Source: Malacoraja senta (lineage: Eukaryota). From it: a stretch of 64,000 nt of DNA. The translations under genes and the position numbers were made by a program. Shown one piece after another: positions 1 through 64,000 of this stretch (position 1 is the first letter of the stretch; the number at the start of each line of letters is the position of its first letter). The stretch is taken from positions 5,148,001 to 5,212,000 of the forward strand of contig CM075990.1 in the NCBI GenBank assembly GCA_038087875.1, written 5' to 3'. Under the pieces are notes generated by a model. The model was not told the DNA's origin and searched no databases. It saw only the letters and a list, made by a program, of their open reading frames with translations.

Positions 1-2568
1 AATAGGTGACTTTTCGGGTCGAGATCTTTATTTCACGACCAAAAACGTCACAGATTCCTTATCTCCGGTGATGCTGCCAGACCCGCCGAGTTACTCCAGC
101 ATATTGAGTCTGTCTTTAAACCAGCATCTGCTGTTCCTCCCTACATACTGAACCTCACTGTAGCTCGATACATGTGATAAATAAAGTACCATTCGACCAT
201 TGATCAGTTGCCCCACACACGCCACGCTGCACGGCCGATCAGGTCCATGTAGAGAAGTCTGTGGTGGGAAGTCACACCCACCCAGTGTCCTTCTACAGAC
301 AGTAAAACATGCAGCTACTTATTCCCGTGTGGGGAGGAAAAAACGTGCATGCAACGCATAGTGTGACGGAGACTCTGCCGAATGGGAATTTATTGCAATA
401 TGTAAATCCGTTGTAACTTTGATACCACTCTATGTATTTAAACTGTGGATCTCTCGTGTTGTGTTTTCCGTGCAGTTGGTGACTTGTGAGGCAATTTTCC
501 CCTATTGCAGATATCTGCTTCGCATTAGACCCAAAAAGCTGGGAGTAACCCAGCGGGTCAGGCAGCATCTCTGGAGACAATGAATAGGTGACGTTTCGGG
601 TGGAGACCCTTCTTCAGACAGAAACATCACCTATTTCCTTTTCACCAGAGACGCTGCCTGTCCCCGCTGAGTTACTCCAACACGTTGTGTCTATCTTCGG
701 TTTGAACCAGCATCTGCAGTTGCTATCTACACATTTTGGCCGCTTCGAAGCATTTATAGCTCCTCATCCTATGTACGTGGTTAAGTGGGTTTTGACGAAA
801 TGACCTTAACTGTTATGATAGTTCTTCCATCTTATTTACATTAATTTTATGCACGTAAATATTTCTGCACATAATTTCGATGTGCGCCTTTGTTATGAGC
901 CTTTAACTATATATTCGATCCGTAATCGTTCAAGGTGTTCTTACTCCACGTGTACGCGTTTGCCAATGTATATTGATTTTGCACTCAGTCCCCCTGTATT
1001 TTTCTCTCTCAGGATCAGCGGTCGCCATCTATTGTACATCATTGTTTATGTTCTCGACCGTGGTCGTTGTATAACCAGCCACCGTGTTCCGCCGTATTTG
1101 TTCCCTTTGTATGTTCAATCTGAATGTGTATTTGGACACCAAGTGCTGGAGTAACTCAGCGGGTCCGGCAGCATCTCTGGGCCACATGGAGAGGTGATGT
1201 TTCTGGTCGAGACCCTTCTTCAGGCTCATTCCCAACCCGAAACATCACCTATCCATGTTCGGACCGCGTCGAAACCCTTCTTCAGAAGTCAAAAGAAGGG
1301 TTTCGACCCGAAACGTTGCCTATTTCCTTCGCTCCATAGATGCTGCCTCACCTGCTGAGTTTCTCCAGCATTTTTGTCTACCTTCGATTTTCCAGCATCT
1401 GCAGTTCCTTCTTAAACACCTATCCCATGTTCTCCTGAGATGCCGCCTGACTCGCTAAGTCAACAATGGACCATTGTGAGCTCCACCTTCTTTCGGTCAT
1501 AGGTACCTTTGCGTACCTCTAGTTTCCCTCTCCCCTGACTCAGTCAGAAGAAGGGTCTCGACGCGAAACATCGCCCATTTCCTTCTCTCCAGCATGAGCA
1601 TCTGCAGTTCTTTCCTCCGTTAAATGTCTATATATTATTTATCCAGTGTTTATATGTATATTCAGCGTGCACACGTTTACTTTGTATTTATGCACACTGT
1701 ACATTTCGTTTATCCATTGAGCTTTTATTTATTCGCAGCTGCACATTTATTCCACAGGTTCTTTAATGTATTAATTGTGAGCGCATGTATTCTGCACAGA
1801 TTTCCACCAGCTCAAATTCCACTCGTAGGAGTTCGTGGATGCCTCGTAGCGGCTCGTACGAGTAAAAAGTTACATTTTTTTTCATCACGAGTATTTTTTA
1901 CTCGTGGACATTTTTCACAGTGTTGAAAAAACGTCACGAGTTTACCGGATTTCCCAAGTACCTACCGTTATTCGTACGAGCCGCTACGAGACATCCACGA
2001 ACTCCTACAGACCCGCTACGGACATTCTCCGAGTTCGAATCAGGGGAAAAACTCGGAGAACTCTTGAATTAACCTCGTACAGTGGGACAGGCCCTTAAGC
2101 GCTCAACCAAAAAAACCAAGTCCAAAGCCAAAGTATATGCGGACAAATAACATATTGAAAAAAACGCCGCGACCTAGCTGAGGCCCTCGAGTACGCGGAG
2201 ACCACTTTCGAGCATGAAGGAGAGTTACGAAGACCTCTACGACCTCGTGTCGACCATGCTGTGAGTATGAGTCGAGGGCAAACTCGCCAGAAATTGCGGA
2301 TTAGGTCACCCAAGTGGGACAGCCTGCATATGCAATAATCAGCTACCTACATGGTACCAATCACATGATAGTCACAAAATGCTGGAGTAACTCAACGGGA
2401 CAGGCAGCATCTCTGGATAGAAGGAATGGATGATGTTTCGGGTCCAGACCCTTCTTTAGACTCCTGACCAACCAGTCTGAAGAAGGGTTCAACCCGAAAT
2501 GTCGCCCATTCCTTCTGTTCAGAGATGCTGCCTGTCCCCGCTGAGTTACTCCAGCATTTTGTGCCTAT

Positions 2569-3915
2569 AGAAACATAGAAAAATAGTGCAGGAGTACGCC
2601 ATTCGCCCCTTCAAGTTATCACCGCCATTCAATATGATCATGGCTGAACATCTAAAATCAGTACCCCGTTCCTGCTTTTCCCCCATACCCCTTGATTCCT
2701 TTAGCCCTAAGAGCTAAGTCTAACTCTCTCTTGAAAACATCCAGTGAATTGCCCTCCACTGCCTTCTGCGGCAGAGAATTCTACAGATTCACAACTCACT
2801 GGTGAAGAAATGTTTCCTCATCTCAGTCCTAAATGGCCTACCCCTTATTCTTAAACTGTGACCCCTGGTTCTGGATTGAGCTGTCCAGATAGCTGTCCAG
2901 ATGAGTTGTCGCTTGATGAAGATGAAATGGGACAAAGGACTCCCCCAACATTGGGAATTTTTTTCCTGCGTCTAGCCTGTCCAATGTTTATATTCCTCAC
3001 AAGCTTTCTTACATGCCCCCCCCCCCACCTCTTAATTGACCTCTTTTGCCCTCCTCTGTTGAATTCTAAATTTCTCCAGTCCTCCGGTTTGCTGCTTCCT
3101 CTGGCCCATTTATATGCCTTTTCCTTGGATTTAACACTATCCTTGATTTCCCTCATTAGCCATGGTTGAGCTGCCTTCCCTGTTTTATTTTTTCGCCAGA
3201 CTGGGATGAACAATTTTTGGAGTTCATCCATGCTGACTTAAAATCTTTGGCATTGGTTGCACCTCCGCCATCAACCCTTTAAGTATAATTTGCCAATTCC
3301 GTGTCATACCTTAAAAGTCTCCTTTCTTTAAGTCCAGGACCCTAGTCTCTGAATTAACTGTGTCACTTTCCATCCTAATGCAGAATTCCACCATTTTATG
3401 GTCACTGTTGCCCAAAGGGCTTTGCACAAGAAGACCGCTAACTAATCCTTCCTCATTACACAATCGCCAGTCTAGGGTGGCCTGTTCTCTAGTCGGTTCT
3501 TCTACATATTGGTTTAAAAATACATCCCATATACATTCAGGAAATCCTCCTCCTCAGCGCTGCTACCAATTTGGTTGGCCCAATCTATATGTAGATTAAA
3601 GTCACCCATGATAACCACTGTACCTTTGCTACACGCATCCCTAATTTCCTGCTTGATGCTATCCCAACCTCCTACTACTGCTTGGTGGTCTGTATACAAC
3701 TCAACAAGCGTTTTCTGCCCTTGGCTATTTTGCAGTTCTACCCATACCGATTCTACAGCATCCGAGCTAATGTCTCTCCTTGCCATTGCATTAATCTCCT
3801 CTTTAACAGCAATGCTCTTCCTTTCTGTCTATCCTTCCTGAATATCGAATACCCCTGCATGTTTAGCTCCCAGACTTGATCACCCTGGAGCCATGTCTCC
3901 GTAATTCCAACTATC
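2569..3915 (-). mobile_element. CR1 LINE remnant (endonuclease region joined to the 3' tail, internally deleted)
   Basis: GITETWLQGDQ and IMGDFNLHIDW, matching the element at 36700-37700; tail at 2569. Confidence 0.88.
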
Positions 3916-4309
3916 ATCGGTTTAAACCAGCATCTGCAGTTCCTTCCTACACATGTTAACGAGGACATAATATGTGTACATCTGTACTACCCATTTACTC
4001 ATTTTACCCGGTATATATTTCATTTAATTTCCGGTGTATTTACGAAGTGCGAATTTTGTTTTTTCTCGTGGTGCATTTTGCCAGGAGATTGCGAACAGCT
4101 GATCGTCCCCTTAAATATATTTTAACATTCAACCAGTCGAAAATAAGACCCTATTTATATATAAATTAATTCAATAAAATGCATTAACGTACACAAAGTG
4201 CTGGAGCAACTCAGCAGGTTAGACTGTAATAAAATGCATGATTTGATCCAATAAACTATGTATAGAAATTAAAGCATTAATTTAAATACAAGTAAACGCA
4301 TATTATTTT

Positions 4310-4342
4310 GTCTGAAGAAGGGTCTCGACCCGAAACGTCACC
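4310..4342 (+). ncRNA. Minimal type-I hammerhead ribozyme motif in a Penelope-like pLTR (representative intact copy)
   Basis: gt-CTGAAGA-a-GGGTC tc GACCC-GAAAC-GTC-ac: conserved core, helix II hairpin, vestigial palindromic (ACGT) helix III; predicted cut after 4339. Other intact copies on the minus strand at 4863-4894, 6070-6102, 23019-23051, 23181-23213 and 41083-41115. Confidence 0.75.
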
Positions 4343-4800
4343 CGTTCCTTCTCTCCAGAGATGCTGCCTGCCTCGTTGAGTAACTAGAGCATTTTGTGTG
4401 TCTCTTCGGTTTAAACCAGCATCTGCAGTTTCTTCCTACACATTATTTTTTGACTGAATCTGTTTTAAGACTTGTTTATAAGTCGTTGAAATGTTATGGC
4501 AACATTTCCATCCTCTACTCTCTTCCAACACATCCAATCTGAAGTACAAAGAACTGTAGATGCTGAATTACAGGGGGGAAAAAGACACAAAGTGCTGGAG
4601 TAACTCAGCTGGTCAAGCAGTCTGAAGATGGGTCCCGACCCCAAACGTCATCTGGAGATGCTGCCTAATCCGTGGAGTTCCTCCAGCACTTTTGTCCTAT
4701 TTTCTTGCAACCGATCGGTTCTGAAGTTCGACATTTCTCTGTATGTACCGCCTGCAACACGACACCGGCGAACCGCCACGACCCGCACCAGCTCCTCGGA

Positions 4801-5253
4801 CGTACACAAAAATGCTGGAGAAACTCAGCGGGTGCAGCAGCATCTATGGAGCGAAGGAAATAGGTAACGTTTCGGGCCGAAACCCTTCTTCAGACTGATA
4901 GGGGGTGGGAGAAGAAAGGAAAAAGGAAAAGGAGGAGGAGGAGCCCGAGGGCTGGGGAGGGGAGGAGACAACCAGATGGCTGATGGAGGGGAGGGACAGC
5001 CAGGGCTAGCAGAATTGGGAGAATTCAACGTTCAGGCCACCAGGATGTAGACTGCCCAAGCGGAATATGAGGTGCATTTCCTCCAATTTACGGTGTTGCT
5101 CGCTGTGGCCATGGAGGAGACCCAGGACAGAGAGGTCAGATACGGAATGGAGGGGAGTGAAGTGCTGAGCCACCGGGAGTTCAGGTTGGTTATTGCGACC
5201 GACCGGAGGTGTTCGGCGAAACGATCGCCAAGCCTCCGCTTGGTCTCACCGAC
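4801..5253 (-). mobile_element. Penelope-like element 3' fragment: GIY-YIG endonuclease C-terminus plus pLTR with hammerhead
   Basis: Minus-strand translation (frameshifted) VGETKRRLGDRFAEHLRSV..NNQPELPVAQHF...DLSVLGLLHGHSEQHRKLEEMHLIFRLGSLHPGGLNVEFSQFC*, then a pyrimidine tract and the CTGAAGAAGGGTTTCGGCCCGAAAC repeat. This links the ubiquitous short repeat to Penelope-like elements. Confidence 0.88.
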
Positions 5254-6404
5254 AGCTCCTCGGACAGCGGCTCTTCCTTCTCACCGTTTTCTTCGCTCGG
5301 TTTCCAAATGGAAATTAACCGCCAGATTTCCCTACACAACACTCAATGGATCCGCGAGCAATTACAACGATTATAATTGAGGGAATGTGTTCAGCTTTAT
5401 ATTGAATTTAGATTCTCTCATCTGCTCGTAAAACTGCTCGCGTTGTTTTTAGAAAGATTGGATAATCCGCGGGCGACCGTGGCCCTGATTCACTTTCCTT
5501 GGAGCTTAGGTGCTCGCGAATAAATAGTTCTCTAGCTGTAAGTAAAGTGTTGGCTGGATTCAGCCTGAAGACAATGTGTATAGAATGATTTCAAAAACGT
5601 TTTGAGCTCCCCGCGGTCACGGTGCAACTGAGACACAATTACAAATTCCGGTGATGTTGTATTGAGGCAAACGCCACCAGGAATAGGGACAGTCAGACAC
5701 AAGGAACTGCAGAAGCAGGATTCTTGAGCAAAACACAAAGTGCCGAGGAACTCAGCGGGCCAGGCAGCATCTGCGGTTGGATGGGCAGGGACGTCCGGAT
5801 CAGGACCCTTCAGAATGAAGAAGTCAGAAACGTTTCCCTCCACAGATGCTGCCTGACCCGCTGAGTTCCTCCAGTACTCTCGTTTTTTTCCGCCACACGG
5901 ACTAGTGTTCGGAGTGGCGCTGCGTGTTGTGTGTTGGCTGCACATTGTAGGTGGTTTAGCGAGGATAAGGAAGCACCCGTTGTCCTTGGGAGGGCGACAG
6001 TAATGATTCAAGTGCGAAGATGCTGGAGTAACTCAGCGGGACAGGCAGCATCTCTGGAGAGAAGGAATAGGTGACGTTTCGGGTCGAGACCCTTCTTCAG
6101 ACTGAGAGTCAGGGAAGAGGAAGACACAGAGACAAGGAAGGGCAAGGTGTGAAAACGAGGCATCAAAGAAGATGTGAATCAAGGAAAATGTATTATAGGT
6201 CATTGTTAGCTAGGAGATGGTGACAAGGAAGCATACAGAAATAACATGTAATCAGTGGGAAACTCAGACTGGTAGGAGAACTAGGAAGGAGGAGGAATGG
6301 AGAGAGAGGGAAAGCAAGGGTTACTTGAAGCTTGAGAAGTCCTGACCCACTGAGTTACTCCAGCATTTTGTGTCTATCTTCAATATTCATACTGCTGGGG
6401 TGTA

Positions 6405-7762
6405 TGAGGGAGGGAGAAAACGGGGAATTATAGACCAGTTAGCTTATGTCGGTAGTGGGAAGATGCTTGAGTCGATTATTAAAGATGTTATAGCAGCACA
6501 TTTGGAAAGCAGTGACAGGATCGGTCAAAGTCAGTATGGATTTATGAAGCGGAAATAATGTTTGACTAATCTTCTGGAATTTTTTGAGGATGTAACGTAG
6601 AATGTATAAGGGAGTGCCTTATCAGGTGTATCTGGACTTTCAAAAAGCCTTTGACAAGGTCCCACACAAGAGATTAGTATGCAAAATTAGAGTACATGAT
6701 ATTGGGGGTAGGGTATTGACATCGATAGAGAACTGGTTGGCAGACAGGAAGGAAAGAGTAGGAATTAACAGGTCCTTTAAGAATGGCAGGCAGTGACTAG
6801 TGGGGTGCTGCAAGGCTTGATGCTGGGACCCCAGTTATTTATTAATGATTTAGACGAGTGAATTAAATGTGACATCTCCAAGTTTGCAGATGACACAAAG
6901 CTGGGTGCAGTGATGAAGATGCTATGAGGCTGCAGGGTGAATTGGATAGGTTGAGTGAGTGCGCAGATGCATGGCAGATGCATTATAATGTGGATAAATG
7001 TGAAGTTATCCACTTTGGTGGCAAGAACAGGAAGGCAGGTTATTATCTGAATGGTGTCAGATTAGGAAAAGGGGAGGTGCAACGAGACCTGGGTGTGCTT
7101 GTACATCAGTCACTGAAAGTAAGCATGCAGGTACAACAGGTAGTGAAGAAAGCTAATGGCATGTTGGCCTTCATTGCAAGAGGGTTTGAGTTTAGGAGCA
7201 AGGAGGTCCTACTGCAGTTGTACAGGCCCCTGGTGAGACTGCACCTGGAGTATTGTGTGCAATTTTGGTCTCCTAATTTGAGGAAGGACATTATTGCTAT
7301 TGAGGGAATACAGCGCAGGTTTCCCGGGATGGCGGGACTGACATATGATGAAAGAATGGGTCGACTGGGCTTGTATTCACTGGAATTTAGAAGGATGAGA
7401 GGATATCTAATAGAAACATAGAAAATTCTTAAAGGATTGGACAGGCTGGGTGCAGGAAAAATGTTCCCGATGTTGGGGGAGTCCAGAAACAGGGGTCGCA
7501 GATTAAGAAATGGAGTAGGCCACTTAGGAATGTGATGAGGAAAAATGTCTTCACCCAGAGAGTTGTGAATCTGTGTACTCTGCCACAGAGGCAGTGGCAG
7601 GCAATTCACTGGATGTTTTCAAGAGAAAGTTAGACTTAACTCTTAGGGCTAAATAAATCAATGGATATGGGGAAAAAGCAGGAACGGGGTACTGATTTCA
7701 GATGATCAGCTGGCTCAGGGCCAAATGGCCTACTCCTGCATCTACCTTTCTATGTTTCTATG
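6405..7762 (+). mobile_element. CR1 LINE 3' fragment (decayed RT plus tail)
   Basis: YLDFQKAFDKVPH, FADDTK and LEYCVQFWSP motifs; tail ttctatgtttctatg. Confidence 0.92.
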
Positions 7763-7964
7763 TGTAAGCTGCCCAAGCGAAATATGATTCTCGTGCATTG
7801 TGTTGTACTGGTGTCACATAATGGCTAGCACACGGAAGTGACAATTCGGCCCGTCCTCAGCAACGGTTTCATGCTGACCCACAATCCGCATTGCCAAGGT
7901 CTCACTGCCATCTTGGCTCAGAAAGTATCTGTATCTTTCAATCCTCTCTTGCTCTCCATCCCCT

Positions 7965-8110
7965 CCAGTGCGACTGCCTCCTGCACCCATGCAGAACTCA
8001 TGGACTTTATTAACCACCACCAACTTCCACCCTGCCCTCAAATTCACCTGGACTATCTCAGACACTTCCCACCCCTTTCTTGATCTCACCATCTCCACCA
8101 CAGGAGATCA
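7965..8110 (+). pseudogene. Penelope-like reverse transcriptase fragment
   Basis: ATASCTHAELMDFIN / TTNFHPALKFTWTISDTSHPFLDLTISTTGD (frameshifted), the PLE RT region after the YxDD motif, followed by a pLTR remnant. Confidence 0.75.
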
Positions 8111-8994
8111 GATAGACGAATAAAAGGTCCCAAGAAGGGTTCCGACCTGAAACGTCACCTATTTCTTTTCTCTTGAGATGCTGCCTAACTCCAGCACTTT
8201 GTGATTATGACGTGTGTGTGTGATACTGTTTGAAGATTTTCATTGTACATGTAGCTCACCGTACTTGTGCATAGGACAATAAACACATCAACTTGAACTC
8301 CCAGGATTTATTTTAGGAAAATGCAGTGGGTGGCACTGCTTCCTTGCTTCCTCACAGCACCAGAGACCCAGGTTAGATCCTGACTATGGGTGCTGTCTGT
8401 GCAGAGTTTGCACGTTCTCCCTGTGATCATATGGGTTTTCTCTGGGTGCTCTGATTTCCTCCATCATTCCAAAGACATGCAGGTTTGTAGGTTAATTCAG
8501 GGCCGGCCTTAAGCCGATTGGACCGATTGCTCCCAATTGGGCCCCACGCTTAAGGGGGCCCCGCGTCAGAGTAATCTACTCTCGGCTCAGGTGGATGTAC
8601 CCCGGGTGGAGGGGGGTGAGAGGGGTGGAGAGAGAGTACAGTGGTGGAGGGGGAAGAAAATGGTAGAAGGGGAGGGGGCGTGAGGGGGAATGGAGAAGGG
8701 GTAGAGGTAGAGGGGGAATGGAGAAGGGGGAGAGGGGGAATGGAGAGGGGGGAGAGGGGGAGGTGGGTCGTTCCCTCACGGTCCCGGGGCAGCGCTCCCG
8801 CCCCTCCAGTCGCCGTGCTTCACGCACACAGCCCAGGCTCCACCCCTCTCTACCCCTCTTTCTCTCCCTGGGGAGATGCGGTGAACAATACAGGGAGGGC
8901 CGGGCCGGGCCGGGGGTTGGAGCAACGTTTACAAACCTTCGCCTCAGCTCACACCCGTCCGCCCGGACCCCGGCATCTGCTCCCGCCGCCGGCC

Positions 8995-9262
8995 CTCTCT
9001 CCCTCCCTACTCTCCTTCCCTTCCGTCCCTCCCTTCCCTTCTTCCCTCCCTCTCACTCTTTTCCCTTCTCTCCTTCCCTCCCTCCCTTCTTTCTCTCCTT
9101 TCCTCCCTCCCTTCTTTCTCTACTTCCCTCCCTCCTCTCCTTCCTCCCTTCTCTCCTTCCTCCCTTCTCTCCTTCCTCCCTTCTCTCCCTCCCTCCCTTC
9201 TCTCTTTTCCTCCCACACACACATCACGCACACACAACTAACACACACACACACACACACAT
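8995..9262. repeat. CT-rich low-complexity tract followed by (CA)n
   Basis: Direct observation; it explains the spurious Pro/Ser/Leu-rich ORFs. Confidence 0.95.
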
Positions 9263-9534
9263 AACTAAGTTAGGATGGGGTAGAAGCCCAAAGGGTAGGA
9301 TGGGGCTGAAGCCCAAAATTTAATGCCTGGACTGGTTTTTCGCCAATGGTTATTGGTTTACCAGGATCTAGTTAAATAACTTTTTTTTTCCATTTCACAG
9401 TCACTAAAACAAGTGGTATTGTAACTATGTACTTTTCATAAGTGATCTACACATTTTGTTTGTTACTTGTAGGCTTACATGTAAGCAATTTTATACTTTA
9501 ATGTAGCTTAATGCAACATTTTATACTTTAATGC

Positions 9535-10682
9535 AACACCTGGAAACCGCCAACACTTAAGCCTGCATCCTGTTCATGGACTTCAGTTCGGCATTCAACT
9601 CCATCAACCCGGTCAAACTCTTCCATAAATTAACGGACATGAACATTGACCCCTGCATCTGTCATTGGATCTATAGCTTCCTTTGGAACAGACAACAGAG
9701 GGTGAAGATACATAACACCATATCTCACCCTCTGCACCTCAGTACAGGAGCCCCTCAGGGCTGCGTCTTGTCACCCTGGTTATTCTCACTCTACACAAAT
9801 CAACTCACATCCCAGTATAGTTCAGTCAAAATATATAAATACGCAGATGACACAACCATCATAGGTCTCATCTCTAACAACAACGAAACAGAATACCGCA
9901 CTCAAACAAACAAAGCAGTCACTTGGTGCACAGATAATAACCTCCCACTCAACACATCAAAAACACATGAACTTACCATTGATCTCAGACGTAAGGCACA
10001 ACCCAAGACCCCCCCCCCCCTACTCATCTCTGGTGAACCCATATCCACCACTGACTCATTCAAATTTCTTGGCACTCACATAAGCAATAACCTCAAATGG
10101 AAAATCAATTCAGATCACATTTATAAAAAAGCCAACCAAAGACTTTTCTTTCTCCGTCAGCTCAAGAAGTTCAGTGAGGAAACATCTCCTAATCCGATTT
10201 TACACAGCCATCATCCAAAGCATGCTCACTTCATCAATAACAGTTTGGTACAGCAGTTTAGACACTCACTCCCGTAATAAACTACAGCGCATTGTCAACA
10301 AAGCATCCAAAATCATCAGCACTCCCCTCCCATCAATAGAATCACTCAATCTCAAACGGTCCGTGTCAAGGGTGAAGAAAATCATTTCTGATCCCTCCCA
10401 CCCAGCTCACCACATCTTCCACCTGCTGCCGTCAGGAAGGCGCTACAGCTCACTGCCCGCCAAAACATCACGATTTAAAAACAGTTTCTACCCATATGCA
10501 ATTCGAACTCTGAACACTCTATGACAACACCACATAGCCACCTCGTGCATGTACTGTATACTGTATGTTGTTGTGTTTTATGTTATGTTTGACGGGAATC
10601 AGCCTATTGTGTAACATCCTGTACTGAACATGAATTCCACCAGCGTGACTGTGTGGTCATTAAATAATCTGAATCTGAATCT
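9535..10682 (+). mobile_element. Rex1/Babar-type LINE, 5'-truncated RT fragment
   Basis: MDFSSAFNSI...GAPQGCVLSP...KYADDT...DPSHPAH...LPSGRRY...SFYPYAIRTLN; frameshift at ~10174; (TCTGAA)n tail. Confidence 0.9.
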
Positions 10683-10882
10683 TAGATCTGTTTGGTCCAT
10701 TAACTCGCAGGCACTGTTTAAACGCACATTTTGATTCCATTCCATTCTACCATAGAGATATAAAGTCTATAATAGACTTTATTTATATTTCTACAATTCT
10801 ACAGACCTTGGCTGGGAACCTGGGGCTCACCAAAATTGTTCCCAATTGGGCCCCGCACCTCCTAAGGATGGCCCTGGGTTAA

Positions 10883-11776
10883 CCATATAACAATTACAGC
10901 ACAGAAACAGGCCATCTCGGCCCTTCTAGTCCATGCCGAACACTTACTCTCACCTAGTCCCATCTACCTGCACTCAGACCATAACCCTCCATTCCTTTCC
11001 CGTCCATATACCTATCCAATTTATTTTTAAATGATAAAAACGAACCTGCCTTCACCACTTCCACTGGACGCTCATTCCACACAGCTACCACTCTCTGAGT
11101 AAAGAAGTTCCCCCTCATGTTGCCCCTAAACTTTTGTCCCTTAATTCTCAAATCATGTCCTCTTGTTTGAATCTTCCCTACTCTCAATGGAAAAAGCTTA
11201 TTCACTTCAACTCTGTCTATCCCTCTCATAATTTTAAAGACCTCTATCAAGTCCCCGCTTAACCTTCTGCACTCCAAAGAATAAAGACCTATCTTGTTCA
11301 ACCTTTCTCTGTAACTTAGGTGCTGAAACCCAGGCAACATTCTAGTAAATCTCCTCTGTACTCTCTCTATTTTGTTGACATCTTTCCTATAATTTGACAA
11401 CCAGAATTGTACACCATATTCCAAAATTGGCCTCACCAATGCCTTGTACAATTTTAACATTACATCCCAACTTCTATACTCAATGCTCTGATTTATAAAG
11501 GCCAGCACACCAAAAGGCTATCTACATGAGATTCCACCTTCAGGGAACTATGCACAGTTATTCCTAGATCCCTCTGTTCAACTGCATTCCTCAATTCGCT
11601 ACCATTTACCATGTACGTCCTATTTTGATTTGTCCTACCAAGATGTAGCACCTCATACTTATCAGCATTAAACTCCATCTGCCATCTTTCAGCCCACTCT
11701 TCCAAATGGCCTAAATCTCTCTGTAGACTTTGAAAATCTACTTCATTATCCACACCACCTATCTTAGTATCATCTG
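10883..11776 (-). mobile_element. CR1 LINE 3' fragment, different subfamily
   Basis: ADDTKIGG...LEYGVQFW...FFTQRVVAVWN...GYGLSAGRWD*. Additional short CR1 3' ends near 12970, 13440, 16890, 19650, 20410, 26085, 27265, 48280, 49720, 50580, 56090, 58870, 59160 and 62370. Confidence 0.88.
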
Positions 11777-12093
11777 CGGGTTCATTGGCTTCTGTAAAAT
11801 TGTCCCTAGTGTGTAGGATAGAACTAGTGAATGGGTGATCACAGGTCAGCATGGACTCTGGGGGGGGGGGGGGGGGGGTAACCCTAAGCTTAACTACCTT
11901 TTCCCCAGCAGTTGAAACTCTTAGCCTTGGTATTGCTCCCCACAGTTTTTTACCACTTCAAACCTCTTCTGTTTGACCTTGAATCTTCCACCCTCCTCAC
12001 ATCCTAAACTGGCCCCTTCTGCCTTCTAGGATATAGTTTATTCTCAAACATCTCTTTCCTCCCCAAACTGCTTGACAAGTTGTTTTTCCAGTC

Positions 12094-12232
12094 TTCTTCT
12101 TCTTGCGTGTGGCGTGCACAGCCTAAAGTTGTAGGTCAACTTATTCTATTTGATCCATTTGTTTGTGCACGTCGGATTGATTGCATTAGTCGAAACAGGG
12201 TGGACCACGTGAAGGTTGCGAGCTCCCACCCC
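12094..12232 (-). mobile_element. Short non-autonomous retroelement (Ingi/Vingi-like) with a 5' HDV-like ribozyme
   Basis: TSD TTTTTCCAGTC at 12083-12093 and 12235-12245; (GAA)n tail on the minus strand; the 3' part ends ...GTT GAC CTA CAA CTT TAG (VDLQL*), like Vingi ORF ends as I recall them. Confidence 0.7.
12179..12232 (-). ncRNA. Minimal HDV-like ribozyme (Pr77-like P3/L3), partly mutated
   Basis: Minus strand GGGGTGG ga GCTCGCA ACC TTCACGT GGT CCACCCT g tttcga C TAA TGCAATC. 7-bp P1 with G1.U; P3 ACC/GGT; P2 5 of 7 pairs; P4 reduced to about a UUCG loop; catalytic C at 12189. Confidence 0.7.
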
Positions 12233-15200
12233 GTTTTTTCCAGTCAATGGTTAACATTTTTCAGGGGAGATGGACAAATTCGCAGCATTCTTAGAAGTAT
12301 ATTTAACAACATTTAGGGACCAGGAATTGGAATGTATGGAGGGTAGGACAAAGGCTTTATTATATGGGTTGAAGTGCATTGGCCAGCAGAATGACATTAG
12401 AACCCACCTGAAAGAAAGTACCGCAGGTGCAGGAGGTGTGAAATAAAATCAGAAAAGATAGTGTAGATCATTAGAACTTTTCCCCAGCGTGTGGGGACCG
12501 CTGTGAGAACAATGGAGGGCCCGGCTTGGGAAGGGGGGGGGGGGGAAATGGGGGGGGACTCTAGTTTTAGAATCCTCTGCTCAAGGAATAAGCCTGCGTT
12601 CGTTTGTTTGTTCGTTCCGGTTAAAGGGCCTGTCCCACTTGGGCGTCATTTGCACGTCATTTACATGATATCATTTACACATCATTACGCATGCATGGTG
12701 AGTGGTGAGACGTGGTGGCGTAGGCAGGATTTTGGGTTTCACAAGATCTTCGCGCGCCACCTGCGTGACGCGCCAATGACACCCGTGGGATAGGCCCTTA
12801 AGGCGCTGTGCACACGACAGCCTGCCAACAGTTACTTGTCATTTTCTTCTTTATTCGCTTTTAATTTTATTTTAATTTCAACTTTTCGTGTATCTTGTTG
12901 TGGGTTAGGACTGTTGACAGACCAATTTCCCTCCGGAGATGAATAGAGTTCTATCGCATCATATCAAAAGATTTGAAGGGACAAGGTTAAGGTGAGAGAG
13001 GTAGAGTTTAAAGATGGAGCAGTATTTTCTACACAGAGAGTAGTGGGTGCCTGGAGCGTTGCCAGGGGTGGTGGTGGAGGCAGACACAAGAGTGACATTT
13101 ATGAGGCTTTTAAATAGATACATGGGTATGCAGGGAATGGAGGGATATGCATTGTGTGCCGGTAGATGAGATTAGTTTAACTTGGCATTATGTTCAGCAC
13201 AGACTTTGTGGGCTGAAGGACTTGTCATGTGCGATATTGTTCTATGTTCCATGTTCTGTCTAAAAATCAGTAATTGCTCAACAGAGCTTTCCTACCAGAA
13301 GCTTTCATCAGAGTTGCAAAATATTCCTGTTGCAACAAGTTTTAAACAAAGGTGGAAAGTGGTGGGAAGTTGCGCTGTGGAGAGAGAAACAGAATGTGGG
13401 GCCAGCAGAAACACTACAACAACTGCGTTCATATATAAACTCATAGAGTCATACAGCATGGAAACAGGCCCTTTGGCCCAACTTGTCTATGCAGATCAAC
13501 AATCCCCATCTAAGCTGGTCCCATTTGCTGCCATTGTACCTATACAATTGTCTTTTTAATGCTGTTATCGTACCTGCCTCAACTACCTCCTCTGGCAGCT
13601 TGTTCCATGTACCCACCACCCCCTACACAATGGGCACTGGAAACTTCGAATGAAGATAGGAAATGCTGGAAGTACTCAGCAGGCAGTAAGCATTGATTAA
13701 TAAAAACAAAGATAACATCTCATGTTACAGTGGTGCAGCTGGTAGAGCTGCCGCTGATGTCTGTGAGGAATTTGTACATGAGGTTTTTTTTGGATGCTCT
13801 AATTTCCCAAAGACCTGCGGATCGGTAGGCTGTTTGGCCCTACAAATTGCTCGCAGGTTGTAGATGTGGTGGAATTTGAGGAGAATATGTGATAATTTAT
13901 TAAATATGTGTGGTTGGTATAAATGGTGTTGGTGTAGGAAGGAACTGCAGATGTTGGTTTAAACCGAAGATAGACACAAAAAGCTGGGGTAACCCAGCGG
14001 GACAGGCAGTATCTCGGGAGAGAAGGAATGGGTGACGTTTTGGGTCAAGACTCTTCTTCAGACTTCAGACAAATGGTGTTTGATGGTTTTGCAGACTCAG
14101 TGGGCTGAAGGGCCTGTTTCTGTGTAGGATATCTCTATTTCTAAATCAGTTGACTTTGGAAGGCTGCTATGTGCTATCGGCATCTGTATCTGCACCAGCA
14201 TCTACAGTTCCAACATACACATGTCATGTGCTATCTGGCACGAGCTGTGGGCAGGGAAGTCTGTTGGGGTCGGTCTGACAATGTAAATAACAATGCAAAC
14301 GTGTGGAGTCAGGCTTGTGAAGAGTAAGGAGTTGATCTGTAGAGTGGTCACACAATGTAAGTGGCAATGGCAGCATAAACGCTTGCGAAGTATGGAGGAT
14401 GACAAAAATACAGATATATCTCAGATTAATCTGGGGGGTCTACATGGATCCCATTCCACCATCCCAATAGTCGATACAAAATCATCTTATACCATGGGCT
14501 CCAAGGCTGTGCCTTGACTGGGCTTTCCTTACTCTTGGTAATTGGTCTTAAGGGCCAGTCCCACTTGGCCGTCATTTACGCGTAACTTACGCGACATCAT
14601 TTACGCGTCACAACGCACGACGCGCGCGTTGTGACACGCACGTGATGCGCGCATGGGACGCCTTACACGCGCATGGTGCATGGTGACGTAGGCAGTGACG
14701 CGCGTTAGTGCCCGGCTCCCCAGGATTTTGGTATGTACAAAATCTTCGCGCGCCATCTGCGTGACGCGCAAATGACGGCCAAGTGGGACAGGCCCTGTTC
14801 CAGGAGACTTGGGTTTGGGGTGACTGGAGGTGGGGATGTGGTGAGGATAATGGGATTGGTTACGTTGTGAATAGCTTCCCCACTCTATGACGAGAGGTAC
14901 CAGCAACTTATTTCCAGTCCCTTGACTTTTGGCTCCTTTTCCCTGAGAGAGGTTGCATGAGATTGTTCCAAAGAGCAGGCGTCATCTCGTAATGCCCTGG
15001 CCTAGTCTAGTTCAGTCTATGTCACTCAGTACATTCTGACTGTTATACCCTCGCCAACTGTGGGAGTGTTTTCACCATGTATTATAATTAATATAACACT
15101 TTGGTTTTTGGGAGTCCAGCACCTTAGGATATCCTGGGGTCGTGAGTGCTGATAACAAATGCATGGTTTTACTGAAGAGAGACTCAAAAAGCTGGAGTAA

Positions 15201-17040
15201 CTCAACGGGACAGCCCGCATCCCTGGAGAGAAGTAATGGGTGACGTTTCAGGTCGAGACCCTTCCTCAGACTGAGTGTAAGGGGAGAGGAAGACACAGAG
15301 ATAAGGAATGGTAAGGTGTGAAAACGTGACATCAAAGGAGATGTGGGTTAATGAAAATGTAAGAAAGGGTGACAACGAAGCATACAGAGATAAAACATAA
15401 TCAGGGGGACAGTCAGACTGGTCAGAGAACTAGGAAGGGGGAGCAATGGAGAGAGTGGGAAAGCAAGGGTTACTTGAAGTTAGAGAAGTCCTGTCCTGTT
15501 GAGTTACTCCAGCATTTTGTGTCTATCAATAAATATTCATATTGTTGGGGTGTTAGCTGCCCAAGCGAAATAAGATTCACGTGTGTTGTGCTTTACTAGA
15601 GTCACAGAGAAGAAGGGTCTCGACACAAAACGTCACCCATTCCTTTTCTCCAGAGATGCTGCATGACCCGCAGAGTCACTACAGCTTTTTGTGTCTATCT
15701 TCTGATGTGCTTCACGTTCCATTGACTTTCCTGCCACACCTTCTCTTCTTGCTCAACGGTCGCATTAGAGTTTCTTCCTTCCCAGGCTCTCCATGGATGG
15801 GGCAGTAGCTGAAATAAAGATCAGGCAACAAGGACAGTGAGGGGGAGCGGGTCCCATTGATTGCACATCCCGTGAGTTGGGACCATCGCAAACATACTTT
15901 ACCAAGGGAAGGTACAAGATGCTGGAGTAGCTCCGCGGGTCAAGCAGCATCTCAGGAGAACATGGACAGGTGACGGGTCGGGTCGGGCCCTTCTTCAGAC
16001 TGAGGCCTTATTTCAGCAGACACCTTACCATTGTATCCACAGGCTTATACCTCAATGAGTTCTGGGCACACCATGACGTGGAGCCTCTGTCTACAGGCAT
16101 TTTTTGCTGGTTAAGACTCATTGCAGTCCAGTGACGGCCCCATCTCCCGTCACCAACTTCATGGACCTCTCCCCCTTGCCGGCCTTCGACCCTCTCTGGA
16201 TCTTTTTACTAGCTACATTTCACCAATGAGCCCAAGCTGCACATAAATCCCAGATGTCTCCACATGGCGGTGCTGTTTCCCTCTGTACGCTCCAACTGTT
16301 TGGTTTTGAGGGCAAGGAATTTATTGTTACGTCCACTAGATGGAGATTGGTCTCTATAGCTCTCCACGCTGGCTGTTGTGGGGGGTCACATGGGTGGCAG
16401 TCAGCAAGTGACCAGAAAAGGAACATTTAAGGGAATAAAACGAACTGTTGATAAATTCAAGATAGACAAAGCCTGGCAAGTGATAGGTGTGTAAAGGTGA
16501 AGGGGGTTGTGACCAGCAGATGGGTGGACGATGGCTGGAGGTGGAAAGAAGACAAAAAGGCATTAGATAAACCGAGAATCGGAGTGAAGTGTAAAGGCAG
16601 AGGGAGGGATATTGGTGGAAGAGGATGGGAATGAAAGAGGGACAAGATAGTGGGAAGAATGGGTGCGCACCTGGTGGGGGCACAGGAAAGATAGAAGGGG
16701 AAAGGGAACTATTATTTAAAATTGGAGAATTCCATGTTCATGCCGTTGTGAGCTACCCAAACAGAATATGGGGCGCTGTTCCTCTAGTTTGCGTGAAGTC
16801 TCACTTGAGCCAGTGACCCCGACGCAAACTAGAGGAACAGCACCATATATTTAGTTTGGGTAGCTTACAACCCAACGGTGTGAACATTGAAACATAGAAA
16901 CATAGAAAATAGGTGCAGGAGTAGGCCATTCGGCCCCTCGAGCCAGCAATATGATAATGGCTGATCATCCGAAATCAGTGCCCCGTTCCTGCTTTCTCCC
17001 CATATCCCTTGATTCCGTTAAGCCTAAGAGCTATATCTAA

Positions 17041-17263
17041 AGGGCTTGTCCCACGGGCGTCATTTGCGCATCATTTACGCGACATCATTTATGCGTGCGT
17101 CGTGACGTGCATGGCGTGCATTACGCGTGCATGGCGCATGGTGAGACGTAGGCAGTGACCGCGTGGTTGCGTGCGGCGCCCCAGGATTTTGGGATTCACA
17201 AAATCTTCGTGCGCTCACCATGGCGTAATGATGCGCAAATGACGGTCAAGTGAGACAGGCCCT
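17041..17263. mobile_element. PIF/Harbinger-like MITE (family also at 12625-12798 and 14551-14796)
   Basis: TIR AGGGC(C/T)TGTCCCAC; TAA TSD, confirmed because removal restores the host CR1 tail (gctatatctaa|ctct). Confidence 0.85.
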
Positions 17264-17412
17264 TAACTCTACCTTGAATACATGGTATTGAATTCAATAC
17301 CAGCTTATCTGTGAAAAACAGAGGCACTGTGTACACTGCATATGAAAGCGAAGATGTTGCAGAGATGACATTGAAGCAAACTCATGTGACTGAGGTACGT
17401 TGCTGTTGCCGT

Positions 17413-17816
17413 CAAAGATCTAATAGCAGAGCAAGATAGACCACTCCTTCTAAATGCAATGGGCTGACGTGTAGTACGCAACGGAACGGAACGTGGGCCC
17501 TTTTTTTCATCCATTTCAGTAACCCGACCCGACCCGACTCGCAGTGTAATCAACGTTGCGGGGGAACAGTTTGTGTTAATAAATTATAATTCTGAAAATG
17601 AGGAGAAGATTTTTACCAAAGAACTTTTATTTTTACTAGGATGTTTCCGTAACCGGCTTCCATCTCCGCACTAGTATCTTTGCTCCGCTATGGGATCTTT
17701 GGTGCGAAGACGGAAGCCGGTTATGAAAATGGGGCTGAAAATTACCCATGAATCTGACCATGACCGTACTACGTCTTTTTCGTCGAGTGGGAATCTTGCT
17801 CGCTATAGGGTCTTTG
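17413..17816. mobile_element. P-element-like MITE
   Basis: Imperfect TIR CAAAGATCTAATAGCAGAGCAAGAT / ATCTTGCTCGCTATAGGGTCTTTG; perfect 8-bp TSD GTTGCCGT; CANAG termini suggest the P superfamily. Confidence 0.75.
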
Positions 17817-20800
17817 GTTGCCGTTAGTAGTGGTTCATTTACATACAAAGTAATTAGAGACGTGTCAAGAGTTAGGCTTCCTGTTCACAGGTTGACTCAA
17901 GGTCTAGAAGGCAAATTTGAATGACTGGACAACACAGCTGCAGTGAGGGAGATGAGAGTTTTAGAAACTCCCCAGAAATGGCCCTTAAAGGTTTGGCATG
18001 TGAAGAAAATATACGTCAACTGAAAGACCAATCAAGACTCATCGCTCTGCCGTTTGTAGGAATCAAAATACATACAGATGTCAGTCTTCTGAATATAATA
18101 TTATCATGGGAGCTCACTCAGTGGGTGTCCATAATTTGGGCACTTTTAATCCAGGGACAGCCTGTAAATAGGACATTGACAGGCTGTATTCTGCCTGCCC
18201 TGGACCTTTGACATAACTTAAAATCATTACAATAATCAAAGATAGACACAAAAAGCTGGAGTAACAGCGGGACAGGCAGCATTCCCGGAGAGAAGGAATC
18301 GGTGATGTTTCGGGTCGACGCCCTTCTTCAGACTGAGTTACACCAGCAATTTGTGTCCTTTTGTGTATTAACCAGCATCTCCAGTTCTGCACTCTGTCTG
18401 GACCACTTCACTAACTGGAACTTTCCCCTATCTGAAACTACTGGCAGTATGAAGCAGTCCTTTGGCTGAAACTTTGCCTGTGATCTTTGGCTTCTCAGGA
18501 CCTTGGGTTTCGGGACCTTTCTGTTCTGGCACCTTTTTCTCTAGCCTTGGTCTCCAGGCCCCATTTTGTGCTTGTGCTGTATTTTGTCTGCAATGTTTAA
18601 TTGTTTTGGTATCTCCTGTGCCTGGGTCAATTTGTTATCTGTGATTTTCTTTTCTGCTCCCTGGATTAAGGAAGTGTGTCCTATATATTCTGAGCAGGGA
18701 GATGCGTTTCAGGGAAGTGTCGATATACATCAGTGTCTGAGGCAATGTTGGTGCTCGGGGAGGGATTAAGAATGATAAAGGAGGTGTGTTGATATACACG
18801 AGCAATGAGACTTGGCAGGAACAGGAGTCGTCCATACACAAAAAGAACTGTCGTCAAAAGAAAGCAAATGACAAAATATGTTGAAAAAGCAGACAGCAGT
18901 TGTGTAGGATTCATTCAATGCAATTATACGTGAAGCCTTGGACTGAAGCATTTTGCAAAGTTCTAAATTAAATTGTGTAGAAAGGAACTGCAGATGCTGG
19001 TTTATACCATAGACCATTATATACCATTATATACCATGGTATATACCATTATACCAAGTGCTGGTGTAACTCAGCGGGTCAGGCAGCATCTCTGGAGGAA
19101 AAGGATGGGTGGCGTTTTAGGCCAGGACTCTTCTTCAGACTTCTAAGAACTCCTTCAGACTTCTAAATTGTATTGACGAGTTCAAGGGAAATTGTAATCA
19201 GTCTGATCACAGAGGCTTAGGAATACATTTAGCTTAAGCGAGAAATCTAATTATCTCAAATGCAGGGATGTGTTATCAACCAGACATTACTAGCCACATC
19301 ACATCAGCAGTTTTAGTTTAGTTATAGTTTTGAAGATGCAGCATGGTAACAGGACCTTCAGCCCACCTACATCCTCATCCACTCCCTACCCAATTTACAG
19401 AGGCCATTTAACCTACAAACCTGCACGTCTTTGAGATGTGGGAAGAAACTGGAGCACGGGGAGGAAATCCCCGTGGTCATAGGGAGAACGTGCAAACTAT
19501 AGACAGAACCCGAGGCTGGGATTGAACCTGGGTCTCTGATGCTGTGAGGCAGCAGCTCTACCAGTTGCCTCACTGTGCCAGACACTGGTCACATCGCACC
19601 AGCAATCCCCACCCCTTTGCACCAGTAGTCACTGGTAACATCACTAGCAACATAGAAAGGCATAGATAGTGTGGATGTGGAAAGGATGTTTCCACTGGTG
19701 GGAGAGTCTAGGACCAGAGGTCATAGTCTCAGAATTAAAGGGTGCTCTTTTAGAAAGGAGGTGAGGAGGAACTTCTTTACTCAGAGGGTAGATAATCTGT
19801 GGAACATTGCCACAGAGGGCTGTGGAGGCCAAGTCAGTGGATATTTTTAAAGGCAGATTCTAGATTAGAACATGTGTCAAGGGTTATGGGGAGAAGGCAG
19901 GAAAATGGGATTAGGAGGCAGAGATCAGCCATGATTGAATGGCGGAGTGGACTCGATGGGCCGAATGGCCTAATTCTACTCCTATAACTTGTGAACATCA
20001 TTAGTGGGGCGGTACAGCAAGCTGCTGCCTTACAGCGTCACACACCCGAGTTTGATCCTGACTATGGGTACTGTCTGTACAGAGTTTGTACCTTCTCCCC
20101 GTGGCTGTGTGGGCTTTCTCCCGATGCTCTGGTTTCCTCCCACATTCCAAAGACCGGTGGGTTTGTAGGTTAATTGGCTTCTGTAAAGTGTCTCTGGTGC
20201 ATAGAATAGAACTAGTGTATAGGTGATTGTTGGTTGGCGTGGACTCAGTGGGCAGAAGGGCCTGTTTCCATGCTGTATCTATAAACTAAACTGAACTATC
20301 ACTAATCATTGATCATTTCACACCAGCAATCACTAGTCACAATACATCAGCAGTCACTAGCCACATCACACAACAGTCACTAGTCACATCAGTGACCACA
20401 TCACACAACAGAAGGATGAGGGGTGATCTTATAGAAACATATATAATTATAAAAGGACTGGACAAGCTAGATGCAGGAAAAATGTTCCCAATGTTGGGCG
20501 AGTCCAGAACCAGGGGCCACAGTCTTAGAATAAAGGGGAGGCCATTTAGGACTGAGGTGAGAAAAAACGTTTTTCATCCATTATGGAATTATGGAATTCC
20601 CTGTCACAGAGGGCAGTGGAGGCCAAATCACTGGATGGATTTAAGAGAGAGTTAGATAGAGCTCTAGGGGCTAGTGGAGTCAAGGGATATGGGGAGAAGG
20701 CAGGCACGGGTTATTGATTGGGGATGATCAGCCATGATCACAATGAATGGCGGTGCTGGTTCGAAGGGCCGAATGGCCTCCTCCTGCACCTATTTTCTAT

Positions 20801-20837
20801 GTTTCTAACAGTCACTAGCTACATCAGTGGCCACTTC

Positions 20838-21320
20838 ACACTAGCAGTCACAAGTTAGTTCACACTAGTAGTCACTAGTCAGTTCACACTAGCAGTCACT
20901 AATGAGTTCACACTAGCAGTCACTAGTTAGTTCACACTAGTAGTCACTAGTCAGTTCACACTAGCAGTCACTAATGAGTTCACACTAGCAGTCACAAGTT
21001 AGTTCACACTAGTAGTCACTAGTCAGTTCACACTAGCAGTCACTAATGAGTTCACACTAGCAGTCACTAGTTAGTTCACACTAGTAGTCACTAGTCAGTT
21101 CACACTAGCAGTCACTAATGAGTTCACACTAGCAGTCACTAGTTAGTTCACACTAGTAGTCACTAGTCAGTTCACACTAGCAGTCACTAATGAGTTCACA
21201 CTAGCAGTCACTAGTCAGTTCACACTAGTAGTCACTGATGAGTTCACACTAGTAGTCACTAGTCAGTTCACACTAGCAGTCACTGATGAGTTCACACTAG
21301 CAGTCACTAGTCAGTTCACC
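20838..21320. repeat. 24-bp minisatellite (CACACTAGYAGTCACTARTNAGTT) with a 72-bp higher-order period
   Basis: About 20 units read directly, with three variants cycling in order. Confidence 0.95.
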
Positions 21321-23535
21321 CCAGCAGCCACTACCCACTGGCCACATCACGCCAGCAACACCTGACCGCCTCCGTTCCAGGAAGAAATGAATGACTTCCC
21401 GTCGGTTTGTGCCAGTTGGTTCCTATTTGCTGAGCCGCATCAGACAAGCCGCTGCCTGCCTGCAATTGGCCGCGTATCCATCAGGAGCTGTGGCGCCTTC
21501 CCCCGGCCGCAGTGAATGGAGAGAGAGAGTGAGGGAGGGAGGGAGGGAGGGAGGGAGAGTGAGAGAGAGAGAGGGAGAGGGAGAGGGAGAGGGAGAGGGA
21601 GGGAGAGAGGGAGGGAGAGAGGGGGCAGAGCACGATGACCCACAGTAACCCGGCCAGGGAGGCTGATGCAACGCTGTGACTGAGCCGGCAAGAGTGCACG
21701 TACACCCCGCTCTTGTACACAGCTCACACACACATCATGTGGGGAAATAACATCACCAGGCCAAACTGGTGAGGTGAGGAATGTGTCATCCTGGCCGCAG
21801 TCATTTAAATAATTGCCCATTACACATCGCACCACCGTTTTCTACTTTCAGGGCGGATCTCAGTCAGAGGAAAAGTTACAGAATTAACCAGCGAAACACA
21901 ACGTGCAGGATGACACACAGGGAACTGCAGGTGCTGGGATCTTCAGTAAAGCACAAAGTGCTGGAGTAACTCAGCCAGTCTCTCTCTCACTGCCCTTCCC
22001 TCTGTGATTCCGGCTCTCCCTCCCACCCTGTTCTGCCCCAGATTTGCCACTGCGGCCACCTGCGTTTCTACCTGTCCATTCGCCCCACAAATGCTGCCTG
22101 ACCTGCTGAGTTACTCCAGCACATGGGTTTGACTCAAGTACTGGAGGAACTCAGCAAGTCAGGCAGCAACAGGGGAGGGAATAGACGGGTGATATTTTGG
22201 GCCAGGAAAAAAAAAAGTCACAAAGTGCTGGAGCGACTCAGTGGGTCAAGCAGCATCTCTGGAGAACATGGATAGGTGATGTTTGGGGTGTGATGCTTCT
22301 GACCTCCCTTCCATCGAGGGGATCTATCGCAGTCGCTGCCTCAAAAAGGCTGGCAGCATCATCAAGGACCCACACCATCCTGGCCACACACTCATCTCCC
22401 TACTACCTTCAGGTAGAAGGTACAGGAGCCTGAAGACTGCAACGACCAGGTTCAGAAATAGCTACTTCCCCACAGCCATCAGGCTATTAAACTTGGCTCG
22501 GACAAAACTATGAACATTAATAGCCCATTATCTGTTATTTGCACTTTATCAGTCTATTTATTCATGTGTGTGTATATATTTATATACTGGTATATGGACA
22601 CACTGATCTGTTCTGTGGTCAATGCCTACTATGTTCTGTTGTGCTGAAGTAAAGCAAGAATTTCATTGTCCTATCTGGGACACATGACAATAAACTCTCT
22701 TGACTTGACGTCTTCAGACTGTCTGAAGAAGTGTCCCAACCTGAGACGTCACCTATCCATGTTATGCTTCTACACTGGGGTTTGGTTATTGTCTGTTACT
22801 GTGACTGAGCTTCAAGTAGACCCCGGTCGAATGAATTATTGGGTCCGTGTGTGCCCCTGTGTGGGTTTGTGCTTGCAGTATATGGGGCACTTGTTATAGG
22901 CCAATCTGTCTGTCCACATGTGCAGGAAGGAACTGCAGATGCAGGCTTACACCGATGATAGACACAAAATGCTGGAGTAACTCAGCGAGACAGACAGCAT
23001 CACTGGGGAAAATAAATAGGTGACGTTTCGGGTCGAGACCCTTCTTCAGACACCGTCTGAATTCCCTATTTCTTTTCTCCAGAGATGGCTCGACTGTAAT
23101 CATGTATTGTCTTTCCACTGTAGACAGAAATGCTAGAGAAACTCAGCGAGTAAGGCAGCATCTGTGGAGCGAAGGAAATGGGCAACGTTTCGGGCCGAAA
23201 CCCTTCTTCAGACTGATGTGAGGGTGGGGGGGGGGGGGGGGGGGAGGGAAATAAGAAAGGAAGAGGAGGAGCCAGTGGGCTGAGGGAGAGCTGGGAAGGG
23301 GAGGAGAAAGTAAGGACTACCTGAAATTAGAGAAGTCAATGTTCATACCGTTGGGGTCTTTCCACTGACTGGTTAGCACACAACAAAAGCTATTCACTGT
23401 ACCTCGGTACACGTGACAATAAAATGAAGTGAAGTGAAGTGACCCGCTGAGCCACTCCAGCATGGTGTGTCTATCTGGTTGTCCACATTTGTGGCTATCA
23501 GAGGATGGGGATACTGGAGAATGAATCTAGACAAT

Positions 23536-23601
23536 GGCCCCATAGCAGAAGCGTCCACGTCGCGGGGCTGGAATCTGGAAGTATCCTGAGCTAATTCTGC
23601 T
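23536..23601 (+). ncRNA. HDV-like self-cleaving ribozyme (double pseudoknot)
   Basis: P1 GGCCCC/GGGGCT (G1.U wobble); P2 AGCAGAA/TTCTGCT; P3 GCG/CGC; L3 TCCACGT; P1.1 CC/GG; P4 TCTGGA-agta-TCCTGA (one mismatch); J4/2 G-C-T-A-A with the catalytic C at 23591. Confidence 0.85.
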
Positions 23602-23729
23602 GCCTCCATCATCTACTGCCACAAGTGATGGCTTCCACTGATTGTCGCCGGAAGCTTGCGTCCTTTTCAGGACGGACAATGACAGCGAGGCCAACATTTG
23701 TAACAAGATGGACATGAAAAGAAGAAGAA
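23536..23729 (+). mobile_element. Short non-autonomous retroelement (RTE-like 3' end) headed by an HDV-like ribozyme
   Basis: TSD GAATCTAGACA at 23523-23533 and 23730-23740; (GAA)n tail; 3' end reads EANICNKMDMKRRR, reminiscent of RTE-clade ORF ends; no tRNA A/B boxes seen. Confidence 0.75.
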
Positions 23730-24996
23730 GAATCTAGACATGATTCAGATAATCCCCGTTATATGTAAAACCTGATCTACAAATCCATGGCTTCTTCTAA
23801 TTAGGTTCTCATCATGCTCTGCTTGGTGTTATTTGCTGACGTTGTGAAAACATCCCAGTACAAGAGCAAAATCAGAGGGGGGGGGGGTTATGATACGATA
23901 GAATTTTATTTATCCCAGGAGGGAAATTGATCTGCCAACAGTCATAAAAAACACAAAATACATGAAACATGAAATTAAAGTGACGAGTGGGAAGGCTTGG
24001 GGGATGTGCAAAGATTGAGGGGGGGTGGGGGGGGGGTGTGGAGAGGGGTGTCACTCAGTCTACCCCATAGCAGAAGGGGGAGGAGTTGTAGGATGCAGTT
24101 GAGTTGAAGGGCGAGAGGTTAGCTAAAATTGACGACTTCAATGTTCTTACCATTGGGTTGTTAGCTGTCCAAGTGGAATCTGAGGAGCTGTTCTTCCAAT
24201 TTGCATGTATCCTCACTCTAGCAATGGAGGAGGTCCAGGACGGAAAAGCCAGTGTGGGAATGGGAATGGGAATTAAAATGGGGGAGGCTGCTGCCTCACA
24301 TAGATATTACATATCTTCCAGTAAATTCAACACAGTCATTGCCCATTTATATTATGTCATAGATCATGCTGTACAGGGACAGGCCCTTCAGCCCATCAAG
24401 TCTGTGCCGAGCATTATCCGCCCATTTACCTTAATCCTACGCTCATGCTGTTTTATTCTTCCCATCAGTTCTCTCAGTTTCCACCACTCATTACAGTTAA
24501 TCTGCAGTGGTCAACTAACCTGCCAACCAAAATAGACACAAAGTGCCAATGTTTTCCAGGGATGCTGCCTGACTTGTCGAGTTCCCCAAGCAATTTGGGT
24601 CTTTTTTACTAAAACAGCGTCTACAGTTCCTTGTTTCTACAATCTGCCAACCACATGCCTTTGGAATATAGTACGGAGTATATCGGAGCAAGATCAGGAC
24701 CGAACCCGGGTCGCTGCAGTTGAGAAGCAGCAGCTCTAATTGTGTATCTCTGTGCCGCCCATGTATTATCCTAGAACATCTTGGAACAGTACCGTAGCTG
24801 GCAGAGCTGCTTCCTCACGGCACCATAGACCCGGACCTCGGGTAATGTCTGTGTGGAGTTTGCACATCCTCCCTGAGATTGTGTGGGTTTCCTCCAGGTG
24901 CTCAGGTTTCCTCCCACATCCAAAAGGATAATTGGGCTCTGTAAACTGTCCCGATTGTGTAGGGAGTGGATGAGAAAGTAGGATAACATAGAACCA

Positions 24997-25330
24997 GGGC
25001 GGCACAGCGGTAGAGTTGCTGCCGTACAGCGCCAGAGACCCAGCTTCGATCCCGACTACGGGTGCTGTCTGTACGTAGTTTGTACGTTCTCCCCGTGACT
25101 GCGTGGGTTTTCTCAGAGTTATTCGGTTTCCTCCCACACTACAAAGATGTACAGGTTTGTAGGTAAAATTGGCTCGGTAAAAATGTAAATTGTCCCTAGT
25201 GTGTGTAGGATAATGGTATTGTGCGGGGATCGCTGGTCAGTGCTCATGGGAATGGGTGACCAATAGTTAGCGTGGAATTAGTCGGCTGAAGCGCCTGTTT
25301 CCATACTGTATCTCTAAATTCTAAACGAAA
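24997..25330 (+). mobile_element. tRNA-derived V-SINE (HE1-like), representative copy; more than 15 copies in the window
   Basis: A-box-like ggcacagcggtag, B-box-like ttcgatccc, V-domain gtttgtacgttctccccgtg...ggtttcctcccacac and a CR1-like tail ...cctgtttcc...ctgtatctctaaa. Others near 8328, 19310, 20017, 30617, 32935, 40900, 42410, 44755, 48930, 53836, 54974, 55543 and 60968. Confidence 0.88.
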
Positions 25331-25626
25331 CATCCCGGCTGCTTAAACGCATTGGGAATATGATTCCATACCATCTGACCATCCTAGCTCACATCTTCAG
25401 CCTTCCCAGCTTCTCTGTGTCTTCATAGTAACTATCACTGATTGAATACGATTATGTAAACTCTTTGGCCAGAGTCTGGAGCTAGGAAGCATAACGTTAG
25501 GAATGGCAATAAATGCAATCAGTAGATAAATAAGAAGCACAAAGTATGACGTGATCGAGATTAAGCTCGATGTGCAAGAGATGGTACACGATAGGGGGGT
25601 TATGGTGAGATGAAGAGGGTTGGGAG

Positions 25627-25813
25627 CAGGGCCGGATTTACATATAAGCTTCACAAGCTTAAGCTTAGTGCCTTGAGCTCTAGGGGGGCCCCGGCAGGGC
25701 CGGATTTACCTATAGGCTTCATAGGCTGACTGGCAGGGGCCTTACATAGGGGATTGGGAGGGGCCTCACAAGTGGAATAGCCTTGGGCCTCTCTTCATCT
25801 AAATCCGGCCCTG
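25627..25813. mobile_element. hAT-like MITE
   Basis: TIR CAGGGCCGGATTTA / TAAATCCGGCCCTG; perfect 8-bp TSD GTTGGGAG (25619-25626, 25814-25821). Confidence 0.9.
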
Positions 25814-26374
25814 GTTGGGAGGAAACTTGGCGAGCATAAATACTAGCATGGACCTGCTGGCCTGTTTCTGTGCTGTGAATACTGTGGAGGATGGTAAAGA
25901 CTGTAGATACAGGAGAATTATAGTTGGCATCTGTCCATCTGTGGGAGATGATGGTGTGGCTTTGACTTTGTCCTGTTTGCAGAAGGGAATGTGTTCATCT
26001 GTGGTTGTATTTCCTCCTGTGGTCGACCCTCCCACAGCTTCCGCCGGTGAACTTGTGTCTGGCCATTGGAATGGAGAGTGTGTTAGACAATAGACAATAG
26101 GTGCAGGAGTAGGCCATTTGGCCCTTCGAGCCAGCACCGCCATTCAATGTGATCATGGCTGATCATCCCCAATCAGTACCCCGTTCCTGCCTTCTCCCCA
26201 TATCCCCTGACTCCGCTATTTTTGAGAGCCCTATCTAGCTCTCTCTTGAATGCATCTAGAGAACCTGCCTCCACCGCCCTCTGAGGCAGAGAATTCCACA
26301 GACTCACAACTCTGTGAGAAAAAAGTGTTTCCTCATCTCCATTCTAAATGGCTTACTCCTTATTCCTAGACTGT

Positions 26375-26615
26375 GGAACAGCATCCCCCTTCCCATCAGA
26401 AGAACTGCCCCCTCCATCGACTCCTTTAAGTCAAGACTAAAAACATATCTATACTCCCAAGCCTTTCTTGACGTCCTCTGAGCGAGGGCTATATGTATAT
26501 ATGTATGTAGTTTGTTTGTTTATACTATTCTTATAACAAATGTAAAGCACTTTGGCCAACGAGAGTTGTTTTTTAAATGTGCTATATAAATAAATGTGAC
26601 TTGACTTGACTTGTG
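26375..26615 (+). mobile_element. L2-type LINE 3' end
   Basis: SIDSFKSRLKTYLYSQAF-like ORF end, the tgtaaagcactttgg...aaatgtgctatataaataaa tail and (GACTT)n. Confidence 0.75.
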
Positions 26616-27525
26616 ACTTATTCAACGGCAGTTGCCATTGTCCATTTTGCGGCTCAGGCTCCTGGCCTCCTGCTGTTGTGGTGCTTCACACCTACCTGGA
26701 GCTCCTTTCTCCACCTCCCAAGCTTTCCTGCTTGCCGAGGCAGCAGAGACAGGCCTGGAATTTGCGCATTACTAATTACAATGGGTCACTCTGCTGCTGC
26801 AGTGCAATATCACTCACTTCTGACTCACCCGGTTTGCTCGCTAATCCTCTCCTCTCTCCATCCCCCAACGCCTGCCCTGACACGCCTCGCCCGGCAGCTC
26901 TGCCTCCACCACTGTGCCAGTGCAATGACTTTTAGTAACCCTTGGGAGAAGAGAAGCCAGACGGCAGTAAAGCGAGTTTAATGCGCTCCTCCTCTGTGGG
27001 AGGCTTCAGCACGGGCTCCAGTTACTCACACTGAAGCCGTCCAGTGTCAGAGTACAGGGTGAGACACTGAGACTGAATAAATCACACCACTAATTGGCAC
27101 CGAGTGACCAGCATTAATCCTAACCACAAGGCTTGCGTGGAGTTAGACAAATAAAGCTTATGTCCCAGGTCTTGGCCTGATATGGCTCTGCTTGTACTTT
27201 AGTCCCACTCAGTATCTGACACTCAGCTGGTTTCATCCACTCGACCTTTGCAGTTGTACTCAAAAGGTGGTGGAGGCAGGTACTCTGGTTGCTTTCAAGA
27301 GAGAGCTAGATAGGGCTCTTAAAAATAGCGGAGTCAGGGGATATGGGGAGAAGGCTGGAATGGGGTACTGATTGGGGATGATCAGCCATGATCACATTGA
27401 ATGGCCTACTCCTGCACCTATTGTCTTTTGTCTATTGACACCGAAATCTGGAGTAACTCAGCGGGTCAGGCAGCATCTCTGGGGAACATGAACAGGTACA
27501 GTTTCGGGTCAAGACCCTTCTTTGG

Positions 27526-27933
27526 GGAAATGCGATTCCTCCTAATAGATAAATTTGACCAATTCATAACGAGTTGGTCTCCATTTGTCGTCTTTTTGGA
27601 AACATATGGTGCAAAACAGGTGTAAAAGCTAATCCGTGACTGCGGATGGTCAAGATTATAAATGATCTCCTTCTATTTTCTTTTCTTCTCTTCTCTTCTT
27701 TTATTCTCTTTCTTCTATTTTCTATGTCTCAACTTTCTTTTTTCATTCTTTATTTTTCTTTTTCACACACTATATATCTCACATTTTTCTATTTTTCATT
27801 ATCTAACTTTTTTCTTTTTCTTCTTTATTTCAAATTTTTTTTAAAATAAGAAGCTGTACATAAAAGGTATTATGAAAATATGATTTTATACAATTGTACT
27901 TACTTCTAATAAAATTAAAATATTTTTTAAAAA
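27526..27933 (+). mobile_element. L1/Tx1-like LINE 3' end with poly(A) and a 15-bp TSD
   Basis: ...FDQFITSWSPFVVFLE... ORF end, T-rich 3' UTR, AATAAA and A-tail; AAGACCCTTCTTTGG duplicated at 27511-27525 and 27934-27948. Confidence 0.8.
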
Positions 27934-28568
27934 AAGACCCTTCTTTGGAAAGTTGAATTATGGCCAAAGAAATCCTCATTTCCTGGAGAGAAAAAAGACA
28001 CAAAGTGCGGGGTTAACTCTCCCCCGACTCTCAGTCTGCAGAAGGGTCTCGACCCAAAATGTCACACATACCTTCTCTCCAGAGATGCTGCCTGACCCGC
28101 TGAGTTACTCCAGCATTTTGTGTCTATCCTCTGGAGTAACTCAGCGGGTCAGGCAGCATTATGGAGAGTCGGTATGTCAAGGAGGACTCTCTCGAACTTC
28201 TACAGGTGCACAGTAGAGAGCATGCTGACCGGTTGCATCGTGGCTTGGTTCGGCAACTTGTGCGCCCAGTAGCGGAAGAGACTGCAAAAAGTTGTAAACA
28301 CTGCCCAGTCCATCATCAGCTCTGACCTCCCTACCATCGAGGGGATCTATCACAGTCGCTGCCTCAAAAAGGCTGACAACATCATCAAGGACCCACACCA
28401 TCCTGGCCACTCACTCATCTCCCCGCTGCCTTCAGGTAGAAGGTACAGGAGCCTGAAGACTGCAACAACCAGGTTCAGGAATAGCTACTTCCCCACAGCC
28501 ATCAGGCTATTAAACGCAACAAACAAAACTCTGAACATTAATAGCCCATTGCACTTTATCTGCTTATT

Positions 28569-28602
<34 letters not shown>

Positions 28603-30219
28603 CAGTGGCTTGCAAAAGTATTCATACCCCTTGAAATTTTCCACATATTGTCACGTTACAACCACAAACGTAAATGTATTTTATTGGGATTTTATGTGAT
28701 AGACCAACACAAAGTGGTGCATAATTGTGAAGTGGAAGGAAAATGCTACATGGTTTTCAAATTTTTTTACAAATAAAAAACTGAAAAGTGTGGCGTGCAA
28801 AAGTATTCAGCCCCTCTGAGTCAATACTTTGTAGAACCACTTTTTGCTGCAATTACAGCTGCGTCTTTTGGGGTATGTCTCTACCAGCTTTGCACATCTA
28901 GAGACTGAAATGTTTGCCCATTCTTCTTTGCAAAATAGCTCAAGCTCAGTCAGATTGGATGGAGAGCGTCTGTGAACAGCAATTTTCAAGTCTTGCCAGA
29001 GATTCTCAATTGGATTTAGGTTTGGACTTTGACTGGGCCATTCTAACACATGAATATGCTTTGATCTAAACCATTCCATTATAGCTCTGGCTGTATGTTT
29101 AGGGTCGTTGTCCTGCTGGAATGTGAACCTCCGCCCCAGTCTCAAGTCTTTTGCAGACTTTTACAGGTTTTCTTCCAAGATTGTCCTGTATTTGGCTCCA
29201 TCCATCTTCCCATCAACTCTGACCAGCTTCCCTGTCCCCGTCCCTGCTGAAGAAAAGCATCCCCACAGCATGATGCTGCCACCACCATGTTTCACAGTGG
29301 GGATGGTGTGTTCAAGGTGATGTGCAGTGTTAGGTTTCCGCCACACATAGCGTTTTGCATTTAGGCCAAAAACTTCAATTTTGGTCTCATCTGACCATAG
29401 CACCTTCCTCCACATATTTGCTGTGTCCCCCACATGGCTTGTGGCAAACTGCAAACGGGACTTCTTATGGCTTTTTTTCAACAATGGCTTTCTTCTTGCC
29501 ACTCTTCCATAAAGGCCCGATTTGTGGAGTGCACGACTAATAGTTGTCCTGTGGACAGATTCTCCCACCTGAGCTGTGGATCTCTGCAGCTCCTCCAGAG
29601 TTACCATGGGCCTTGGCTGCTTCTCTGATCAATGCTCTCCTTGCCCGGCCTGTCAGTTTAGGTGGACGGCCATGTCTTGGTAGGTTTGCAGTTGTGCCAT
29701 ACTCTTTCCATTTTCGGATGATGGATTGAACAGTGCTCCGTGAGATGTTCAAAGCTTGGGACATTTGTTTATAACCTAACCCTGCTTTAAACTTCTCCAC
29801 AACTTTATCCCTGACCTGTCTGGTGTGTTCCTTGGGCTTCATGATGCTGTTTGTTCACTAATGTTCTCTAACAAACCTCTGATGCCTTCACAGAATAGCT
29901 GTATTTATACTGAGATTAGATTACACACAAGTGGACTATTTTTTAATTAGGTGACTTCTGAAGGCAATTGGTTGCACTGGGTTTTATTTAGGGGTATCAG
30001 AGTAAAGGGGGCTGAATACTTTTGCACGCGACACTTTTCAGTTTTTTATTTGTAAAAAAATTTGAAAACCATGTATCATTTTCCTTCCACTTCAAAATTA
30101 TGCACCACTTTGTGTTGGTCTATCACATAAAATCCCAATAAAATACATTTACGTTTGTGGTTGTAACGTGACAAAATGTGGAAAAGTTCAAGGGGTATGA
30201 ATACTTTTGCAAGCCACTG
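28603..30219 (-). mobile_element. Full-length Tc1/mariner DD34E transposon (Passport-like), IR/DR type
   Basis: TA|CAGTGGCTTGCAAAAGTATTCA...TGAATACTTTTGCAAGCCACTG|TA; ~212-bp TIRs with an internal direct repeat; inserted in the (TA)n of a Rex1/Babar 3' UTR. Confidence 0.96.
28821..29842 (-). pseudogene. Tc1 transposase (DD34E), two frameshifts and one stop
   Basis: MKPKEHTRQVRDKVVEK...GRPPKL...WSDETK...[13 protein letters not shown]...FQQDNDPKH...SPNLNPIE (34 residues between D and E)...GSTKY*. Confidence 0.95.
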
Positions 30220-30733
30220 TATATTCATTGGTATATGGTCACACTGATCTGTTCTGTATTATTCATGCCTACTATATTCTGTTGTGCTGAAGCAAAGCAA
30301 GAATTTCATTGTCCTATCTGGGACACATGACAATAAACTCACTTGCATCTTGAATCTTGAATCATCACCTATCTCTGTTCTCCAGAGATGCTGCCTGACC
30401 CACTGAATAACTCCAGCACTTTGCATCTTTTTTTGTAAACCAGCATCTGCAGTTCCTTACTTCTACTCTTTTCTATGTGCCTTTATTTCTAATTTTATGT
30501 TTCACTGCCCAATGTAATTGTGCGGAGCCAAGTGGGCACTGCAGCCGTCTCTCATCCCTGCTTCACGTGCCTCTGTGTGTTCACCCAGTCTATACCTGAA
30601 ACCTCTATCACACCGTTTAGTTTAGTTTAGAGATACAGCGCGGAAACAGGCCTCTCGGCCCACCGGCTCTGCGCCGACCAGCGATCCCTGCACATTAACA
30701 CTATCCTATACCCACTAGGGACAATTTTTTTTA

Positions 30734-31031
30734 AGGGCCTGTCCCACTGTACGAGGTAATTCAAGAGTTCTCCCGAGTTTCCCCTGATTCGAACTCGGAG
30801 AATTACGGTAATAGCCATTCGTAGGTGCTCGGGGGCTCTCGTGGACATTTTTCACAGTGCTGAAAAAACTTCACGAGTTTCTGCGTTTCCCGAGTTAGCG
30901 TTTCGAGCCGCTACGAGACGTCAACGAGCTCTGGCGTAGCCGCTACATACATTCTACGTACTTACCACGAGCTTGATTTTTTAAAAATTTGGGAGAGCTC
31001 TTGAATTACCTCGTACAGTGGGACAGGCCCT
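30734..31031. mobile_element. PIF/Harbinger-like MITE, second family (related at 51534-51852 and ~1820-2095)
   Basis: TIR AGGGCCTGTCCCACTGTACGAGGTAATTCAAGAG; inserted in a SINE. Confidence 0.85.
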
Positions 31032-32164
31032 TCACATTTACCAAGCCAATTAACCTTGCAAACCTGTACGTCTTATGAGATGTGCGAGGAAACTTAAGAT
31101 CCCGGAGAAAACCCACGCAGGTCACGGGGAGAACGTACAAACTCCGTACAGACAGCACCCGTAGTCAGGATCGAACCCGGGTCTCTGGCGCTGCATTCGC
31201 TGTAAGGCAGCAACTCTACCGCTGGTTGGTATAATCCATTTGCACTTTGCAAAGCTCTACTTCCTCCAGAGGTTACTGAAAGTCATTGCATTGACACAGG
31301 GATGGTTGCGGGAGGCTGGGACATGTCTATGCAGGAGTAAAGGAAGGGGAAAAGAGGAGAGGATTAACATACTGTACAAGCTGGTGCACAAACAGTCAAA
31401 AACCTGGCTGCTTGTGGATTCAATGCCCACTTGGAAAAGCAGAGGAAACTGAGTCATTCCGAAAGCTGCTGCTTCCTTGGTTTAGAAATACCAGCGTAAA
31501 GAAGGGCAGACTTGCACTTGTAGGCAGCTGAGCATCACAACTGCACACTTGTTTACAGTCAATTAAGTGATGCTGAATTTGAGTCACTGTAGTAACCCTT
31601 GGAAAAGGAGAAGCCATGCTTGGCACAGCAAGGTAGCCCAATCCGAATACAATGGGGAACAAATAATGTGTAGGTCGGAACTGCAGATGCTGGTTTACAT
31701 TCAAATACTGTCAAATACAGTGAGATGTAAATATTGACCAGGATACAGTGCATGCCCTACTGCCCTGCATGGAATTGACAATTGTTTCGCAAGGTGGACC
31801 TGTTCCATGCTTGGCGTGGTTGTCCGTTACCTGACTATTCACGTGCACAAGGGTTGTATGTCTACACCCAGTTAAGACAAGAGCAGATCTAACATCTACA
31901 TAACATTCAGCGTCGAATGGGGAGGCTGAACGATTGGTGAAGTATAGAAGGTCAGTGAAAAGCTTTTGTTCTTGCTATCCAGTCAGCAGCAAGACAATAC
32001 ATGATTACAATCAAGCCATTTACAGTGCATATGTAACGGCAGCCAGTCGACAAGGGATCCAAATGGGTCTTGAGGCACTATTTCTGCTTACTCCAGAAGC
32101 AGTCCATGGAGGCATGCTGAAGGGTTAATGTTAATGGGCACAGCTTGGTATAACTTTAAAATAG

Positions 32165-32562
32165 TAACTCAGCGGGACAGGCAGCATCTCTAGAGAGAAG
32201 GAATGGGTGACGTTTCGGATCGAGACCCTTCCTAGTTCGGGAAAAGGGAATCGAGAGATAAAGAACAATGAATGAAAGAGTTGCAAAAAAGTAACAAGGA
32301 TTAAGTAAACAGGCTGTTTGTTGGGTGAAAATGAGAAGCTGGTGCGACTTGGGTGGGGGTGGGATACAGAGAGAGGGAATGCCGGGGTTACTGGAAGTTA
32401 GAGAAATCAATATTCATACCACTGGGCTGTAAGCTGCCCAAGCAAAATATGAGATGCTGTTCCTCCAATTTGCATGTAGCCTCACTCTGACAATGGAGGA
32501 GACCTAGGACAGAAAGGTCTTTGTGCGAATGGGAAGGAGAATTGAAGTGTTTAGCAACCGGG
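32165..32562 (-). mobile_element. Penelope-like 3' fragment (GIY-YIG end plus pLTR)
   Basis: Same architecture as 4801-5253 (...KLEEQHLIFCLGSLQPSGMNIDFSNFQ*). Further remnants near 6020-6400, 15180-15580, 16715-16890 (with an inversion), 23120-23357 and 24130-24285. Confidence 0.8.
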
Positions 32563-34968
32563 TATAGCTTTACTTGGACGGGGAGCAGGAGGATCAGGAG
32601 AGGTGTCAGAATGGGTATCTCTCCCTCTCAACCCCATTTTCTTGCCTTCTCCCCATAACCCCTGACGCCTGTACTAATCACAAATCTATCAATTGCCACC
32701 GTGAAAATATCCATTGACTTGAGTGTGTGATGTGCAAGATGAGCCAGGATATGACTGACCGACTGACCTGATATATGTTGTAGCCATCACTGGACAGGGC
32801 TCAATGAGAGGATGACACAGCCCACACGAGGATGTGGCCGCAGGAATAGAGGGCAAGTGAAGTGGACATCTCAGGTACAACAAATGCATCGTTAAATTGA
32901 GGAGATCGGAGAGGAAATATATTGATTAAAGTTATAGTTTAATTTAGCGATACAGCACAGAAACAGGCCCTACGGCCCAGCGAGTCTGCAGCAACCAGTG
33001 ATCACCCCGTACATTAGCATCATCTTACACACGAGGGACAATTTACAGTCTTTACCAAAGCCAACTAACCTACAAACCTGTATGCCTTTGGTGTGTGGGA
33101 GGAAACCTGAACACCCAGAGAAAACCCATGCAGTCACGGGCAGAAGGTACAAACTTCATACAGACAGCCCCTGTAGTCAGGATTGAACCCGGGTCTTTGG
33201 CGCTGTAAGGCAGCAACTCTACCGCTGCGCCACCTTGTCGAGTTGTTGCTGCATATGCTTGTCAAAAGTCACATGTGTAAGTTGTTTCCATCGGTTTCCT
33301 TTTGCCTTTTTAGAGGATGCAGAGTGGTGCATATAGATTGTGTAAGGAGATATTTATCGGAGTGTTATTGTGTGGGATGACTTTAATACTTTGTCCTATG
33401 TTGCTGTTTAGGAGAGAGTTCACCAGGTTCAGCAAAGGCAGCTCTGTGGGTGAATCCATCTCCATTATTTGTCTTTGCAAGTGGCAACTCTGGCCTGTGG
33501 AAAGCAGGAACAAATGTTGCCCATATTCCAAGAATAAGGAAAACATTGTCTTGTGTTTTGTACTTTGTGGGAGGTTAGAGAGAGATACAGCAGGGAAACA
33601 GGCCATGCAGCCCACCAAGGCCTCCCTGACCATCAACCAAAGGATTCATACTTACCATACTCTAACCTCAATTTTTTTTTACCCCCCCCCTCCCCCAATT
33701 TCAATCATTTACCTACATATAGGGGACTATTTACAAAAGCCAACTAACTTCCCAACCTAGGTAGACTCAAAATGCCAGAGTAACTCAACGGGTCAGGCAG
33801 CATATCGGGAGAAAAGGAATAGGTGATATTTTGGGTTGGGACCCTTCTTCAGACCGGGATGGGATGCAAGGCCACTGGGCTGATCTGTAGTCAGGGTCAA
33901 ACTTCTCAATCTGCACGTTTTTGGCATGTGGAAGGAAATCAGAGCACCAAGTGAAAAAACAACGCTCTCACAGGGAGAACATCCAAACTCCACACAAACA
34001 GAGGTCAGGATAGAACCCTGGCCTCTGGTGCTGTGAGGCAGTGACTCTACCGGCTGCACCACTGTGCCACCCACATCCAGTCTGGTCCAAATGCAGAGAT
34101 CGTTCTTTCAGTCTTATTGATGCAGCTGACAGCCTATGAAGGTTCAAGAAGGCACCATCACACGCTTTGAAGAACACTGTTATCATATCCAAATACATTA
34201 TTAATAGAGTCTTGGGAGTTCTAGCTCTGCTCACATGAGCTCCACTGGGAAGCGTGCAAGTGTTGGGTGAGGTCTGGATGGTACCTTCATGATCAGATGG
34301 CAGCCAGTGCTCCAGTCCAAGGTTTGGCCCCAGGGATGGGATGGTGGGCCACTGGACTGATCTGTAGTCAGGGTCATTTCCTTCATAGCTGGAGACACGG
34401 GGACTTCAATGAGTTTTACTGAGTTGGGCCACCCTAGGATGGAAAGGTTTTACATTCGCTGAGCTCAGCTGCTGCATTAGACAAGTAGCGGGAATAACAC
34501 AACAAGCTTGCCCGAGAGACAATCTAGCATCACCTCTGGACTCAGTAGCATAGCAACCAATCTCTAATCGCTTAGTGCTTTAACTTAGGGATTTATTCAC
34601 AGAGAAGCAGGATTTGATGCTCAGCAACACTGCCTCACACTCTCTCCTGAATGTGCTTTACATCCATGCTTCTGCCAACCTGCTCAAATTGATTAGGAAT
34701 TCTGCCTCTTCGCGCTAATTCCAAATATTGATTGATTCATTATTGTCACATGTACATGCTACAGTGAAATTCTTTGTTTTGCATACAATACACACTGAAC
34801 ACCTGGCACGGCGGTAGAGTTGCTGCTTTACAGCGGCAGAGTCCCGGGTTCGATCCTGACTATGGGTGCCGTTCGTACATAGATACATAGAAAATAGGTG
34901 CAGGAGTAGGCCATTCGGCCCTTCGAGCCTGCACCGCCATTCAATATGATCATGGCTGATCATCCAAC

Positions 34969-37903
34969 TCAGTATCCCGTACCTGCCTCCTCTCCATACC
35001 CCCTGATCCCCTTAGCCACAAGGGCCACATCTAACTCCTTCTAAAATATAGCCAATGAACTGGCCTCAACTACCCTCTGTGGCAGAGAGTTCCAGAGATT
35101 CACCACTCTCTGTGTGAAAAAGTTTTTCCTCATCTCGGTCTTAAAGGATTTCCCCCTTATCCTTAAGCTGTGACCCCTTGTCCTGGACTTCCCCAACATC
35201 GGGAACAATCTTCCTGCATCTAGCCTGTCCAACCCCATAAGAATTTTGTACGTTTCTATAAGATCCCCTCTCAATCTCCTAAATTCTAGCGAGTATAAGC
35301 CAAGTCTATCCAGTCTTTCTTCATATGAAAGTCCTGACATCCCAGGAATCAGTCTGGTGAACCTTCTCTGCACTCCCTCTATGGCTATAATGTCCTTCCT
35401 CAGATTTGGAGACCATAACTGAACGCAATACTCCAGGTGTGGTCTCACCAAGATCCTGTACAACTGCAGTAGAACCTCCCTGCTCCTATACTCAAATCCT
35501 TTTGCTACGAAAGCTAACATACCATTCGCTTTCTTCACTGCCTGCTGCACCTGCATGCCTACTTTCAATGACTGGTGTACCATGACACCCAGGTCTAGCT
35601 GCATCTCCCCATTTCCTAATCGGCCACCATTTAGATAGTAGTCTGCTTTCCTGTTTTTGCCACCAAAGTGGATAACCTCACATTTATCCACATTATACTG
35701 CATCTGCCAAACATTTGCCCACTCACCCAGCCTATCCAAGTCACCTTGCAGTCTCCAAGCATCCTCCTCACAGCTAACACTGCCCCCCAGCTTAGTGTCA
35801 TCCGCAAACTTGGAGATGTTGCCTTCAATTCCCTCATCCAGTTCATTAATATAAATTGTAAATAGCTGGGGTCCCAGCACTGAGCCTTGCGGTACCCCAC
35901 TAGTCACTGCCTGCCATTGTGAAAAGGACCCGTTTACTCCTACTCTTTGCTTCCTGTTTGCCAGCCAGTTCTCTATCCACATCAATACTGAACCCCCAAT
36001 ACCGTGTGCTTTAAGTTTGTATACTAATCTCTTATGTGGTACCTTGTTGAAAGCCTTCTGAAAGTCCAGATACAACACATCCACTGGTTCTCCCCTATCC
36101 ACTCTACTAGTTACATCCTCGAAAAATTCTATAAGATTCGTCAGACATGATTTACCTTTCGTAAATCCATGCTGACTTTGTCCAATGATTTCACCACTTT
36201 CCAAATGTGCTGCTATCCCATCTTTAATAAGTGACTCTAGCAGTTTCCCCACTACTGATGTTAGACTAACTGGTCTGTAATTCCCCGTTTTCTCTCCTCC
36301 CTTCTTAAAAAGTGGGGTTACGTTTGCTACCCTCCAATCCTCAGGAACTACTCCAGAATCTAAAGAGTTTTGAAAAATTATCACTAATGCATCCACTATT
36401 TCTGGAACTAACTTCCTTAAGTACTCTGGGATGCAGCCTATCTGGCCCTGGTGATTTATCGGCCTTTAATCCATTCAATTTACCGAACACCACTTCCCGA
36501 CTAACCTGGATTTCACTCAGTTCCTCGATCTCCTTTGACCCGCGGTCCCCTGCTATTTCTGGCAGATTATTTATGTCTTCCTTAGTGAAGACGGAACCAA
36601 AGTAGTTATTCAATTGGTCCGCCATATCCTTGTTCCCCATGATCAACTCACCTGTTTCTGACTGGAAGGGACCTACATTTGTTTTAACTAATCTCTTTCT
36701 CTTCACATATCTATAAAAACTTTTGCAGTCAGTTTTTATGTTCCCAGCCAGTTTTCTTTCATAATCTATTTTCCCTTTCCTAATTAAGCCCTTTGTCCTC
36801 CTCTGCTGGTCTCTGAATTTCTCCCAGTCCTCTGGTATGCTGCTTTTTCTGGCTAATTTGTACGCATCATCTTTTGCTTTGATACTATCCCTGATTTCCC
36901 TTGTTATCCATGGAGGCACTACCTTCCCCAATTTATTCTTTTGCCAAATTGGGATGAACAATTTTTGTAGTTCATCCATGCAGTCTTTAAATGCCTTCCA
37001 TTGCATATCCACCGTCAATCCTTTTAGAACTAATTGCCAGTCAATGTTGGCCAATTCACGTCTCATACCCTCAAAGTTACCTTTCTTTAAGTTCAGAACC
37101 ATTGTTTCTGAATTAACAATGTCACTCTCCATCCTAATGAAGGACTCAACCATATTATGGTCACTCTTGCCCAAGGGGGCACGCACAACAAGACTGCTAA
37201 CTAACCCTTCCTCATTACTCAATACCCAGTCTAGAATAGCCTGCTCTCTCGTTGGTTCCTGTACATGTTGGTTTAGATAACTATCCCGCATACATTCCAA
37301 GAAATCCTCTTCCTCAGCACCCCTGCCAATTTGATTCACCCAATCTATATGTAGATTGAAGTCACCCATTATAACTGTTTTGCCTTTGTTGCACGCATTT
37401 CTAATTTCCTGTTTGATACCATCTCCAACTTCACTACTACTGTTAGGTGGCCTGTACACAACACCCACCAGCGTTTTCTGCCCCTTAGTGTTTCGCAGCT
37501 CTACCCATACCGATTCCACATCCTCCAAGCTAATGTCCTTCCTTTCCACTGCGTTAATCTCCTCTCTAACCAGCAACGCTACCCCACCTCCTTTTCCTTT
37601 CTCTCTATCCCTCCTGAATATTGAATATCCCTGGATGTTCAGCTCCCAGCCTTGGTCACCCTGGAGCCATGTCTCCGTGATCCCAACTATATCATAATCA
37701 TTAATAGCTATCTGCACGTTCAACTCATCCACCTTATTACGAATGCTCCTTGCATTGAGACACAAAGCCTTCAGGCTTGTTTTTACAACGCTCTTACCCC
37801 TTTTACAATTATGTTGAAAAGTGGCCCTTTTTGATTTTTGTCCTGGATTTGTCTGCCTACCACTTTTACTTTTCACCTTGCTACCTATTGCTTCCGCCCG
37901 CAT
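34969..37903 (-). pseudogene. CR1 ORF2 (APE endonuclease plus reverse transcriptase), one frameshift and one nonsense codon
   Basis: LCLNARSIRNK, GITETW, GDFN and SDH (endonuclease); YLDFQKAF, GVPQGSVLGP and FADDT (RT). Frameshift at ~36410; TAG at 35041-35043 where a paralogous copy at ~58990 has AAG. Start position approximate. Confidence 0.93.
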
Positions 37904-38082
37904 TTTACACCCCTCTGTTTCTCTGCTCACCCATTTAAGAACCCCACCACCTCTTATTCTCTGTTTATTATTGTTTTCTTCTTTCCCCCCTACATGTTGG
38001 GTCTGAGTGCTTTCCTTCTCTGCCTCCTGTCTCACACACTGTCTAATAGCTTTCTCTATTTGAGTCCCTCCCCCCAACCGTT

Positions 38083-39010
38083 CTAGTTTAAAGTCTCCCC
38101 AGTGGCCTTTGCTGATCTCCCCGCCAGGATATCGGTCCCCCTCAGGTTCAAGTGCAACCCATCCTTTTTGTACAGGTCGCACCTTCCACAAAAGAGGTCC
38201 CAATGATCCAGAAATTTGAATCCCTGCCCTCTGCACCAGTCCTTCAGCCACGCATTTATCCTCCACCTCGCTCCATTCCTACTCTCACTGTCGCGTGGCA
38301 CAGGCAGTAATCCCGAGATTGTTCCCTTTGCTGTCCTTCTCCTTAACTCCCCTCCTAACTCCCTAAATTCTCCTTTCAGGACCTCTTCTCTTTTTTTACC
38401 TATGTCATTGGTACCTATATGTACCACGACCTCGGGCTCCTCTCCCTCCCCTTTCAGGATATCTTGGACACGTTGAGACACATCACAGACCCTGGCACCA
38501 GGGAGGCAAACTACCATCCGGGTCTCCCGACTGCGTCCACAGAATCGCCTGTCTGACCCCCTAACTATAGAGTCCCCTATTACTAATGCCCTCCTCTTCT
38601 TTTCCTTACCCTTCTGAGCAACAGGACCGGTCTCTGTACCGGAGGCCCGGCCGCTGTCGCTACCCCCAGGTAGGCTGTCCCCCTCAACAGTACTCAAACA
38701 GGAGTACTTATTGTCAAGGTGTACAGCCACCAGGGTACTCTCTAGTCCCTGCCTGTGCCCCTTGCCTCTCCCAACCGTGACCCACTTGCCTGCCTCCTGT
38801 GGTCTTGGAGTGACCACCTCCCTGCAACTCCTCTCAATGACTTCCTCGCTCTCCCTGACCAGACGGAGGTCATCGAGCTGCTGCTCCAGGTTCCTAATAC
38901 GGTCCCTTAGGAGCCCCATCTCGATGCACCTGGCGCAGATGTGGACGTCTGTCAGATTCCTTGATCTCCCACATCTGACATCCAGAACAACAAACTGCCC
39001 TGGCCCTCAT
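38083..39010 (-). pseudogene. CR1 ORF1 (CxxC..CxxC zinc finger, coiled coil, SGNH/GDSL esterase-like domain), frameshifted near the N-terminus
   Basis: MRARAVCCSGCQMWEI / DVHICARCIEMGLLRDRIRNLEQQL...ALVIGDSIVR...VHIGTND...DGLHLN; frame change near 38950. Confidence 0.88.
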
Positions 39011-39540
39011 ACTCCCCTTACCCTGGATACAATACATCTGACATCCAGAACAGTAAACTGCCCTGGCCCTCATACTCCCCTTACCCTGGATACAATACAT
39101 CTGGCATCCAGAACAGTAAACTGCCCTGGCCCTCATACTCCCCTTACCCTAGGATACAATACATCTGACATCCAGAACAGTAAACTGCCCTGGCCCTCAT
39201 ACTCCCCTTACCCTGGATACAATACATCTGACATCCAGAACAGTAAACTGCCCTGGCCCTCATACTCCCCTTACCCTGGATACAATACATCTGACATCCA
39301 GAACAGTAAACTGCCCTGGCCCTCATACTCCCCTTACCCTAGGATACAATACATCTGACATCCAGAACAGTAAACTGCCCTGGCCCTCATACTCCCCTTA
39401 CCCTGGATACAATACATCTGACATCCAGAACAGTAAACTGCCCTGGCCCTCATACTCCCCTTACCCTGGATACAATACATCTGACATCCAGAACAGTAAA
39501 CTGCCCTGGCCCTCATACTCCCCTTACCCTAGGATACAAT
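38971..39540. repeat. 63-bp tandem repeat x9 (higher-order unit 63+63+64 = 190 bp x3) spanning the CR1 ORF1 start codon
   Basis: Unit acatctgacatccagaacagtaaactgccctggccctcatactccccttaccct(a)ggatacaat, counted directly. Confidence 0.97.
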
Positions 39541-39692
39541 ACAAAACAAGCTGCTACAATACAGTACAATCAGCAGGGATCTGACTCCCAATCAGCTGCT
39601 CCCTCTTGTCTGCTTCCACCAATCAGCGGCTTCCTTAAGCCCACTTGTTTTTGAAGTGCGAGTGGAACTTGGAACGTTGCAGATTTCGGTTT

Positions 39693-39894
39693 CTCCTCCC
39701 TCTGCGACCTCTCCAACAGCTCTCGGGCCTCTGTAAGGAACAAGCCCCACGCTCCACTTTATCGCCTACCGCTCGGGTGTAGCTCCTCCCTCTGTGACCT
39801 CTCCAACGGCTCTCGGGCCTCTGTAAGGAACAAGCCCCACACTCCACTTTATCTCCTACCACTCGGGTGTAGCTCCTCACTCTGCGACCTCTCC
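39693..39894. repeat. 90-bp monomer repeats (~2.2 copies) at the CR1 5' end
   Basis: ctcctccctctgcgacctctccaacagctctcgggcctctgtaaggaacaagccccac... starts at 39693, 39783 and (partial) 39873. Confidence 0.9.
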
Positions 39895-41018
39895 TTCTCC
39901 CTGTGACCGCATGGGTTTTCTCAGAGATCTTCGGTTTCCACCCACAAACCAAAGACATACAGGTTTGAAGGTTAATTGGCTTGGCATAGCCATAAATTGT
40001 CCCAAGTGTGTGTGTGAGAGAGATAGTGTTAATGTGCGGGGATCGCTGGTCGGTGCGGACTCGGTGGGCTGAAGAGCCTGTTTCCGCGCTGCATCTCTAA
40101 AACGAAGATAGACATAAAATGCTGGAGTAACTCAGCGGGACGGGCAGCATCTCTGGAGAGAAGGAATGGGTGACGTTTCGGGTCAAGATCCTTCTTTCGT
40201 CCCGATGGCCCCTCTTCCTTCTCACCCGCCTTCCCCCACTTTAATTGATATGTTAAATTGCCCGTAATGTGCAGGGAGTGGATGTGAAAGTGGGATAACA
40301 TAGAACTGGTGTGAATGGGTGATCGATGGACTTGGTGGGCTGAAGGGCCTGTTTCCATGCTGTATCTCTAAAGTAAAACTCTTATCCCTTCCTCATAGTT
40401 TTCTGCTCACGGCCTGATCACAGGAGCTAAAAGCATAGATGAAGCATTCATGAGAAACTTTTGAAAGGGATTTGGTTCTTTGTTTTTGAAAAATAAATAT
40501 CTGCAGGCCCAAGGGAAGGGGAAATGTGGAAATGGGTAATTGGGCAACTGGAGATGTTGCAGGGCCACTCATCACTCTATGCTGTGACTCTATTAACTTG
40601 CTTTTGAACTTAGGCTTTGGACATTCGACATGAGTGCATCATTTGTGTATCTATGGAACTGTTGAGTGTTTGCTGTGGCCACAATCAACAATCCAGGAAT
40701 TCACAGTGTCCAAAAACACACTCCTTGCTAAAATTAAATAGAAAGTCTCTGTGAAGCAATTAAATCATAGAGGATGTTTGATATTTTCTTCAATTTTTTT
40801 GCCTTTAAACAACATATTTAAGATGGTAACTTGGAGCAGACTACATGTTCAGCACACAAATAAGTTTTTTTTAAAATCTGAGATTTTTTGTGGCTATTTT
40901 AGAGATAGAGTGTGGAAACCGAGTCCGCACCGACCAGCGATCCCCGCACACTAACGCTATTCTCCAAACACTAGGGACAATTTACAATTTTACCGAAGCC
41001 AATTAATCTACAAACCTG

Positions 41019-41235
41019 AAGGTACACAAAAATGCTGGAGAAACTCAGCGGGCGCAGCAGCATCTATGGAGCGAAGGAAATAGGTAACGTTTCGGGCCGA
41101 AACCCTTCTTCAGACTTCTCGGCCCGAAACGTTACCTATTTCCTTCGCTCCATAGATGCTGCTGCGCCCGCTGAGTTTCTCCAGCATTTTTGTGTACCTT
41201 CGATTTTCCAGCATCTGCAGTTCCTTCTTTAACAC
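41019..41235. mobile_element. Palindromic non-coding Penelope pLTR insertion with a 16-bp TSD
   Basis: Inverted pLTR plus direct pLTR with near-perfect ~80 bp arms; TTAATCTACAAACCTG duplicated at 41003-41018 and 41236-41251; inserted within a SINE. Confidence 0.85.
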
Positions 41236-41360
41236 TTAATCTACAAACCTGCACTTCTTTGGAGTGTGGGAGGAAATCGGATCACCTGGAGAAACCCCAC
41301 GTGGAGAACGTACAACTCTGTACAGACAGCACTCGTGGTCAGAATTTAATAAGTTAACAA

Positions 41361-42028
41361 TGTGTCCTTGGCCCGCAAATTACGCGACCTCGTCATCGCG
41401 TTGAGGTGCACGGGCATCGTGTGGCTGCGCGGGGCCGGTCCCACTGAGAAGCGCGGAGGGGTATGGAGTTGTGCGCGATATCGCGCGGAGCTCCGAAATT
41501 TTGTAGCGAGTGAACGAAATCTTTGCGCGCCACCAGCCTGTCGCGAAACTGACGACCAAAGTGGGACAGGCCCAAGACCCTGGCGCGACGCAACGTCTCA
41601 CCTCCAAAAGCAGCAGAAGCAGGCAAACGATCGCCGAGCTCGGCCTGGGGCTCACGGCCGTTGCGGTCCGGATCCACCCCCACTTCTACTCCCAGAGCAG
41701 GGCCAAGAAAATTGAAGATGGACACAAAATGCTGGAGTATCTCAGCGAGACCGGCAGCAACTCTGGAGAGAAGGAATGGATGACGTTTTGGGTCAAGACC
41801 CTTCTTTCAGACTGAAGAAGGGTCTCGACCCGAAACATCACCCATTGTTTCTCTCCAGAGATGCTGCCGGTCCCGCTGACTTACTCCTGCATTTTGTGTC
41901 CATCTTCAAATGATGTCACGCCCTCCAGACGGCTGTGTGGACGCATTAAGTCGCGCGGGACCTTCGCGCCTCAACGCGACGAGGTCACGTAATTAGCGTG
42001 CCAAGGACACGTAAATGGGACAGGGGCT
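41361..42028. mobile_element. CpG-rich Harbinger-like MITE (left tip lost) carrying a palindromic pLTR insertion at ~41712-41908
   Basis: Inverted match between gtgtccttggcccgcaaattacgcgacctcgtc and gacgaggtcacgtaattagcgtgccaaggacac, then ...tgggacaggggct|taa. Confidence 0.7.
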
Positions 42029-45000
42029 TAAGGCAGCAAGTCTACCTTGCCAAGGCAAAGGTTCACCTTCACCACTCACCCACCCACCAAGTCTGTACTT
42101 ACCAGATGACAAGCGGTAATGTCTTTAATAATGCCAGCTGTAACCCAGCTGGTGGGAGATGCGGACTCCAGGCACCTCCAGTCAGCACAACTGCAGCAAA
42201 CAGCTACAAGGAAGTTTGTTTTTTGTGTTCACACACATGGTGCAGGAGCCAGAGAGCTTCTTCACACCTGGAGAGGGAAATGCCTGAAGCTGCACATAGA
42301 ACCAGGTTTAAAAACAGCTGCTTTCCTACAAACTATCAGTATGTTGAACCAACCTGCGCAATCCCAATCTGACCTTGGCAACGGAACTCTATGGACCATT
42401 TCTTGCATTAGTTTTAGTTTTAGAGATAGAGTAGAAACTGGCCCTTTGGCCCACCGAGTCCATGCCGACCAGCGATCCCCGCATATTAACACGATCCTAC
42501 ACACAAGGGACAATTTTTTTGTCGTCATTTTACCATGGCAATTTACCCACATACCTGTATGTCTTCAGAGCGTGGGAGGAAACCGCAGATCTCGGAGAAA
42601 ACCCACGCAGGTCACTGGGAGAACGTACAAACAGCACCCGGAGTCAGGATCGAACCCAGGATCGAAAGCAGCAACTCTACCGCTACACCACTGTGCCGAC
42701 TACTGTGGAGTTGTTTTCCAATTGTCTTTATTTCTGGGTTTTTTCTTTCATCATCTTGCAGAATTTATGTGCAATTTATGATTTTGTACGTTGTCCGAGT
42801 CTATGAGTTGTGTGTGTGATGCTGTTCAAAGGAAGATTTTCATTGTACCTTTACCACTCTGCACCTGTGCATATAATAAACTCAACAACTTGAACTCCCA
42901 TGATTTATTCCAGGTAAATCCACCATCTACATAGTGGTGCAGTGGTAGATGGGCTGCCTTACAAGGCAGTGACGCAGGTTCGATCCCAACGACAGGCACT
43001 GTTTGAGTGGAGTTTCCACGTTTGCCCTGCGTGGGTTTTCTACGTGGATAATTGAACAAACTTATTTCCTCATTTATTTGCAACACAGTGGTCAGCTTTG
43101 AAGTAAATTGGCTACAATTTAATATTCGGGAGCTTTTTAGAGTTACTTATTAGGATCGTTGAAACAAGTTATTTTGGGATTTTTTCAGAGCCCCTCTGAT
43201 ATATAATGGCAATTAATTTGAGCTGGGGGCTGGTGTCATTGAATACGAGGTAACCTCAAGAGACCACTATACATCTTGAGCCGACGTGCAGAATTTCATG
43301 TGAGTGGTGTACCAACACAAGATGTGGAAACTCTAGACAAACCTGTTGTTTTCAAAGCATCAATAACAATGGCTCTCATACCCTCACACACTATAATTGA
43401 GTTACACACTCCATCTCTCATTAGTCTAGCAAATAACTGCGGGGTGCTTCTGACAGTTACAATATGGCGAAACCGTGCATTATAATGCCAATGAAGAACT
43501 GGAAACCTTGCAAAACTTCAGAGAGGCGACATAACTCAACATTGTGACAGGCTTGAGATGTGTGCGTAGGAAGGAACTGCAGATGCTGGTTTCACCGAAG
43601 ATGGACACAAAATGCTGGAGTAACTCAGCTGGACAGGCAGCACCTCTGAAGAGAAGGAACGGTTGAATGGGGTGTGCACCCCTTTGTAGGTATGGATATC
43701 AGGCTAGGTTTTACATACTTTTAAAATTAATAATATGATGGGAGGTTGTTTGCATGTAGGCCTCCCGGCAAGAGATATTTGTAACCAAGGAACAGCCTGC
43801 ACAGCAAATTGATTTTTCCCCAATGGAGGCATTCAGAAAAAAAAGTTTATCACCAAGTTCCAATTAGAGTTGGCCTAACATAGTGAAATCGGGAAACATT
43901 ATTTCACATCAAAAGCCTGTGTTTCATCCATTGTATGCCTGAAATGGATCCAATTCCGAAATCAGGGATATAATTGAGCAGGTGTAGGATGTTTTGAGGG
44001 GCATGGATGGTCCACTTGGTAGATGGACAGACCAACAGGCATGCTGTGGGAATCTTGGATAGACAAAATGCTGGAGGAACTCAGCGGGTCAGGCAGCATC
44101 CCTGGAGAGAAGGAATGGACGACGTTTCGGGTCAAGACCATTCTTCCGACACATGAAAACAGAATCTCAGAATCTTAAGTGCAGGACCGCAGAGGTAGCT
44201 GTTTCAGGACATGGAGATCACATGTAAGTTTGCACAAAGCCAAAGAGATTGAGCCTTAAATTCTTGGCGCACTGGGACCATGCCCGGGGAACGTGGCACC
44301 TGTAGCCAAGCATGGTACTGCTCAACAGGGCTGGGACCCATCTCCTGGCAAGGTAGCAGTAGTTGGGAACAATAACTGGGAGATTACCAGAGGAAAAAGA
44401 GAATAGGAAGAACACAGTTGAGTTTAAAGAGGCCCTTCGGCCCTCAGAGCTCATACCAACCAGCACATTAACGCTATCCTACACACTAGGGACAATTTAC
44501 ACATACACCAATCTAATTTGCGTACACACCTGCACGTCTGGAGTGTGGGAGAAAACCCAGAATGTCACGGGGAGAACGCAGAATCGGTGTTTTTGGTTAG
44601 AATGGTAGGTGTACTCTTAAAATGACAGCAAAGGTTCAGTGCAGAGAAAGCATACAAAGCTGCTGAATAATTGCAGCATTTCTGCAAGAAACAATGGAGA
44701 TTTGTTATGCTGGAGCAGGAGTCACATTGAAACATCATTCGGATTGATACACTTAAGTTTAGAGATACAGCATGGAAACTGGCCCTTTGGCCCACCAAAT
44801 CCACGCTGACCATCAATCTCACTAGTTCTATCTTATCCCACTTTCCAATCCACTGCTGACAGACATGGGGCAATTTACAGAAGCCAATTAAGCTACAAAC
44901 ACCCACATCCAAAAAGGAGTGTGAGGAAACCAGAGCACCCAGAGGAAACCCACCTGGTCACAGGCAGAACGTGCAAACTCCACACAGAACTGAACCCAAG

Positions 45001-45154
45001 TCTCAAGCACAGTGCGGTAGCAGCTCTACCGATCGTACCACTGTGCTGCCATTTGAGAAGTGAGTTACTGCACTGCTTCGACACAATGCTTTGTCGCGAG
45101 TACAACTAATCCTCGGACCCCTTACCAAAAGTATGAATGAAAATATAAAACACA

Positions 45155-47846
45155 AAGAAAGGAAGTTAAATTGTTTATTTTAAATATTGCCTCTGTTAAA
45201 ATAGGAACAAGTGGCACTGATACAAGTGCATCAAGATCTACACAATAACATGGTTCACAGCAGGTTCCAGACTACAGTGTTGGTGAACAGGAGATTGCCA
45301 CACTATAGGGACATTGACTTTAATAAAGCAGAGACTAGTCTGCTCAGACTTGCTGACCGGCGAGATGATTAGTTGTTCTTCAAGCTCTTGTTAAGTACAT
45401 ACATCAAGCAAAAGGCAAGTTGGGGTTCTGTCCCATGGTTTTATAGACTTGGGCACCTGCAAACCCACCGCCAATATTCTGGTGGGATGCAGGGATTTCA
45501 TCAAATAAATTAGACTGGCACATCCCACTCATCCATGACTTGGTGTCAAACCTTCTCACCTCATTCCTCCCCAGCTGAATCATTAAGGTTGCAGGTGAAA
45601 GGAATGTTTTGATTGTTATATGATCGGGTCGGTGGCATTCACATTAGGGGGGGGGGGGGGGGGGATAACAGCATACATCAGCGGTACAATGTTATCCAAT
45701 CTGCGTAAAACTAGCATGTCCGCAGCCGCATGAGGGGCAGGTGGATAAAGGGCAGAGGTCACGCCCCGAGTAGGCGAGGTCAGTTTGAAATAAAAGCTCA
45801 ATTTGCAATCAATTTCAAAACCGTAATGGAATATCTGTGGCCTTGTCCATTGTCGAGTCAGGTCCCTTTCAGCAGGAGTTCAATTTGCTTTAAACTTCCG
45901 AGCCATCAATTAAACCCGTTTGGAGTCAACTCATGACCAGGCGATTAAAGATCATTCCTTGGCGCTTAGATCTGCACTGCTGGTCCAGCTGAGAGGAGTC
46001 ACTCCAGAGGCACCACAATGAACAGGAACCACCACACAGGGAGGTACTGGAGCAGAGGTTAGAATCGAATCACCCAAATGCTGCTGCTGCTCATCACGGA
46101 GGGCAAACGGACATCTCAATTGCCAATTTATGAGACACCAAGGAGAGAGAGGGAAAAAAAAGAAGAAAAAAAAAAAAAAAAAGCATTTGCCGGGGCCATA
46201 CCCAGCCTGGTTTGTTTTCTCTGGAGATCAAGTTGTACTGTGTGTGGGAGGATGCAGGAGCTGCTGTTTCTGGAGCAAGGCTGCGCACCAAGCTGGTTCC
46301 AGGAGTAAAGGACACAGAGTAACTCAGCGGGTCAGGCAGCATCTCTGACAAACATGGGATGCATGACGTTTTGGGTTGGGATCCTTCTCCCAGACTCCTA
46401 ACGTTCCCAATGGCTTTGGGAAACTTTAATCAGCCCTGGCGACCTGGGACAACTTCAACAGCAAGAGATTTTTGTTTTTAATATCGTGTTTAATTATATT
46501 ACTATTAACTTTCAGCATGATTATTGAAGCACAACATTCAGTCACACAAAAGACAATGGCATCACACCTTACACCAAAAGGAAATTCAAAGACTGGAAAA
46601 AAAACCTCAGAACAAAGCATCTTCCAAAGGAAACTTCATATACAGTACATTCCTGACCCATCTAAAGTTCCAACTCCAGAAAAGACCCACAGGCAAACCT
46701 GTATATTGATACACTGAGTATTAGAAACAAAGATTGTGTTTGGTGCAGGTAGATTCTCACGCTTACAAACAATTGGTGCAAACTGTCCATCAGTCAATGT
46801 CCAATAGTGTACAGAGCACAATGTGTGCCAAAGCTCAACTCTTCCCCTCCCCCTTAAAGGAGGCTAGACCATGGATTTCAATTTATGTTAGAACTGTTAC
46901 GTGGGTTAACAAGAAATTGAAGTGGAGAGGGGAATGGGGAAAATGCAATAGTGTCAAATGCTTGATGGTCAATGGTTAGTCGCTCAGCATTTGCTTTCAT
47001 CGGGCGAAAAAAAAAAAGTACTGGCGAGCTTGGGATGGATCAGGGTTGGATTGTGAGGTGCTGGAACTATTGAGTGGTCTTAAGGCCAATAAGCAACTCA
47101 AATGCAGACAAAATAAATAGGAGTGGGGCTAATGATCTACGGCACACAGTTAACAAACACAAACTTAAAATCCAACTTATTACAAAAGGCAATGGGCAAA
47201 AGTGATATACTGCATGGAGTGAGACCATATACTTGAAATGTGTAATAGATGGCTATGAATGGCATGCCATCAACCGTTGCAAGCTCTGGGAGTAGCCAGC
47301 ATTTGAGAGGCATGGTCATCCCAATCCAAATCATTTCCGTATCATTGACGTTGGCAAACTCTGCCAAATATTTACAAAAAGCACTTCCCTCTGATCCAGT
47401 ATTTTTTTTTTTTTCCTTAAATTTGTATCTCTTGCACCTGGCTGCGCTGAGAGTTAAGATGGAATCCTTTAATGCAAAATCTTTACCCGTGCAAGCAAGG
47501 TAAGAATGGATGGGTGTTGGGAGCTAACACTGTTACTAAACAGTTCTGGAGAAACAAGCAACATACCAGATGCCCCAAAGATTACCATTCAGCAAGGTGT
47601 CAATTCCAAAATTGAGCAAGAACCTACTGTCTACTATCAACAATGAAGCACAATGTTATATTTACAGCCGCTTGCTATTCTCAAATCTTTCATCAGTTTA
47701 CTGGTAACGTGGAGAGAGGAGACTTCTTAAAAAGGATTCCACCTTAAAAATCATAACTGCTGACAAAACTGCCTTCGTGACTGGTGGAGTCTTTGGCATT
47801 TTGGGGAGCAACAGTGTACGTTGACAGTCTGCTCACTCAAGCGCCC
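45155..47846 (-). other. scd: Putative ~2.7 kb 3' UTR of scd
   Basis: Repeat-poor stretch between the stop codon and a poly(A) signal, contrasting with the repeat-dense flanks; SCD1 genes are known to have long 3' UTRs. The end coordinate is inferred. Confidence 0.7.
45174..45179 (-). terminator. Polyadenylation signal AATAAA of scd
   Basis: Minus strand reads ...atttaaAATAAAcaatttaacttcctttctttgtgttttatatttt..., a hexamer followed by a U/GU-rich downstream element; repeats resume just beyond. Confidence 0.75.
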
Positions 47847-48046
47847 TCAGCCACTTCTGATGCTGCCGTCTCCAGTTCTCCTCCTGCGGGCCAAGATCAA
47901 CTCATGCGAGGCCACCTTACAGTTACTGGCCAGCCCGAGCAAACGCGATATGTTGATGAAACAGGTGGTGACGTTTCCTCGCCATCCGTACTCGCTGGTA
48001 GAGTAGTCGTACGGGAACGTGTGATGGTAGTTGTGGAATCCTTCAC
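47847..48046 (-). CDS. scd: Stearoyl-CoA desaturase, coding part of the last exon (6)
   Basis: GEGFHNYHHTFPYDYSTSEYGWRGNVTTCFINISRLLGLASNCKVASHELILARRRRTGDGSIRSG*, with the third His box HNYHH. Acceptor cattttgcag|; TGA at 47849-47847. The C-terminal RTGDGxxxSG resembles SCD1/fish scd rather than SCD5. Confidence 0.97.
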
Positions 48047-51000
48047 CTGCAAAATGACGAGGGGGAGAAATTCTCAGCATCAATTTACCAACAATAAGGG
48101 CGAACCCAGAAATGTAACCAAAACAATAGCAACCCCGTCATCACCAGAATACCCAACCGACAGATATCCAGCCCTACAGGCAAGAGCAGACACAAAGTGC
48201 TGGAGTAACTCAGCAGGTCAGGCAGCATCTCTGGAGGAACAAAAAAGGAGGGGTGACGTTTCGGATCGCGATCTTTAGTGAGGGGGTGGTGAATCTGTGC
48301 CACAGAAGACCGTTGAGGCCAAGCCAGTGGATATTTTTTAAGGAAGAGATAGATTCTTGATTAGTACAGGTGTCAGAGGTTATAGGGAGAAGGCAGGAGA
48401 ATGGGGTTGGGAGGGAGAGATAGATCAGCAGTGGATTTGATGGGCTAATCCCACTCCTATTCCATATGACCCTTCCTTCAGACCCGAAAAGGCACCCATC
48501 CTTTTTCTCCAGAGGTGCAGACACACCGAGTTACTCCAGAATTTTGTGTCAATCTTTGGTATAAACCAGCATCTGCAGTTCTTTGTTTCTACTCCTCCAG
48601 TCAAACGTTTAATTGTTATATTCCAACAACAGAACAATTAAATTCTTACTTACAACAGTGTAACAGATCCAAAACAATGTATAAATAAAATCAATTAATT
48701 GAAATACTATTGTAAAAAAAAATCTTGTGTAACCTCGCTAAACTGCTATTTAATATCTTCACTGTCTCCAGTTTTCACCAAATAGAGAAATTACCACTTT
48801 TCAGCTCCAGCGCTGGCAATCTTATCTTCCTCACCCCAGCACTGGGCACAGAGCCATCAGAAAAGCAAATTCACCAACATAACCCCGGATCTGAACGCCA
48901 GCCAGCTCCTTTCTGAATGCAAAGTAAAGGGAGGCATGGTGGTGCAGTGGTAGAGTTGCTGCCTTACAGTGCCAGAGACCCGAGTTCAATCCTGACTACG
49001 GGTGCTGTCTGTAGGGAGTTTGCACGTTCTCCCAGTGACCCGTGTGGGTTTTCCCCAGGAGCTCCGGTTTCCTCCCATACTCCAAAGACGCACAGGTTTG
49101 TAGGTTATTTTGGCTTTGGTTAAAAAAAATTGTCAATTGTCCCTAGTGTGTGTGTAGGATCGTGCCAGTGCATGGGGATTGCTGGTCGGCATGGACTCAC
49201 TGGGCAAAAGGGCCCGTTTCCGTGCTGTATCTCTAACGTAAACTGAAGTTTGCAGATAGATACAATGCCTGAAGTGCCGATTGTGACTGTAAGCACTGCT
49301 CCTTGTTCTCATGGAGGCAGTTCCAGACTTAATTCACACATTAACGTTTGCATGAAGTTGAACCTCCCCTGAAGCATGCACTATTTCTTCTTTGTTGATT
49401 GATGCAGGTGCCACCTCAAGACTAAACCTCATTCAAAACATCCTCCAGGGACCATTTAAAGACCCGGCTTCCTCACAATTACTCCACTTTCAACTGAATT
49501 TGTGGGGTATCACGCACTGTTTCATCCACAATTTGGCTCCAAAGTTGGCTTCCGGTTCCACTATCACCCAAGCACCCTCTCCTCCTTCCTGTGAGATGGG
49601 CCATAAAACCAATTTTGAGTCGGGCACTGGCCAACAAAAGGCAGTTCTGTGGTCAAATAAGATGCAAGTAACCGATTTAAAAAAAGTTGCTGATTTATGC
49701 GGATCACTGGAATATTGCCGAGTTTAGTGACAGAGTGGACAGGCTGGGTTTGTTTCCCTTGGGGAGACGGAGGCCAAAGGGAGACTCGATAGAGGTGCAT
49801 AAAATTATACAACAGGTTGAGATAGGACAGAGAGTTATAGCCTTTTTGCATGGTAGTGGTATAAAACACAAGAGCATGGGTTTAAGGCGAGAAGGGAGAT
49901 TTCAAAAGACAGTAGAAGGGGCAAATCCTTTTATTTATCCCAAACTGTCTGGAGCTTGCTGCTAGATTTACAAACCCCTATGTTTAAGAGGCATTCGTTA
50001 TAGGCAAGCCACGAAAGGATACAGTCCAACTGAAAGATAATGGGACTTTTATAGGTGGATCAAAATGGTCGTGGCGGGCCGAAGGGCCCAGTTACTGTGC
50101 TGTATAGTTACAATACTCCTACAAAAGTAGAATTTTCAATTTCAATTAAGAATGTCGAAGCAAGGAACTGTAGATGCTGGTTTATCAAGATGAGAAAAAA
50201 AGGTTGGAGTAACTCAGCAAGTCAGGCAGCTACCTTGGAGAACATGGATAAGTGACATTTCTGGTCAGGACACTCGAGTTATTTTACTCAAAACGTCAGC
50301 TAATCCTGTTCCCCAGGGATATTGCCTGAGCCACTGAGTTAGCTGCTCCAGCGCTGTGCGTCTTTCAAATTTATAAATGTTGCTTATAAAAACAAAATAT
50401 TGCGGAAGCTGAAAATACTTGACATATCAGGTTGCATTTGTGGAGAGAGAATCAGCTAATGTTTCAGACATCAGAATTATGAACCAAACATCCCTTCCCC
50501 AGCACAAGCCCAACTGGTCATGTTGCCACCATCTAAGCTCAATTTCACTTCACAGATGCTGTCCAATGCAAGTATTTGTAAGGGTGGTGAATCTGTGGAA
50601 TTCTTGGCAACAGAAAGCTGTGGATGCAACGTCAGTGGATATATTTAAGGCAGATAGATTCTTGATTAGTGTGGCTGTCAGAGGTTATGGGGAGAAGGCA
50701 CGAGAATGGGGTTTGGAGGGAGAGATAGATCAGCCACGATTGAATGGCAGAGTAGACTTGATGGGCCGAATGGCCTAATTCTGCTCCTAACTGTTAGGAG
50801 CTATTTCCAGCATTTTGGATTTTATTATTGCTTATAACAGCTCTCACACTCCATGTAACATTGTGGGTTAAGACCAGTGAAACCACTGGTACCAGCCTGG
50901 CTTCCATTACTTTTCCGTGTTCAACAGCACACACACGTGACCATGACCTAACCCACCCTTGACCAGAGGACAATGCTTTGTCAACTGCCTCCCCTCAATG

Positions 51001-64000: not shown

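Follow-up and report, generated by a model that had tools for sequence, protein, structure and literature searches.

A bipartite mini-element of Malacoraja senta built from the ends of a Vingi-like LINE and headed by a predicted P4-less HDV-like ribozyme fold

The locus and its surroundings

We analyzed a stretch of 64,000 nucleotides of Malacoraja senta (contig CM075990.1, positions 5,148,001 to 5,212,000), called the window below. On its minus strand, at 12094–12232, lies a copy of a mini-element of about 130 nt whose tail terminates at 12094 (Table 1); element nt n corresponds to window position 12233 − n. An earlier note, made from the letters alone, had described here a small HDV-like ribozyme fold heading a nonautonomous retroelement, and a check of the sequence placed P1, P2, P3 with L3, C44, the (GAA)n tail, and the TSD each at the position that it had named. 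G1 sits 0–2 nt from the TSD, the range coming from the ambiguity of an A run, which agrees with the distance of at most 2 nt given in the note. Its two P2 mismatches are also present: the copy departs from its family at 12222 and 12220, breaking two of the seven P2 pairs and leaving five. J1/2 is 2 nt long, G37 is able to pair with C22 and so give a one-pair P1.1, and L3 is identical to that of the Rfam CPEB3 ribozyme consensus.

The window also carries a copy of a second mini-element family (Table 1), which matches Rfam RF00622 with 42.5 bits against a cut-off of 35. This family gave 2042 first-look candidates; it has TSDs and a (GAA)n tail, starts at G1 in all 14 loci compared, and had no copies in 600 random kb. 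The 5′ strand of its P2, its P3, and its L3 are those found upstream of a Vingi-like ORF in the metagenome locus L221.

Of 111 long open frames, the 82 that were scanned yielded no host gene. Decayed RT remains at 10966–11777 adjoin the mini-element, and a young CR1-like LINE occupies 34972–39006 on the minus strand, with a GDSL-esterase ORF1, a nearly intact ORF2, and 95% identity to locus L102. Remains of two Tc1/Sleeping Beauty-like transposons lie at 28810–29854 and 57318–58515, both on the minus strand, the former inside 229-nt inverted repeats. Tandem arrays of 24 and 63 nt and a SINE hairpin account for 20728–21429, 38908–39606, and 41042–41177; the hairpin consists of two head-to-head SINE pieces and leads to false microRNA matches. 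Elsewhere in the genome, L104 and L061–L090 represent a young LINE family that bears RNase H and in which many frames of 1277 aa are still open. The common SINEs of the genome resemble those of a cartilaginous fish.

Table 1. Features of the mini-element copy, with its TSDs, and of the second family in the window
Feature	Element nt	Window position	Strand	Remark
HDV-like ribozyme fold, 54 nt	1–54	12179..12232	-	also at LINE 5′ end
Predicted cleavage point	5′ of G1	12232	-
P1, 5′ strand	1–7	12226..12232	-	pairs nt 30–36; G1.U36
P2, 5′ strand	10–16	12217..12223	-	pairs nt 48–54
P3 and L3	17–29	12204..12216	-	P3 17–19/27–29; L3 20–26, 7 nt
P1, 3′ strand	30–36	12197..12203	-
J1/4 and P4 remnant, 7 nt	37–43	12190..12196	-	at most one P4 pair
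J4/2	44–47	12186..12189	-	predicted catalytic C44 at 12189
P2, 3′ strand	48–54	12179..12185	-
Segment common to LINE 5′ UTR	55–80	12153..12178	-	A-rich at nt 68–80
Junction, 13 nt	81–93	12140..12152	-	mini-element only
Final 39 nt common to LINE		12101..12139	-	last codons, stop codon, 3′ UTR, tail start
(GAA)n tail		12094..12104	-
TSD, 3′ copy		12082..12093
TSD, 5′ copy		12233..12245		one extra A in A run
Second mini-element family		23536–23722	+	CPEB3-like fold, 6-pair P1, P4

The family and its fold

A first look at the genome gave 2462 candidates for the mini-element, a figure that should not be taken for a copy number. In 600 kb, sampled as 60 evenly spaced pieces of 10 kb, three copies were present, all full-length, which extrapolates to ∼9,700 (about 10,000) copies in the 1.94-Gb genome with a 95% range of 2,000–28,400; the abundance suspected in the earlier note was thus borne out. 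From 180 loci, we obtained 102 distinct copies with a 3′ end, and 95 of these reached the 5′ end. Because 60 of the 180 loci were chosen with full-length queries, the 30 loci chosen by the 3′ 63 nt alone give the fairer figure, 27 of them being full-length. A TSD was called in 80 of the 95 copies and measured 11–13 nt in 62 of those. In 74 of the 80, it ends no more than 2 nt from G1, and the extra nucleotides are never more than 3, so that the element does not reach upstream of G1 in the way that would have spoken against the note. G occupies nt 1 in 74 of the 95 full-length copies, and about one-fifth have lost it or carry another letter there. T precedes G1 in 55 of the 95, and the TSDs mostly start with A, a weak target preference. 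The family contains at least two subfamilies. The window copy belongs to subfamily A, from which subfamily B differs by A32G, U45G, A61G, A71T, one inserted A, and A97T; the B-type letters at nt 32 and 97 predominate in contigs from four sequencing runs. Runs under five organism labels contain the queried stretch completely, two labels from two studies being left once possible sources are set aside, and none of the listed runs with the stretch is of RNA.

Taken by itself, the window copy is only modestly above chance, since its HDV descriptor score is 11.3 and matches scoring at least 11 turned up at 0.2 per window in 10 shuffles. The nested-folding z-scores at the element are null (−0.11 and 0.16), and an Rfam search of the entire window with E values up to 1 matched nothing at the mini-element. 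The unmutated copy L031 scores 17.3, and a score of 13 or more was never reached in the 10 shuffled windows. Unmutated copies form all 17 pairs of P1, P2, and P3. Every pair and core letter is intact in 29 of the 95 copies, and 47 have at most one broken pair per helix, shares of up to a third to a half in a biased sample, chosen by similarity to the queries. A at nt 11 and T at nt 13 each occur in 93 copies, and P2 is accordingly whole in the family, as the note had predicted; with the pairing letters so widely kept, the mismatches of the window copy represent decay. The computed energy of P2 and P3 together is −8.6 kcal/mol in an unmutated copy vs. +0.3 in that of the window; having lost two P2 pairs, the latter is probably dead and no longer able to cleave. 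The core letters are kept in 93 (U20), 85 (C24), 87 (G25), 92 (C44), 92 (A46), and 93 (A47) of the 95 copies, the losses at C24 and G25 being CpG decay, and the catalytic C on which the note had staked its reading is among those retained. We take these alignments of the family to settle that the fold is real, beyond the weak evidence of the window copy itself.

The fold is a nested double pseudoknot of the HDV type with a G1.Y at the cleavage site. It has the L3 core of U, C, and G and the C-N-R-A of J4/2, and its P1.1, for which one or two pairs are expected, is formed by C22–G37 alone, as in CPEB3. It has every fixed feature of the HDV descriptor in the literature (G1.Y, U20, C24, G25, and C-N-A-A), and according to that source P4 is dispensable and makes no tertiary contacts (PMC6326823). 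A P4 helix is missing, the 7 nt between P1 and C44 allowing at most one pair, and we therefore file the mini-element ribozyme with the minimal HDV-like subtype rather than outside the family. The four commonest shared changes within nt 1–54 are neutral to the fold, G8A and U45G/A being unpaired and A32G and C35U leading to wobbles, and a fifth, A17U, disrupts a P3 pair in 6 of the 95 copies. That four of the five spare the fold is supportive but weak evidence for it; no two-sided covariation was found within the 95 copies. When whole unmutated copies were folded with a program that cannot score pseudoknots, P2 and an alternative pairing beat P1. A G37–C44 mispair hairpin, the type of error designed against in PMC6326823, was computed to be unstable at +2.0 kcal/mol. 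In another HDV-like ribozyme, linkers of 0–1 nt, compared with the 2-nt J1/2 here, nearly abolished activity (PMC4908430), and P4-less ribozymes of 56 nt were active in vitro (bioRxiv 2023.06.13.544163). The master element would probably cleave itself at G1.

The partner LINE and its relatives

A query with the 3′ 63 nt returned mini-elements alone, and a search with PF14529 yielded only other LINE types among the 50 loci examined and was rejected as a route to the partner. Contigs from the sequencing runs with unlike sequence upstream of nt 94 pointed to it, and a query with the last 39 nt plus the tail found the partner locus L116, which shares those 39 nt. The 3′ part of L116 gave 494 candidates and the 5′ part led to near-full-length copies, among them L189, a TSD-flanked copy that spans 2.8 kb, shows a gap of 0.28 kb against L187, and has the same head at its start. 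The partner LINE is ∼3.1 kb long and has nt 1–80 and nt 94–132 in common with the mini-element, so that both ends of the latter are shared with one LINE; with its TSDs, simple-repeat tail, and no ORF, the mini-element has the make-up of a bipartite nonautonomous LINE. The 5′ plus 3′ construction proposed in the earlier note is hereby confirmed. Its expectation of an autonomous-type LINE with the same ends held for the sharing itself, the lengths being 80 and 39 nt and not ∼55 and ∼60; the ribozyme is as unusually small as it had stated, though not confined to the mini-element, the LINE 5′ end having the same fold. Three LINE copies (L148, L179, and L201) are collinear with the LINE but have an internal deletion that fuses the 5′ part to the 3′ part, and we read them as independent births of bipartite elements.

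The partner LINE contains APE (PF14529) and RT (PF00078) domains; no match to RNase H was found in it, and the control LINE L104 gave one. It matches the 1019-aa single-ORF protein P0001 end to end, which at 72% is the closest homologue, and it appears to be a compact single-ORF APE-RT element without RNase H, the single ORF being read from the P0001 match as the copies are broken. The 120 listed homologues are mostly ∼1000 aa long on contigs of ∼3.2 kb, and the RNase H family is listed for none of them. In an RT tree of 29 rows, the partner LINE falls inside a clade of ∼1000-aa RNase H-less proteins with 100/99 support, apart from three other LINE types of the same genome; no row of the tree is a named Vingi or Ingi. 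Among solved structures, none is nearer to it than L1 ORF2p. These properties fit the description of Vingi in PMC13708176, and of the Vingi dependence suggested in the note, the shared ends stand, whereas the label itself rests on the domain make-up and on a tree without a named Vingi; we call the LINE Vingi-like. The copies L187, L189, L191, and L197 are broken and no intact one was seen among the near-full-length copies read or mapped, and the LINE family may therefore be extinct in this genome.

We collected relatives of the LINE from 80 metagenome loci, 18 of which include the ORF start. An HDV-like fold lies 204–229 nt upstream of the ORF in 3 of these 18 relatives of the same RT clade (100/99 support), compared with 0.03 per shuffled set. 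The other 15 gave no descriptor match, three of them having decayed L225-type remains recognizable by eye. An ACC...GGT look-alike precedes the ORF of L202 but matches none of the descriptors. P1, P2, and P3 of the relatives are altered in sequence with the pairing kept, a compensatory pattern read from the descriptor matches. L3 and J1/4 change in step at their second bases: U-C-C is combined with G-G in L221, L222, and the second window family, and U-U-C with G-U in the mini-element family and L225. The fold-bearing relatives and the second window family have 20–26 nt with a P4 where the mini-element has 7, and since they keep P4, the lineage of the mini-element and its LINE has likely lost it from a standard retrotransposon ribozyme. 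The ribozyme at L221:3272–3347, 229 nt upstream of the Vingi-like ORF, is near the Rfam CPEB3 consensus in P1, P3, and L3, and the resemblance fits a derivation of the mammalian CPEB3 ribozyme from an L221-like LINE.

In both the mini-element and the LINE, nt 62–69 are complementary to nt 113–120, and in subfamily B the complementarity extends to nt 59–69 with nt 113–123. All 11 pairs are present in 20 of the 34 copies with G at nt 61, and 9 pairs in 44 of the 59 copies with A. Folded from nt 55 to the end, a B copy beats its shuffles (0/300) and A copies are not clearly above theirs (24/300 and 31/300); the end pairing of the LINE copy L197 is not above shuffles (143/1000) and lies outside the best 8 of 269 windows. 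Relatives pair the sequence that follows the ribozyme with their 3′ UTR, with shuffles at 10, 14, and 3 of 1000 (one family), at 44/1000 in L222, and at 3/1000 in the second window family. In L277, L241, L240/L212 (one family), and L222, ∼20 bp form between the 3′ UTR and the 30 nt that follow the ribozyme; along the element, this pairing ranks best of 271 and of 321 windows and, in L222, second of 305. Some cross-family duplexes were as stable as the native end pairings. The complementarity suggests that nt 59–69 likely pair with the 3′ end and hold both ends together.

We also identified LINE copies with an inverted 5′ piece. Of 63 LINE loci chosen by their 3′ part, 58 were distinct and 12 contained such a piece (first batch, 11 of 39; second batch, only 1 of 19). 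In 11 of these copies the piece is the ribozyme head, running back to nt 2–18 and never beyond G1 (L149, L150, L156, L157, L161, L166, L170, L174, L175, L178, and L388). The inverted heads are joined to a distant 3′ piece, and the TSD encloses the entire insert in 10 of the 12 inverted copies. The TSD-side end of the inverted piece is at nt 71–122 in 9 of the 12, with the forward piece starting at 964–2741, a clustering of second priming that has P ∼4e-10 under a crude uniform null. Five of the heads are continued by sequence found only in the LINE, and none clearly by sequence found only in the mini-element; the same RNA was therefore probably primed twice. The pattern suggests that the 5′ module of the RNA is located at the second DNA nick. 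Many of the second-priming points fall at nt 68–80, and a simpler cause of the clustering would be that primers ending in T land on this A-rich stretch. In L1, second priming usually takes place close to the break of the forward piece. In the Vingi-like LINE its point is 0.9–2.7 kb from the break in those nine copies, and this tie to the RNA 5′ end is the unusual part, twin priming itself being known from L1. The L1 inserts that it produces are similarly flanked by TSDs and inverted in their 5′ piece, and their frequency of ∼30% in human and chimpanzee is comparable (PMC2912911).

Possible mechanism and known systems

The observations are, in our judgment, likely explained by a bipartite element derived from a Vingi-like LINE, with a P4-less HDV-like ribozyme that would free its RNA at G1. 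A copy would be transcribed, probably by host read-through or from an internal promoter, and the ribozyme would then cut 5′ of G1, so that all RNAs gain the same fold-protected 5′ end and retain the ribozyme. The fixed 5′ boundary is seen in the copies; the cut is what the fold and the known HDV-like ribozymes would predict. The LINE APE-RT protein would bind the shared 3′ end and the (GAA)n tail in trans and insert the mini-element RNA by target-primed reverse transcription, giving the TSDs of 11–13 nt. The shared ends and the TSDs are observed, and from them we infer that mobilization in trans by the LINE protein is close to certain. Finally, nt 59–69 would pair with the 3′ end and keep the RNA ends together. 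More tentatively, Vingi-type RNA might form a closed loop with its 5′ module docked at the target, where the second nick would meet the RNA behind the ribozyme, an arrangement that we consider rather doubtful as a whole. If true, it would explain why the mini-element keeps 80 nt rather than 54, why copies are near-universally full-length, why subfamily B has a longer helix, and how inverted LINE copies come to capture the head.

The main rival reads the head as a ribozyme relic that no longer cuts, with an internal promoter in nt 1–80 setting the 5′ end and the fold kept, after the loss of P4, to shield the 5′ end or to be bound by the LINE protein. The missing P4, the 2-nt J1/2, and the one-pair P1.1 may cripple folding, and the absence or replacement of G1 in about one-fifth of full-length copies might result from a variable start or a copied cap. 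The Pr77 of L1Tc combines ribozyme and internal promoter roles, showing that such heads can act as promoters, and a fixed 5′ end is also compatible with an internal promoter; the two roles may also coexist here as they do in Pr77. Against a relic, the letters of the catalytic core are all kept and the shared changes avoid them, no tertiary contacts involve P4, natural ribozymes lacking it are active, and the same core is kept in relatives with distant RTs. We thus regard the non-cutting relic as a minority possibility, well behind a cutting ribozyme. The size of the element and its mostly full-length copies would also suit an ordinary tRNA-derived SINE with a LINE tail and a ribozyme-like head by resemblance. 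Its nt 37–45 are loosely similar to the B-box consensus, but the putative A and B boxes are too near each other; ARAGORN found no tRNA, and the head is not tRNA-like: it is the sequence with which the LINE itself begins, collinear with the LINE ORF. Because the LINE shares nt 1–80, this reading is refuted and highly improbable. A chance fold in one degenerate locus, to which the modest score of the window copy, the null z-scores, and the empty Rfam search would lend themselves, is refuted to the point of being negligible by the restoration of P2 in the family, by the perfect helices and score of L031, and by a fold that begins exactly at the insertion boundary and recurs in relatives.

If the predicted ribozyme cleaves, an animal genome would contain a naturally P4-less member of the HDV-like class with an evident function, and minimal forms would be shown to be derivable from standard retrotransposon ribozymes; in the literature searched, such forms have so far come from phages and metagenomes. 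With ∼10,000 copies, of which up to a third to a half of our biased sample are fold-intact, the elements could cut host transcripts when inserted in sense. At 130 nt, the element further lends itself as a minimal natural template for a Vingi-type protein. Gene writing with Vingi-1 already employs donors that carry the two UTRs at their flanks (PMC13708176), and the reason for keeping the 5′ UTR is thereby directly testable, the candidates being cleavage, end pairing, and docking at the second nick.

The closest parallels in working are NARTc/L1Tc and RIME/ingi of trypanosomes, in which a nonautonomous element likewise shares a ∼77–80-nt ribozyme-bearing LINE 5′ end, and L1Tc and NARTc, of the Ingi clade, combine cleavage at +1 with TSDs of 11–12 nt (PMC3185411 and PMC3383444). 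They differ in that L1TcRz needs ∼70–77 nt and has a P4, compared with a fold of 54 nt without P4 in the mini-element, in that L1Tc has an RNase H and the partner LINE has none, and in that the host here is an animal. The bipartite 5′ plus 3′ build is that of the nonautonomous Vingi derivatives of the Vingi-1_EE type (PMC5786205), and the compact single-ORF APE-RT without RNase H is that of Vingi LINEs (PMC13708176). Vingi is absent from the list of ribozyme-bearing clades in the available text of PMC5786205, and the available text of a 2020 review covers HDV-like ribozymes in R2 and other LINEs with no P4-less one among them (PMC7761336). A search of the open-access literature returned no Vingi ribozyme or Vingi end pairing, no P4-less ribozyme in an animal retroelement, and no head inversions.

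In structure, the fold agrees with the minimal HDV-like or theta ribozymes of the drz-Mtgn-1 type, which also lack P4, are ∼55 nt long, and have the catalytic C opening J4/2. Nearly 99% of those are from gut phages, beside tRNAs, and the available text of the same scan reports none in human, mouse, and protist genomes (bioRxiv 2023.06.13.544163), whereas here the fold heads a LINE and its ∼10,000 derivatives. With the CPEB3 ribozyme (RF00622), the mini-element shares L3 and the G-U J1/4, and hence the one-pair P1.1. The CPEB3 ribozyme has a full P4 and a single conserved locus, and the mini-element does not match its Rfam model.
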